Source of the DNA: Mytilus edulis
Lineage: Eukaryota
Direction of reading: 5' to 3'
Length of the DNA stretch: 64,000 bases
NCBI RefSeq assembly: GCF_963676685.1
Contig: NC_092351.1
Span: 7,874,001-7,938,000, forward strand
Positions 1-64,000 of this stretch are shown here, piece by piece; position 1 is the stretch's first letter, and each line of letters starts with the position of its first letter. The notes below the pieces were generated by a model. It had not been told where the DNA came from and did not search any database. It saw nothing but the letters and a program-made list of their open reading frames with translations. A program made the position numbers and the translations under genes.

Positions 1-811
1 TTCATAAAAAATGTAAAAAAATAAAAGTTCAAATATCGATACAAATTAATACAAATACCATAGTAGTCATTAAAATATCGGCCCGTTAAATTACTCGTTT
101 TGATTGCTTTACATTTGTAACTTCGGCGCCTTTATCTTAACTAGAAAATTTTTCGTTATTTCATAAAAAATGTAAATAAATAAATACAAATACCATAATA
201 GCCTTTAAAATATCGGCCCCGTTAAATTACTCGTTTTGATTGTTTTACATTTATATTTTCGGCGCCTTTTATAGCTGACTATTGTCTCATTGGCAATCGT
301 ACCACATTTTCTTCTTTTTAAACTTTTGACACATTAAAACACTATATCTAAACTAGAAAAATTTCCATTATTTCATAAAAAAGCTAACAAAATATATATA
401 TTTCAGAAAGGCGGGCTTTAATATCATTCCCATTGTTGTCTTAAGAAAGTAGCAACAACGGCCGTTCCTAACTGATAGAGGTAAGATGACGTGGGTGTAA
501 ACAAATATTAGTGATCATACAGCTTACAACACTGAGCAAGCTTGCATTTCACAACAAAATCTTACGGATCAAATTAATCGTATGCAGCGATTAATTATAC
601 ATGTTTTACAAACAAAATATACTTACAAGTCAAGCACATTTCAGATACATTAAGTTACAATCAATTATTGTCATAAAAGTTTCTTTTGTGAAAAGAGTCC
701 CAGTTGAATATTGCCACAAATTACACGATCAATTAAATTCGTATTTTTTTTTGTGAACCGAGGGTCTAAACCTATGCCACAATGACATAGTCAGCTATGA
801 AATGCATTCGG

Positions 812-1281
812 CATGACAAAATGTGAAATAATTAAAACAAGAAAACACGACCGGATTCATGACAAAATGTGAAATAATTAAAACAAGAAAACACGACCGG
901 ATTCATGACAAAATGTGAAACAATTAAAACAAGAAAACACGACCGGATTCATGACAAAATGTGAAACAATTAAAACAAGAAAACACGACCGGATTCATGA
1001 CAAAATGTGAAATAATTAAAACAAGAAAACACGACCGGATTCATGACAAAATGTGAAACAATTAAAACAAAAAAACACGACCGGATTCATGACAAAATGT
1101 GAAACAATTAAAACAAGAAAACACGACCGGATTCATGACAAAATGTGAAACAATTAAAACAAGAAAACACGACCGGATTCATGACAAAATGTGAAACAAT
1201 TAAAACAAGAAAACACGACCGGATTCATGACAAAATGTGAAACAATTAAAACAAGAAAACACGACCGGATTCATGACAAAA
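812..1281. repeat. 46-bp minisatellite, ~10 units (CATGACAAAATGTGAAACAATTAAAACAAGAAAACACGACCGGATT)
   Basis: Unit starts at 812, 858 ... 1272 with near-identical units. The unit and left flank resemble the reverse complement of the SINE-like repeat at ~13470-13530. Confidence 0.95.
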
Positions 1282-3097
1282 CAGTCAACGTAAAACAGAT
1301 ACACGTATGATTGATCGCCTCCAACGATAACCATTAAATAGCAAGCTTATGGTTAGCCCATTTTATATATGAAGTTGAAATAGTTTTTCCTTAACGTGCT
1401 GGGCCATTAGCTACACATGAAATTTTGATAATGTCGATCAAAATTGATAAGGTGATCATATAAAATAAAACAAAATAAATAAATTTTAATGTGTAAATAA
1501 CGTACATTTCTTCAAAAAGATATTCATATGACATTAAGTATATTAATTCTCGATAAAAACCGATGCAATTGGCAGGTTAATAGATGTTAACAAATACAAT
1601 TTGCTACATTGTCAATTCTATAAACAATGTAAAAAAAATATAAAAGTTCAAATATCGATGAAAATTAATACAAATGTCACAACAGGATTAAAAATATCGG
1701 TCCCGGTTATCATCTCGAGACATCCATACCAGTCTAGGTCACAAGTCGAGGCTCTGATTCTGGTTGCAGGATGATAATTCCCGCTAAACACGGAAAAGGG
1801 CTCTTATGACATAGTATATAAATCTGTTTATCAAGTACTACCGTTTTGGATTTGATATCTTGTGGGCCCTGTATGCTGACATGGGCTGCTTCATTTCGGC
1901 TACTACCTATGCAAAATTAAGGTATGCGATGACATTCATACCATTGTAATTCGGAAGCTATGATATGGTATAAACTACTAAATTGGTAAACATTTTTAAG
2001 CTGTGTGCAATCTCTACTTTACACCAAGAATAGTACACAAACATATAAATAAATAACTATTAAATCAAGAAATATATAATCTTAATAAATTATCTTCTCT
2101 ATCCATAAATAAGTTGTTTTTGACTTTATAGATTCTCATGTATTTATTTTACATTTTCATTGATATTCTTATACATTTGGTTTAACTCTTATGAAATACA
2201 AATCAAAAACGCTATATTCGAAGGACTATATATATTAGGGTATATATTCATCTACATAAGGTGGGTTAACCCCGCGGGTACATATATGATTGTCGCATTA
2301 GTCAGAAGTTTGGAACCAGCATTTATATATGCGTAACAGAAGATATTGGGTTAACATTAATGGAATAGCAAGCCTTACAAATCAAACAATCGGAGAAATC
2401 TTATATCAAGGAGCAAGTGCCAAAGCATATACTAATGGGCAACACATACTAATTGACCAAAGCGCAGACTTTTGGCCTGCACATGTTAAAGGCCGTGCCT
2501 AGACCCATAATTGTTTACTTAGTTATTTTCTATGGATTTATGAGTTTCGAATATCGGTATACTACTGTAACCTTTATTTCATACCTCACTTTCTTACTTA
2601 TAATATCTCAAACTTATGGACTAAAGCACAAATTAATGCGCCAAAGTACAAACTAAGGAGCCAAAACAAAGACTTAAGCGCCAAAGCACAGTCTGATGCG
2701 CCATATGACAGACTAATGGGCATAAACCACGTGTAACAGCAGGGATAATTCATCAAATATAGACCGATGATAAAAGGATTTTTGTTGAAATCATTATCAA
2801 AGATTCTAACAGTCACCAGGAACGGGTAGAGCGAAAAATTGAAAAGCCAAAGTGGTACATTGCTACCCTATATTATTATCATATTTTTTGGAAACCTTAA
2901 CGGTTTTTACTCCATAATATAAAGATCACTCTTTTTACACAAATATTCATGTAAAACACTTAATCAAAATTTAAAGTTAAGACAGTCCGACGGGCATGAA
3001 TAAATTGGGATTGTTATACATCTATTGTTAAATAATCAGTACAGTGCATTGTCGGCATTCCACAAAGTAAACAAGCTCTAAACAACTATGTTATTCG

Positions 3098-4474
3098 TTA
3101 ATCAGATGTGTTAGTCGTTAATGCAACTGTGTTAGTCTTAACTCCAACTTTGTGAGTCGTTGCTGCAGATGTGTTGGGCGTTACTACAGATGTGTTAGGC
3201 GTTACTGCAGATGTGTTAGGCGTTACTGCAGATGCGTGAGGCGTTACTGTAGATATGTTAGGCGTTACTGCAGATGTGTTAGGCATTACTGCAGATGTGT
3301 TAGGCGTTACTGCAGATATGTTAGGCATTACTGCAGATGTGTCAGGCGTTACTGCAGATGTGTTAGGCGTTACTGTAGATATGTTAGGCGTTATCGCAGA
3401 TGTGTTAGGCATTACTGCAGATATGTTAGGCGTTACTGCAGATGTGTTTGGCTTTGTATCATCTGTGTTAGTCGTTACTGCAACTGTGTTAGGTGTTACC
3501 GAATGTTCCTCTTTTACTTTAGAGACTCCGAATGATTTGAAACATGGAATCATTTCTGAAAAGTTTTTCCTAAATCTTGTACTATTGTATGCGTACAGAA
3601 AAGGATTCATGGCTGCTTTGGACCATAGAACCCAGTTAAAAATTTCATATAGATTTTCGTTGACACATTCCTCACAGAATGCTATGATGATCGTGGTAAT
3701 AGTATATGGTACCCATGTGACAAAGAACACTACGACCAATGCTGCTAAAAATCGGACAGCTTTAACTTCACGTTTAGGCTTGCTATTGTTGTGATTTGAC
3801 GTCTTGCTTGGATTAACACCGACACTATTTCTCTTTCGTATCTCTTTATAAATAAGACCGTTTACTATGACAATACAACAAAACGGAATCCCAAATTCTA
3901 TAAATGCTGTTGCAGTTGTAAATGCTTTGTCGTAGGCAAACTGTACGTCACAATCTTCTTCTTCAACAGTATTTTCTCCCGTCCAAATATCCCATCCGAT
4001 TATTGCCGGTCCATATAACAGGAATGCCAATACCCATGTGACACCGATCTGTATACAAGCCTTTTTCATTGTGACTTTCGAAGAATAATGAGGTCCGAAT
4101 TTTAGCAACAGTAATCGATCTATACTGATAACCACCATCATTAATACAGATTCTAGACATAGGGTAAAATCTATAGTCATGTAACCTTTACAGAAATGGT
4201 AACCAAAAGGCCATGTATACGTTTCCAGTGTATACACGGCGTAAAACGGCATGCTAATGGTACTCAGTAGAATGTCAGTTATCGCGAGATTTAGTAAAAA
4301 CGCGTTGTAGACAGAATGAAGTTGTTTGTCACGTATGTAGGCTAGAATTGTCAATAGGTTTCCGACAAAGCCAAAAAATACACACAACGATATAATAATA
4401 CCGAATATAACAACTAAATATAACGGAAATAAAATATCCTCTTCTTCCTCCTCTGTTTCTGTTGTATTTATCAT
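3098..4474 (-). CDS. Class A (rhodopsin-like) aminergic GPCR, histamine H3/H4 receptor-like, single coding exon
   Basis: 458-aa ORF with 7 hydrophobic segments. Motifs: GN (TM1), NLAITD (TM2), WPFG..C (ECL1), TM3 Asp (MTIDFTLC), DRL in place of DRY, TM5 Glu (TAFIEFGIP, as in H3/H4), FFVTWVPY (TM6), NPFLY (TM7). Confidence 0.93.
   Translation of the reverse strand: MINTTETEEEEEDILFPLYLVVIFGIIISLCVFFGFVGNLLTILAYIRDKQLHSVYNAFLLNLAITDILLSTISMPFYAVYTLETYTWPFGYHFCKGYMTIDFTLCLESVLMMVVISIDRLLLLKFGPHYSSKVTMKKACIQIGVTWVLAFLLYGPAIIGWDIWTGENTVEEEDCDVQFAYDKAFTTATAFIEFGIPFCCIVIVNGLIYKEIRKRNSVGVNPSKTSNHNNSKPKREVKAVRFLAALVVVFFVTWVPYTITTIIIAFCEECVNENLYEIFNWVLWSKAAMNPFLYAYNSTRFRKNFSEMIPCFKSFGVSKVKEEHSVTPNTVAVTTNTDDTKPNTSAVTPNISAVMPNTSAITPNISTVTPNTSAVTPDTSAVMPNISAVTPNTSAVMPNTSAVTPNISTVTPHASAVTPNTSAVTPNTSVVTPNTSAATTHKVGVKTNTVALTTNTSD
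3101..3499 (-). repeat. Coding 21-bp tandem repeat: 19 heptads (consensus VTPNTSA) forming the GPCR C-tail
   Basis: Plus-strand unit GGCGTTACTGCAGATGTGTTA. The heptad register holds exactly to the stop codon. Confidence 0.95.
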
Positions 4475-6189
4475 TGTGTAGAATTTATTGCACTAAAATG
4501 AGAAATTACAGGCAAATTGCATTGATCAGTCTTAATATTTACAAAGCACATGAATAATAATCGACTTTGCTTTTTGTTGATACAAAATTACGCACAACGA
4601 TATAATAATACCGAATATAACAACTAGTAAAAGATGACGTCAAATACATTGAACACAACTTTCTGCAAATTTTATAAAAGGAAGGAATAAAATCATTAGA
4701 GAAAAAGATTACACCACTATATAACACGTGTAATACGATATTTCTCAACTTTCAACATTTTAATTATTAAAAAAAAAGGTACGAGGGTGGTTTTAAACAA
4801 ACACGAAATCAAATATTTCAAAACAAAATGAATAACTGAATTTATGAATAAAAATATAAAGCTTTTCTCTCCGAACTAAATAAGATGGATAAGGTATGGA
4901 ATAGACAAATGGATTACAATAATCATAGTATGGTAGCAAATTGACATAATGCTATTTGAAGGAGAGGAGCGGTACTTTTCGTTGATTTCGGATCAATTTA
5001 TAGATACTGTCACGAGCACTTAAAATTACCATAAATAGGTGACATCGGCTCATCGTTTAAAAACTTAAGATTAATGTTCGTAAATCTGACGTTAAGGAAC
5101 ACAAACTGAAATTGACAAAATACGATTAGGGTCGGGGCACCGTATGATGAAATTTGGATCAATGTAAAGAGATTGTGACGGTAAACGATTATAAATACAT
5201 TGTGGAGGAGTCGTCGGCGCATCGTGTAGGAAAATCTTTTTGACTATTTCAGGTTTTTATCTCAACTTCAGAATTTCTATACTTTTGTGCGATTGACCAC
5301 GCAACATCACTCCCCGCTAAACAAAATTCGTGTTTACCCGAATTATCATAAAAGGAACAAAATTAACTAAATAAGTATTTCAAATGGGGTGGTAGTACGA
5401 ATATTAAAAGTAAGCTATATTTATCTAATAAAACTATACTCAAATTTAAACCAAATGTCAAAGGAAAAAAATATGCACACGTCTGATATTTTGTCAATTT
5501 TCGTCGTGATAAAGAAACGGAAAATTTGCAAAAAGATTACTCTTGAAAAAAATAGACATTATAACTTAAAAAATGTATACTAAATCTGTAAAAATTAGGG
5601 TATCAATCATAAAAACATACAAAATAAATATGATATTGTAAAAAGTTTAACAACTTTTAAATTAGTCAATATGTATGCATTATAAAGTCTATCATCTATC
5701 AAACGCTCATTAAATGATTAAATAAATAAAAACGTCATTCATAATCATCTCATCGATATTTAAGTAAGGTAACTGGTCAACTTTTCCTGAGGAAGTAGGA
5801 ACCTTGGTTTCATAGTCATTTCAAGATTTATCAACGAAGATGTGTATATACATTGTGTAAGTAACGAAACAATGACTACTGAGCTGAAATGTCATTCGAG
5901 GACTTAAAGACCAACAGCAAAGTTATCGAATATTTTCCTTGTAGGTTTTAGCGTCCAAACATAAAGCATAAAAGTTGGTATATTTTACGGTTCAAGATGA
6001 TTGTCAAATCATGTTGATATCTAAAATTTTGAATAGAAATGACAAAACAAATAGATAAGCAAAAAAATGATAAACAAATTTGATTTTTTTTAAATAGTCT
6101 CAGATAGGGGAATGGCAATGGCAATACATCATTAATCCTGAAATTGAACTAACATTCAGGCAAACGAAATTAACAAAAGTGGTATATAC

Positions 6190-6435
6190 TCATCATAGAT
6201 ACCAGGATTGAAATTTTGTGTATACGCGCGTTTCGTCTATTAAAGACTCATCAGTTTCGCTCGAATTAAAAATAATAAAAAGACTAATAGAAATTAAAGA
6301 GCATTGAGGACCAAAAACTCCGAAAAGTGTGCCAAATACAGCTAAGTTAATCTATTCCTAAGGTAGAAAAGACCTAGTATTTCAAAAATTCAAAGTTTTG
6401 TAAACAGGTAATTTTTAGTTATAACCATATCAATA
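6190..6435 (-). mobile_element. Retrozyme family A partial copy (hammerhead core intact, stem I damaged)
   Basis: Reverse complement reads CTGATGA-GTCT-TTAAT-AGAC-GAAAC-GCGC-GTA. The body matches the 51676-52711 unit. The post-cleavage stem I strand appears deleted. Confidence 0.8.
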
Positions 6436-6453
6436 GAGTTGAAATTAAAACCA

Positions 6454-6458
<5 letters not shown>

Positions 6459-6484
<26 letters not shown>
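6459..6484. repeat. (TA)n microsatellite
   Basis: Direct read. Confidence 0.9.
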
Positions 6485-6964
6485 GTTGTCTTACCTATCA
6501 TTCAGGTATACGATGCACAAGTTTTAATTTACTTACAAGTATGTTTATTACAGAAATAGTCCTAACTTTTATATCTATTTAACAACCAATGAATTCCAAA
6601 AGACATCACTGAACTTTTCAAAACGTAATGATTGACATTTTCAGCCTCTTGAATATATAGACATTTACCATGAAGATCAATATTTAAAGCCGTTTAATGT
6701 ATACATATAACTAATGTTTCCATAAATATCACTGTCGATATTTTCAAACAGTTTATATAATAGAAACGTTTGAAGATCATTAAAGATACAATCTGTACCT
6801 AATTAGTCGATGTTTAAAACATAAAAATGTCAGCTGGCTAAACCCATCTGTACTTCTACGATAACATTAATGACTCACGACTGAGACGACACTGTACTGG
6901 GTAAAGTATGGTGTTATGACAAGATAGTGGTAATAGAATAAGAAAAAGTCGTTTTTATATAGAT

Positions 6965-7440
6965 TAGACATGTGTTTTTCCCGTTCGAATTGGTTTACAC
7001 TAGTAATTTTTGGGCCCTTTATAGCTTGCTGTTAGGTGTGAGCCAAAGCTCCGGGTTGAAGGCTGTACCTTGACCTATAATGTTTTACTTTTATAAATTG
7101 TTACTTGGATGGAGATTTTTCTCATTGACACTCATACCACATCTTCCTATATCTATTACATATTTTGTAGCTGGTACATCGAAATTAGAAGATGCGGTAT
7201 GAGTGCCAATGAGACAACTCTCCATCCAAGCCACAATTTGTTCACAGTAAACCATTATAGGACAAGCTATTTATGCCCCAAATGACAAGTATAAAGAAAA
7301 TTCAAACAGTACAACCACTTGTTTAATCTGTAAAAAAAAACCCGAGAAACATTTATGAACAACATCACTAAAGGACAACCACTGAACAACAGGTTCATGA
7401 CTTAGGACAGGTGCAAAAAAGTATGTAGCGGGTCTAAATG
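6965..7440. mobile_element. Two tail-to-tail copies of an abundant SINE-like interspersed repeat (tail GAGAGTTGTCTCATTGGCA.TCATACCACATCTT)
   Basis: Plus copy ends at ~7150 and minus copy starts at ~7187. The same tail recurs at ~283, 13610, 20155, 26178, 30015, 30530, 52980 and 54235. Confidence 0.7.
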
Positions 7441-10400
7441 ATTCACTTTCGCATATCCTTAGAAAAATATATTTGTGTTCACTTGTCTCACTTGCAAACT
7501 AAAGGCAGATGCAAAAATGCATTTGATGAGATTTGAAAAAGAAAATTGTTAAAAAAAATAACGATTATGTTTCTGCCCTTATTATGAAAACAAAAATATA
7601 TATATGCGATTCAATGGTAATGAGACGAAATGACAAACTGACAATTGACGCAATGTCTTACATATATTTTTGAATAGTGATGTTCCTTTGGCACAATCTT
7701 GCAGTTTATATTACACAACTGGTTTGCTATGCCCGTATCTATTATCGGTAAATAGTAAATGATGGGACTTCGTAACCACAAATTACTAAAAAATCTTTGC
7801 TAAAGATTCCATAGATACAAACAAAGATTTGGTTTGTAAGTCTGTAAGTGTAGAAAACGTATTTCAAGTTGGTTAGCACATATGTATGTATGTATGTATG
7901 TATGTAATTGGTAGGTTGGTGAATTATAATGTACTTATAAAGTCAGTATTTAACAGAATCACTGCATGTGTATAAGAAAGCGTAAGGATTGCATGTTTTG
8001 CAGCTGGTTATTTGCAGGCAAAATACGAAAACGCTTTAAAAATACAAAATGCAAAACTTCTTCATCAAATATATTTTCTATATGTAGTTTATATAAATAT
8101 AGAAAGAATGAGATGTGGTGTATTTGTTTTAAAAGACCCACTTTGAATAAACATATGTTAATAATTATTTCTTGCTTGAAGTTTAAACACTGGAAATGCA
8201 CGTTACAAACGAAACAACATAATTTTGATTAAATACTACAGAAAATTATCATATTTTCAACATTATAAAATAGATGAGTACTTTTGTGTCCTTATCATTA
8301 CATGACTAAACGAATGGTAACTCAAGAATGGCTTAAACATGTTTTATTGCAACATACATATTAACATGGCTATTGATATTAATTAACATTATAATTCTTT
8401 ATTTTTACTTGTCATTTAACTTCTTAGAAACTTTCCTGTTAAAGTCGTGTATGGTAAAATGGAGAATGAATACATTCCAGAATATGTCATAGTTTGTATA
8501 CCATTATAAGAATTATCAAAAACATAATGTATTCACTCTCCGTTTTACCATACACGACCTTAGTTTTAAGCTCAAATGCTCATATTCTTTGGAGCCCAAA
8601 TGTGCTTTCGTACTAAGGTGAAACTGCGCACACGTCCTTCGCAAGAATATTTTAAGGGTGTATTTGTCACCAATACGAAGTTTCAACACTAAATAACTAT
8701 TCAATTGTTGTCCATTCGTTTGATGTGATTTATCATTTGATTTTGCCATTTGATTAGGGACTTTTCGTTTTGAATTTTCCTCGGAGTTCAGTATTTTTGC
8801 GATTTTTTGACTATGATATATTACACGTAACTGTAAATTTACCAACGTCATATAGAAAGATGTTCACATATGTTTTGAACGTTTTAAAAGAAAATTCGCA
8901 AAAATCAGAAATATTAATCGGGTTCACATAATGAAAACAATTATATTCATCTTGTGCACATTCAGTTGCATGAATACTGCAACGAATTATGCCTCATAGT
9001 TCACCTGAAATTATTTCAGATGTGAAGACCAATATTTGTTTTTAAACAGCTGCTGTACATTGTTACTTTATAAAGAGTCATGTTTGTCATTAGGATTTAC
9101 TTCCATTTCCCTCTTATATGTTTTTTTTTTATTTGACAAAAGCGCTTAAAATTATTTCGTGTTCATTTGACACACGCATAATGGAAAACAATAGATTCTA
9201 TTTATAGCAGAATAATGATATATGTATATGAATTTTTGTTTTACATGATTTTTTTAAACATTGTTATCATGATAAATCACTCTATAACGCAAATGTCCTG
9301 TCAAAAAGCGCAAACGTCCCGTACCGAAATATTTTATATCCGCACATGTTCAATTTTTTTTCATAACACCAGGAAGATTCCACCCCTAAGACCCATTGAC
9401 TACATTCACTTGTTTACACGTCTCCACTTTAGGTAGTAGAAACTCAAAATGGAAGCCCGAACTATTGTTCAATGAATAACTGTATCAAGGATGTTAATAG
9501 CTTAAGTATTAAATGCGTACATCAAAAGTTGTCATACAGATAATAATATAATAATATTTCATTATACTATATACGTAACGTTTAAAACTGTAACGTGACT
9601 TTCGCAAAAAAATTTAGGCAGAATATACTAAATTATCGCCCTTCTCTGTAACCAACAGAAAAAACTATATGTACAAAAACAAAATATAAGATTGATATCG
9701 GAAGCTTTTATATAATGGTCTTGACAACTGTTTGATTACAGAATTACGGATGGGCGGAGGGACGACTTGGTGGCGAGAACGTTAAAATAAAATAACATGA
9801 CTTACATGAATGCAGTAAGTCTCTGATTGAAAGTTTTCCAAGATTGAATGACCTTTCAATCTCAAAAGGAAAATATTAAATGCTTCTTGTTGTAGCAAAA
9901 ACAAGAATTTGATGGTGAATCTGAATATTTCTGACTGCCAAATCTTGTACTTCGAACATATAGATGGTGTATCAACGAGACAGCAACCCAAAAGGACATA
10001 CACACAAAATGCAATGTGTTAAACATGTTTTGAATCTTTTTATTTGACATTTGACCTATCAATTAATGAATTTTCAACAATGGTAATTGATAAATCGGAC
10101 TGTTTTTCAGATTAAAACTAATAATTGCATGGTTTCTTTCATTTTACTTCAGTTAAGCTAGGATATATAGTTAATTAAGATCATATTAAAAAGTTTTTAA
10201 TTCTACAGACTATTGTTTTATTATTTTTGTAAAATATATGTTGTTTAAATTATATTACAATCAACTGGCATAGCTTACATTTTCATTATTTTATTAGAAA
10301 TGCTCGACAGGCATATAAACAATGAATAGCTTTAGGTTGTCAAATCAGAATGGTCGGATTTCAATAAAATCACAATGTTTTCCAATAAAGTTAACTAAAT

Positions 10401-12265
10401 ATGATATGAAAACTCATGATACAGTTTGAAATTTAGTTGTTTTACTCTAAGTTTTACTCTAAGTATTGGGTTCTATTAAACTAATCAAATATTAGAGTCT
10501 CACCACAATCAAACTTATGATACGATTTACAGGATAACAAGTTATACATTCGCAATGTATGCCCCAATTTATAAAAAAAAATGTGCAGAATTTATGCGCC
10601 AAGTAAAGAAATACGCAAGGCATTACAAAAGTTTTATCCTGTCATGTACTAGAGTAAAAATTTCACACAACATTTCATCGTATATAAGAGAATAACCTTC
10701 ACCTGAAATAAACAAAGAAAATTTTCACCCCCTTTTTTGTTGTTAACAAAAAAAGTTAACAAACTTTATTAAACATGTCACCTCAAGTTTCCAAAATATT
10801 CTATAGAACAAAAAAAAGAATGGTGCTTTGGAACTTTGATTTGGAGGTGTAACAATTACATTCATGTTAATATTTTTAAACATCTTCATATATTTACAAT
10901 GCTAATCTATGACATTTAAAACATTTAAGTAATAAAATACATCACCATTTCTTCTCGAAAAAAAGGGATGAGTAGTATACACGTGTTCAAAAGTCATAAA
11001 TCGATAGAGAGAAAACACATCCGTGTTAAAGTTGCAGACTAAAACCGAGGGAAACACATCAATTGAAAGAGGAAAAAGGAACAACAGGAACACTGAAGTG
11101 CAACAAAAACAAACGCCAACATTCATAGAAACGAACTATTTGATAACAACTGCCATATTCCTGACTTGTAACAGTACATTTTATTAATAAGAACAAATGG
11201 TAGGTTGCACAGGGTTTAATAATTAGCCAAAGCTACCGCTTTATTACAATGTTTGAAAATATCGCTGAATTCTTTTCGCTTATGCATTCAAATTTCTATT
11301 TTAATGTGATCTATCCCACATTGAAAGCGTACAAAGGCACTTTTGTTTGATTGACATAATACTTTTCAGTACAATAATAATCTATGTGTTCATTTTCCCT
11401 TTTGGAGAGTTTTATGTGTTTTCTTTTAGCTATTCAGATATTCATAGGCTGAACCAGTGTAAAATTTAAAAAGGAAAAATTTCTCAATTGGTCAGGAGAT
11501 ATTAGCCCTGATGATCTATTTTCCTGGATGTCATTATTTGTTAATATAAAAACAAATGTGATTAAATTGCAAATGAGACGAATCTCAACCGGAAACCACA
11601 TGCAATAGAAGTAAACACATATAGTTAAGCGAACAGTTTTCAGCAAAGAAAAAAAAATATCACATGTAAAATAGTAAATAATTAAAGTCCCCGGAATGAT
11701 AAATGTAAAACAATCCAAACGAGAAAGCTAACGGTCTAGTTTTTATGCAATTCTTTAATTTACTTCCTTCTACAGAAGCAGCAACTTATTCACACTAATA
11801 TGCCTTAAACTTATTAGATATATGTGCCTCGATATGTGTAAAACGATTATTGTTAAGTACATTAAACTCAAAATTACATTATGAATAGATATATATTTCC
11901 AACAAATCTGTAATTCTAATACTAAAATAATTTATTTTAGTATTACAAACCCAAATAAACCATTTAGAAATAAAAATTTAATTTATGTCGGTATATGGTT
12001 TCAGGCCATGGCAATATTTGGCGTGTAATTACCAACTCCCACGAAAAATGTCATGGGCCTGTTTTGACGTGTATTTTTTTGCGGGAAAAGTCTATGCCTC
12101 CCCAAATACATGCAACAAAATCTATAACTGACTATATCATAATCACATACAGTTTTGAGGAGACAACAATACTGGAAACCTCCATGAATTTAAACAATCC
12201 TAACTATCTCCTGACTACTGATTTACAAGCTGATGTTAATGAGAAACCAGCTAATTGTAAATATG

Positions 12266-12906
12266 TAAATCTTTTATATTGTAGGTTCTATCAAGTGTTC
12301 CACTAAACCCCTTTCTAAAGTTATTACTGCCATACTCACTGCAGTTAAAAAAGGACTTCAGAAATATTCCGAAACGGCATATTCGAGAAGGAGTGTTAAT
12401 CAGATGTGGATACTGTAAAATTCAAAAGAGTTATTGGTGAATTTACAATCTCAATCATTAAAACATTGTACCAACATTAAAACCTTTGTTTCTTTATACC
12501 ACTATTCCACATACTAAACTTAAAGCTCGACTGAAAGAACTCGTCACCTTTTGTTTCTTTAACAAGAAGGGCACTAGACGTTTAAATATATATATAGTTT
12601 TTGGCAGGAATTCAGTTACTTTGTAAAAAATCATACAGAGTCAAGCAATTAATACACCTAAGAGGATATCAATGCCATGCTGGACTTTTTAATTGACAAC
12701 ATATTTGTTGAATTTGGAGGTTTGGTCTTCCAACAGCCTATTAGAATCCCAATAGGTACCAATTGCGCTCATCTACTTGCAGATTTGTTTTTGTATTCCT
12801 CTGAAGCAGAATTTATCCAAGGGCTTGTACAGAAAGGAGAAAAGAAATTTAGCCCAGTCTTTTAATTTCACCTTTCGGTATATTGATGATGTACTGTCTC
12901 TTAATA
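12266..12906 (+). mobile_element. Naiad-like (C-terminal RT) Penelope-like element, family 2, 5' part, decayed
   Basis: Frames give CSTKPLSK, VNQMWIL, MLDFLIDNIFVEFGG..FQQ..IPIGTNCA.LLADLFLY and FRYIDDVLSL, with stops and frameshifts. Confidence 0.85.
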
Positions 12907-13299
12907 GACATTTGCAGAAACTGTCATACACCTACGATTAGGATTACAATTTTTCTTACAGGTAACATTTAAATCTTGGGCTTCTCAAAGTGTAAATATA
13001 AACAGTCGATTTAAAACAATGTAACGAAAGTGATGTTTTTCTGTAGTTGAACAACGATTTTTTTTCCTAATATATTTGCATCAATGTGTAAACATTAATA
13101 ATTGTATACGGTGTTATCCAGGCTGAAAATGCTCTAACTGTACAAAGTATGATAGAATGAATTATTGCTTGGATTTACAAGTACCTCGTACACTCTGTGT
13201 TTTTGTTTGATGTATTTCTAAATGTGTCCTTCTGATGAGTTAAGCCTTTTTGAACTAATTTTTATATTTCGTTTTTATGTTGTACTGTTTCATCACTCT

Positions 13300-13650
13300 C
13301 TCATGTTAGGGGAGTGTTGGGATTCCGCTAACATGTTTAACCCGCCACATTCTGTATGTATGTGCCTGTCCTAAGTCAGGAGCCGGTAATTCAGTGGTTG
13401 TCGTTTGTTATTGTGTTACATACTAGTATTTGTTTTTCGTTCATTTTTTTACATGAACAAGGCCGTTAGTTTTTCTCGCTTGAATTTTGTTTTACATTTG
13501 TCATTTCGGGGCCTTTTACAGCTGACTATTCGGTATGGGCTTTAATCATTATTGAAGGCCGAAAGGTGACCTCTAGTTGTTTCTTTGTCATTTTGGTCTC
13601 TATTGGAGGGTTGTCTCATTGGCAATCATACCACATCTTCTTTTTTATAA
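13300..13650 (+). mobile_element. SINE-like repeat (core CATGTTTAACCC..CCTGTCC.AAGTCAGGAGCC, possibly Nin-domain type)
   Basis: Core and tail are shared with many copies in the window. The family name is from memory and unverified. Confidence 0.6.
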
Positions 13651-14529
13651 AACTATTTTAAAAATAAACTTAACATGAGACATACAAAAATATCGGAATT
13701 GTCGTTGCAGAAGCTAGATTGGGACAATTGCTGAAAAAAAATGTTGGCATGTTCATGATAAGACATAAAATATCTCTTTTATTTTGTTTTAAAGACATTG
13801 AGGACGGGTGTTTTTGAGCTATTTATTCTTCATGACATTTCACTTGCCGTTCGGTATATTTTCGAAATCTTTCATTTTTCACGAAGACTCGGGACAAAAA
13901 ATTTTGTCTACGTTATTGGTACCAATAGAAAAAAACATTTTCGAAGAAAAAAAACCTAACAACATAAAAAAAAATAGTTATTAACGAACTTAATTATGTC
14001 GGAAATATAATTTAAACTATTCGCCTTACTCAGTTGAAATGTACGAATTATAGGTGTACTCAAATAGTTTAAACCTTATCATCTATATTTAATCAACATG
14101 AGCATTAACACCTGTTCCGAGACTGGCACAATTTTCATGGAAATGTAATATATAAAAAATGCAAAAGTGTAGCAGGCGTGAAGAAATTGTTAAAAAGATC
14201 ACAATCTATGTAAGTCGGCAAAGCAACAGTTGTGGATACAAAGTTGCAATCGTGCATAACAAAAACGACACCAACATTACTATTTCAAATGTACTGCACT
14301 GTGGCGAGTGTAATAGTTATGCTATGTCACTTGCTCATCGCATTTCCCTAAAAGTTTCATAAGCACAGTTTTGTTAGAGTATCATCTGAACAATATTTTT
14401 GCTGGTTTTTGTATACTAACCATTACATAATATCAATAAGAACCCTGTTTCGCAGGGAAAGTCTATAGCTTCTTCTGATGATATATTTGTATATACAACT
14501 ATCTACACCTTCAACGTTTTCAGTCTTTT

Positions 14530-14620
14530 TTCAAATATTCGGCTTAGAGCGGTTCTGATGGTCAATCTAGAAAAGCGCTTCGGACACATAAAAGTTTAAG
14601 GTGTTGCTTTAAATTTTTTT
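14530..14620 (+). mobile_element. Retrozyme family C decayed copy
   Basis: GAGCGGTTCTGATGG...GAAAAGCGCTTCGGACAC is homologous to 24440-24486. Confidence 0.6.
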
Positions 14621-14661
14621 AAGCAGACACCAGATATAAATGGGTTTTGTTGGCTATATAA

Positions 14662-14972
14662 GTCCCCGAGGGTATCACCAGCCCAGTAGCCAGTACTTCG
14701 GTACTGGCATGAAAATACAGATTTTTTGTGTTATTAAAATTTGCTGTTACAAAATGATAGAAATTATTATAAATTAAGGAATGTATCTCCCTCATGCAAA
14801 GCCCTGATTTCTTTCACAGATTGGGCTATACTTTTTGGACCTTTTGGATTATATCTCTTTATCTTTTACATAAGCTTTGGATTTCAAATATTTTGGCCAC
14901 GAGCACCACTGAAGAGACAGGTATTGTCGAAATGCGCATCTGGTGCAAGAAAATTGGTACCGTTAATTTTAT
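14662..14972 (+). ncRNA. Retrozyme family B copy with intact type I hammerhead ribozyme (14903-14946)
   Basis: GCACCA-CTGAAGA-GACA(ggtat)TGTC-GAAA-T(GCGC)A-TC^TGGTGC. Stem I is GCACCA/TGGTGC, stem II is GACA/TGTC, and a minimal stem III carries a palindromic GCGC loop. Confidence 0.88.
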
Positions 14973-15089
14973 TGTATATGTATTTTTTAAATTTTTTTTT
15001 TGTATATTGAAATGACCCCTTGTTTTTGTCACCTGAAATCGTAAGTCTACAGTGTAATCCTAGGTAAAGACCTAGTTTCCGCAAATGTC

Positions 15090-15710
15090 AGATTCAGTGA
15101 TCACTTACATCTAATATATCCAAGTAAACTTGGAATGAAAGATACTACCGACACAGATAAATCTGCTTCATATACCTTTTTCTCGAAATGACTACTGATG
15201 GTAGGTTAAATACCAAAATTCTGACAAACGCGATGATTTTTATTTTCCTATAGTCACCATTTTCCATTTCTGGGTAGCAACATCCAGCATATGAAGTATA
15301 TGTGTCTCAATTGATACGTTACTCTAGAGCTAGCTCAAAGTACATTGATTTTGTTGAACGAGGAATACCGCTTTCTCAAAAGTTGCTAAGACAGGGCTAT
15401 GAATCAATCAAATTAAGGTCATCAATCAAGAAATTTTACGGTCGCCATCATGAGCTGCTTGGCATTATGACAAAAGTATGTCAGAAATCATATCTGATAT
15501 TCTTCCTCAGTCATAATAATCTTCCATCATTACCGAACTGAACAAAGAAATAACACGACGGTTGTCGTATACGGTGCAGGAAATGCTTACTCTCCCGGTT
15601 TTTAGTGGAGTTCGTGTTGTTTCTTATTAATTATTTGTAACTGTTGGTGTAAATGTCTTTTGGTTTTATGAGTCTTTGTTTATTCCTTGGTTTTGATTGT
15701 TATTGTCTTT
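15090..15710 (+). mobile_element. Naiad-like PLE family 2, 3' part and tail
   Basis: KDTTDTDKSASY, RDDF, VSQLIRYSRA...KKFYGRHH then a stop, with no downstream GIY-YIG. Structured 3' tail at 15552-15620. Confidence 0.85.
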
Positions 15711-17599
15711 TAAACGACACCATCAGAATATCACAAAATATATGACTTCTGTTCTTGTTCGCCTATGCTAATCCATGTACAAATATAAAAAAAAGTTAAC
15801 ACCATCAATTAAAGCGGACTGTTAAAGCAAATGAGAGTTTTTAAAAACTTAAGAATGGTCTATTGTAGAAAAAAAAAATTCAGTCACTCCATTTTAAAAC
15901 AGCATTAAACTAAAATAACATTTCAATTTTAACGTCTAACTATGATTAATTTAAAATTGTTTGACTAGCATCGAAAATTATTAAATTTGGTCTGTGTCCT
16001 ATAATGCATAATGCCATATTACTTTTACTGTTAAGTCTGTTTTTATTGAAATCCATTAGACGTGGATGGGTACTTGTAAATCCCTTCATTGTGTTATTGT
16101 TCTATGATAATTATCGTATTATTTGTCTTTCATTTGTGCAAATGCCCTTTGTCTATATGCTTTTTGGTGTTTCTATGATAAAACGTGGCTCAGTACATAT
16201 ACGTCCCGTTATTGCTCTATTGTAAAACTCTTTTGTATTTTTGTCTTTTATTTTTGCTAATGTGCATTGTCTATATTCCTTTTATGTTTCTTTGAAAGGA
16301 TATCTTAATGTATTAATATTTATAAAGCAGGTCGAAATCTGACTGTTTTATTCCAAATGTTGCAATGCCGTTTTAAGAATGAAATATGATAATTTAAACG
16401 TATAGAAATGATCTAAAACTTTAACATAACCTTTGGAATTTTTGGAATTCGGTTATTATACCAAAATAGAAAATGAATAGTTTGTGTACTCCATGAAACG
16501 AACAATTTTCTTAAATTATATTGCAATCAATCGACATAGATAATATTTTATGATTAACATCGTCATGATACCTTATTTCCTCCTATAGGAGATTGACAAA
16601 ACACAACATGTATATATTATGTACAATTATAAAGTGTGAAAATAATTAAATTAGAAATGTCACTAAATATTTTAGATTGAAAATTATTTACAGTCTATAG
16701 TATATAAGAAAGATTAATCCTTCGTTAAGGACTTGCAAACAATAATCTGTTGTCAAAATTTCCTAGAGATCTTCCTGATTGCCAAGCAGAAATGCTATCT
16801 TTATTGATTTTGAAACCAATGTGTTCAATCACTAGTAAAAGTTAAATAGTAAACTATCTACTATAATAGTAAACTAACATGTAATCCATTAATGAATCAT
16901 TTAGATGTAGTTAATTTTTGATAATATTTCAAAAATATTGGAAGCATCAAGGTTTATCGTCCCCAATTATGAATGGCCTTAGCCAAATCTGTGTTGTTGG
17001 AATTCGTTATACATTTGTCATGCAATAGATAACTAAAAGTGGGCTTGTCTCGTTCATTAATCGGACAATGATATTTGACATTACATCAGAAAGAATATTT
17101 TCCCTCAGATAAGTGCGCCCAGCTCATTGAGTATTTGACAAAATGACAGTGAGTTTATCAGTACGGAATGTATATAGCAGTGTTCTTTGTCGCCACTGTA
17201 CACATACGTATAATGACTTTTTTTCTATTTCTTTACACATATAGTTTTATCAAGCTGATAATACACAAGATACAAATGAGGCACATGTGATGATGTTGTG
17301 ACTTGGGAACACAGAGGTGTCGTTTGTGAAACCTGCGATCTGTGGTGGTATCATATTGACTGTCATAATGTACATAGTAATACATATGATCTCCATAAAG
17401 ATAACATGATTAGTTGGAACTGTTTAATTTGTTAAAATCTACAGCACATGTATATTCGACTTACATAGTGAAAGTTAATATATTCCATGTGAAAAGCTAT
17501 ATCATTACTTGAATGATGAATGTGGCATGAAAACGCCAACAAACCTATTTAAACCGTTTGAGCAGTCTACACCAATACTTACAAATAAAACCAAGACAC

Positions 17600-18300
17600 C
17601 GCTACAATTAGTTAAGATCAATTTTCAATCTATTTAAAGTAAACACCGTCTTGTTCAAAATATCATTGAAAGCACTAAACCGGATGTTGGTATTGGAACA
17701 TAAACTTACCTCTATTCAACAACCAAAACCAAAAATATTGAAATCTTTCCCGAAGAGTACACACTGTACTATACATAAAGACAGACAAACTCCAGCAGGG
17801 TGGTGGTGTAATCATTGCAATTCATTAAGACTTTATAAGCGAAGAGGTTGAAAACTGACACATGATGATTATTCTGATTGGTATGGGCCAAAATTGAAAT
17901 TAAGGGTAGCAGATCACTTTGTATATCATCCTTCTGCAACCAAAAACATCCAATGAACAAAGCCTACAGTGGCATATCAGCCGAAAGCTTCTCAAATCAA
18001 AATGCTACAACATCAATAGGAGGAGATTTGCATCTCCAAGGATGGGATTGGAAGAAACAAATTACTAAAACCAAAATCCAAAATATACATAATGGTTTTG
18101 GAAATACATTGGATGATACCGGCTTTGTACAATTAATTAAACATCAAACAAAGAAGAGATTATAATATATATTTTGATTATAAATTAACCGAACCAGATT
18201 CAACGAATCGAAATCATGCCGGGGATCTCAGATCATGACATTGTCTTTATGGTATTCAACATAACACAGTGAAAACAAACACCCAAGGAATGTGCAGATC
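17600..18300 (+). mobile_element. CR1/L2-type LINE remnant, APE endonuclease region
   Basis: IGGDLHLQGWDW (GD.NLP..DW-like) and PGISDHDIV motifs. Heavily decayed. Confidence 0.65.
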
Positions 18301-18721
18301 TACAACAAGGCAAACTAGTGATTTTTCATTTCCTATCGTTAATTATTCATTTTTAAATGGTGACTTTCCCTTATTACACCAGGGTTTTCGATATCAGAAA
18401 CTAGCAAAAACATTTACTAAATTTTATCATCGGTATAAGGAAATAATTCTTAAATATAACTCAACATCAGCCATCTTATACGTTCAGGTATTTCACATCC
18501 AATCTTTTATGGAAATATTCTTTACAAAGCACAAAAATGTCAGTATTCATCTCAAAAGCTTACAAAACCTTTAAACAGACTTATTAAGAAGGGATATAGT
18601 TACGATATTGTTGTCAGGTCATTAAAGATTGCATATTTTGGCTTTAATATTGATTCACTTATAGGGTCTTTGCATCGGAACTAAACACATTTAAAAAAAA
18701 AACAGGTGTTGGCATGACACA

Positions 18722-18814
18722 GGTTATGTTCTTCTCATATATTTTATGATAGTATGATACTAAACCCCTAACGGGAGGGATTGTGCTTGATATTCATATG
18801 ATGCAGACATAATC
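18722..18814 (+). promoter_or_regulatory. Type II SECIS element (selenocysteine insertion sequence) in the PLE 3' UTR
   Basis: Helix I TCATAT/ATATGA, extended by GGTTATGTT/GACATAATC. Core ATGAT (18746-50) opposite TGAT (18788-91). Helix II AGTATGATACT/GGGATTGTGCT. AAA at 18762-64. Apical ministem CCC/GGG. Confidence 0.78.
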
Positions 18815-18831
18815 TTTCAATCAGTTTATTT

Positions 18832-19019
18832 ACCCTTCCGGAGCACCTGAGATCACCCCTAGTTTTTGGTGGGGTTCGTGTTGTTTATTCGTTAGTTTTC
18901 TATGTTGTGTCATGTGTACTATTGTTTTTCTGTTTGTCTTTTCCCTTTTTAGCCATGGCGTTGTCAGTTTGTTTTAGATTTATGAGTTTGACTGTCCCTT
19001 TGGTATCTTTCGTCCCTCT
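18832..19019 (+). mobile_element. 5'-truncated tail of Naiad-like family 1 nested in the family 3 UTR
   Basis: Matches 23437-23627. Flanked by direct repeat TTTATTT (18825-31 / 19020-26). Confidence 0.8.
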
Positions 19020-19522
19020 TTTATTTGAGGTCTGGAGATGGCATGTCAGTTAACTGCTAGTAGTCTGTTGTTACTTGTGTATTATTGTCATTTTATTTAT
19101 TTTCTTTTGTTACATCTTCTGGCATCGGACTCGGACTTCTTTTGAACTGAATTTTAATATGCCTATTGTTATGCGTTTACTCTTCTACATTGGCTAGAGG
19201 TATAGGGGGAGGGTTGAGATCTCATAAACACGTTTAACCCCGCCGCAATTTTGCGCCTGTCCCAAGTCAGGAGCATCTGGCCTTTGTTAGTCTTATATGA
19301 TTTTTAATTTTAGTTTCTTGTGTATAATTCGGAGTTTAGTATGACTTCCATTATTACTGTACTAGTATAAATATTTTTTAAGGGGCCAGGTGAAGGACAC
19401 CTACGGGTGCTGGAGTTTCTCGCTACATTGAAGACCAATTGGTGGCCTTCGGCTGTTGTCTGCTCTATGGTCGGGATGTTGTCGCTTTGACACATTCCCC
19501 ATTTCCTTTCTCAATTTTATTT

Positions 19523-20740
19523 AGGAAACAATTAAAAAAAAAGTAGTAAACAACCTACAACATACTACACAGGAAAAGGTTAATTCAAGTACTGTTGATG
19601 AACTTTTGCTAGAATTCAAAACAAATATAAGTGAATTAGTCAGTCATCATATTCCACACAAAAAAATAATTGTAAAAACTAAAACCCCATGGATTACAGA
19701 TGAAGCATGAAAATAAATGAAAACGAGAGACAGCCTATATAAAGACAAAAAAGCTTGAAATTACAGCATTAGAAACAAATATAATCAAATTAAATTTCAG
19801 GTACAAAAACATATTGGCAGGACTTTGAAGAAATTGTTACACCAAATCCGGATGAAAAAAACCTTTTCCAATATAAAAAGAAAAAAAACCTAACTAAGTG
19901 GAATAACATCACTAAGTTTAAAATTGAATGTGAAACTGATATAACAGACACGAAACAGAAATCCGATGCCCTCAACAGGCTTATTCAATTAGGTTTTTCT
20001 GTAGAACCTAACATAATCACTGCTATTGAATTTGAAAACAATAATTAAATGCAACAGAAAAATAGCGTACTGTTGTTCGGTGTGAGCTAAGGCTCCGTGT
20101 TGAAGGCCGTACTTTAACCTATAATGGTTTACTTTTTAAATTGTTATTTGTATGGAGAGTTGTCTCATTGGCACTCACACCACATCTTCCTATATCTATC
20201 TACCATGCAAAACATAAACATAACCATCCAAAAACTTCTAAATCTATACTCGTCAAAGACATGTGGACCAGATTAACTAATGCCACGCCTCTTCAGATAG
20301 TAAGCGCATGAAATATCACAAAACTATGCATTATATACCAGAAATCATTATAGACACTAGCGAAAATCCCATTTTCAAGAAATGGTCCAAATATAATCCA
20401 GAGAATTATAGACATATGTTGCGAAATTATGGAACATGTTGTGGTTAGCGCAATTATGACACGCGCAGACAACCGTAACCACCTGTATCCTCTACAACAC
20501 CATGAACATGGCTTTCGAAAAATCAAATCCTGTGAAACTCGGCCTTTGGAACTTATCGAAGATGCCACTATAAATATGGAAAACTGAAAGCAAACAGATG
20601 AACTTATTATGAACTTTGACGAAGTTTTGATAGAGTCAGTCATAATTTATTAACACAAAAGCTAGATTACTCTGGAATAACGGGGAAACAAATGCATGTA
20701 TAGAGGGCGTTTTTAACCGATACCAGACAATCTCAACATG
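19523..20740 (+). mobile_element. CR1/L2-type LINE remnant, RT region (interrupted by a SINE-like copy at ~20065-20200)
   Basis: CGPD, CEIMEHVV and HGFRKIKSCET motifs plus a D.SKAFD.V.H-like relic. Many stops. Confidence 0.65.
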
Positions 20741-21789
20741 TTATATATACATTATAACATATTAAACTTACTTAAATTATATTCGTAAGAACTAGAGTTA
20801 AACTGTCATCATACGTTTAAATTGATTCAGAAGAAGACGTATGCTACGTACTGCAGAACTCGCTTTCATTTTATCAAAATCTCACTGAAGTGGTCGCACT
20901 TATCTGCGAGAAAAAAGTCAGTAAACTGTTTTTGCGCCTAACCATTTGATAGAAATTTGATTGTTTACCAGGTGTGTTTAAAACATTTTTTACTTAACTA
21001 GAGATATTGTTTTCTTTATTTGTTTTGGTGATATCAGCACCTTACTTTCTTTACAAAATATTTCCTATTTTATAAAAGGCATTTCCCCCTTGATTTGATA
21101 TAAAATTGGAACAAAAGGACCTAAAAAAGGACCACCCATTTCAAACACAACAGATTAAGTACATATGTTTTAATGCTATTTAAATATCTTTGTTGCAGTT
21201 GTAAACTCCTCACAGTTTTCAATCTGTAATTTGTAAGAATAAATATATTTGATTTTAAAATTGAGAATGGAAATGGGGAATGTGCCAAAGAGACAACAAC
21301 CATCTACCAGGTACATGTTTTAGTTGAAAGCCTTTTAATTTCTTGCAGATTTTTAATCTTTAATGCAACGTTATATCATGCTCGGAAAGAAGAAATTCAA
21401 ATTCATTTTTTTTTTCAAATTAAAGGGCCCGTTCTTCGATTTTAAAAATTAATACGATTATTCATACCTTCTACCAAATCTTTCTAACTGCCTTCTCTCT
21501 GATTGTGTTAATCAAATACAGTACATTATAACGTACATGATAGTCATTATCTAAAGCGTACATCATAAAAGTCCAGCTCTTGTATAAAGAGAGATAACTC
21601 TGATTGTTATAATTAACATTTATTTTACCTGGTAGATTATCATTATAAGTGAGAACAATAATGTTGTTTTCTTTCTCCAAAGTTAAGCTTTAAACTGTAA
21701 ACAATAAACACGTGTTGTCTTTATTATCAATTTTCACATCAACAGTTATTTTACATTTGGGAATTGCTTATCATATGAGATAGCCAAGT

Positions 21790-22295
21790 TATCTTATTTT
21801 TTAGTAGCAACAAACAAAAGAACAATGTCAATTGAAAATGCTTTAATAACTATTTGATACTATATCTGCGCTTGAATTTTTACTTGATAACATTTTTGTT
21901 CCCTTTGGAGATTCTGTATATCGTCAAGTTATTGGAATTTCAATGGCGACTAACTGTGCACCACTTATTGTGGACCTGGTTTTGTGTTGTTATCAGTTAC
22001 AATTTATGACTAAAATCAGCAAAGATTATCAAAACAACATTTGATACAACAATTTAACAATACATTTAGATATTTGGATGATATATTGGCTCTCAATAAT
22101 GATAAAAGAGATGATGTTTCCTTTCCTTTCGGTAATTATCCATTTTTAGATAGTGACGTTCCCTGGTCACCATTTTATGGTGTTTATAAATCTCAACTTG
22201 TACGATTCGCCAGACTGATCAAGAAGGGATATAATTACGATACTGTTGTCAGGTCATTAAAGATCGCATATTTTTGGCTTTAATATTTATTCACT
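21790..22295 (+). mobile_element. Naiad-like PLE family 3 fragment with internal deletions
   Basis: LEFLLDNIFV.FGDSVYRQVIGI.M.TNCAPLI.DL, FNNTFRYLDD, KRDD.SF and RLIKKGYNYDTVVRSLKIAYF. Confidence 0.85.
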
Positions 22296-22296
22296 C

Positions 22297-23627
22297 TTTC
22301 TAAATTATTAACATCTATTTTATCATCAATCAATGACGGGCTTCAAAGTTATTGTGAAACTGCCCATTCTAGAGGTGGCGTGAATTAGATGTGGATTCTA
22401 AAAAAATACAAAGTTCTTATAGAGTACATACAATCTAACTCTCTTTCATCTTGTAATAGTATCAAAACATTTGACTTCTCTGCACTTTATACAAGTATTC
22501 CACATTCCAAACTAAATTGAAAGAGTTGGTATTGCTTTGATTCATAAAAAAGAATGGCCAACGAAGATACAACTATCTTGTCTTAGGAAGGTTTAAATCC
22601 TACTTTCTAAAGGATCACTCTGATTAAAACAAAAAATTCTCTGAAACCGACATTATCAAGATGCTTGATTTCTTGATTGACAACATATTAGTTACGTTCG
22701 GAGGACGTGTTTTTCAACAAGCTATCGGCATACCAATGGGAACGAATTGTGCCCCTCTTTTTGCCGACTTGTTTCTTTATTATTATGAGGCTGACTTCAT
22801 ACAGGAACTTCTTAGGAAGAAAGATAAGAAGTTAGCAATATCCTTTAACTCTACTTTCCGCTATATAGATGATGTTCTTCACTAAATAATTCAAACTTTG
22901 GTGACTATGTCGAATGCATCTATCCCATTAAACTAGAGATACAACAGATACAGTTAAGTCGGCCTCATATCTTGACTTACATCTAGAAATTGACAATGAG
23001 GGTCGATTGAAAACAAAACTTTACGACAAAAGAGATGATTTCAGCTTTCCAATTGTGAACTTTCCATTTCTAAGTAACAACATTCCAGCAGCACCTGCAT
23101 AAGGTGTATATATCTCCCAATTGATACGATATTCCTGTGCTTGCTTTTCCTATCATGATTTTCTCGATAGAGGGTTGGTGCTCACAAGGAAGCTATTAAA
23201 TCAAATGTTCCAAATGGTGAAGTTGAAATTATCTCTTCGTAAATTTTACGGACGCCATCACGAGTTGGTTGACCGTTATGGAATAACCGTTTCACAAATG
23301 ATGTCGGATATGTTTCTTCCGTCGTAACAACAATCCCCTTCCCTTTTATGAATCTGACCTACCGAATTAGACTATTTACCGGATTTGCTATAACATAAGA
23401 AACACGACAGGTGCCACATGTGGAGCAGGATCTGCTTACCCTTCTGGAGCACTTGCGATCACCCCTAGTTTTTGGTGGGGTTCGTGTTGTTTATTCTTTA
23501 GTTTTCTATGTTGTGTCACGTGTACTATTGTTTGTCTCTTTGTCCTTTTCATTTTTAACCATGGCGTTGTCAGTTTATTTTCGATTTATGAGTTTGACTG
23601 TCCCTCTGGTATCTTTCGTCCCTCTTT
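22297..23627 (+). mobile_element. Naiad-like PLE family 1, 5'-truncated RT plus structured 3' tail
   Basis: KTFDFS.LYT.IPH, GIPMGTNCAPL.ADLFL, FRYIDD, KLYDKRDDFSF and KFYGRHH then a stop at ~23327, with no C-terminal endonuclease. Confidence 0.9.
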
Positions 23628-24404
23628 CACTAGATCTAGTATGCTTGGACCAATTTAATATATTTAACACTTTTGTTGGTATTAGTGAAACTACGCTTAT
23701 TTTTTTATTTGTAAATTTTTATTGTTAGTCACTCTAGAGTTATGGCTCTTTAATTATTCTTTTTCTAATCAGAATCTATTTTCATATGAATGTCTCCCTA
23801 CACAGTCATTTTTCTTACTTGTTATTAAATGTTCCCGATCTTTCTCGCGACAATTATAAAGCACGATGCAAAGGTATCATATGCTATTTGCGTATTTGAA
23901 TGTATCGTATATCATTGAGGTGTGTAACACAGAATACTTACATTCTGACAAAAGTTTGTAGATAATTGGTAGTAATAGTTATTCAAAGTGTTGGTGTATA
24001 TGTAAATATAGTAAGATGATCACTCAGAAACATGTGCATCTTTGTCCCTTCTTCTTAATTATCAACATAAATTTGACTTAACATTCTATGAGAAGCCTGA
24101 AACAGTGAAGTCAAAACTATTCATTGATCTGGTAGCGGAGCTAATCTTGAATACTCGAATTGTAATTCTGTCCGTAATTGAAATACGCGACTGCGAACAT
24201 TTACACTTAATTATTTTACTGCCAGGATGTAGAAGCAAAGGAAAAAGATTTTGTTTCTGATCTCCAGTCAAACCTTTATTTTTGAACAATAGAATGTATT
24301 TAAGAATAGATGATGATAATGTACATTAACAATGTGCCACCATATACAATTTCGGGATGAACTAGTTGGCTAGGCGTCGGAATGGTCAATTCAATTGTGT
24401 CTGT

Positions 24405-24740
24405 TTTTATGTATCCTTGGCTTTCAAATACTTGGCTTTGAGCGTTCGCCTGATGAAGGTTTATCCAGAAAAGTGCTTCGGACACATAAAATTAATATAA
24501 CACGTTGTTTTCATTTTTTGCAGCACTAGGTCGGTACCTCTGCATATTTGACCTAAGATGTATTTGTCTATCTTATTAGGTTATTTTTTTTTATTGTAGC
24601 TCTTCAATTGTTTCGGTTCTAATAAATCCTTTGCTTTCAAATATTTGACTTTAAACGTTCCTGATGAAGGTAAATCCAGAAAAGCACTTCGAACGCATGT
24701 AATTTTATATACTAGTAACGTGTTGTTTTCATTTTTCATT
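24405..24740 (+). ncRNA. Retrozyme family C dimer: two type I hammerhead-like motifs ~210 nt apart
   Basis: CGTTC-CTGATGA-AGG(taaat)CCA-GAAA-A(GCAC)T-TC^GAACG at 24655-24696, with a sister copy at 24440-24486. Confidence 0.72.
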
Positions 24741-24799
24741 GAACATTTCGTTGAAATAATATTGGAAGTTCCTTTCTAACTGACGAAGGCGGAAAACTT

Positions 24800-25410
24800 A
24801 AAACTGAAGATTGCTATCTAAATCAAAGTCCTTTTGACCATGAACTCGGGAACGGGTCTTAAAACCATCATCAAGCTGGTATGTACTGATAATGATGCAT
24901 CCTTATGGAAAATATCATTGATCTTACACAAGTAGTTCTTATCAAACAGACTTGAGCAGAAAACTTGACAGTGAAAACTGCAGATTAATTGAAAGGCACT
25001 GGACCATGACCTAGGGACAGGGACTTGAAATAGTCATCAAAACAATATGAACTGATATATGATACTATTACTATAACATGAAGTCAACTCGATAATTAAT
25101 AAGAAGGCGTCTAGACTATAAAACACACGAAACGAAACTGCATATTCTCGAGCCCTTGTCCTGTAAATTGTTTATTTTATTTTAAACCGGTGAACATGAA
25201 TTTGAAACTAGAGCCCAGTTGATAATTCTTTTTTAAAAAGTAGGAGAAAGTGCCTCAAAATAGTCATCAAGTTGATATGTCTTGATAGTACAAACATCAT
25301 TTATCAATCACAAGTAGTTCTCATCAAACAAACTGAAGCAAAAAACTTAACAACTGTTTACCCAATGACGACGACGTTGTCTTCGGCGGAATGGTAATAT
25401 AGATGTCTCA
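24800..25410. mobile_element. Possible Helentron-associated non-autonomous element (HINE-like) with degenerate internal repeats
   Basis: Repeated GACCATGA/TAGTCATCAA/CACAAGTAGTTCT blocks and a short (GAC)n run near the end. The class is inferred. Confidence 0.35.
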
Positions 25411-25699
25411 ACTACAACAAATTTCGTTTTTGGTGGGGTAAGTGATCCTTAGTCTTTAGTTTTCTATGTTGTTTTCTGTGTACTATTATTTTGTCTGTTT
25501 GTCTTTTTCTTTTTCTAGCCAGGACTTTCTCAGTTTATTTTCGATCTATGCGTTTGATTGTCCCTATGGTGTCATTCGCCCCTCTTTTACATTCAAAATA
25601 CATTGTAAAACATTTTCATAAATTCTGTGTTCATCAAACTAACTTGGAAAACGTTAAATCATTTTTTAAATGCTAAATTCACTAGCTTGTCAATGACAA

Positions 25700-26022
25700 T
25701 CAGCCTCTTGGTAGAAAATCCAAAAGTATAACAAAAGAAATAGTAATCACAAGGACTGCCACTCCTACACAACCAATATAAAATGACGACCTCCTAGGGT
25801 CTGAAGCACTGGTTCTCCGTCTGACAGCGGATGATAAATAATATTTGTTAAGAATAAGAGTATTGGTGTCAACAGTGCTTGCATGTGTCGAGTTAGGTTC
25901 ACTTGTTGGTGAATCACAGTTACATAAACATGGTTCGCTTGTTGAAAGTTCTGCTTCTTCGTCTGATGTACTCTGTTGTATGTTGGTGGTTTGGGTGCTC
26001 GATGTCATAGATGTAGTACTTT
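25700..26022 (-). CDS. C-type lectin gene, last exon: S/T-rich stalk, CxCxC, juxtamembrane motif, C-terminal TM helix
   Basis: Acceptor TTTTGCAG| at 26023-24, phase 1. Translation ESTTSMT...PCLCNCD...LSSAVRRRTSASDPRRSSFYIGCVGVAVLVITISFVILLDFLPRG*. Confidence 0.85.
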
Positions 26023-27089
26023 CTGCAAAATATGACCGTATATTAAAAAAAAGTTGAACCAAAACGTTTTATGTAAAACAAAATGTTTTAAATTATCAAT
26101 ACATCACAGCATGGGTGATAGTGAACTAAACGCTATAATTAATTGTTATTTAAGTAATTGTGAAGATGTATAAAAAAGAAGATGTGGTATGATTGCCAAT
26201 GAGACAACTATCCACAAAAGACCAAAATGATACAGTGGCTATCGTTTGTTGCTGTGATATATATTTGTTTTTCTTTCAGTATTTTGCAAGTAATTATTTA
26301 TAAATAAAAATAACTGTTCGGCAGCAAAGTTATATACCTAACTAGAGTTGATATGTAACTCTATAGTAAATACGTTAACATGACATAGGATTACTGGATC
26401 CAAGGATGGTAGTAATAGCTACTTCAAATATTGCGATACCATTGAATGGTGAAGCTATTGAAATTTGAACGTTTAACTTTTAGTTATTAACCTTTCATAA
26501 TAATTGTGAATGTGTGATTAAATCTGTAAATAAACATTTATGCAAATTAAGATAAAACTTGATTTAGATTTGTAATTACAATTGAGTAACTCTTTCATCG
26601 TACTGTTGTAATTTCTGATGTTCAAAACACAATTCACTTAAAATGCCAAAACTATATAAAATTTCGTAACTCAATAGACCACTTCCTTATAGAAATAACT
26701 GATGGGGAAGTCATTTAGATATAAGACATTCCTGCACTATCAAGGAAATTGATAATAATTTTCTTACATATTTTTTTTCATACTTTTAGAGTATAAGAAT
26801 GCCTTCCGAAGTATTGTTTTGCGGCATATTGTACCAAAAAATAAATAACACAAAAAACGAACTCCAAGGAAAACTTTGATCTTATCAAAAGTCAAAATCA
26901 AAAGCTCAAACACATCAAACAAATGGTGATAGTGAACTATGGAAAACAACTGTCATATTCCTGACTTGCTAAATATAAGTTAAACATGTCAAATATATGG
27001 GAAAAGCAGCCAATATTGTGTCATAATATTACACACTACAAACAACAAGCAAATACGTCAACAATGACATACAAAAAAAACTATATACT

Positions 27090-27625
27090 TAGTTATCAAA
27101 GGTATCAGAATTATAATTTAATACACCAGACACGCATTCGTCTACACAAGACTCATCAGAGACAATCAAATCAAAATAGTTATAAAGTCAAGCAAGTACA
27201 AAGTTGAAGAGCATTGAGGACCAAAAATTCCAAAAAAGTTGTCCCAAATACGGCTAAGGTAATCAATCTGTTGTAATCGAAGATTTATAGAAATGACCAT
27301 ATAATTTATATTCATGTCATCACCGAAGTGCGGACTACTGGGCTGGTGATACCCTCGAGGACGAAACGTCCACCAGCAGTGGTATCAACCTAGTGGTGTA
27401 AATAGTTATCAAAGGTACCAGGATTATAATTTAATACGCCAGACGCGCGTTTCGTCTACATACGACTCATCAGTGACGCTCAGATTAAAATAATTATAAA
27501 GCCAAACAAGTACAACGTTGAAGAGCATTGATGACCCAAAATTCCAAAAAAAGGTTGTGCCAAATACGGCTAAGGTAATCAATCTGTGTCTGGGATCAGA
27601 AAATCTTAGTTTTTCGAAATGTTCA
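27090..27625 (-). ncRNA. Retrozyme family A tandem copy (two hammerheads; 27436-27480 intact) in the lectin intron, sense orientation
   Basis: Reverse complement of 27436-27480 reads AGCGTCA-CTGATGA-GTC(gtatgta)GAC-GAAAC-GCGC-GTC^TGGCGT. A second degenerate copy is at ~27125-27165. Confidence 0.88.
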
Positions 27626-28073
27626 ACCAAAGGTCACCAGCAAGCACGAAAGACAAGAAACACAATTTTACCATGGCACAACAAAATACTTTACAATTTG
27701 CATCGGACCTCGCAATTTGATTAGCTAGCATGATTTTGGTTAATGCATATCAACAAAGCTTTTCAACGGCATAAGTCTGTAAGAGACGAGATTAAAAAAA
27801 ATCATCAGATTCCTTGAAATGTATTTTGTATTTATTCATGGTTCATATATCACATCAAAATGTAAAATGTTCGTGTGTGCATGTAAAGTTAATTTCGTTG
27901 CTGAGTTCTTTCATTATACTATGTTGCTTTGTATCTTTTTAAAGATGACTATTACAATTAACCTTATAGAGATCAATGTTATTGTTTCCTTAAATAATAG
28001 AAAAAAATTCAAGTAAATTTCAAACCTGATTTATGAAGCTGGTATAAAACATTCTAAATATATCTTCTTTTAC

Positions 28074-28187
28074 CTTGATATACTGCATCAAGTTGGCATA
28101 TAACACCTCTTAATGCAGTACAGTAATTGTCATGCCATCCACCCCAAGCCAAGGTCACACACTGTTCTAAGGCATTGTCTGGGTTAC
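28074..28187 (-). CDS. C-type lectin gene, third CTLD exon
   Basis: AG/GT flanked, phase 1-1. Translation GNPDNALEQCVTLAWGGWHDNYCTALRGVICQLDAVYQ. Confidence 0.88.
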
Positions 28188-29262
28188 CTAGAGATGGTAA
28201 AAACAATTTTACATGTGTAATCATGTCTACCTAATTCCATCTGGCTTTCAAACACAAAATAATAATCATTTGATTCATTTTGGCCAAAAACTTATATTAG
28301 TTAAGAGAGAATTTATGGAATAGGACAAATACAGTTATTAGAAAACTGAATCAAGGTTGGGTATGCCCATGTGTGTGTCTGCTCGTTTTTACCCCATGTT
28401 TGTTAAAGCTAAGAATGTCCCATAAATATATAGTGTGCATGAATTGTTTCTTAAATAACTGCTAGAACAAAAAAAATAATTCTTTGAATTCATAACCTAC
28501 ACATTTATGCAATTGTTAGTCATATTTTTTCTAGTAAAGCTACCATCATATCGACATTTGACATTTCGTAACTAGGGAGCCACAATTGCTGAAATCAGTA
28601 AATGCAATAATAATGCAAAAGAATAGGAAACAAAACAACACCTACCTCAAAACTACGTTTTGATGCAATATGATCTGAGTTTTGATGGTTCACGTAACGG
28701 AAATCCTTTAGCTTAATCGTTTTCATGTGTATGACGTCATATTTTAAAATTACGTTAACGCGCTAAAAGCATTATTAGAATTTTGTTTTAGTTTGATTTT
28801 GGTTTTTTTCCTAGCTCTTATGTATTAATTCTTTTTGTTTATGCATCAGAATAAGGGTAAGGGTTCGTTGTTTTTTCAATTGCAATTTTGAACACAGCGA
28901 AATTGGCGTAGCGTTTGCACATGCATGTGGATTTACGTAGGAGTAAATTATAACAGCCATTATTATGAATATCTCAGAGTTGGCGCTTAGTAAGATTTAT
29001 CGAGAATTTTATCACGATTTTGTTTACAAAGCGAAAGAATCACCACAGATAAGATTTTATCACTTGCTATAGGCTCTTCTGTAAATGTAGACAATGTAAT
29101 GTCCTATAGGAACTCCCTTTACGTCTAAAATTGTGCAACTATTACTTAATAGTGCTTGCAAGAATAATAACTTTCACTTCATTTGAAACCAAAATATATA
29201 TATTTCCCATTTGAGGACTGTTATACATTTAACATCGGTAAAATATTGTAGTCTTTATTTAC

Positions 29263-29360
29263 CATTTATCCAATCAGTAAATGTTGCTGAAGAACCATCT
29301 TCCCATGTCCATTTATTGTTTCCATCATAGTCTGTCAAACCTATCCAGAACCAACCAACT
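29263..29360 (-). CDS. C-type lectin gene, second CTLD exon
   Basis: AG/GT flanked, phase 2-1. Translation VGWFWIGLTDYDGNNKWTWEDGSSATFTDWIN, containing the WIGL motif. Confidence 0.9.
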
Positions 29361-29499
29361 CTACCAAAACATAGATAAACATATATATATGGATGGATTA
29401 CAAGATGTTACAAAATGAAATTTCATTATTAATTTAATACCAGAAAAATAACAGAAAACAATAAACTTGCGGAAAAGATTGTATACCACATCATATCTG

Positions 29500-29535
29500 G
29501 ATTTCGACAATTAATGTCTCTTCAGTAATTTTAGG
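29500..29535 (-). ncRNA. Decayed family B hammerhead relic in a lectin intron
   Basis: Reverse complement reads CTGAAGA-GACA(ttaat)TGTC-GAAA. Stems I and III are degenerate. Confidence 0.5.
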
Positions 29536-29713
29536 CATCGAAACGGTGTTTGGAAGTCCATCTAATTTACTTCAATTTAAGATCGATTTGTATACTCAAT
29601 TTCGTCATATTTTATACGAAAATATATCAATACATATACATCAAAAAAGCATAACTATCATGGCGCTGGTAATTGTCATTATATAAAGTATTATGAACAC
29701 ACGTTTCACTCAC

Positions 29714-29903
29714 ATCGATTCAAATAGCTCTATGACAGTATTTTCTTCTGCTGTCTTCGGCATCACTAAAGTTGAATTGAAATGTTCATCTCGACACAAT
29801 TCCTTGCCTTCCTGGTATATAACACCTGAACTTTGATGTAGAATTACTTTATAACAACGTGTTCCCTCCAGCTGCCAGCTTGAATTATCACAATACATCG
29901 TAG
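29714..29903 (-). CDS. C-type lectin gene, first CTLD exon (upstream signal-peptide exon not found)
   Basis: Acceptor TTTTAACAG| and donor |GTGAGT, phase 1-2. Translation TMYCDNSSWQLEGTRCYKV...ELCRDEHFNSTLVMPKTAEEN. Splices in frame to the next exon. Confidence 0.88.
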
Positions 29904-30206
29904 CTGTTAAAATATTTATAAAAGCCATAAACATTAATTTATAAAAGAAACGTTTAAACTTACATAGTAATAGACTACCGTACCTTGACCTATGATGGTT
30001 ATGACTTTGATGGAGAAATGTCTCATTGGCACTCATACCACATTTTATGATATCTATCTATAAATAATTTTATTTTGGATGTAACGCGTCTTCTGATTGG
30101 TTGACGTTATTTTGTTATGAGCCCATAGACATAATTTAGTCATGTGACCGTGACGTCATCAACGTTTTTCATGGTTTTCTACGGTTTGAAATGGAATTTA
30201 GAATTA

Positions 30207-30369
30207 AATTATAAGAAATGACTGTAATATTTTTTCTGTCTATTCGAAATAACATAAAAAATGAGATGCACACTGTTAAATAACCCGCTACGCGCGTTAT
30301 TCAGTGTGCACCAAATTTTTTATGTTGTTTCTTTATAGACAGAAAAAATATTACAGTCATTCCTTAAAT
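30207..30369. repeat. ~160-bp imperfect palindrome (hairpin MITE-like)
   Basis: AATGACTGTAATATTTTTTCTGTCTAT..ACATAAAAAAT..TGCACACTG is mirrored by CAGTGTGCA..ATTTTTTATGT..ATAGACAGAAAAAATATTACAGTCATT. Confidence 0.85.
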
Positions 30370-30671
30370 GTCTGTATCATTTGGTCTCTTTTGAAGAGTA
30401 ATATCATTGGTTATCATACCATATCGACTTTTTATATCTTATATTTTTAGTATTTAATCTTACAAAATAAAAAGGATCTACAAGTGTTCTGACTAATGAT
30501 AAGAATAACATTGTTAGTAGATAGATATAGGAAGATGTGGTATGAGTGCCAATGAGACAACTCTCCATCCTAGTCACAATTATAAAAGTTAACCATTATA
30601 GGTCAAGGTACGGTTTTAAACACGGAGCCTAGGCTCATGTTTTATGCATGTTTTGTCCAAAAAAAAAAAGA

Positions 30672-31127
30672 GTCTGTTGTTATTTATGTATTATTGTCAT
30701 TTTGTTTATTTTCTTTGGTTACATCTTCTGACATCAGACTCGGATTTCTCTTGAACTGAATTTTAATGTGCGTATTGTTATGCGTTTACTTTACTACATT
30801 GGTTAGAGGTATAGGGGGAGGGTTGAGATCTCACAAACATGTTTAACCCCGCCGCATTTTTGCGCCTGTCCCAAGTCAGGAGCCTCTGGCCTTTGTTAGT
30901 CTTGTATTATTTTAATTTTAGTTTCTTGTGTACAATTTGGAAATTAGTATGGCGTTCATTATCACTGGACTAGTATATATTTGTTTAGGGGCCAGCTAAA
31001 GGACGCCTCCGGGTGCGGGAATTTCTCGCTACATTGAAGACCTGTTGGTGACCCTCTGCTGTTGTTTTTTATTTGGTCGGGTTGTTGTCTCTTTGACACA
31101 TTCCCCATTTCCATTCTCAATTTTATT
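30672..31127 (+). mobile_element. 5'-truncated copy of the Naiad family 3 UTR / SINE-like repeat, preceded by an A-run
   Basis: Colinear with 19062-19522. Confidence 0.85.
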
Positions 31128-31351
31128 TAGTTAAGCCTGGTGGTATTAGATAACATTATTTTTTTTATCAACAATAGTTAAATGCATCATTTCATTAACT
31201 ATTCATGCATTAAAAGTGTACCTCTACACCATCGTTTGTGGATGTTAACACTACGATGAAATTCTATGTGGTACTTTTCTTTTCATTATTCAAATTCAAT
31301 AATACCATCATAACACATCGTCTGGTTGATGAATGGGATTCTTTAGCGCTT

Positions 31352-32547
31352 ATCTGGATATTGCCTTCCCCAGAAACCGTCAAACCCTATCTTTGATTGC
31401 CTTCCCCAGAAACCGTCAAACCTTATCTTTGATTGCCTTCCCCAGAAACCGTCAAACCCTATCTTTGATTGCCTTCCCCAGAAACCGTCAAACCCTATCT
31501 TTGATTGCCTTCCCCAGAAACCGTCAAACCCTATCTTTGATTGCCTTCCCCAGAAACCGTCAAACCCTATCTTTGATTGCCTTCCCCAGAAACCGTCAAA
31601 CCCTATCTTTGTTCACCAGAAACCGTCAAACCCTATCTTTGTTCACCAGAAACCGTCAAACCCTATCTTTGAAAGCATATAATCTGGATATTGCCTTCCC
31701 CAGAAACCGTCAAACCCTATCTTTGAAAGCATACAATGTGGATATTGCCTTCACCAGACACCGTCAAACCGCCTATCTTTGAAAGCAAATAATGTGGATA
31801 TTGCCTTCACCAGACACCGTCAAACCGCCTATCTTTGAAAGCATATAATGTGGATATTGCCTTCACCAGACACCGTCAAACCGCCTATCTTTGAAAGCAT
31901 ATAATGTGGATATTGCCTTCACCAGACACCGTCAAACCCTATCTTTGAAAGCATATAATGTGGATATTGCCTTCACCAGACACCGTCAAACCCTATCTTT
32001 GAAAGCATATAATGTGGATATTGCCTTCACCAGACACCGTCAAACCGCCTATCTTTGAAAGCATATAATGTGGATATTGCCTTCACCAGACACCGTCAAA
32101 CCCTATCTTTGAAAGCATATAATGTGGATATTGCCTTCACCAGACACCGTCAAACCCTATCTTTGAAAGCATATAATGTGGATATTGCCTTCACCAGACA
32201 CCGTCAAACCGCCTATCTTTGAAAGCATATAATGTGGATATTGCCTTCACCAGACACCGTCAAACCCTATCTTTGAAAGCATATAATGTGGATATTGCCT
32301 TCACCAGACACCGTCAAACCGCCTATCTTTGAAAGCATATAATGTGGATATTGCCTTCACCAGACACCGTCAAACCCTATCTTTACCCTATCTTTGAAAG
32401 CATATAATGTATCAATAAGCCTTCCCCAGACACCGTCAAACCCTATCTTTGATTGCCTTCACCAGACACCGTCAAACCCTATCTTTGAAAGGCCTTCCCC
32501 AGACACCGTCAAACCCTATCTTTGAAAGCATATAATGTATCAATAAG
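31352..32547. repeat. Compound minisatellite with 36-, 30-, 54- and 56-bp units sharing core CCAGA.ACCGTCAAACC..TATCTTTG
   Basis: Direct read. The ORF at 31333-31782 is a by-product of the repeat. Confidence 0.95.
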
Positions 32548-33682
32548 TAGAAACGCTCAATTTTGCTACGGTAAACTTTCTCTGAGGGAAATTGAACCTT
32601 ACTTTTTTAGTTGTTTTTTAATATATCGAAGGGACATTCTAAATAATATTTTATAAATCATGTAGAAAATGAAAATGACACTTTACAAAATTCGTGCTTT
32701 TATTAATTAACCTGTATAAGAAATCATCATACGTAAACCTTAGAACCGCGATCAGACACAGTAATGCGTAATGAACCTAGTGTTTGAAAATAGAAATATT
32801 CTTGAGAAATGTGGGGCGTCTACAATGCTTCTGTGGATTTGTTTCCCTCAGTTACTCTCAAAACTCCAAAATTGGAAAGCAAAAGGATCTGCGTTACCTC
32901 CGTTTTTAATCGGAGCTTAATAAATAATTGCAGAAGTGTAAAAGAGGTGTTTCGTTTTATATTTTTCAGTTTATTAAGTGTCGATCAATAATAGCCATGA
33001 AAAGACAGGTTGTATCATTTTTGTCTTACAAATCTTATTGAAAACCCTTATTTTAGAATTAATTGGTTATAAGCTCAAATGAAATCATATTTTGTATTAT
33101 CATATATTTAGACTTAATAACATATGGTTTTTACTGTATGATAACAACATTAAATAATCGTAAATTCCATATTTTTCGAATTGGTGCGTAGCGGGGTGAT
33201 ATGAAAATGTCTTTCCGTAACGTTATCGCATGGCATTCCGGTGATACTCTGCAAATTCCGGAAAATACACCTCAATGCTACGTTTTCAGTGAAAAAACAT
33301 TACAAAGTAGTGTACAAAACAATTATTTGGATACTGAAAAGTATATTGTGTAAAATAATAAAAAACAAAAAAACAAAAACAAAAATTAAATAAATGCATT
33401 TTTAAAAGTTTCAAACATAATTTAGAAAGTTGACTTTTCCAAACAGTGTTCATTATGTATATTGTTGAAATTATTTTTTTTTGTGTATTCGTCCAATTTA
33501 AAATATGTTTTTTCTTTGTTGACGCATATGATAGAAAGATTTCATATCGAGTGTACTAAATCTGGGGTCCGACGTCCGTGAACTTTTCAATCTTTGAACT
33601 TCTATTTTTAAACCACGTAAAAGGATTAATATATGAATCTGTTATTTTTCTCCATTGTTGAAGCATATGATAAAAAGATCAT

Positions 33683-33810
33683 AGCATGTCATTTTTCATA
33701 TCGCATGTATTATCAATCCTCGGTCAATATCAGCCATCGAGCCATGCGGCTCTTGGGCTGATATTGAACCTAAGGCTGATAATACATGCGATATGAAAAA
33801 TGCCATGTAA
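33683..33810. repeat. ~125-bp imperfect palindrome (hairpin MITE-like)
   Basis: CATTTTTCATATCGCATGTATTATCA..TCAATATCAGCC is mirrored by GGCTGATATTGA..TGATAATACATGCGATATGAAAAATG. Confidence 0.85.
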
Positions 33811-36059
33811 TAATCTGATAGTATTATGTTTAGAAATGTATCTAAAAAATATTTTTTTATAGATATTTATATCTAAAGATTATTTATGAAGTGTCCGTAA
33901 CTAAGGAAATGATTCTATTTCTAGTCCAAAATGTTGAATATTGTTTTCTTTTCTTTTTTTTTTTAATTTCATGGTTTCCTTCCTCCTATTTCAATCCGTA
34001 CATATACAAGCATGCAAAATTGTTAAACATCTGTAATACCTTAATGGAAAGCACTAAAAAAGCAATTCAATGAACACAAGTATATTCGAAGGTAAGTTGT
34101 GCTTTACAGTCAAAAGATAATGTTAAAGAATCATATTTTCAGGAAATTCTGTATAAACCAAAAAAGTATCATTTTTATAGAATTGATGGGGAAAGTAGTC
34201 AGTGCGTATTGTATTGGATCATCATCATTTCTTTATATTTAAGACAACAGCGAAAGTGTACGGATTTCCTCTTCAGAAACATATTCTACTACATTCTCTC
34301 CTTTAAATAAAAAGCAACTACTTAGTTTAGATATGTGTAGGGTTTTATTTCAGTTGTGAAATGAAATAATGCTCCATTCAATATCAACATGTATGTTAGT
34401 TGACATTTGAAATTAGATTTATATAAATCTATTATATTACAATCGAACAGCATTATGTTCTTAAAAAATGTAAATATTGATATCAAATACACTTTAATGT
34501 GTTACTAATGTCAAAAGTAAAATCACAAAAATACTGAACTCAGAGGAAAATCAATTCGGAAAGTCCATAATCACATGGCAAAATTAAATAACAATACACA
34601 TCAAAAACGAATGGACAAGAACTGTCATATTCCTGACTTGGTACAGGCATTTTCAAATGTAGAAAATGGTGGGTTAAACCTGGTTTTATAGCGCTAACCC
34701 TCTCACTTAGATGACAGTCTCATCAAATTCCGTTATATTTACAATGATGCGTTAACTAAACAAACACATTAAATAAAATAGTCAAAATATGGGTACAACA
34801 GTCATCATCGTGTAATAGTTTTATAAGGAACAATTTAACAGAACACAAAAACATCTATAAAACACATTCATTGATTTGCGTAAAGTTGTCTATTTTGAGA
34901 ATATCAAAAACAATAGATCTGTGAAGTGTCGGTAACTCAAATAATTTACTTTTAATTACTGTTAACATGAGAAATTCATTTTATTTTGTGATTTAATTTC
35001 CAAGGCACTATTTGTCAACTTCAAGTTTTTGTGAACTACACGTATTTCATCTTTCAATTCAATTTTCTATTCTTACAATAATTCTATTTTTTACTTTTTA
35101 CTCAAGGATGGTAGTATACTTCTGCAGGATTCAAACATATTTTTTGTTTGTTTTTTGTTTGTTAGTATTTTGTTAATTGATTGTATTTTAATTATCTTTG
35201 TGCCGTACACTTGTGATATTTTATTAAAGACACACATTTCCAAAGGTTAAATAGAGAAAGTTACGTACCCAGCGATTACCCAACCAGATCAATAGAGAAT
35301 ATAAAACTTTTTTTTTCAGTAATCAAACTTAAAACATTAATTATTCAGGATCACTTGTTTTCTATTGTTCTGACATTTATTATTGTTCAGCTAGCAACCT
35401 TGCTGTTTCTTCTTTGTGTTTTATCCGTTTGTATATTAAAAATCGTTTTTGGTATACAAAAATAAAATAAAAATATTCAAACTAGTATTCAATATTATTT
35501 ACCATGATTAAAAATTATTGATTATATCTGATACTTTCTAGCAAGTTTAGTATATTCATGCTTTTTTGATAAATGTGAGATTAAATATATGGAAAAAAAG
35601 ATGTAGTATGATTGCCTATTAGACAACTCTCCACAAGAGATCAAATGACACAGAAATTAATAACTTTACGTCACCGTAACAATTCAAACGAGAAAACTAA
35701 CGGCCTTATTTGTGTACAAAAAGAAGGAAATTTCTATATGATATCATTCAAAACATAAATCATACATTGATCCGTGATAAATAAAGGCAACAGCAGTATA
35801 CCGGTGTGCAAAGGTCATAAACCCATTGAGAGAAAACAAATCTGAGTTACAAACTAGAACCAATAGAAACACATCCACTCCAAGAGGAACACACACGAAC
35901 AACAGGAACACTGAAGTGACAAACCAAAACAACTGTCTCATTCCTGACATGGTACAGGACATTAGAATACAAAATGGTTAATTGAACCTGGTTAAAAGGC
36001 AACAGCAGTATACCGGTGTGCAAAGTTTTTTGGCGTATTGAATTTTAAACCTGATGCTT

Positions 36060-36562
36060 TTTGTTATTCATTAATCATGTGTTTCTTTATTTAATACGTT
36101 CTCCTATTAATTTGTATTGTAGTCCTGTATTATTATGTTGTCATTTCAATGTTATATTTAACATTGCCATTAAAGTGCGAGGTTTGGCATGCCACAAAAC
36201 CAGGTTCAACCCACCATTTTTTCCCTTTAAAAAATGTCCTGTACCAAGTCAGGAATATGGCCATTGCTTTTATTATAGTTCGTTTCTGTGTGTGTTACAA
36301 TTTATTGACATTGCGATAAGACGTGTCACGGTACTTGTCTATCCCAAATTCTTGTATTTGGTTTTGATGTTATATTTGTTATTCTCGTGGGATTTTGTCT
36401 GATGCTTGGTCCGTTTCTGTGTGTGTTACATTGTAGTGTTGTTTCGTTGTTCTCCTCTTATATTTATGCGTTTCCCTCAGTTTTAGTTTGTTATCCCGAT
36501 TTTGTTTTTTGTCCATGGATTTATGAGTTTGAACAGCGGTATACTACTGTTGCCTTTATTTA
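36060..36562 (+). mobile_element. SINE-like repeat (core GGTTCAACCCACC..TGTACCAAGTCAGGAATATG, tail GCGGTATACTACTGTTGCCTTTATTT)
   Basis: Related minus-strand copies at ~10970-11240, 34515-34700 and 35778-36025. Confidence 0.65.
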
Positions 36563-37075
36563 ACGGCTAGCCAAAACTCTCGCTTTATGACAAAGTTAAA
36601 TAATATCTCTGAAATAAAAACACTACGTTAAAGAAATACAGTTAAGAAAACCGCAAAAACAAAAAATATTACAATCGACACAACATGCAAACTGCATACC
36701 ACCAACGAACACATGCCATCAACGACAACCACATCATGTTGTTAAAAAAACAGTTACGTGCTTTCGTAACTAACATACAATCTCGAATTTCAATTTTTAA
36801 GTTCATTATTATGCACTTTTTTTAGATTTTGCGTCTTCGGAAATATATTCAATTCTATACTATTTGAATACGTAGAAATGAGTTATAAACAAGTAGCTTA
36901 TTCTATCAAAAGTCTACTTTTTCTGAGGAATTTGGAAAGTAAGTTTTCTAACATTTTTTAAATTTATCAACAGGAAATGACAAATCAAATGTTTATAAAT
37001 TATGTCAGCAATGAAGCACAGCGGTATCAACTCAGTACTAGTGAATGAATTGAATTCTTTTGATATGAATATTGT

Positions 37076-37118
37076 GCGTTCGAAGGTGTTTCATGATTTA
37101 TCGTCATCAGCAACGTTT
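37076..37118 (-). ncRNA. Decayed family C hammerhead relic
   Basis: Reverse complement AAACGTTG-CTGATGA-cgataaatcat-GAAA-cacc-TTC-GAACGC aligns to 24653-24696. Confidence 0.55.
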
Positions 37119-37147
37119 CGATGAATTTATTATGCAATCTTTTGCGT

Positions 37148-37351
37148 TTAAAGACAATAACAATCAAAACAAAGGAGTAAACAAAGACAAAACCAAGGCT
37201 CATTTACATCAACAGTTATAAATAATAAATAAGAAACAACACGAACTCCACTAAAAATCGGGAGTGAAATCAGGTGCTCCGGAAGGGTAAGCATTTCCTG
37301 CACCATATACGGCACCCGTCGTGTTATTTCTTTGTTCAGTTCTGTAATGAT
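37148..37351 (-). mobile_element. Naiad-like family 2 3' tail with intact structured motif (37238-37325)
   Basis: Reverse complement of 15520-15710. Continues for a few nt after 38860. Confidence 0.85.
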
Positions 37352-38860
37352 GTTCCGAGACCACAATTATTTCGTAGTGCATTTCTTTTAGAACAGAAAT
37401 GAAAATTAAAAAAATCCCACCTGCACTTTCTCAGTGAAATTTTTACAGTGTGTTGTACTACTTTTGGGACAAATTAAATAAAAATTATAGAAAACTTCAT
37501 TGGTCCTAACTCAAAATATGGACAATTTTATGTTTAGGGCGTCTTGAAATCTTTTGACAGCTTCCGAAGTGCTAAGTTTTAACCTTTTTTCAGCTGGACC
37601 AAATCACTACTTTCCTTTAAAATTCTGGGCCCAAATTTTTTTACAGTGTAATTTCAGCCCCCTACTTGCAATTTGAGGCAATAAACATGGAGAAAAAAAT
37701 TTGGAAGGGGTATAAAATTAATGGCAAGTAACCCACTGTCAACACTAGGGACTATATTCGTGGACAACGAAAATCAAGGGACGACAATTGTGGTCTCGGA
37801 CCTAATAGGATAGAAATAGTTGACCAATCTTAAAACAACTTGGTATGACCAAAGCTTATTAAATTATAACACTGCTTACATAACAATAAGTTTCATAACA
37901 ATAGGATATATAAACTATAAACATTTGGGGCTTTAAAAATTAAAATATTGCAAAAAATACTTTTTAAATGCCTTAATATATAATTTATCATGTACTAAAA
38001 GCAAAAGAGTACTCATTTGATTTATCAGACTTAGCATAATTATTCAAAAGTCTAATTTATATGAGCCTGCGCCTAAAAATTGAGGTTTTTCAATGAAAGG
38101 GGGCTTTACATGAAGATGTAATATTTTCCAGCAATTTTAAATTTGTGAAGCTTTTTGGTTATAAATAATCCTTACATATGTATTGAATGTACTTTAAATG
38201 GAAAGAAAAGTTACAAATAACATATTATCATATTAGTTTAAAAGGGTCTTAGGCCAAGTAAGACTGGAAAAAATTTAGGGTCAATTTAGGCCGTGCCACA
38301 AATTTACATTACAAAATGCGTATTGAGGCTATAAGAAATAAAAATTTGTGTCTTTTTTGTCATTTACATACTCATGTGATATGATACAAAAAATCTGAGC
38401 ACAAAAAGACTCTTGCAATTAACTTTTCTTGCAGACAGTATGGTCTGATAAAAAGATTTTTGACTTTTTAGCGAAAAACTTGCATGCAATTTTAGTCTCA
38501 ACAGGCTTATATTCAAACCACTTGCTATCCTACAGAAGAAAAGAAAAATATTATGTGAAATGGAACAGGTACAATAGTCATTGTAAAGGACTTTTGATAC
38601 AAATTTACTGAGGTCTTTATTATGAACTTCAAATTTGATGTACCAAGCTCCCCACTTCTGACTTCATCCAAACAAGGCGTTAGACAAGGGTCATTTATAC
38701 AACAAATTGTGCACACATTGTCTAAGATAATCTTCTTTTCTGTAGAATCAGAGTTCATAAATAAGTAAAAGAACTAGATAAAGTCATAGAAACACAAATA
38801 TTGACACATGAAAACCTGTCAGATAGAAAGACAGGATGCCATCATTTATGGTCTCGGACC
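37352..38860. mobile_element. Composite TIR DNA element with one left end and two right ends
   Basis: Left end GTTCCGAGACCACAATT. Inner right end AATTGTGGTCTCGGACC (37786-37802). Outer right end ATTTATGGTCTCGGACC (ends 38860). TGAT is duplicated at 37348-51 and 38861-64. Confidence 0.8.
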
Positions 38861-41800
38861 TGATGGAAGGTTAAAGATCTGCCAAGCTTTCAATAAAAAA
38901 ATGACCCTGCCTTTGTCTTATGTCGAAATTTGTTAGCCAACTTTATTCTCGACAGACCCTTCTTTATCGAGGTATTACAAATAAGGTTACATTATAACTT
39001 AACTGGTCATATCTAAAAATAATTAGATTTTAGTCTCCAATAAATGATCATTTAGGGACAGCTGGTAAAACGACTTTCTGTGTTTTGTATTGTGGAAGTT
39101 TTATTTTGTCATGACAGTATCAAGAATTTGTTAGCGTGATCCGTCTTCCATGATTTTTTACCTTTGCTATTATTAATAATACTTAAGTGAGAAGTGCAAT
39201 TTTATATCCATATTTATCAAGAATTAACGTTTTCTTATACAAAATGTCGTTATCGTTTCTTAGAGCTCTTATCTATCTTAGTGAAAAGTTGTCAGATGAT
39301 TGGTTAATTGTCATTGTTAATGTCAATTTTTTTTCCTTTATCCATTTTGTATCCCATGTTGTCGAAAGTATTAGGTTTAAAAAAACAATTTTAACTTGGC
39401 TCAAATCTTTTAAATTGGGCATGGGTTTAATTGGTAAATATGAATATAATGTTATTAGCACAAAAATGTGTATACACTAATCATCATTCTCTCAACTTAC
39501 CATTGTCTTCAAAACAAATAAACTCATAAAAATATCAGGCTTAAAATTAGATATTCTTTAAGTCATCAAGATAAACATAAGGTCGAGTTCTTGTCCAATG
39601 ACGCTTACTGTGATCCTCTTATCATCTTAATAGAGTGAAAATTACTTTTAGAGATTTTAAAAGTTCATCAAGATCAATCAAACATATATTGAAAGATATC
39701 TCAACATTGCATGCAGATATTAAGACAAATCAAATCATTTTTAATATTTTAATGAAACTAATTCACTTGAACTTTCTTGTCAGAATCGTGGTCTTTGATT
39801 TTTTTACCTTGAATTACAATAATTCATCGAAGAAAGAAAATGTTATCAAGTAATAAGAATATTGCAGGCAGAATACGTAAACGTGATGTTGCTTGACAAT
39901 TTCACCTCTCAAACTCCTCTTACTGTCCTTACAACAGTGGTACAGATAGACGGGATTAGACCATCCATGACCACATCAACATGCAGTGACAAAGCCCTGT
40001 CAATAGAATTTGAATAGACATTTACGAGACTTGTTAACTGCCGTAACGTCAACTACTAATCATGTCGTCGAATAGCATAGCAGACGGATTCGTACAACAA
40101 AAAGTAAAATCACAAAAATACTGAACTCCGCGGAAAATTCAAATAAAAAAGTCCCTAATCAAATGAAAAAATCAAAATCTCAAACCCAATAAAACGAATG
40201 GATAACAACTTTCATATATAGGTAAAAATTTCCATTATACAGCAGTCACCATTGTGCTATAATTATAATCATTTAAAAATCAAACAAACAAAAAAACAAC
40301 ATACAAGCATGTTACAAAGAAGCACAAAATGGCATACAGACCAAGCATCTAAGTAAATATTAAAGACAAGATATATGGGAGAAAAACAAGTTTTTATTAA
40401 AGCAACAAACGACATTCAGTGAATTATATGTTCAATACTACGGACAGACAAATACAGATTGTGGATGGGTTGTCATTCCTATCCTTACTGTACCATTTTG
40501 GAGATTATCCTTCATTGAATATGATATCAGCGTCTTATTTCACATAACTTTTTGGAATTTAATTTTTGTATCGCATACATTATTGACAATATTCATTGGT
40601 ATTCGATAACCTCGTAATTACAAAGCATTAAAATAAGTTATACTGCCTGCACCATATTATGAATATGAATGTTGTTTTCCATTCGTTTGATGTGTTTAGG
40701 ATTTTGATTTTGTCAATTTATAAATGACTTTCTTTTTGAATTTCCTATGTAGTTTGATATTTTGTTGTTTACTTTTCAAACCACTTTAACGGCCATTCTA
40801 AGATAGTTAAATAATCATTTGAATAAATATACTACAATCCAGGTAAAAGAGGGCCGAGGGCATTTCGAAATTCACATTTCATGCATTGAATTGTGTATTG
40901 TTAAAGTTATCAATGACTATATTGAAAAAGTTTTAGAATGTCAAAAACCATTTAGCTTTCAATTTGGGTGTTAGCTATAATTTTATACGTACAAATTTAT
41001 CAGTAGAATACATCTTATGCAGATCTGATATTTCAAACGATATCCTATGATAACAAGACGATTTGGTATGATTGCCAATCAGACAATCCTCAATCAGAGA
41101 CCAAATGACATATTATCTAACAACTATATTTCATTGTACGGATTCAACAATGTACAAAATTCACATCATATAATAAGCTATAAAAAGACCACGAAATCAC
41201 ATATGTAAAGAATTCCAAATAGAAAAACTATAGGTTTGATTTGATTCCAGAACAATAGACGAAAAACAAATTTGATAATCTGCAACAATAGACAAACAAC
41301 AAATTAAAGGATTCGGGACATGCATACTTAGAATGTGGCGGCGTTAAACATGTTTGCTTACTGTCTATATTTTTTATTACTGCAATCTTGTACCACAAAA
41401 TAATTAACAGTATAATGCAAGTGGTTTAAATAGGAAAAGATAAAAGTAGGGTAAGTATCATGAATTGACCACATTTAAGTGTATGCTCCTATTCAAAACA
41501 TGCACCTCAAAGGACGACAATATGCTGATATATTTGTTATCTATAAACCACTCAATAGATTATCCAACTTTCAATTAAGTGACAATATTTCCTATCAAGA
41601 GTGTATGAGGTAGACGAATTGGACCTTTAAACAATCATTTTGACTTTTGATGTAAAAACAAAAGGGGGATCGGACATATTTTCACTTTATTTATTGACTA
41701 CTTTAGTTGGGATTAATTGAAATCAACATATTTCATTGAGAAAAATTGTTTGTCAAAATAAACAATATTTTTTCTGGCGAAGGTATGAAATGTATTTCGG

Positions 41801-42228
41801 CATTTCTCTTTCGAAAAATGACATGTTTAATGAAATTAAACGTGTTATTTGTAAACCTTGTCTTTTATTCCCCGCATAGGCTATTAAAAACTAATTTATC
41901 TACGGTGTATTCCGACAATTTTTTGAAAATATAAGAAATAGCATTGCTAAAACATAACATGGACTCGTCTAGAGTCCATACAATGACAAAATTACAAAGT
42001 CTTACCTGACACGAATGCTAGTTCAATTAACCATAAATAGACGACTAAACAAGTCATCCTGATACTTTATATCAACTGAATCAAAATCATCTTCATTCTT
42101 TCTTTATACGTCATTTGTATATTGCAATCGCTCAATTGAACTCTCAATATTTATCGATCAATATATCCTGCAAGTTCAAAACTTAAAAGCATTCTCAATT
42201 ATTAATATATTTTCCTTGTATGTATTAA

Positions 42229-42937
42229 GGTAGCACAATACAAAGATTTTTTTACTTCCAATCACCAACCTTTGAAATGCTGTAACTTTTTTATGAATGC
42301 ATAGAAAATAATAAAAGAGGTATATATAGATAGATAAAAGATTAATCTTTTAAATGAATACAATATTTTTATTATGCGATTATTATGTAATCAATTATTA
42401 TGTAATTAGTGGCAAAATCTGGGTAAGTTCACTTGAATGATTTTAGCTCTTTCATCTTTTCACCTATGCAGAAAATTTTAACGAAATCTTAATCAACACA
42501 TCCTGGGCTTCAAACGGGTGTCTCAGATTGTCTCTATGTTATTCCATTCTCTCATAAATCTCTAATTAGAGTCAACATCCTAACCACATAAAAGAAGATA
42601 ATGTTTAATTAGGTGTAAAATTTGTTCTGTACATTCTATCTGAAATCTGAGACATCTTTTTGTAGATAATGGCCATAGGAATAACATATAATAAAATCAA
42701 CCCTCTAGGGTTACCTATGCAGAAGCTAATTTCATTTGAAAGTGGAAATTTGGTAAAAAATATTTTAGACGCAGTTAACATTATAATTGGTTACATCATT
42801 GTTGTATACTACTAGCATTGCATTATTTTGAAAGAGTAATCTGTTAGCTATCCAAAACTACCACTTTTATAAATTTTGAAGCATTATTAAGAAAGTTGCA
42901 GCATTTTAAAACTTGGAAATCTTTGTATTGTGCTACC
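42229..42937. mobile_element. MITE with TTAA target duplication (Kolobok-like, GG termini)
   Basis: Perfect 21-bp TIR GGTAGCACAATACAAAGATTT. TTAA on both sides. Subterminal inverted AAATGCTG.AACTTT. Confidence 0.88.
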
Positions 42938-43383
42938 TTAAATACCAACTGAAAATTTTACAACTTTCTACTTTTGCGTTTTTTATAAAACTATATTTTC
43001 CAGTAATAAAGTGAATGGAACATGTCATTAGATATAGTAAATGAATCAAAAACTTAGCGAGCATGAATTCAGATCTCTGCAGTTCGTCTATTTATTAAAA
43101 TAAGAATGAATTTTCTCTCTAGAATTTACCAATGACTGAACTTAAACCATTGTTTCTGAAGGTATAGAAATATAAATTTTAAACCGTCTCCCTTAACTTG
43201 GTGTTCATGCAATCTCTTGGTGTTTGTTAGTTACCTTGGTTTGTTTGTTCTTAACTGATCTTCGAGATTTGAAACCCGGTTAAATACTGTTGCCTTAATT
43301 TATTTGTAATTTCTGCCAATACAAGAATTCAAATGTGTCGTTGTCTAACAGACTAATTCCCGACAAATTCTTTGATCTATACT

Positions 43384-43966
43384 AAAGGAGTAGTTTCAGT
43401 AAGACCCCTTTTGGGCCAAAGTTATAGCGGTTTAACAAAATTGTTAAAACGTATACTTTTATTTATTCATTGGACAGTAGATTGCTTCTGCTAAATAAAT
43501 ATAGGCTGTATCTGACAATACAATGCACAAATATCAGGTACTAGCATCATTAAGTCATGATAAATTACTGAAATCTTCACAATTTTAGCATTTTAGTTAT
43601 ATTTTAGACGGTTTCCGTCTTAAATTGAAGTGGCCGCATTCGTGTTCATTCTTAATATTAAAATGTAAGTTGAATATGATGATTATACATAACATGTATA
43701 AAGGTCGAGGATGAACACGGATGCGGCCACTTTCATTTTTGACAAAAACCATCTGAAAAGTGACAATGTTTGGCATATTTGATAGATTTTTCATATTTAA
43801 GCTAGAATCGGGGCGTTTTTAATGAGTAAATCAGTTAAAATCTTTTACATATACATATTGAATGAACAAAAATAGACACTTACGTGTTTAAAAAGTGTCT
43901 AACATCTTTCCTCAGATGAACTTTGAATTTGAGGCCAAAATCGTTCCTTACCGGACTTACTCCTTT
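43384..43966. mobile_element. Foldback MITE with terminal and internal inverted repeats
   Basis: Ends AAAGGAGTAG..GTAAG / CTTAC..TACTCCTTT. Internal AAGTGGCCGCATTCGTGTTCAT / ATGAACACGGATGCGGCCACTT (43629-43731). Confidence 0.7.
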
Positions 43967-44884
43967 GTTTTACTTTCTGTTAGCTGAAATCTACTGTATT
44001 CGTTGATTTTTATTATGTCATTATACATTGGTTGTCATTTGTTGTCAATATTAATACAGAGCAATAATGTCATTACCTGTACAAAAAATGGTTTTGACTG
44101 CTTTGTTAGTTTGCCTGATATACAAAATAAAACTTGCATCAATGATAGCAGGAGTACTAGTATAATATGTACGAAAGAGCCGCATAAGTCTGTAATATAT
44201 TACGAATGCATGCATTTGTAAACAAAAAGTTAGAAGAAAGTTGTGTAATTCATTGCTAAAAAGTTCTGTGATGCAGTAATTGTGTGATCTTTCACTTCTT
44301 CATAGAGAAAAATCGTATTAAGGATTTGAATTGATGTCGATAAACATTCAACCCTGTATAACTATATCTCTGATTTGTGGTGCTTGTACTGGTTATGTTA
44401 AAATTATCTATCCAGAGTTACCACACATGCTGATTTCCGATACGGGTACAATAATACTAGATAAGTATGTTGGCCTCATACTTAATGCCGACTCAAGATA
44501 TTCATCAATTCGGAAAAATCACTTTTGCACTCTCTTATTGATGATATTATCGAATCAATCTTCAAAATGGTCAATCGTCATATACAATACATATAGTTGC
44601 CCTTATGTTATAGCTTTTACGTCATTGGCCTAGTACAAACAACTTTATTAGACATGTTAAATAAAGGATGCCTCATTTCATGCTTCTTCTGCTTTGAGCA
44701 TAAAATTTGTATGACCGTTATATTGATGTTTACTTTCATATTTCTGTAATTGCTGGAAACAACCCGAACAGTTTCAAATGAAATGACTGGTTCTTGTAAC
44801 GATTTGACCACGAGACTGATAAGTTCTTGAAGCCATAGTGGTTTGCATCGTATAACATTCATTAATGCTGACGACAAGTTATTA

Positions 44885-45100
44885 ATAATGACCATGGGGA
44901 ACGAAGAATCATCGTTTTTGTTGAAAAATTTTGTGCGGAGTTTCCCGTGTAAAACTGAAATATGTAAATCTAGGAAAGAACAGTAGTTGCTGTGCATATC
45001 TGATTTATTTTTAAAAAGTAAGTTTTCTTTGTGTTAATTTCGACAGTATATTTAGAGAATTCTTCATTTTTAACGAAAATTTATATTATTATGATAACGG
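44885..45100 (-). mobile_element. Short Naiad-like RT fragment
   Basis: CSFLDLHISVLHGKLRTKFFNKNDDSSFP, a relic of FLDL...KRDDFSFP. Confidence 0.65.
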
Positions 45101-45164
45101 TAAGTGTTAGTTTGAAAATAATTTATTAGGATAAATCATCCCATAACGAAATTATGCGCTTTCA

Positions 45165-46852
45165 AGATGACCTCCGAAGACTGCCGACGGTCAGATAATA
45201 TGATAAAAACATAAATATAGATATGAATAGATAGCGACCTCGTGCAATAGGTCTGTTTGATTTCAAATTGTAGGTTAAAAATATATGTTTATCATAAGAA
45301 TGAGTATTTGTGGATTGCATCAGTCAATCAAATGGTTTACCCTTCAATGTCGACATTTTTTACTTTTAATAACTGTAAATGCCTAATTTATACATAATCC
45401 GTCGCTAGCTAAGGGCTTAAATTGAAGTCACATCAAACTGATTCAAGGAGATCGAACTTTTTTAAGAAAAAATTGAATCAAACTGGTTGCGATTTTTTTT
45501 TATTTTATCACTAAAAATCATATATTTTTATATATATCTTAGCTATTGTCCCTTTAAAAAGGAAAATTAGCCTGGTGTCTTGGATGAGGTTTTTCGTATA
45601 TGAAGACAAGACATTAACCCAATTAAATGTATCTACATGTATTAAAACAAGGATTACTTCATATCGGTGTAAACTTGTAACTGGACGTGATAAGTTGTTA
45701 TCCGGCATAAGTAACCTAGCATTATTCTATTAACGGTTATAATCTGCCTTGGATAAAACATGTTATTTCAATTATGAACCAATGAGACTGATACTTACAC
45801 CTACAGATGTAGAAGGAAGATAAGTGTCTATCATATTAAGCATTAAACAACCACCCACTGATCAGTTTAAACACATATGGTATGTGGTAATCGCGATTCT
45901 TCGAATTTTCAAAAAAACATGATTTTTTTTTAAAGATGACTTGGATTTTGAAGATTATTTTGATATTCTTGGAGATATAGACATTTCAAAATAATGCAGA
46001 TTTATGTTTTTGTTATCTCTATATGCTTTATCTATATCATCGATACGACATGTTTACTTTGTCATTTGTATGTAATGCTATTAAATGTGACTTTATGTTT
46101 CAAATGTATCTGTGTGTTAATGTTCAAATAAAATCTCTGAAATCCAGAAACAAGATATTGTTATACATTCTGAGATTAGAATTTCTATTGAAACTATAAT
46201 ATCAAGTTTATGAAATGGAAAATAATCAATTCGTTCTTAAAGATCAGTTCTAATGTATAGAGTACAATGTATATTCTGAACAATTTGAAACATCCGTTAT
46301 AATTAGCATCTGCAATTAATGGTGAAATACATATCACGCGTTTATCTGATATGCCATAATAACAAAGAGAAAATCATGTTAAATCGGCATTGGTCGTCTT
46401 ATATACTTTATCCTCTAAACTCAATTAACAAAAGTACAGAGACAGAAAACACAATAATTCAATATGCAATGCTTTATATGATACATGGAGTACATAAATA
46501 CATATATACAAGAGGAAAAAGAAAAAAAGAATACACTAAAAAAAAAAGATAAGTCTCCAGATATTCGATATCTATAAAAATTACAAGATAAAAAAAAGGT
46601 ACATAATGAAAAAATAATTAACTAGGGGGACTCACTTATTTCACAATTTTTTTAACTTTGAAATCCTTTTTGTATTAAACAGTGAAATTTATCGATATTT
46701 AGTCTCATGTAATAACAAGAAGGAAGGACATTTTTCTTTTCGATTTTTAAAGCAGGGCATATCATGTACTCATTTAGATTTTATGGCATGAAATTCTCCT
46801 ATTTAACAACAGATTGACAATAAATTGATGAAAATCCGACCTGCCCTGTCTG
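45165..46852 (+). repeat. Segmental duplication block A (paralog 53810-54125 plus 57815-58990)
   Basis: Long colinear identity, e.g. TTAACGGTTATAATCTGCCTTGGATAAAACATG at ~45730 and ~57837. Confidence 0.9.
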
Positions 46853-47240
46853 TAATTTTGATATTTTGTACAAGAAAAGATGAGCAGAACGTGTCCGGAA
46901 ACTTTTTCAACGGTATTTTTCTCAATACAGGCTGTGGTTTTTTTTATTAACAGTACGGCTGGATATTATGTAACATGTAACGTTTGTAAACGACAATTTG
47001 TAAACGAGTTCTTGTTTTTACATATTTAAAATTTAATGATCTTTTTCTTTTTCAGTTTTTGCTTTAATTAAAACAATAATCATTGCTTTTAAATAGTCCG
47101 AGAAAAATTCACCACGTTTACAAATAACTAAATATCTATGAAACTCGTCATGGTTTGGGTTTTGTGAGAGATTGACCAAATTACATCATGATTTTTTAAA
47201 GTCTACAAGTTGCCAAATTCTTCTTGAAAACTTATATTGA

Positions 47241-48637
47241 AAGGGAAGGGCATTAGCTGTCAAAACGATGTTCATAGCTGTAAAATCGATGTTCATAGCT
47301 GTCAAATCGATGTTCATAGCTGTCAAATCGATGTTGATCGATTTGATAAGAGTTTTCATGTTTAAATTATAAGATGCGTAAACGTATATCCAAAAAAACA
47401 AAACATAAAAGACATACAATAAACAAAGCATGGACTGGATATTATTATCAGCATTACGTATGTATTTGAGACGAGATCTATACTGATTAGCCTCGGTAGA
47501 CTGCCGATGGATCATATAACCCGATAAAAGATAAAGAGATAGCGAGGACGTGCTTTCAGATCTGTTTGATTTTATACTATGAGTGGGAAAAGTGGCAATC
47601 ATTGTTTTTACCTGTATAAGAAGGATATTTTGTAGATCGAATCACTCTGCGACCAAATGGTTCACCCTGGTTTCACTCACAATGTTGACATTATTTTAGT
47701 CAATTATTTATTTTATTGTTAGTAGCAGCATGCTAACGCCCTGTTCATGCGTAAAAGAGGGACGAAAGATGCCAGATGTCAAACTCATAGATAGAAAATA
47801 AACTGACAACGCCATGGCTTAAAATAAAAAGTCAAACAGACAAATAATAGTACAGAAGACAAAACATAGACAAAGCAACACGAACCCCATATGATCACAG
47901 GTGCTCCGGAAAGGTAAGCAGATCCTGTAAACCATTTATAGGTTAGTGGTTGAATTAAAGGTCACAGTGATACGGATTCAATAAGGTTAAATTATTTACT
48001 TGGATGCAGTTTTTGAGCTTATTTTGACAAAGTTTTGCCAAACTGACATGACTGCTTTTTCATTTTGTTTTTTATTTTATTAAATCTATAGAAATGCATG
48101 AAAATGATTGCACACGAAAGCTGATACACATCATCAAGCCCATGCATTGTTCTTTGTCAAGTGATTAAACAATCATGTCAATTTTTGATATTATGCTTAC
48201 TTGCGTTTATTTTAAACAACCACAATGTAAATATTGAAAGTTGACATTAAGCATTGCTTAAAACATCTTGTTTACTTATTGTTTGCTTATTTGTGGAGAA
48301 TGAGTAACATTACAAAAATACTGAACTCCGTGGAAAATTCAAAACGGAGAGTCCCTAATTAAATGTCAAATTCAAAAGCTCAATCCCCGAGGGTATCACC
48401 AGCCCAGTAGTCAGCACTTCTGTGTTGACTTGAGATATCATTGATATGTTCATAATAATAAATTAACTGTTACCAAAATTTTTGAAATACTAAGGTTTTT
48501 CAACCTCAGGAAAAGATTACCTAAGCTGTATTTGGCAAAACGTTTAGGAATTTTTGGTCCTAAATGCTCTTCAACTTCGTACTTTTTTGGGCCTATTAAA
48601 CATTTTTTTTTATTCAAGCGTAACTGATGAGTCTTGG
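47241..48637 (+). repeat. Segmental duplication block B (paralog 60337-61677), including a Naiad tail relic and a retrozyme A fragment
   Basis: Colinear from AGGGAAGGGCATTAGCTGTC to GCGTAACTGATGAGTCTT. Confidence 0.9.
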
Positions 48638-49424
48638 ACTATACAAGATATGCACGATTTTCAGTAGACCCTTCCAAATAATTATATCAATCTTCAGATA
48701 TCAACTGACCACTAATTCTTATAAATTTCACAAAGTACATGCTGTTAGTTCAGAAATTTTTGTGAGGTTTTATTAATGTGAATAATGTGTCCAGTCGAGT
48801 ATTGTAGTAATAAAAACTTGCATTCTTATATAATAGGCAGATTTTACTGAAATCACAAAAACTAATCTCACAACATCCATTTTACAAAAATCACAATAAA
48901 AAATGCATGCAATAATGTCTAATGTCCTCGACTGGTACCCGACCATTATTGACAAGCTTGACAATTTGTATTTTCCAAAGGCATATTTTACAGAGGGAAC
49001 CGACCTATCAATGTCCATGAGATGCCTTATGGTAATCAAATTTTGCATCTGTCCAATGTTTTGTATGCATGGTTTATAAGATAACTATTCAAAAACAGAT
49101 CATGGAAACCAACAATGGTGAATCCAAAAAATTAAAATGGGATTTTCGAGAAATATTCATATCAAGTTCTATAAAACATCTAAGTTATCGGTGAATTAGA
49201 TTGCTGGAAAAACAAATCTGACCAATGTGTTGTTGTACAAGAAGACTAACATGGTTGACCAAACACATTGCTAGTTAAAACAGGTGAAATAAACGTCACA
49301 TGTCATTGAACTAAGTGTGTAACTGTTTGAGGCTGAATATTTACTTTATTGAAATGCATTCCTTATAACATATGACCATTGATATGTTTATTGGTAAGTA
49401 GACTTAATCCTTGATTATCTTTTT

Positions 49425-50512
49425 TTAACATGACAAATGTTTCCATGTTATAGGCAACACCATGGGTGCCACTTAAAGCATGATCTCTAACATACTCTCT
49501 GTAGCATAAGTTTTCATGTTATAGGCCACACCATGGGTGCCACTTAAAGCATGATCTCTAACATACTCTCTGTAGCATAAGTTTTCATGTTATAGGCCAC
49601 ACCATGGGTGCCACTTAAAGCATGATCTCTAACATACTCTCTGTAGCATAAGTTTTCATGTTATAGGCCACACCATGGGTGCCACTTAAAGCATGATCTC
49701 TAACATACTCTCTGTAGCATAAGTTTTCATGTTATAGGCCACACCATGGGTGCCACTTAAAGCATGATCTCTAACATACTCTCTGTAGCATAAGTTTTCA
49801 TGTTATAGGCCACACCATGGGTGCCACTTAAAGCATGATCTCTAACATACTCTCTGTAGCATATGTTTTCATTGTTTATGTTTTGGTTTGTCTTGTTAGA
49901 TAATTAAGATTGTTGTGAAATGTTGTGCACTATTTATTGTCTGTCATTACTATTTTTTTCAATTCATTGTTCTATTTATGATATTTTAAATTGTCTGCTT
50001 GTTCTCATTTTCACCTCATTTTCCTTAATAACTTTTCAGAACATTCGATTGTTTCTTATAATAACCTGGGTAAATGAAGTAAAATAATACAATGTAATAC
50101 TGTAGATATATGATTTGTATTGGTATCCTTTGTTTAAAAGTAGAGTGTATACATAACAATAGTGCAGATAAACAAATTGTTCCTACTAACTCTAAAATGT
50201 TTTTTCTATACCTATAACAAATAAAATGCTATGTTTTTTTTCTAAAATTTTGTCCACCAGTTTGTTGGTTACATAAAAATACAATCAATATCCAGTTTAC
50301 AATTTATTTTTAGCATTTAGGTATTTAAATCTTTCCAATATAGGATATCTTTAAAAAGAAAATGCTTTATACTTCACACATCATTAAATTCCAAATCTTA
50401 GTATTGTTATGAGAAAAAACAATTAGATCTTGGGAATATATGATGATAGAAAGCTCAATATATTGTTTGCTGTCAATAAATTTGTGTTACAGCTTTGAGG
50501 CATTATCACTGT
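49425..50512 (+). repeat. Segmental duplication block C (paralog 58991-60293)
   Basis: Colinear from TTAACATGACAAATGTTTCC to GGCATTATCACTGTG. The paralog has ~180 bp extra at ~59790-59950. Confidence 0.9.
49444..49872. repeat. 71-bp minisatellite, 6 near-perfect units
   Basis: Unit CATGTTATAGGCCACACCATGGGTGCCACTTAAAGCATGATCTCTAACATACTCTCTGTAGCATAAGTTTT. Only one unit is present in the paralog. Confidence 0.95.
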
Positions 50513-51675
50513 GTCTAAACCACACCGGCAAAATTTGTTCGGACTCGATGGTATCTATCATCCGGCACAATGACGGAACATTAACAGACAGAAGAAAGCT
50601 AGGTTTCTCCTTATTTTCTTAATTTTTTTTATGATATCGAAGAATATATATACATATACAACTATTTTCTATTGTGATATGCAATATTTTCTACAACCGT
50701 TCTATATTAACGGAGAAATAAGTAAAAATACACGTCAAAAGGACGAATTGAGTGAACCTTGCCTCGAAATTGTTTAATTTCTCTTTAAATTGTTCACATT
50801 GTACGGAAAGAAAGGTACGAGAAGATAGATACTGACACGGAGATTGCAAAACTTGTTTTTATGAACATCTCAATACTTGTAATTCTGAGTATGGAACGAA
50901 AGAAATGGGTCATGTCAAATAAAATTACACCGGTTTCGTCATTGTTGTTTACTACACAATCACCCGATGCGTAAAACAGAAGCAGCATGAAATGATACAT
51001 CCTTTATTTGACAGGTTCAATAAAGTTGTTTTTACTAGGCATGTGACATAAAGATAAGAACATAAGGGCAAAAATATGTATTTTGAATTTTGAAGGTTGA
51101 TTTGATCATATCATCAGAAAAAGAGTGCACAATTTCTTCTTTCAATTAACAATCATGACATGCATGACTTGGCAATCAATAGTCTTAAAAGTCCATATAG
51201 TTACACTTTATCCTGTAATAAAATTATTTGTTTTACTAATTAGCTAATTTGTGATATCAGAAACATGTCATTGCATTTCTTACAGTACTTTCATGTACTT
51301 GACCAAATAACGAAAAAACCAGAAACACAAACCTTCTGTATTTATATAGAATATATCAATAATTGATTTATTTCTGGTTTTTTTCATTATATATTTTTTT
51401 TAATTATTTTTTTATTTAATTCAATTCAATTTTATTTCAAATCTAAATTTTAATTTTAATTAAATAATTTTAATTTATTATATTTTAAATTTTAATTATT
51501 TAATTTTAATTTATTCTAATTCATTCTATTCTATATAATTATTTGTTTTACTTTGTATTTTTCTTTTATTTCTCTTTTAGATCTAACGCCTAAAGGTTCC
51601 GTGTGTTAACATGTACTACAGTGACAAACATTTGAGAGTTTTCTAGTTATAATGTGAAGTCAGAAACATGTTATT

Positions 51676-52711
51676 GTTTCGTCCCCGAGGGTATCACCAG
51701 CCCAGTAGTTAACACTTCGGTGTTGACATGAATATCAATAATGTGGTCATTTTTATAAATTTCCTGTTTACAAAACTTTGAATTTTTCGTAAAACTAAGG
51801 ATTTTCTTATCCAAGGCATAGATTACCTTAGCCGTATTTGGCACAACTTTTTGGAATTTTGAATCCTTAATGCTCTTCAACTTTGTATTTGTTTGCATTT
51901 ATAAATATTTTGATATGAGCGTCACTGATGAGTCTTACGTAGACGAAACACGCGTCTGGCGCACTTTATTATAATCCTGGTACTTTTGATAACTATTTAC
52001 ACCACTGGGTCGATGCCACTGCTGGTGGACGTTTCGTCCCCGAGGGTATCACCAGCCCAATAGTTAACACTTCGGTGTTGATATGAATATCAATAATGTG
52101 GTCATTTTTTTTTAAATTTCCTGTTTACAAAACTTTGAATTTTTCGTAAAACTAAGGATTTTCTTATCCCAGGCATAGGTTACCTTAGCCGTATTTGGCA
52201 CAACTTTTTGGAATTTTGGATCCTTAATGCTCTTCAACTTTGTACTTGTTTGTCTTTATAAATAATTTGATATGAGCGTCACTGATAAGTCTTATGTAGA
52301 CGAAACGCGCGTCTGGCGTACTAAATTATAATCCTGGTACTTTTGATAACTATTTACACCACTGGGTCGATGCCACTGCTGATGAACGTTTCGTCCCCGA
52401 GGGTATCACCAGCCCAGTAGTTAACACTTCGGTGTTGACATGAATATCAATAATGTGGTCATTTTTATAAATTTCCTGTTTACAAAACTTTAATTTTTTT
52501 CGTAAAACTAAGGATTTTCTTATCCCAGGCATAGATTACCTTAGCCGAATTTGGCACAACCTTTTTGGAATTTTGGATCCTTAATGCTCTTCAACTTTGT
52601 ACTTGTTTGGCTTTATAAATATTTTTAAATGAGCGTCACTGATGAGTCTTGTGTAGACGAAACGCGCGTCTGGCGTACTAAATTATAATCCTGGTACTTT
52701 TGATAACTATT
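51676..52711 (+). ncRNA. Retrozyme family A: tandem array of ~355-nt units with three type I hammerhead ribozymes
   Basis: Unit periods 355 and 357 nt. Cores at 51925, 52282 (CTGATAA variant) and 52639 read GCGTCA-CTGATGA-GTCT(n5)AGAC-GAAAC-GCGC-GTC^TGGCG. Predicted cleavage after 51956, 52313 and 52670. Confidence 0.93.
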
Positions 52712-53132
52712 ATTACATCATCCTGTAAGTACTTGGACCACCAGGTCAGGAAAACTTCAAAAACTCTATAGTTTTGTATATTAACATGTACGACAGGTGG
52801 AAAATTTGACAGTTTTCTAATAGATAGTAATAATATGATGTCATAAACATGTTATTACCTCATCTTGTAGAAACCCTAAAACAAAAAAACCCATAGTAAT
52901 ATACTTAATACTTACGTATCTGGGATTCAGAAACAAGCGCATGTGCATTTACAAATATGTCTCCTCTTTAGATATAAGAATAAGTGGTATGAGTTCCAAT
53001 GAGACAACTCTCCATTCCAGTCACAATATGTAAAAGTTAACAATTATAGATTAAAGTACGGTCTTCAACATGGAGCTTTTGCTCACATCGAACAGCAAGC
53101 TACAAAAGGCCCCAAAAATTACTAGTGTAATA

Positions 53133-53311
53133 AAAATTAACGGTACAAATTTTCTTTCACCAGATGCGCATTTCGACAATACATGTCTCTCTGGTGATGC
53201 TAGTGACCAAAATATTTGAAATCCAAAGCTTATATAAAAGATGAAGAGCTATAACCCAAAAGGTCCAAAAAGTATAGTCAAATCCGTGAAAGGAATCAGA
53301 GCTATGCATGA
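53133..53311 (-). mobile_element. Retrozyme family B partial copy (core mutated) nested in a SINE-like repeat
   Basis: Reverse complement of 14792-14970. The core reads CCAGAGA instead of CTGAAGA. Confidence 0.8.
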
Positions 53312-54456
53312 TAACCATTCAAACGGGTATAAAACACGAAAAACGAGATACATTGATGAACCACATCAACCAACAAACGACAGTTACTGAACATCAGGTT
53401 CCTAGTACACAAATACTAGTAATATAGTTATTGAGAATACCATAACATAAATATTGGCATGATCTGCAAAAAAGATAAAGTATGCAAAACGTGGAAAATA
53501 CAATAGGATATCGATTTTACCGAATTTCCGACAGTTTATCAGACTGATGATATTAGTAATGCTAATGTTAACTATGTCTGATTAATCGTGCAAGAGTGCT
53601 AACAAAAACAGTACTCGATTATAATTAGCATTGTGCTTTTTACTGGGTTTTTGTTTGTTCCTATATCATATAAATATTCACTAATGATTAAAGAGGCATA
53701 AGCTGTCAAATTCATTTTAACCGATTTGACTTATATTCTCATTTGCCCGATAATATGTGTCAGTATTTTATGTGTGTTTTCGTCTAGATGCCATCTGATA
53801 AAATATCGAGTTGACCTCCGAAGACAATCACAGTTAATCTTATATAAACATTAATATAGATAAAAATATATAGCAAACTCGTACAATAGGCCTGATTGAT
53901 TTCACATTATAGGTTATAAATATATGTTATTCATCGTTTTCACCTGCATAAGAATGAGTTTTTGTGGATTAAATTAATCAAGCAAACGGTTTATTCTTCA
54001 ATGTCGACATTCTTTTCCTTCTAATAACTTAATTTACATGCCTAATTTATGCGTAATCCATTGCTAGCTAAGGGGTTAAATTAAAGTCACATGAAAACGG
54101 AGTCAATGAGGTCGATTTTTTCATTTGTAAGTGAATAATTCTTCATCCATGTTTCTGGCTGTGAAAAGCAAATTTTATTTCACTAAAAAACATAAACTAG
54201 TGGTTTTTTTTTAAATATTTTGGTCTCTTGTGGACAGTTGTCTCATTAGCAATCATACCACATCTTCTTTATATATAAATAAGATGGTGTCCTCCATCCA
54301 TATGGAATCAATAGAAAGAAATAATTAAATTTACAGTCTAGTGTTTATATTATGATATTCAGGATTTTGGATTAAAATCAATCGACCAAAACTCAACTGT
54401 ATCATTACTGATCTATGTTTACACCTTATACATTATATATCAGTATTGTTAAAACT

Positions 54457-54501
54457 TTTGACACCGAAGAAGGCCATTTGTTGAGCCGAAATCTTTGCAA
54501 T
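54457..54501 (+). ncRNA. Minimal hammerhead relic in the 5' pseudo-LTR (sister at 57641-57685)
   Basis: TTGACA-C[C/A]GAAGA-AGGC(catttgttga)GCC-GAA[A/C]...TGCAA. Both copies deviate from CTGAAGA at the conserved U. Confidence 0.55.
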
Positions 54502-54779
54502 TGTTGTATAATTTATATCATCAGTTTAGTTTTTCCATCTTTGTGCAATGATATTCAACACTTTTTAGTGTTTTGTTTTCCATCTATTTATCGGTATTGT
54601 TACACAATCTTTTAGACTCATATAATGTTTCCTGTTTGTGTAGTTTTGTCAATGTTGATGATCCAATACCTATTAAGTTTACTGGTTGGTAGATTCTTAT
54701 AGACTCTATATTATTTTTGGGCTACCTGCATTGTGTTTTTCACGATCCCAGCAGACTTATATTCCAACTGTGTACAAAA

Positions 54780-57508
54780 TGAATTATGATCACTATTTCA
54801 AACAAATCACTATTTCAAACAACTAAGGATCACTAAACAACAAGAATTTAGTACTAGACACCATCTTTCTAATTACTGTCATTATATTGACAATAATGTT
54901 ATTCCCAGTGGCTTATGTATTAAAGCACTGCCTCAAACTACCGGCAACCTGTATGATACATTTCTACGTAGGTGGGATCAAACCCTATTTCACTGTTCCC
55001 TCCGTCTACTCATACTCCTTAGAGAACACTGTATTGAACATCTAAAAAACTTAACACTTCAATTTTACTCCTTGTCTCACGCTTGCAAAAAAGATCTAAC
55101 AGCAAGCGAATTCGAGAACATCCAAGAGCGCCTGAGAGATATAACCAACACTAAGACCGCCACTCTCCGCTCCAGACAAAGATGCAAATTTCAACGGGAT
55201 GGTACTTCTTTCCCATCCATTAGTACAAAAGAAAAAAAATAATAAAGCCAAAAATAGACATTTCAGACGTAGACCTCAAGTCCTCAGCAACAAGATCAAT
55301 ACCGTTGTTAATCTCTCCAGCAAACAACTTACTGAGGACGAAACTTCATAACTGCCTAGAGCCTTAAACTTTTGTCCAGTCCCAGGTCCAGTGAATCATA
55401 CTAAATTGTCTGATGAACTGGATAATTTTGCCAGGAGCCTCCGCATCAAGGAACATTTTGCATCGAAAGAGGACGATAGCACCACCTCAGATAGTGACTC
55501 TGACGACTCCAACGAGTATAGATTTAGAAAGAAAAGTAACTGGGTCCCTAAACCAAGTAAAAACACCACCTTAGAATCATTTATAGACAATGTTAAAACG
55601 GATATACTTACAAATGTAAAAATAAAAAATCAGACCTATGACAATTTAACACCTGGTGAACGTGTGGCTTTAACAAATTTGAGAGATAATGACGACATTG
55701 TTATTAAACCTGCAGACAAAGGGAGTGCAGTTGTCGTCATGGACAAATCTAACTATATGTCCAAGTGGCCATTCGCCAATTAGATGATGACCGGTTTAAC
55801 AAAAAACTTAATTCGGACCCCACCCTCCAATTCAGCCAGGAAATAACAGAATTTTTAAAGGAAATGTTTGACAATGACATCATTGATATAGATACTCTCA
55901 AATATTTAAAACCTGAAGATTTTAAACCTGGGCGATTCTACCTGCTCCCTAAAATTCATAAACTTTGTAACCCAGGAAGACCAATCGTCTCAGCTAATGG
56001 TCATCCCACCGAAAAGATATCCGAATTCGTTGATTACTATCTTCGACCACATGTAGAAAACTTGCCATCTTTTATAAAAGATTCTACAGATTACCTACTA
56101 AAAATGCTGGATTTAAACCCTCTACCTGCCAATACTACTCTTGTCACAATGGATGTCACCTCCCTCTATACGAATATTCCCCATGCGGATGGTATTGAAG
56201 CATGTAGAGAAGTTTGAAACGCTCGATCTCTTAAAATTCCACCGACTGATTGCTTAGTAGAAATGCTTTCTATGGTTTTGAAAAAGAACAACTTCACATT
56301 CCAAGGTGAACACTATTTACAGACAAATGGCACTGCTATGGGTACAAAAATGGCTCCATCTTATGCCAATATATTCATGGGTAAAGTTGAAAAGCAACTA
56401 CTGGAGTGCTCCATCGAAAAATCGCTTTCCTGGTATCGATTCATTGATGACGTTGACATGACATGGGACAAGGGAGACCAAGAATTACAAACTTTTATAA
56501 CATATGCTAACAATCAACACCCTACCATCAAATTCACCCATGAAACATCTAATTCCACCATAAACTTCCTTGATTCATCTAGCACCCTCTCTGTAGGTAT
56601 TATTATCACAGATATATACTCTAAACCTACAGATACTCATCAATACTTGTCGCCTGAAAGTTGCCATCATCCACACTGCACGAAGAGCATTTCATACAGC
56701 CAAGCTCTCAGAATAAGGCGAATCTGCTCCTCTGAAGACACTGCAAAACAACGTATGGGGCAGCTCAAAGGACATTTGAAAAGAAGGGGATATAAACACA
56801 AAGACTTCAAAAATAGTTTTCTAAAAGCGGAATCCATCCCCAGAAGCAGTCTGCTAACTTACAAAGAAAAACAGAAAAGTAAAAGAATTCCATGTGTGCT
56901 CACTTACCATCCATGCCTGAGAAATAGTTTCAAGACCATTCTTGATCATTGGACAGCAATCGATAAAACATTCTAAGTTATCCAAAATCTTTCCTGAGCC
57001 TCCCATGATTGCCTTCAAACAACCTAACAGCCTGAGAAATATACTTATCCGTGCTGACCTTTCCAAACCTAATCATACTGTAGGTAATTGCCAGCCTTGT
57101 GGGGATAAGCGCTGCAAATGTTGCAACCAATTGCAGCATTCATCAACATTTCACAGTAAGACCACAGAAAAGACATACAAGATCTTCTGCAATGTCAACT
57201 GCAAAAGCTCAAACGTGATTTACGTTCTTGAGTGTCCTAGATGTGGTCTCCAATGTGTTGGTGTATCTATGGAGCCATTTCACAAACGCCTTAATGGCCA
57301 CAGGAGTGACATCACAACAAAACAGTATATACCTGTCAGCCAACACTTCAGGTTACTAGATCACAATCTGAAAGATTTTGATCACATGAAGATCCTTGTG
57401 ATCGAACAGGATTGTACATGGCAAAATAAGCAAAGAGAGAATCGGGAGAAGTTTTGGATAAAAACACTTGGTGTCCTACATCCATATGGAATCAATAGAA
57501 AGAAATAA
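54780..57508 (+). pseudogene. Disrupted PLE polyprotein: RT plus Cys-rich linker plus GIY-YIG endonuclease
   Basis: Motifs [76 protein letters not shown]...CVG, R.NGH, HF and REKFWI..L....P.GIN. Frameshifts and a TGA at 56215. Confidence 0.92.
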
Positions 57509-59019
57509 TTAAATTTACAGTCTAGTGTTTATATTATGATATTCAGGATTTTGGATTAAAATCAATCGACCAAAACTCACCTGTATTATTACTGATCTAT
57601 GTTTACACCTTATACATTATATATCAGTATTGTTAAAACTTTTGACACAGAAGAAGGCCATTTGTTGAGCCGAACAATTTGCAATTATTGTATAATTTAT
57701 ATCATCTGTTCAGTTTTTTCGATCTTTGTGCGATGATATTCAACACTTTTTAGGGTTTTGTTTCCCATCTATTTATCGGTATTGTTACACAATCTTTTAG
57801 ACTCATATAAATATATAGCATAGTTTCATTATTCAATTAACGGTTATAATCTGCCTTGGATAAAACATGTTATTTCAATTCTAAACCAATGCAGACTGAT
57901 ACTTACACCTACAGATGTAGAATGAAGATAAGTGTCTACCATATTAAGCTTTAAACAACCGCCCACTGATCAGTTTAGATAAATATGGTATGCGATAATC
58001 GGGAATCTCCGAAATATATAAAATACATGAAATGTTTTTAAAGATGATTTGGATTTTGATAATTATTTTTATATTCTGGGAGATATAGAGATTTCAAAAT
58101 TTTAAGATTCATGTTGTTTGTTATCTCTACATGCTTTATCTATATTATTGATACAACATGTTTATTTTGTCATTTGTATATAATGCTATCAAATGTGACC
58201 TTATGTTTCAAATGTATCTGTGTGTTAATGTTCAAATAAAATCTCTGAAACCAATCCAGAAACAAGATATTGTTATAAATTCTGAGATTAGAATTTCCGT
58301 TGAAACTATAATATCAAGTTTATGAAATGGAAAATAATCAATTCGTTCTTAAAGATCAGTTCAAATGTATAGAGTACAATGTATATTGTGAACAATTTGA
58401 AACATCCGTTATATCATCTGCAATTAATGGTGAAATACATATCACACGTTTATCTGATATGCCATAATAACAAAGAGAAAATCATTGTTAAATCGGCATT
58501 GGTCGTCTTATATACTTTATCCTCTAAACTCAATTAACAAAGGTACAGAGACAGAAAAACACAATAATTCAATATGCAATGCTTTATATGATACATGGAG
58601 TACATATTATACATATGTACAAAAGACAAAAGAAAAAAAATAAACTAAAAAAAAGTTAAATCTCCAGATATTCGATATCTATAAAAATTACAAGATAAAA
58701 AAAGGTACATAATGAAAAATTAAGTAACTAGGGGGACTTACTTTTGATTTTTTTTTCACAATTTTTTTAACTTTGAAATCCTTTTTGTATTAAACAGTGA
58801 AATTTATCAATTTTTAGTCTCATGTAATAACATGAAGGAAGGACATTTTTCTTTTCAATTTTTATAGCAGGGTATATATATCATGTACTCATTTAGTTTT
58901 TATAGCATGAAATTCTCCTATTCAACAAAAATTCTCCTATTTAACAACATATTGACAATAAATTAATGAAAAGCCGATCTACCCTGTCTGTTAACATGAC
59001 AAATGTTTCCATGTTATAG

Positions 59020-59415
59020 TTAATAGTTATCAAAAGTACCAGGATTATAATTTCATACGCCAGACGCGCGTTTCGTCTACATAAGACTCATCAGTGACGC
59101 TCACATCAAAATAGTTAAAAAGCCAAATAAATACAAAGTTGAAGAGCATTGAGGATCCAAAATTCCAAAAAGTTGTGCCAAATACGGCTAAGGTAATCTA
59201 CTCCTGGGGTAAGAAAATCCTTAGTTTTTCGAAAAATTCAAAGTTTTGTAAACAGGAAATTTATAAAATGACCATATAATTGATATTCATGTCAACACCG
59301 AAGTGCTGACTACTGGGCTGGTGATACCCTCGGGGACGAAACGTCCACCAGCAGTGGCATCGACCCAGTGGTGTAAATAGTTATCAAAAGTACCAGGATT
59401 ATAATTTCATACGCC
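59020..59415 (-). ncRNA. Retrozyme family A young insertion: one full unit plus a 40-nt terminal redundancy, intact hammerhead at 59056-59101
   Basis: AATAGTTATCAAAAGTACCAGGATTATAATTTCATACGCCA occurs at both ends. The insert is absent from the paralogous site at ~49453. Confidence 0.92.
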
Positions 59416-61419
59416 ACACCATGGGTGCCACTTAAAGCATTATCTCTAACATACTCTCTGTAGCATAAGTTTTCATTGTTTATGTTTTGGTTTGTCTTGT
59501 TCGATTGTTGTGAAATGTTGTGCACTATTTATTGTCTGTTATTACTATTTTTGCAATTCATTGTTCTATTTATGATTTTTTAAATTGTCTGCTTGTTTTC
59601 ATTTTCACCTCATTTTCCTTAATAACTTTTCTAAACTCATACAGTGGCCTTCCAAGGAACTTTCAATTGTTGCTTATAATAACCTGGGTAAATGAAGTAA
59701 AATAATACAATGTAATACTGTAGATATGATTTGTATTGGTATCCTTTGTTTAAAAGTAGAGAGTATACATAACAATAGTGCAGATAAAAAAAGGAAAATG
59801 TCACACATATAGATGTTTTTCAAATACATTGAAAAGACATGTTATTTTTTTTCCATGTATTATTTTGTTTGTCATTTATATCATAATCTCCAGTTTGTAG
59901 GCTATTCATAATTAACATTGACATATCTCAATACTTCATAACAGTTTGACAAACAAAATTGTTCCTACTAACTCTAAAATGTTTTTTCTATACCTATAAC
60001 AAATAAAATGCTATGTTTTTTTCTAAAATTTTGTCCACCAGTTTGTTGGTTACATAAAAATACAATCAATATCCAGTTTACAATTTAATTTTAGCATTTA
60101 GGTATTTAAATCTTTCCAATATAGGATATCTTTAAAAAGAAAATGTTTTATACTTCACACATCATTAAGTTCCAAATCTTAGTATTGTTATGAGAAAAAA
60201 CATTTGATCTTAGGAATATATGATGATATAAAACTCAATATATTGTTTGCTGTCAATAAATTTGTGTTACAGCTTTGAGGCATTATCACTGTGACTGGGG
60301 TATAGAAATATGGTCACTTGGTCTTCTCCCGACCGGCAGGGAAGGGCATTAGCTGTCAAATCGATGTTTATAGCTGTCAAATCGATGTTCATCGATTTGA
60401 TTAGAATTTTCATGTTTAAATTATAAGATACTTAAACGTATATCCAAAAAAACAAAACGTAAAAGACATACAATACACAAAGCATGGACTGAATATTATT
60501 ATCAGCATTTCGTATGTATTTAATCTATACTGATTAGCCTCCGCAGACTGCCAATGGATCATATAACCCGATAAAAGATAAAGAGATAGCGAGGAGGTGC
60601 TTTAACGGTCTGTTTGATTTTATACTATGAGTGGAAAAAGTGGCAATCATTGTTTTTACCTGTATAAGAAGGATATTTTGTAGATCGAATCACTCTGCAA
60701 CCAAATGGTTCACCCTGGTTTCACTCACAATGTTGACATTATTTTCCTGTTAGTAGCAGCATGATTACGCCCTGTTCATGTGTAAAAGAGGGACGAAAGA
60801 TGCCAGAGGGACTGTCAAACTCATAGACAGAAAATAAACTGACAACGCCATGGCTTAAAATAAAAAGTCAAACAGACAAATAATAGTACAGAAGACAAAA
60901 CATAGACAAAGCAACATGAACCCCATATGATCTCAGGTGCTCCGAAAAGGTAAGCAGATCCTGTAAACCATTTATAGGTTAGTGGTTGAATTAAAGGTCA
61001 CATGAATACGGATTCAATAAGGTTAAATTATTTACTTGGATGCAGTTTTTGAGCTTATTTTGACAAAGTTTTGCCAAACTGACATGACTGTTTTTTCATT
61101 TTGTGGTTTATTTTATCAAATCTATAGAATTGCATGAACATTATTGCACAGGAAATGCTGATACATATTATCAAGCCCATGCATTGTTCCTTGTCAAGTG
61201 ATTAAACAATCATGTCAATTTTTGATATATGCTTACCTGCGTTTATTTTAAACAACCACAATGTAAATATTGAAAGTTGACATTAAGCATTGCTTAAAAC
61301 ATCTTGTTTACTTATTGTTTGCTTATATGTGGAGAATGAGTAACATTGCATAAATACTGAACTCCGAGGAAAATTCAAAACGGAGAGTCCCTAATTAAAT
61401 GTCAAAATCAAAAGCTCAA

Positions 61420-61740
61420 TCCCCGAGGGTATCACCAGCCCAGTATTCAGCACTTCTGTGTTGACTTTAGTTATCATTGATATGTTCATAATAATAAATT
61501 AACTGTTACCAAAACTTTGAATTTTTGAAATACTAAGGCTTTTCAACATCAGGAATAGATTACCTTAGCTGTATTTGGCAAAACGTTTAGGAATTTTTGG
61601 TCCTAAATGCTCTTCAACTTCGTACTTTATTTGGCCTATTAAACATTTTTTTTTATTCAAGCGTAACTGATGAGTCTTTTGTAGATGAAACACGAGTATA
61701 GCGTACATATACAATTTTAATCCTGGTATCTATAATGAGT
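61420..61740 (+). mobile_element. Retrozyme family A decayed copy (paralog of 48384-48637)
   Basis: Starts TCCCCGAGGGTATCACC. Hammerhead-like CTGATGAGTCT..AGATGAAAC at ~61667-61692. Confidence 0.8.
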
Positions 61741-62210
61741 TTATTTATTCACATCTAAAAACGAATGGATTACAATTGTAAGACCAATCCAATAATGACC
61801 AATTATGTCAATTCATGATGAAATCATTGTACTAATCGCCATATTTGACGCTGTGTAAATATGGTGGGAACTTGCGGAAATGTCAACAAACTGGATCCTC
61901 CATTAGAACTAATTTCAATCAATTTTGAGTACTCCATCGTCGGTTAAAGACCAATCCAATTTATACCAAAGCTGGTATAAAAAGAATATACAATCAAAAA
62001 TAATCAACTGAAAATCATTTAGAATCTCCAGCCTAAAATACCTACACAGTACTATGCTTTTATCAAATAACAGATCCTTATCTATTTTTGAGAATATAGT
62101 GGCATCAAGTTTTGAATTTAGTCACGTTCAGTGCAAGTTTGAGTTTGTTGATGTTTTTCCCTCGGTTTTGTTTTCTCTTAATCGATTTATGACTATTGAA
62201 CTGCTATATA

Positions 62211-64000
62211 TAGTGGGAGATATTATGGACATAATTGTGCAAATCGTGATACAAGCATGAAATTTGGTATAAAGGTTGACTAATTGATACTTATAAAAAA
62301 TCCGCTGCTGGCCTAAAAAAAAAATATTTCAAGATGGCCATCACACATTTTGTAAATGGCGTCATTACAAATTGGCAACAATTCGTTAATCCTTTGAAAG
62401 GTGTGTTATATGTAAAATCCAATGTTAGAATTGATAAAAAGTAAATGACAGTTCCTAAATTACGACTAGACAATACATCAATGAAACTAAAGGTGACTTC
62501 CGGTTTCAAAATGCTGGCAAAAAAGTTAAAAAAAAATCAAATTTTATACTTTCAAGCAACTTCACAAGGGATGTAAATCCTTGAAAGATGTGTTATAGGT
62601 ATAATCCAATATAAGTTATGATAAAACGTTTAAAACAGTTCCTAAGTACGACAAAACAGCACATAAATGAAGAAAAATAGTGATTTCCCGTTCCAAAATT
62701 GAGGCAAATACGTAAAATATATTTAAAAAAAAACACATCAATTTAACAAGTGATAACACTCTTTGTTAAGTTTAAATGCCAAGTTTTGTTTGACAGACAG
62801 GTTGCTTATCTTATAATTATCTGACAGTTGCCTAAACAATCCGTACAAGGAAGGCCAGAACGGTAGCATTTACAGTTACCAACACAGCTGGATTTTTGAC
62901 TCCGCATTCAAAATTTCCTGACACGAAGATGCAACGGCAGTCATAGAAGTCCATTTCGGTTTCCAACTGTTATTGATTCTTTCTTTCATCAAACCCCAGT
63001 GTTCATGAATTGGTACATGTACATGTCAAATACATGAATCAGGCTGAGCCCAAACACTTCTCTTTTGATGTGCTCTGAAAAAGAACCTCGTGTAGACGGA
63101 ATTGCATCACAATGCCGCTGCTTCCTGGCAAACAATTCACATCGTGCCTCGCTTCATACTTAAGCCAACAAAAACGTCCTTTACATCTTAAAAACCTTCC
63201 ATTGTTAGCCAAGCTGACTTCTTCCCTTCCCTACGACAATTCGACAAAGTGTCACATCCACTGAACGGATGGACGAAAGGAAGAGCAGCTACACAAGGAC
63301 CAAACGCATTTGATATGTCACGTAGAGGAAGCCATCAAAAGTCTTCATTCCTTCCATAACCTATCCACAATGTGTTCTACCTAGTTTCGCGATTGCAGTT
63401 ATTCTTGATACTATTACATCTGTATCAGTACTACCTAAAATAACATTTAACAACACTTTTCATAATCATGCCGAACATGAACAAACCTTCGTGTATCTGC
63501 TTCTTCATGATTACAAGGGGTAGACAGGAAGTATCCTTATTGAAATTGCAAAGAACATTTTCACCATGAGTAACATACACATTTTTATTAGTCTCTTGAG
63601 AAGCAATTTTGTCAGCAAGAAACTTGAACAATTTAGTTTCGATGTCATCTTCACAGAGAAAACTACTCCAAACCCTTGGAGTTCTACCAGAACCAACACG
63701 TTTCCATCTGACACAAAAACCTTGCATTTGTCTTGTCACAGCCTTTAAATTATTCATTTAGTAAACATCAAATACAATGTTTACTCTTGAATACTTATCA
63801 ATGCAAGATTTTATGTAGGGCAGTATGACATCATTTGCATAATCATCAAATATGTTTTCCCAACTTTGTGACCTAGAATTAACCATTGCTGCCAAACCAA
63901 CGATAAATGCGTCCGAATTTGGATCAGAAAATCGCAGAATGTTTCAAGTAAACCCATTTGCAGCACTTTAATACCACTATTTCAAGAAACATCTTGAGAT
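62211..64000 (-). mobile_element. Academ-like DNA transposon remnant (3' part of transposase/XPG-like ORF plus subterminal repeats), runs off the window
   Basis: Minus frames give KLFKFLAD..VYVTHGENV, CNHEEADTR.FVHV, DTDV, ALPFVHPFSGCDT, IPSTRGS and a C-terminal CVGNCKCYRSGLPCTDC. Repeated AATCC.TGAAAG.TGTGTTATA blocks at ~62390 and ~62577. Candidate TAG terminus at 62211. Confidence 0.65.

Follow-up and report, generated by a model that had tools for sequence, protein, structure and literature searches.

Why should short non-coding repeats with different hammerhead ribozymes carry the same GC-rich block and stop at a fixed place? The question is raised by a 64,000-nucleotide stretch of the Mytilus edulis genome (contig NC_092351.1, positions 7,874,001 to 7,938,000; hereafter the window), and in particular by the retrozyme copy at 14662..14972. 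A first-pass annotation of the window had described three retrozyme families, A, B and C, and had proposed that their common block was a cis element (reverse transcriptase (RT) recognition site, internal promoter or strong stop) or a processing site matching an antisense motif.

Penelope-like RTs are the closest retrotransposon kin of telomerase. In Mytilus galloprovincialis, retrozyme RNA self-cleaves and accumulates as circles, according to the text of PMC7229834. For the PLE Poseidon, reverse transcription is described as starting at +111–118, with RNA up to +172 being needed (Frangieh et al. 2024, PMC11167929). In the published texts consulted, both the enzyme mobilising animal retrozymes and the choice of an internal start by PLE RTs are stated as open.

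Retrozyme Copies and Families

The block was located at eight positions of the window: 14664, 48385, 51683, 52038, 52395 and 61421 on the plus strand, and 59335 and 27360 on the minus strand. In the 1.37-Gb genome, its strict core gave 5,558 exact matches and a wider core 10,076, compared with 0 for the reversed control and 0 for the control, respectively, so the block as first reported is real.

The three hammerhead variants were also recovered. Rfam Hammerhead_1 matched five family A copies, only one of them above the gathering score, and the hammerheads of family B (CUGAAGA core, AUC site) and family C (24450 and 24661) were detected by motif scan only. Both of the latter have a 2-bp stem III and a GCGC loop, and that of C has a non-canonical stem II base. 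A type I hammerhead in each unit, together with short, dispersed, AT-rich tandem units (357 nt in A, 350 nt in B) within the 170–400-nt retrozyme range, fits A, B and C being metazoan non-LTR retrozymes.

The copy at 14662..14972 (+) is a single 5'-truncated family B monomer beginning at unit position ~40, as judged from its sequence, the motif scan and genome-wide copies. It contains only the 3' half of the Naiad-type hairpin module described below (14662..14687, +), followed by a retrozyme-specific C(UUCG)G hairpin (14689..14708, +), whose stems differ between A and B and pair in both, and by the type I hammerhead (14903..14946, +) with its CUGAAGA core and a predicted cut after 14940, found by motif scan without an Rfam match. 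Family B consists of 350–351-nt tandem units, and the block was present in every full unit; therefore, the 14662 copy is not a chimera, and the module is not confined to chimeric copies. An ATG follows the module region (window 14709–14712) in A, B and C as well as in the Naiad families N1–N3; in the retrozymes it is probably what is left of a Naiad start codon.

Family A is represented by an array of 2.9 units of 357 nt (51676..52711, +; Rfam and motif scan). Folding and alignment placed a complete module, comprising helix a, helix b, the invariant core and the variable loop, at 52004..52061 (+), right after the fixed end of the preceding unit at 51995, and a second complete module lies at 52361..52418 (+). 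Two partial tandems of the same family are found on the minus strand, one at 59019..59419 with a complete module at ~59312–59369 and one at 27090..27626 with an internal deletion and a module at ~27337–27394. A second family B copy (53133..53311, −) is 5'-truncated, has the fixed 3' end and lacks the module. The copies at 48384..48635 (+; 3'-truncated) and 61420..61745 (+; with an inverted Naiad 3' fragment on its 5' flank) belong to a fourth family, A2, and to one 1.35-kb duplication with 93% identity. Family C occurs as a dimer with an internal deletion (24400..24735, +; limits approximate). The module relic noted earlier near 24525 was confirmed at 24524–24543; it corresponds to the module's 5' third, with the deletion following, and intact C units carry the whole module. 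An older A/A2-like copy at 6182..6414 (−) lacks the module. A short repeat that is abundant and ends in a palindrome (window 7007–7238, 13576, 20083–20203, 30517 and others; weak MIR6201 match) is unrelated to the hairpin.

The body of family B had been described as unrelated to that of family A, a view the alignments contradict. Alignment scores were 59 for A–B, 68 for A–C and 68 for B–C, compared with 20–22 ± 3 and a maximum of 34 for dinucleotide shuffles (300 per pair; of the stretches aligned, only that of C contained its hammerhead). On these scores, A, B and C are homologous in body, so the idea of a module passed between unrelated families fails for the three of them. At least four module-bearing retrozyme families (A, A2, B and C) are present, plus one without the module: family D, a 542-nt tandem retrozyme with a B-like hammerhead.

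The Hairpin Module

The block first noticed proved to be the 3' half of a sense-strand RNA hairpin of ~58 nt, and the module begins ~30 nt further 5'. The hairpin consists of a 7-bp helix a, a 1×4 internal loop, a 6-bp helix b, an invariant core and a free loop, and the same sense-strand minimum free energy fold was obtained for A, B, N1 and N2. In N3, a whole extra helix is present at the bulge and helices a and b are retained. The downstream UUCG hairpin is limited to retrozymes.

Alignment of the module showed covarying pairing. Among nine sequences, 197 of 198 cells (99.5%) were paired and six pairs were changed on both sides; 0 of 500 shuffles reached as high, a value which is not a probability, as the set comprises 9–10 related sequences whose kinship inflates the shuffle test. 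Controls slid along the sequence were 34–51% paired. When helices a and b were counted over ten family representatives, 115 pairs were Watson–Crick, 14 were G–U, none was A–C and one was of another kind. The excess of G–U over A–C pairs favours the sense strand. The antisense strand folds more stably in four of six cases, in registers that differ between families.

The core is invariant and therefore without covariation, and its pairing is predicted only. The possibility that the core pairs with the 4-nt internal loop, in a pseudoknot resembling telomerase or HDV folds, was considered and rejected: 83% of the cells paired, 6 of 36 did not, and no pair had changed on both sides. An Rfam search of the module returned no match, so identity with an HDV-like or other known ribozyme was not found. 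An antisense hammerhead was also discarded because the loop is not conserved: the GACGAAAC look-alike behind the proposed antisense processing site is the loop of family A alone and is different in every other family.

A second small hairpin was observed ~75–82 nt after the core, in the first codons of N1–N3 (L213, L182, L484/L488). Similar arms were seen by eye in published Naiads, and this structure may extend the binding element.

Occurrence of the Hairpin in Naiads

In an unselected 1.2-Mb sample, a variant of the module was found to open a 3-kb element with N-terminal GIY-YIG, CxC, DKA and RT motifs, that is, a Naiad. Three protein-coding Naiad families, N1, N2 and N3, are present in the genome; their proteins are 50–59% identical, and the hairpin lies 6–17 nt upstream of the ATG in each. 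N1 and N2 have many open frames of ~1000 aa. Pfam GIY-YIG was above cut-off in N1 and N3, and RVT_1 was below cut-off with GIPMG and YIDD present. N3 has CDC at 443 and DKA at 570, N1 has CSC and DKA in translation, and N2 was assigned to the Naiads by its 50–59% identity and motif. No hammerhead core was found in the N1–N3 stretches scanned. Like the Naiads described in the text of Craig et al. 2021 (PMC8557442), N1–N3 thus combine an N-terminal GIY-YIG, CxC (N1 and N3), DKA, an RT core and partial tandems, with no canonical hammerhead.

Family A is 86% identical to N2 over 63 nt and family B 80% over 97 nt, through the ATG. In a BLAST comparison of retrozyme units with the tested Naiad stretches, no homologous stretch besides the module was found; it is therefore between retrozymes and Naiads, and not among A, B and C, that the module is shared by otherwise unrelated elements. 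Of 227 A/B-type modules, 225 had no Naiad ORF behind them and the other two were insertions into Naiad bodies. No Naiad ORF with the exact A/B version of helix b was found, in searches that in part covered match strings and eight retrieved loci.

The core was also present at or near the start of 16 of the 54 published Naiad consensi in the supplement of PMC8557442, from 3 Acropora, 9 bivalve, 3 hemichordate and 1 fish families. For this comparison, the first ~140 nt were inspected in 48 consensi and six were string-searched; it was made by eye and stands outside the pair counts given above. Their helices stay paired, by eye, despite further changes, and the N3 5' end agrees with the published Naiad_Mgal/Mcor start. 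An HHR core or half core is annotated in 0 of the 16 hairpin-bearing consensi and in 17 of the 38 others in that supplement (Fisher p = 0.0009, the consensi not being phylogenetically independent). The main text of PMC8557442 contains 0 matches for 'hairpin' or 'stem-loop', and the conserved 5' hairpin is unremarked there. Horizontal transfer may explain part of the cross-phylum spread.

A metagenome scan returned at least 121 stretches, mostly GC-rich chance matches, with ~13 AT-rich stretches carrying the module among the matches listed; four were used (L383, L384, L417 and L446), L446 being called a Naiad by context only. Another metagenome contig (L409) holds a 42-nt tandem repeat of the module core alone. 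Short tandem arrays with Naiad-type module cores were seen at G000:C2:95561300-95564113 (279 nt) and L197 (201 nt), and these are possibly hammerhead-less Naiad mini-elements, intermediate towards retrozymes. More distant Naiad-like ORF fragments, 34–42% identical to N1–N3, occur at L073 and L128. Selenoproteins are encoded by some bivalve Naiads, and a weak Rfam SECIS_1 match (30.9 bits, below gathering) was noted at window 18736–18800 (+).

Insertion Ends

The fixed 3' ends reported for the window were right to within a few nucleotides: 27090, ~52711, ~59019–59022, 14972 and 53133. In the unselected 1.2 Mb, 96 of 138 anchored terminal copies in six families ended 4–7 nt before helix a: 14/20 in A, 15/17 in A2, 4/5 in B, 16/24 in N1, 29/39 in N2 and 18/33 in N3, where the anchor is T-rich and noisy. 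In general, T-rich microhomology blurs end positions by ~2 nt. Over all loci collected, the proportion was 201/289. The anchored count detects only ends beyond the anchor; without it, ~39 of 68 A-like matches reach the last 9 nt by eye. In family C, seven copies have poly-T and their end position is unreadable. A truncated N1 copy in the window (36535..36562, +; 3' end) stops at the same offset before the place where the module would be expected in a tandem.

Between the hammerhead cut and helix a lie 39 nt in B, 45 in C, 47 in A and 54 in A2; this spacing varies among the retrozymes, and the ends therefore follow the hairpin and not the ribozyme. In the control family D, eight of nine terminal copies end at unit position 399–408, ~360 nt past the cut and often by (TA)n. 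Family D was observed at L111:5601-6142 and at window ~29480–29530 (−), where its own fixed end lies beside (TA)n and a stem-loop of another kind is predicted immediately downstream; the family is probably served by another PLE clade, which would imply hammerhead swapping among families.

At 30 N1 loci, 26 copies had the whole module, and upstream of every one of these lay a stretch of its own 3' end, 178 to more than 1400 nt long. This fits a circular or multimeric template; the remaining four were truncated within or after the module, and none began at it. In N3, the own 3' end lay upstream in 8 of 8 copies with the module.

A different picture was obtained for the 5' ends. For these, 3'-anchored terminal copies were taken in genome order until 30 of A and 30 of B had been collected. 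With three non-terminal copies and two duplicates dropped and two copies censored at the locus edge, the sample counts 53 independent insertions and 52 scored ends. Truncation is random, with ends scattered over many loci at ~0.3% per nt, and two of the 53 A/B insertions begin exactly at unit position 1. The first-pass annotation had held that independent copies start at one point (14662, 48384/61420, 51676), which fails on this sample: two of 52 ends fall at unit positions 30–50, where 1.9 are expected (p = 0.58), and 48384 and 61420, two of the four copies cited, are a single duplicated locus. A strong stop for the RT fixing the 5' ends is accordingly unsupported, for want of any 5'-end hotspot. 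Three window events do begin at positions 36–44, and 13 ends lie within the module region 1–90, a mildly raised rate (p = 0.08). Nevertheless, the strong stop is largely refuted and has become hardly credible.

Flanks were also compared with Naiads. Retrozymes lay in or beside Naiad 3' fragments in 5 of 53 cases (L271, L276, L278, L284 and L301; also window 61420), compared with a background of 44 in 1500, a weak excess (p = 0.02). The idea that retrozyme and Naiad co-integrate head to head, which would have spoken for a shared enzyme, was not supported: 5/53 5' flanks and 5/53 3' flanks abut Naiad pieces, mostly at the same loci, which indicates insertion into Naiad fragments.

RNA Evidence

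Reads from two stranded RNA runs were placed on a permuted family A unit. Sense depth was ~3- to 10-fold higher than antisense depth and ran on across the junction between the end and the hairpin, where antisense depth about halved. No pile-up of read ends was seen on the family A unit in these runs. Family A RNA is thus read-through over the junction, and short reads fit circles and tandem transcripts alike. Family B reads were seen merely as loose ends.

Discussion

A cis element, and in particular an RT recognition site, was among the roles first proposed for the block, and it is this proposal that gained support, as the hairpin covaries, is common to protein-coding Naiads and keeps a constant distance from the insertion ends, on their 3' side. 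We consider it probable that the hairpin in common between retrozymes and Naiads is a Naiad RT-binding element that would fix an internal start 4–7 nt upstream of itself, on RNA in circular or multimeric form. That the RT binds the hairpin and that the start is chosen in this way is an inference, which the analogy with Poseidon supports.

In such a cycle, a tandem transcript would be cut by the hammerhead and then ligated to a circle. The Naiad protein would bind the hairpin, nick AT-rich DNA and prime just 5' of the hairpin, and its RT would copy backwards via the hammerhead and the body, with the hairpin being copied last. Further rounds of copying may follow, with a fall-off of ~0.3% per nt. 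Insertions whose 3' end is fixed and whose 5' end is random would be expected from this, as would partial tandems. Retrozymes may have originated when a Naiad 5' end, from the hairpin through the start codon, was joined to a hammerhead, with the families diverging afterwards.

The HDV-like ribozyme of R2 cuts just 5' of itself, and the mussel hairpin could likewise be a processing element, a self-cleaving or protein-assisted ribozyme cutting just 5' of the hairpin, so that the fixed end would be the RNA's 3' end. The core invariant across phyla would suit such a role, as would the annotated HHR pattern of the published consensi (0/16 against 17/38), the scanned N1–N3 stretches free of hammerhead cores and the 2/53 A/B copies starting at unit position 1. 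It is nonetheless quite unlikely, given that 0/26 N1 copies start at the module and that read ends do not pile up while sense depth crosses the boundary, although religation would mask a cut. The failed pseudoknot (6/36 cells unpaired, no double change) and the lack of an Rfam match also speak against it, and so does the full monomer obtained in vitro from a mussel dimer, which presumably held the module, as described in the text of PMC7229834. In a bolder form, the hairpin would be a new self-cleaving or RT-assisted catalytic RNA that took the hammerhead's place in a Naiad subclade spanning several phyla. It would both make the RNA circular and hold the telomerase-related RT at its start site, and the mussel retrozymes would have both ribozymes; this, too, we regard as rather improbable.

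The position of the hairpin 6–17 nt before the Naiad ATG invites a reading as an IRES-like leader or internal promoter of the Naiad, retained in retrozymes for expression. Retrozyme A is highly transcribed, and internal promoters near the pLTR boundary are described for Penelope and Chlamys elements in the text of PMC8557442. Such a function would not account for the constant distance to the DNA 3' end that six families show, and the pairing is maintained in retrozymes that have no Naiad ORF. Moreover, a DNA promoter would give neither 14 G–U against 0 A–C pairs nor the compensatory pairs, and no spot was seen where many reads start. As the sole role it is unlikely; a dual role, in RT recruitment and expression, is possible. 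The hairpin might also be a neutral Naiad relic that only aids circle stability, with the end set by local sequence or by the endonuclease. Every end is T-rich, and the homology of A, B and C throughout means that sharing among them needs no function. Yet A and N2 agree at ~86% over the module with nothing else aligning, changes in the module preserve pairing, and N1–N3 and the retrozymes have equal spacing between end and module although what lies upstream of their ends is unrelated, all of which makes a neutral relic a poor candidate. Recruitment of the Naiad RT thus remains the preferred reading.

Structured RNAs that recruit an RT and set its start are familiar from SINE–LINE pairs, with their common 3' stem-loop, from hepadnavirus epsilon and from the template-positioning elements of telomerase RNA. 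The mussel hairpin differs from these in lying 3' of the first copied base, so that the next unit, or the circle, would supply it, and no sequence relation is claimed. The retrozyme 3' ends are unlike those of N1–N3, so the shared tail of SINE–LINE pairs was not found here; the retrozyme–Naiad pair would work like a SINE–LINE pair but differs in kind.

As described in PMC11167929, Poseidon reverse transcription also begins within the RNA, at a point downstream of a hammerhead; it depends on RNA lying 3' of that point and has a preference for ATT targets. Poseidon belongs to a different PLE clade, and its two starts lie inside the ORF in an AC-rich stem-loop, with no conserved binding structure defined in that text; in the mussel elements, there would be one start, just upstream of a hairpin in the 5' UTR. 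The non-LTR retrozymes of M. galloprovincialis (Cervera & de la Pena 2020, PMC7229834) share with the present families the type I hammerheads, tandem repeats of ~350–390 nt, thousands of copies and high expression. PLEs were proposed there as mobilisers; the text reports two ribozyme families and names no specific driver, hairpin or fixed end. For vertebrate retrozymes, a terminal sequence in common with PLEs and the use of PLE machinery have been proposed (Li, Clavereau & Pollet 2026, 10.64898/2026.07.22.740005). That case concerns Xenopus and homology to hammerhead-bearing pLTRs, and the text seen includes no mollusc, Naiad link or RNA structure; in the mussel, by comparison, the PLE partner is without a hammerhead and the hairpin alone is in common.

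Mussel retrozymes and their circles, Naiads, internal initiation by PLEs and the PLE origin of vertebrate retrozymes have already been published. The literature searched, outside which lie subscription journals and the supplements of PMC7229834 (including S4, S6 and S9) and of the 2026 preprint, yielded no mention of the hairpin, of its conservation across phyla, of a link to Naiads or of the spacing rule.

With a 58-nt hairpin that has natural compensatory variants and occurs in young, intact Naiads as well as in retrozymes, both the mobilising enzyme and the choice of the internal start become directly testable. If the proposal is true, the hairpin explains the fixed 3' ends and the partial tandems. 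It also provides a short tag by which non-coding repeats of corals, bivalves, hemichordates and fish can be matched with their drivers and, if portable, could be used to bring a circular RNA of choice to a retrotransposon RT.

Follow-up and report, generated by a model that had tools for sequence, protein, structure and literature searches.

The window analysed here is a 64,000-nucleotide stretch of the Mytilus edulis genome. At 22294..23627 on the forward strand it holds a 5'-truncated, frameshifted copy of a Naiad Penelope-like retroelement, family 1, made up of the 3' half of the reverse transcriptase (RT) gene, a 3' UTR with an RNA motif at 23401..23488, and a tail. At 92% identity it matches positions 2022-3370 of an intact 3,370-bp unit in the genome; the reading frame of the copy is disrupted, with RT remnants in three frames across 22296-23324. 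The intact unit, from a natural tandem array in the same genome, has a 1,000-codon open frame with an N-terminal GIY-YIG-like domain, CxC, DKA and a C-terminal RT. Pfam places GIY-YIG at residues 135-172 (E 0.036) and RVT_1 at residues 645-854 (E 1e-4), each below its curated cut-off; a search for a solved structure of the RT found none. The accessible text of Craig et al. (2021, PMC8557442) gives as marks of Naiads an N-terminal GIY-YIG, CxC, DKA for DKG, a C-terminal RT and tandem units. The 3,370-bp unit has its GIY-YIG endonuclease domain N-terminal to the RT in one ORF, with CxC and DKA (not DKG) present as DCTC and PADKAP. It also occurs as partial-tandem insertions with pseudo-LTRs, in three arrays of 1.7-2.8 units with a period of 3,370. 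The Naiad-like identity proposed in a first-pass annotation of the window is thus correct. Units within one array differ at 0-4 of up to 3,370 bases, while array A differs from arrays B and C at 79-82 bases and B from C at only 5. In family 1 about 75 nt separate the stop codon from the motif, and about 140 nt lie between the motif and the sharp 3' end of the element.

A second motif copy, at 37238..37325 on the reverse strand, lies in a short 5'-truncated Naiad family 2 element (about 37145-37352); it matches the R2 model at 71.9 bits and has two changes from a typical family 2 copy. Both 23402-23489 and 37238-37325 stand directly 3' of a Naiad-type reverse transcriptase stop codon. As had been noticed at the outset, they share an architecture between dissimilar flanks: the first and the reverse complement of the second are 79.5% identical over 88 nt, and the flanks do not align. 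A third copy, 15552-15620, had been offered as a further intact example. This family 2 motif (15552..15618, forward strand, behind RT remnants at 15084-15463) has lost 21 nt internally, including the second palindrome, CACCUG and one half of two helices, and so does not preserve the architecture.

The window also contains several family 1 tails. One, 5'-truncated inside the motif, is inserted in another Naiad family's 3' UTR (18830..19021, forward). Another, 5'-truncated at CAG with P4 partly deleted (47751..47927, reverse), has a segmental duplicate at 60782..60963 (reverse), and a family 1-like tail starts inside P4 (25426..25590, forward). A Penelope-like element with a C-terminal GIY-YIG-like end, broken across several frames, lies at 54790-57508 on the forward strand. 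On the reverse strand, 3098-4492 is a 464-codon open frame for a seven-transmembrane receptor-like protein with a 7-residue repeat at its end.

The motif has a fixed order of parts, given here with the positions of the family 1 copy, which matches the R2 model over 23408-23460 at 55.9 bits. The 5' half begins with the 5' strand of the outer stem P1 (23401..23407, partner 23482-23488), then the invariant CGGGUG (23408..23413, one G changed to A in the window copy), which can pair with CACCYG (P2) or YACYC. A 10-nt palindrome follows (23414..23423), a predicted intermolecular helix, then 1-3 nt, the invariant CAG (23426..23428), a candidate core strand, and the 5' strand of P3 (23429..23433). 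The partner of this strand, 23456-23460, lies across P2, so P3 would be a pseudoknot or a pairing in trans. The near-invariant GCU-YACYC (23434..23441), also candidate core and similar to the cleaved twister-sister strand GCUCA, ends the 5' half. The 3' half consists of 0-3 nt, the 6-nt palindrome UCCGGA (23443..23448, one change in the window copy), also a predicted intermolecular helix, 0-1 nt, and the invariant CACCYG that forms the 3' strand of P2 (23450..23455, again with one change). It closes with the 3' strand of P3 (23456..23460, first base changed), the P4 hairpin (23461..23481), variable in sequence and length between families, and the 3' strand of P1 (23482..23488). CGGGUG, CAG, GCU-YACYC and CACCYG together make a near-invariant core of about 22 nt. 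The family 1 copy is worn: it departs from the intact unit at 23409, 23445, 23453 and 23456, four changes that all fall at paired or invariant positions.

Within the core, GGGUG has two mutually exclusive partners, CACCY and YACYC, both of which keep pairing through U or C opposite G. No two-sided change was found for either pairing in the aligned families, and one published Naiad tail breaks the last pair of GGGUG:YACYC. CGGGUG:CACCYG is probably the pairing used, because P1, P2, P3 and P4 then follow one another with almost no unpaired bases between them.

The first-pass annotation was right that a structure is present, and its drawing differs from the fold described here. Its outer stem, AACACGA/TCGTGTT, occurs in both copies and starts one base earlier than it had been placed, at 23401. 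The compensatory change from ACCCC/GGGGT to ACTCC/GGAGT is seen between the two copies, and the 10-nt segment said to stay self-complementary is palindromic in both families, as CCACATGTGG and, in family 2, usually as CCGTATACGG. Four pairs of the proposed GGTGC/GCACC helix hold but never vary, and the fifth is not upheld, being unpaired in 7 of 17 lettered rows. The proposed GCAG..TGC hairpin does not survive comparison, since all four pairs form in only 6 of 21 families and two or fewer in another 6. Two elements were missing from the drawing: the 6-nt palindrome, which is the same in families 1 and 2, and the strongly covarying 5-bp P3, GATCT/AGATC in one family and GAAAT/ATTTC in the other. 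Minimum-energy folds of single copies reproduce the earlier drawing and miss P3, which crosses P2.

We searched for the motif by its core. A loose core pattern has 8,455 exact matches in the M. edulis genome, against none for the reversed pattern, and the exact 20-nt element 3' end has 12,726. A core-only pattern found at least 122 loci on metagenome contigs and 6 on viral contigs. These 128 loci were divided by GC content, which is independent of the pairings. The 25 high-GC loci behave as chance matches (P3 with at least four pairs in 2 of 25, a full 6-nt palindrome in none), and all six viral matches belong to this chance class. Among the 103 low-GC loci, many of them decayed copies of two families from one record set, P3 has at least four pairs in 85 and the 6-nt palindrome is complete in 58. 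A set of 185,579 prokaryote genomes gave 28 matches, of which 27 were chance, none of these having four or more P3 pairs or a full palindrome. The other is a true motif on a 407-bp scaffold of a bacterial draft genome (L481, RAYO01000111.1), probably animal contamination since it is nearly identical to a published bivalve Naiad tail.

We clustered 151 loci and took a single member from each of 21 distinct families, setting aside eight singletons that resemble decayed members of larger families and two chance hits (L100 and L127, with no YG after CACC and no pairing). When 19 rows were aligned, both sides change in 13 of the 18 named pairs and 97.3% of cells pair; none of 500 shuffles reaches the covariation score, and slid controls are 38-54% paired. 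The proposal of a covarying RNA structure at the Naiad 3' end is therefore upheld. Across the 21 families P3 is paired in 103 of 105 cells with 19 distinct helices, and all five of its pairs change on both sides. The 10-nt palindrome is paired in 95 of 105 cells with a different sequence in every family, and for both this palindrome and P3 none of 100,000 permutations reaches the observed pairing. The 6-nt palindrome is perfect in 17 of 21 families (shuffle mean 1.6, maximum 7). The shuffle tests treat families as unrelated and are inflated by relatedness, yet nearly every family has its own sequence. P1 and P4 together score at least 10 in 16 of 21 families, against 1 of the 27 chance hits; in 3 of 21 families no P1 was found within the range searched.

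The Naiad consensus sequences in the supplement of Craig et al. provided an independent set, which we searched for CGGGTG alone. Eleven tails were found, CAG and the other core strands being present in all 11, and a twelfth stood beside a header. The motif therefore lies unannotated in at least 12 of the 54 published consensus sequences, a lower bound because line breaks split some words. The hosts of these 12 tails are one hydrozoan, five bivalves, two hemichordates and probably, to judge from the order of the file, a fish. Judged by eye, both palindromes are complete in all 12 (G-U allowed) and P3 is full in 10. As the metagenome core is fixed by the search pattern, its invariance rests on these published tails. 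The same core stands behind RTs that are 33-65% identical, the most distant (33%) being that of L153. Judged by this comparative evidence, the motif is a real, ancient and uncatalogued RNA fold.

The palindromes point to pairing between two copies. The two central neighbours of the 10-nt palindrome are Watson-Crick complements in 19 of 21 families, as AU, UA, CG or GC, where shuffles give a mean of 6.2 and a maximum of 15. Adjacent bases cannot pair within a strand, so the retention of this complementarity is explained only by pairing with a second copy. Duplex energies of the isolated palindromes lie between -11.6 and -19.8 kcal/mol in 14 of 15 families, against hairpin energies of 0 to -2.6. 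Nine G-U cells and one A-C cell occur across the 10-nt palindrome and P3, and this tolerance of G-U but not A-C points to sense-strand RNA rather than DNA. The motif thus shows self-complementary segments kept by compensatory change, as in palindrome-driven dimers, and a second copy is available since the three tandem arrays supply one. Intermolecular pairing of both palindromes is strongly implied by the pattern of change, and the dimerisation first proposed from one palindrome now extends to two.

The fold does not correspond to a catalogued class. The first-pass annotation had suggested an unknown ribozyme or an RT-recognition element, and no Rfam ribozyme model fits: a scan of both strands, HDV-like models included, found nothing at the motif, whether in the window (E up to 1) or in 20 family loci (E up to 10). 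On a 161-nt stretch the only matches were two sub-threshold chance ones. A permuted form of a ribozyme such as pistol, hatchet or others would escape the Rfam covariance models. Hammerheads have CUGANGA and GAAA core strands around three helices, and the motif does not belong to them: it has no conserved GAAA, its CUG varies to CCG, and it lacks an Rfam match. The same scan detects hammerheads elsewhere in the window, of type I, in a retrozyme-like 357-bp tandem repeat and its dispersed copies (51676-52711, 27436-27479 and 59057-59100). Twister has the strands GA-GRG, N|AA and U-CYC-AA-GC with pseudoknots T1 and T2; the motif has no conserved AA, and a twister descriptor finds sister families and not the motif. 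HDV-like ribozymes are nested double pseudoknots that include P1.1 and P4, and their catalytic C lies in J4/2, just ahead of the P2 3' strand. In the motif at most two bases separate CACC from the 3' strand of P3, which leaves no room for P4 and J4/2.

We found no description of the fold in the literature searched, subscription journals and repeat databases being outside its scope. The accessible text of Craig et al. (PMC8557442) reports that canonical hammerheads are absent from Naiads and describes SECIS elements and hammerhead core strings, with no such fold; the host element is the one they characterised. A 2026 preprint on animal retrozymes, in the text available, refers to Naiads solely as a clade.

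Two sister Naiad families in the same genome have a different structure in the same place. Their 3' UTRs carry a twister-type core with two palindromes, and their RT fragments are 35-57% identical to family 1. These cores lie in the window in the tails of the two families, at 19197-19271 (forward), 30806-30880 (forward) and 34632-34704 (reverse). The two palindromes occupy the place of the twister helix P1, and pseudoknot T1 varies between GGG:CCC and GGT:ACC. The type was assessed by descriptor and by eye, and Rfam gives only a weak twister-P1 match (E 7.9). Five published mussel and clam Naiad tails show it too. The two motifs thus share the element group, the 3' UTR position and a pair of sequence-variable palindromes, but the twister hallmarks GA-GGG, N|AA and U-CCC-AA-G are absent from our motif and the two were never seen in one element. 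When the motif model was run on 30 sister-family loci it gave one strong match, about 290 nt beyond the tail end, and one weak match. An RT tree of 16 rows has no starred branch and does not place the twister-bearing families either among the motif-bearing ones or outside them. Since the slot elsewhere holds a known catalytic core with the same two-palindrome design, it is best read as having one function. The suggestion that the motif replaces the hammerhead in Naiads gains indirect support by this analogy. A SECIS-like element at 18736-18800 on the forward strand (Rfam 30.9 bits, gathering threshold 35), behind RT remnants of a twister-bearing family and just before the inserted family 1 tail, fits the selenoprotein Naiads reported in the accessible part of PMC8557442.

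Our preferred reading, with a probability of about 50%, is that the motif is a self-cleaving ribozyme of an undescribed class that works only as a dimer. The argument for catalysis is an indirect one. Some 22 nt are unchanged behind RTs with as little as 33% identity, while the paired parts vary. Other Penelope-like elements have, in the same place, hammerheads that act as dimers through a palindrome (PMC4209133, PMC6765202, as far as the accessible text goes). Catalysis is favoured because both these hammerheads and the sister twister-type cores occupy the slot. As cited in the accessible part of PMC6765202, the Penelope-like hammerheads share with our motif the terminal-repeat position, the palindrome dimer and a partner supplied in tandem. 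The motif differs in lacking a CUGANGA/GAAA core, in having two palindromes rather than one, and in its pseudoknotted junction. The novelty lies in the RNA fold; dimer-dependent ribozymes are already known from the terminal repeats of Penelope-like elements.

In such a ribozyme P1, P2 (CGGGUG:CACCYG), P3 and P4 would meet with nearly no unpaired bases and the palindromes would join two motifs, the CAG-P3-GCUYACYC strand of one perhaps docking on the junction of the other. We put forward more tentatively a fuller version, in which the class, native to animal genomes, is an obligate domain-swapped dimer that counts tandem units through its two palindromes, so that cutting and circularisation would be confined to Naiad transcripts of several units. 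On the preferred reading, and by analogy, a transcript running through a tandem Naiad would contain two motifs 3,370 nt apart, and their paired cleavage would release unit-length RNA with its ends held together for joining into a circle. Rolling copying of the circle would then give head-to-tail arrays, a cycle modelled on that in the available text of PMC4209133. Single truncated copies in host transcripts would stay uncut. The near-identity of units within an array accords with this cycle but also fits read-through from a tandem parent, and arrays B and C differ at only 5 bases.

RNA data and insertion boundaries were examined for traces of cleavage. In one raw RNA run, of which about 6/100 was covered, read ends did not accumulate in the motif of either family. 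Three contig runs with the raw run on family 1, and two runs on family 2, likewise gave no end pile-up in the motif; their coverage was of mixed strand, because of embedded copies. According to the available part of a study of an anole element, the only Penelope-like element so tested, its hammerhead required protein to cleave, cleavage could not be seen in RNA-seq, and insertion in vitro did not depend on it (PMC11167929). The null result from RNA runs is therefore uninformative, as a validated hammerhead likewise left no signal. The anole results weaken both our null results and any claim that cleavage matters for mobility.

Insertion 5' ends were taken from 104 3' ends, 10 of which were dropped (nine alignments short of the 3' end and one duplicate). 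The ends of the remaining 94 genomic copies are about twice as common inside the motif as elsewhere (23 of 78 at risk against 57 of 410, p = 0.0014), with no single-base pile-up, no base having more than two. This spread excess fits polymerase stalling at the structure. A targeted set took 100 of 369 matches listed and, with 26 set aside for internal deletions, indels or duplication, gave 74 boundaries, read by eye. Eleven of these fall at 3179 and eight at 3178 (19 of 74 together), a mild peak over a mean of 4.4, which could be explained by flanks that often end in T and so shift apparent starts onto two T's. Boundaries in the upstream half, among 100 of 399 matches listed, allowed no cut site to be called. 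About 30 of those 100 are one repeat, with only the 3' part of the motif and a fixed AT-rich flank. Differences between tandem units are scattered and bounded no cut site.

A possible but less favoured explanation is that the motif is a non-catalytic signal for dimer linkage and protein loading, its palindromes joining two element RNAs or two units. Its core would bind the telomerase-like Naiad RT, set a fixed 3' start for copying and permit jumps from unit to unit. The two covarying palindromes would suit such a role, for which MoMuLV and HIV-1 are precedents: MoMuLV PAL1/PAL2 and the HIV-1 DIS likewise use two palindromes, one of six bases in a loop, to join retroelement RNAs (the accessible text of PMC7357161). 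Those signals differ in lying in the 5' leader of packaged genomes, whereas the motif is a compact 3' UTR structure with an invariant core in a capsid-less element. The sharp 3' end downstream of the family 1 motif, the lack of a cleavage signal in reads or insertion ends and the dispensability of anole hammerhead catalysis in vitro (available part of PMC11167929) all accord with a signal. A protein-binding site might be expected to drift with the protein, but the core is unchanged behind RTs 33-65% identical. Against a signal, too, sister families with RTs closer than those of some motif carriers have a twister-type core instead, and in the anole element the accessible text places the protein-binding region in the first 172 nt of the ORF, independent of hammerhead cleavage (PMC11167929).

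It is improbable that the motif is a rewired known class. The most plausible would be a twister-sister-like one, cut at GCU(U/C)|A with CAG opposite in the dimer. The motif strands GCU(C/U)A and (G)CAG resemble the catalytic-loop strands of twister-sister (Rfam RF02681, consensus GCAAG opposite GCUCAU) and of the human twister-sister-like forms, and on this reading they would face each other in the dimer. In the available text on the minimal human forms, G-C-(U/C)-A-G stands opposite G-C-U-C|A, with C-G and U-A pairs, and a C to U change at the cut is partly tolerated (PMC11620745). Twister-sister has a loop closed by two helices, and these have no counterpart in the motif, where a single run of five bases both follows CAG and precedes GCU. 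The motif lacks the GUGCAAG loop, has another base for the G ahead of CAG in 4 of 21 families, and matches no Rfam model. Among the 74 insertion ends read by eye from 100 of 369 matches listed, two fall at the candidate A, and 16 lie at 3179-3181, against 13 expected.

A last notion is that the two repeat families are alike only through common descent, or through a palindrome that matters as DNA, and that no RNA structure is under selection. Modest single-copy folding z-scores (-1.7 to -2.4) and the inflation of shuffle tests by related families are on its side, but it seems very improbable and already largely refuted by comparison of sequences, in which paired regions change and keep pairing across Cnidaria, Mollusca and Hemichordata, G-U cells outnumber A-C cells by nine to one, and the flanks are unrelated.

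The preferred reading, a dimer-dependent ribozyme, would add to the 12 classes of small self-cleaving ribozymes counted in the abstract of PMC10761166. New classes have been found by looking where known ones usually sit (available part of PMC6765202). A motif in such a place, with unusually clean covariation and no catalogued family, lends itself well to a cleavage assay, and a positive or a negative result would bear on how Penelope-like elements make tandem insertions and on why Naiads seemed able to do without ribozymes. If the motif does cleave as an obligate dimer, thousands of single copies in host RNAs would be silent and Naiad lineages would have filled one slot with three unrelated catalytic cores; an RNA switch that needs two copies to come together would also be useful as a tool. 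If it does not cleave, the motif would even so represent an RNA dimer signal in a capsid-less retroelement, of which no description was found in the literature searched.

Several variants were met along with the typical motif. A third variant in this genome (L228, L282-L286; about 12 of 81 matches) has a different 10-nt palindrome and a damaged core, and no RT was found near it within the fetched stretches. Palindromes with unpaired centres at L191:294-350 and L168:56-108 could fold as hairpins, as possible monomeric forms or through decay. Eight metagenome contigs (L131, L168, L141, L193, L163, L184, L105 and L211) have complete motifs with no RT detected, and some of these hosts may be non-autonomous elements. 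The tails of Naiad-1_Chem and Naiad-2_Chem, both hydrozoan families, share a second conserved block, GC-rich and about 45 nt long, about 110-170 nt upstream of the motif.

What the first reader, a model, noticed from the sequence alone, without database searches (positions are those of the whole stretch)
59020..59415. Filled versus empty site shows a retrozyme insertion beginning exactly at the self-cleavage site
Seen: the paralogous empty site reads GTTATAG-GCCA-CACC (49.45-49.53 kb). Here 396 bp are inserted. On the minus strand the insert starts TGGCGTATG, the first nucleotides after GTC^, sharing a TGGC microhomology with the target. It runs one full unit through an intact hammerhead and ends ~40 nt past the next cleavage site, with no clear TSD. 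Inference: cDNA synthesis began ~40 nt 3' of a cleavage junction, crossed an uncleaved or ligated junction, and stopped at a ribozyme-generated 5' end. This is a genomic footprint of RNA-mediated mobilisation from a multimeric or circular template.
Basis: partly seen in the sequence, partly recalled or inferred. Interest (0 to 1): 0.8.

Follow-up and report, generated by a model that had tools for sequence, protein, structure and literature searches.

The report
Ordinary 5'-truncated mussel retrozyme copy
The 393-bp insert is a real, young copy of a mussel hammerhead "retrozyme", but its start at the ribozyme cut site is what ordinary 5' truncation gives by chance, and its end 41 nt past the cut site is where every copy of this family ends.

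Summary
Observation confirmed. Window 59020-59412 is a clean insertion into a duplicated host segment. The paralogue is uninterrupted at 49453|49454, with no target duplication or deletion. The insert is a minus-sense 354-nt retrozyme unit with one intact type I hammerhead, followed by 41 more nt. Its 5' edge meets the predicted cleavage site, but is ambiguous over TGGC (6/7 if GT-TGGC is counted).

Interpretation partly supported. About 85 other copies and 276 genome-wide pattern hits end at the same point, +41, just before a conserved hairpin. Their 5' ends are scattered, and 47% of copies are shorter than 150 nt. This matches the published Penelope-like mode: internal start of reverse transcription on unprocessed multimeric RNA, without ribozyme cleavage (PMC11167929).

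Genome-wide, 5' ends are not enriched at +1. Counts for -4..+5 were 4,15,7,6,10,2,6,9,11, with local peaks at -3, +6 and +13. The spread across -3..+1 is the opposite of that expected from ribozyme-made ends. About 58 filtered copies look like this one. RNA reads cross the cleavage junction without a pile-up of ends.

Earlier follow-ups of this scan, on other DNA of this genome, had already noted that copies end just before the hairpin. Verdict: ordinary, low interest.

The parts
59020..59412 (-). Strict retrozyme insertion (393 bp) relative to the empty paralogous site
   Evidence: Flanks are contiguous in the paralogue at 49453|49454; sequence
59413..59416 (-). TGGC shared by target and element (5' junction microhomology). 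It equals positions +1..+4 after the cleavage site
   Evidence: The empty site reads GTTATAG|GCCACACC. The element reads GTC|TGGCG. The homology extends imperfectly to GT-TGGC (6/7)
59063..59416 (-). One full 354-nt unit, from cleavage site to cleavage site
   Evidence: 97-100% identical over 1-354 to many genomic copies, and 100% to C12:73941903-73942256
59022..59062 (-). Second copy of +1..+41, the canonical 3' terminal segment of the family, ending ...GATAACTATT
   Evidence: Same 3' end in about 85 loci and in 276 filtered genome-wide termini
59020..59021 (-). Two extra nt (AA) between +41 and the target
   Evidence: Sequence. The unit continues TA at +42/+43
59057..59100 (-). Type I hammerhead ribozyme, the only complete one in this copy. 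Predicted cleavage is between 59063 and 59062
   Evidence: Rfam RF00163, 33.0 bits, E 2.2e-6, full model 1-45
59309..59372 (-). GC-rich hairpin module that begins just 3' of the +41 end; probable RT start or binding signal
   Evidence: Fold -29.3 kcal/mol, z -2.5. All copies end just before it
49425..49517 (+). Paralogous empty site (junction 49453|49454) in the first unit of a 71-bp tandem array
   Evidence: BLAST of the flanks; TRF
51676..52711 (+). Sister insertion of the same family, 2.9 units, 5' end at unit position 75, 3' end at +41
27090..27626 (-). Sister insertion, 1.5 units, 5' end at unit position 176, 3' end at +39
   Evidence: Rfam 35.8 bits

Best explanation
This is a recent, dead-on-arrival copy of an abundant mussel non-LTR retrozyme. 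The family has a 354-nt unit and about 14,000 tail motifs in the genome.

Proposed mechanism. A Penelope-like reverse transcriptase primes on nicked target DNA. It starts copying at a fixed internal point of the RNA, +41 after the hammerhead cut site, immediately 5' of a conserved hairpin. The RNA continues beyond that point, so it must be a multimer or a circle. The enzyme ran back across one uncleaved or ligated cleavage junction and through one unit, then fell off. The cDNA end was joined to the target through a short homology (TGGC, or GT-TGGC). The fall-off point happens to lie at or next to the cleavage site.

Shown: the insertion itself, its exact borders, the family-wide fixed 3' end, the scattered 5' ends, the lack of a +1 peak, and junction-crossing RNA.

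Inferred: which enzyme did it, whether the template was circular or a linear multimer, and pausing of the RT at the folded hammerhead as the cause of the local peaks at +6 and -3.
For: 1. Filled versus empty site is exact.

2. Every terminal copy examined ends at +39..+42. Of the first 100 of 276 filtered termini, about 60% end at +41, about 30% at +42 (a chance T), and about 10% at +39/+40.

3. In an unbiased sample of 56 insertions, anchored on the 3' tail along the first 36 Mb of contig C1, 5' ends are scattered. 47% are shorter than 150 nt, and some are only 28-50 nt.

4. Fine-scale genome-wide counts of 5' ends show no peak at +1.
-, positions -4..+5: 4,15,7,6,10,2,6,9,11.
-, same positions: 6,7,1-2,3,5,5,4,1,5.
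- 0-1 of about 38 junctions.

5. 58 filtered copies genome-wide start like this one, and this copy is among them as a positive control.

6. Units within an array are 98.6% alike, against 94.7% between arrays. The two 41-mers of this copy share a minority G at +9. Both fit a homogeneous multimeric or circular template.

7. RNA-seq run X22 shows strong expression of the hammerhead-sense strand. 177 reads continue across the cleavage junction, and there is no pile-up of ends at 59062/59063.

8. Literature.
- PLE RT starts internally beside an AC-rich stem-loop. HHR cleavage is not needed, unprocessed multicopy RNA is the template, and no RNA ends lie at the HHR site (PMC11167929).
- PLE insertions are heavily 5'-truncated partial tandems with a 30-40 bp tail (PMC8557442).
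- Mussel retrozymes have 350-390-nt units, are mostly circular RNA, and PLEs are the suspected mobilisers (PMC7229834).
Against: - The 5' edge does coincide with the predicted cleavage site, and a cleaved template would give exactly this.
- Positions -3..+1 together hold somewhat more 5' ends than their neighbours (38 of 84), so something near the junction does favour stops.
- No autonomous element sharing the tail or the hairpin was identified here.
- There is no TSD, whereas several sister copies have 7-25-bp duplications.
- The junction classes were assigned by eye from listed sequences, with some ambiguous cases.
Confidence: 0.8

Rival explanations
1. The template was a partly processed RNA whose 5' end had been made by hammerhead self-cleavage. 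The cDNA ran off that end, so the insert begins exactly at +1.
For: The border coincides with GTC^TGGCG. Some other copies also begin at +1: about 10 of 84 junctions, and 58 filtered hits. Linear cleaved retrozyme RNA exists in mussels at 5-25% (PMC7229834).
Against: - +1 is not enriched over its neighbours (P 0.22 and 0.38).
- The local peak is at -3, upstream of the cut.
- The observed shares at +1:-1:-2:-3 of 10:6:7:15 contradict the expected 84:11:5:1.
- The junction is ambiguous over -3..+5 because of the GT-TGGC homology.
- No RNA ends pile up at the cleavage site.
- HHR cleavage is dispensable for PLE insertion in vitro (PMC11167929).
Confidence: 0.12
2. A DNA-level event: capture of an extrachromosomal or broken retrozyme DNA fragment by end joining, or ectopic conversion from another array. 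No reverse transcription at this site.
For: There is no TSD, and there is microhomology at one junction. Both also fit end joining.
Against: The 3' end is the exact family-wide +41 end shared by hundreds of independent insertions. Random DNA fragments would not reproduce it. The orientation-specific fixed-3'/variable-5' pattern is the signature of target-primed reverse transcription.
Confidence: 0.04
3. Assembly artefact: a repeat collapsed or chimerically joined into the 71-bp host repeat.
For: Both the insert and its flanks are repeats. Only the left junction is bridged by an independent-looking contig, and that run may be the assembly's own sample.
Against: The left junction contig has 0 differences over 125 nt. 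The borders are base-exact relative to the paralogue. The 3' end is canonical.
Confidence: 0.03

Closest known systems
Metazoan non-LTR retrozymes of mussels (Cervera & de la Pena 2020, PMC7229834)
   Same: Type I hammerhead with a weak helix III. Unit of about 350-390 nt (354-357 here). Tandem arrays. Thousands of copies. Abundant RNA that is continuous across the cleavage site. No LTR/PBS/PPT.
   Different: No difference of kind was seen. Sequence identity to the published clones could not be checked, because no sequence is held here. That paper does not describe the fixed 3' end at +41 or the 5'-truncation spectrum measured here.
Penelope-like element insertion mode: internal initiation of reverse transcription, the 'tail', pLTR partial tandems (Frangieh 2024, PMC11167929; Craig 2021, PMC8557442)
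   Same: Fixed 3' end a few tens of nt downstream of a hammerhead cut site and next to an AC-rich stem-loop. Heavy 5' truncation. Partial tandems. An occasional inverted head-to-head copy. Ribozyme cleavage leaves no mark on the ends.
   Different: This element encodes no protein. The autonomous partner and any shared sequence with it were not identified here. The distance from cut site to RT start is 41 nt, against roughly 85-92 nt in the Anolis element.
SINE/LINE-type 5'-truncated retrocopies joined by microhomology
   Same: Fixed 3' end, random 5' end, and a few bases of microhomology at the 5' junction.
   Different: No poly(A) or simple-repeat tail. Multimeric copies. The start is internal to the RNA, not at its 3' end.
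Plant LTR retrozymes (PMC4918200)
   Same: Hammerhead-bearing non-autonomous retroelement expressed as circular RNA.
   Different: Plant elements have LTRs, PBS, PPT, type III hammerheads and 4-bp TSDs. None of these is present here.

Membership tests
Metazoan non-LTR retrozyme | Type I hammerhead ribozyme with a conserved catalytic core in every unit | tested here: met
   RF00163 at 33.0 bits, E 2e-6, full-length match. Sister copies score 25.9-35.8 bits. This is 1 bit under Rfam's gathering score.
Metazoan non-LTR retrozyme | Short (170-400 nt) units in head-to-tail arrays, dispersed in many copies | tested here: met
   354-357-nt units in arrays of up to 5.5 units. 14,382 tail motifs genome-wide.
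Metazoan non-LTR retrozyme | No LTR, PBS or PPT; TSDs absent or longer than 4 bp | tested here: met
   The insert consists of unit sequence only. There is no TSD here. Sister copies have none, or 7-25 bp.
Metazoan non-LTR retrozyme | Expressed as self-cleaved, circularised RNA | tested here: inconclusive
   Strong sense-strand RNA, with 177 reads across the unit junction. These fit circles or linear multimers equally. No gel or RNase R data.
Penelope-like (PLE) mobilised non-autonomous element | Fixed 3' end set by internal RT initiation next to a stem-loop | tested here: met
   3' end at +41 in about 85 loci and 276 filtered termini. The hairpin starts right after it.
Penelope-like (PLE) mobilised non-autonomous element | Heavy 5' truncation, partial tandems, occasional inverted copies | tested here: met
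   (47% of copies under 150 nt). Arrays. One head-to-head palindromic junction at C12:68370364.
Penelope-like (PLE) mobilised non-autonomous element | Sequence shared with an autonomous PLE of the same genome (3' end or leader) | not tested
   Earlier scan notes claim a shared Naiad leader hairpin. My exact-motif search found only retrozyme variants. The RT/GIY-YIG relic at 55.4-57.5 kb shows no canonical hammerhead.
   +1 equals the local mean; the peaks are at -3, +6 and +13.

The most novel reading that the evidence does not exclude
The modest cluster of 5' ends at -3..+1 (and at +6) may mark a physical feature of the template at the cleavage or ligation junction. One possibility is a residual modification or the tightly folded hammerhead of a circular RNA stalling the reverse transcriptase. 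Another is a minority of cleaved linear templates. On this reading, genomic copies such as this one would carry a readable trace of the RNA's processing state.
Probability: 0.1. Interest if true: 0.45.

Novelty: new member of a known kind. Interest (0 to 1): 0.2.

Why it matters
As proposed, the finding would have been the first genomic footprint showing that ribozyme self-cleavage shapes retrozyme copies. The genome-wide test says it does not.

What remains is useful but confirmatory. A protein-less hammerhead retrozyme family shows the same insertion signature as Penelope-like elements: a precise internal RT start beside a stem-loop, heavy 5' truncation, and no mark of hammerhead cleavage. 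This supports the published view that animal retrozymes are non-autonomous passengers of PLEs, and that the template is an unprocessed multimer or a circle.

Tried and rejected
1. A full histogram from fetched loci was not possible. I replaced it with IUPAC 'not-consensus' pattern searches whose listings show the junctions.

2. Presence/absence polymorphism could not be judged. The only contig that skips the insert (run X6) has just 29 nt on the left. That is exactly the stretch shared with the paralogue, so it proves nothing.

3. The autonomous partner was not found. ORFs at 55.4-57.5 kb are an RT (weak RVT_1 match, below Pfam's cut-off) plus a GIY-YIG-like relic without a canonical hammerhead. 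No other element class shares the exact hairpin motif. The Naiad link in earlier notes was not tested.

4. The whole 354-nt unit does not fold better than shuffles (z -0.8). Only the hairpin does.

5. I considered that the 41-nt overhang is the PLE 'tail'. It is simply the constant 3' terminal segment of the family.

Full report
WHAT IS THERE

On the + strand, the host sequence ...CATGTTATAG (ending at 59019) is followed by 393 bp and then GCCACACCATGG (from 59413). The two flanks are contiguous in a paralogous segment. 58991-59019 equals 49425-49453 at 100%. 59413-59476 matches 49454-49517 at 96.9%, and the next repeat units at 98.4%. The wider paralogy is 58000-58991 with 45892-46853 (88.8%) and 59413-60296 with 49809-50516. 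The host is a 71-bp tandem repeat, 6.1 copies at 49439-49872.

The filled-versus-empty comparison is therefore sound. The insert is 59020-59412, with no target duplication and no deletion. GCCA (TGGC on the minus strand) could belong to either partner.

Read on the minus strand, the insert has three pieces:
- one 354-nt unit running from TGGCGTATG... to ...CTGATGAGTCTTATGTAGACGAAACGCGCGTC;
- 41 further nt, TGGCG...GATAACTATT;
- two extra A.

Rfam places a full-length type I hammerhead at 59057-59100 (33.0 bits, E 2e-6, one bit under the gathering score), with cleavage after GTC.

The 5' border is therefore ambiguous from -3 to +5, not fixed at +1.

THE FAMILY

The genome is 1.37 Gb with 14 very large contigs. 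It holds 14,382 matches to a 25-nt tail motif.

In the window and in 90 fetched loci, every terminal copy ends at the same place, +39 to +42 after the cleavage site (...GATAACTATT). The 5' ends differ from copy to copy. Of 276 filtered 3' termini genome-wide, the first 100 end at +41 in about 60%, at +42 in about 30% (as expected from a chance T), and at +39/+40 in about 10%. So the 'about 40 nt past the next cleavage site' is not a property of this copy. It is the constant 3' end of the element.

Directly 3' of +41 in the unit lies an AC-rich start of a GC-rich hairpin (59372-59309, -29.3 kcal/mol, z -2.5).

I drew an unbiased sample of 56 independent insertions, anchored on exact tail motifs in genome order along the first 36 Mb of contig C1. 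In it, 47% are shorter than 150 nt, some are only 28-50 nt, and others reach 1.6 kb.

Units within an array are 98.6% alike, against 94.7% between arrays. The two 41-mers of this copy are identical, including a minority G at +9. A copy on C12 is 100% identical over 354+43 nt but starts at unit position 321. The insertion is therefore young and has siblings with other 5' ends.

TEST OF THE KEY CLAIM

In the unbiased sample, 2 of 56 insertions start within -3..+5. The uniform expectation is 1.3 (P 0.36).

For fine scale I searched the whole genome with patterns that require non-consensus bases upstream, a free gap, and a consensus anchor downstream. I then classified the listed junctions by eye.
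- Anchor +6..+27, first 100 of 363 hits: 84 true junctions. At -4,-3,-2,-1,+1,+2,+3,+4,+5 they number 4,15,7,6,10,2,6,9,11, and 14 at the +6 boundary.
- A longer anchor gave 6,7,1-2,3,5,5,4,1,5 for the same positions.
- Two wider zones gave 0-1 of about 38 and 1 of about 19 at +1.

+1 does not exceed its neighbours (P 0.22 and 0.38). The local maxima are at -3, +6 and +13.

Suppose ends were ribozyme-made and flanks random. The apparent positions +1:-1:-2:-3 should then be 84:11:5:1. They are 10:6:7:15. Copies that begin at -3 or -4 contain the GTC upstream of the cut, so they cannot come from a cleaved 5' end.

A filter that keeps this copy as a positive control finds 58 copies genome-wide with an apparent +1 start. 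Such copies are expected members of a broad distribution. Given the -3 hot spot and the GT-TGGC homology, this copy may equally belong to the -3 class.

RNA AND ASSEMBLY

In raw RNA reads of run X22, the hammerhead-sense strand is strongly covered. 177 reads continue across the unit junction. The only listed pile-up of ends, at 59416, is where the stretch stops matching: 84 of those 96 reads run on into hammerhead sequence. There is no pile-up at the internal cleavage site 59062/59063.

A contig of X1 bridges the left junction without any difference, but X1 may be the assembly's own sample. The one contig that skips the insert (X6) has only the 29 nt shared with the paralogue on its left. It says nothing about polymorphism.

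MECHANISM

Shown: an exact insertion, a fixed 3' end, scattered 5' ends, and no trace of cleavage in the ends.

Inferred: a Penelope-like reverse transcriptase binds the hairpin region and starts at +41 on RNA that extends beyond that point. It copies back through +1 and across an unbroken junction, and usually falls off early. The cDNA end is joined by short homology.

Because the start is internal, a cleaved linear monomer could only give a 41-nt copy beginning at +1. The lack of a +1 spike argues that circles or uncleaved multimers are the usual templates. The peaks at +6 (the outer end of helix I) and -3 (helix III) fit pausing at the folded hammerhead, but this is conjecture.

All of this mirrors published work.
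- The Anolis PLE starts reverse transcription internally beside an AC-rich stem-loop. It does not need hammerhead cleavage and uses unprocessed multicopy RNA, and no RNA-seq reads end at the cut site (PMC11167929).
- PLE insertions are heavily 5'-truncated partial tandems (PMC8557442).
- Mussel retrozymes have 350-390-nt units, are mostly circular RNA, and PLEs are suspected as mobilisers (PMC7229834; preprint 10.64898/2026.07.22.740005).

This genomic copy carries only one complete hammerhead, so its own transcripts could not release a monomer.

COMPARISON AND NOVELTY

This is a further copy of a known kind of element, inserted in the known PLE manner. The measured details (exact +41 end, hairpin next to it, no +1 peak) extend the PLE picture to a protein-less retrozyme. 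Two earlier follow-ups of this scan, on other DNA of the same genome, had already noted that copies end just before the hairpin. I confirmed that part independently. Their Naiad attribution was not tested.

LIMITS

- Junction classes were assigned by eye, and ambiguous cases (internal deletions, single mismatches) were set aside.
- Pattern filters sample 7-50% of junctions and only near-consensus copies.
- The partner element and the species were not established with tools.

Noticed in passing
window 55391-57508 (+): Frameshifted Penelope-like ORF relic: an RT (weak RVT_1 match, 25.9 bits, below Pfam's 29.6 cut-off) followed by a C-terminal cysteine-rich, GIY-YIG-like region. It lies 1.5 kb from the finding and 2.7 kb from the 51.7-52.7 kb retrozyme array. 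Rfam found no canonical hammerhead in its 3' region.
   Followed up: partly
window 14662-14972 (+); 53140-53200 (-); L026:373-765: A second hammerhead family with core CUGAAGAG and a tail TGGTGCAAGAAAATTGGTACCGTTAATTTTATT that resembles the family A tail (TGGYG..AAAATT..GGTAC..TTGAT). It starts at the second half of the same GC-rich module (GTCCCCGAGGGTATCACCAG). A third family, at 6182-6430 (-) and 61420-61740 (+), does the same.
   Followed up: partly
genome-wide listings: Local hot spots of 5' ends at -3 (xGTC|TGGCG), +6 (the outer end of hammerhead helix I) and +13 (inside the palindrome AATTATAATT). This may reflect RT pausing or snap-back. One head-to-head palindromic junction, CCAGGATTATAATCCTGG, lies at G000:C12:68370364.
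   Followed up: partly
genome-wide listings: Recurrent read-through variants with deletions inside the hammerhead (GAAACGTC, TAGACGTC, GTAGAC|TGGCG). These are copies whose ribozyme is destroyed by slippage in the (CG)n tract. They could serve as a natural control for ribozyme-independent mobilisation.
   Followed up: no
window 45892-50516 versus 58000-60500: Segmental duplication (88-97% identity). The 46-50 kb copy carries an extra 2.6 kb (46854-49424, including a retrozyme-like fragment at 48384-48635) and 6 units of the 71-bp repeat. The 58-60 kb copy has one unit plus the retrozyme.
   Followed up: partly
window 51608-51675 and 52712-52860: The 2.9-unit array also sits in a repeated host sequence that supplies an empty site (...AAACATGTTAT|TAC...), with at most a 2-bp duplication. 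This is a second filled/empty pair with a non-cleavage-site 5' end (unit position 75).
   Followed up: partly
window 3098-4474 (-): Intact 458-aa rhodopsin-family GPCR ORF (7tm_1, E 5e-55).
   Followed up: no
L053/L054, L067/L068, L070/L071 (contig C1): Pairs of retrozyme copies with identical flanks a few kb apart, direct or inverted. These are local segmental duplications carrying the insert, so raw copy counts overstate the number of insertion events.
   Followed up: no
window 23480-23580; L019, L036 flanks: Another dispersed repeat (…GGTTCGTGTTGTT…CCATGGCGTTGTCAGTTT…) repeatedly serves as a target of retrozyme insertions.
   Followed up: no
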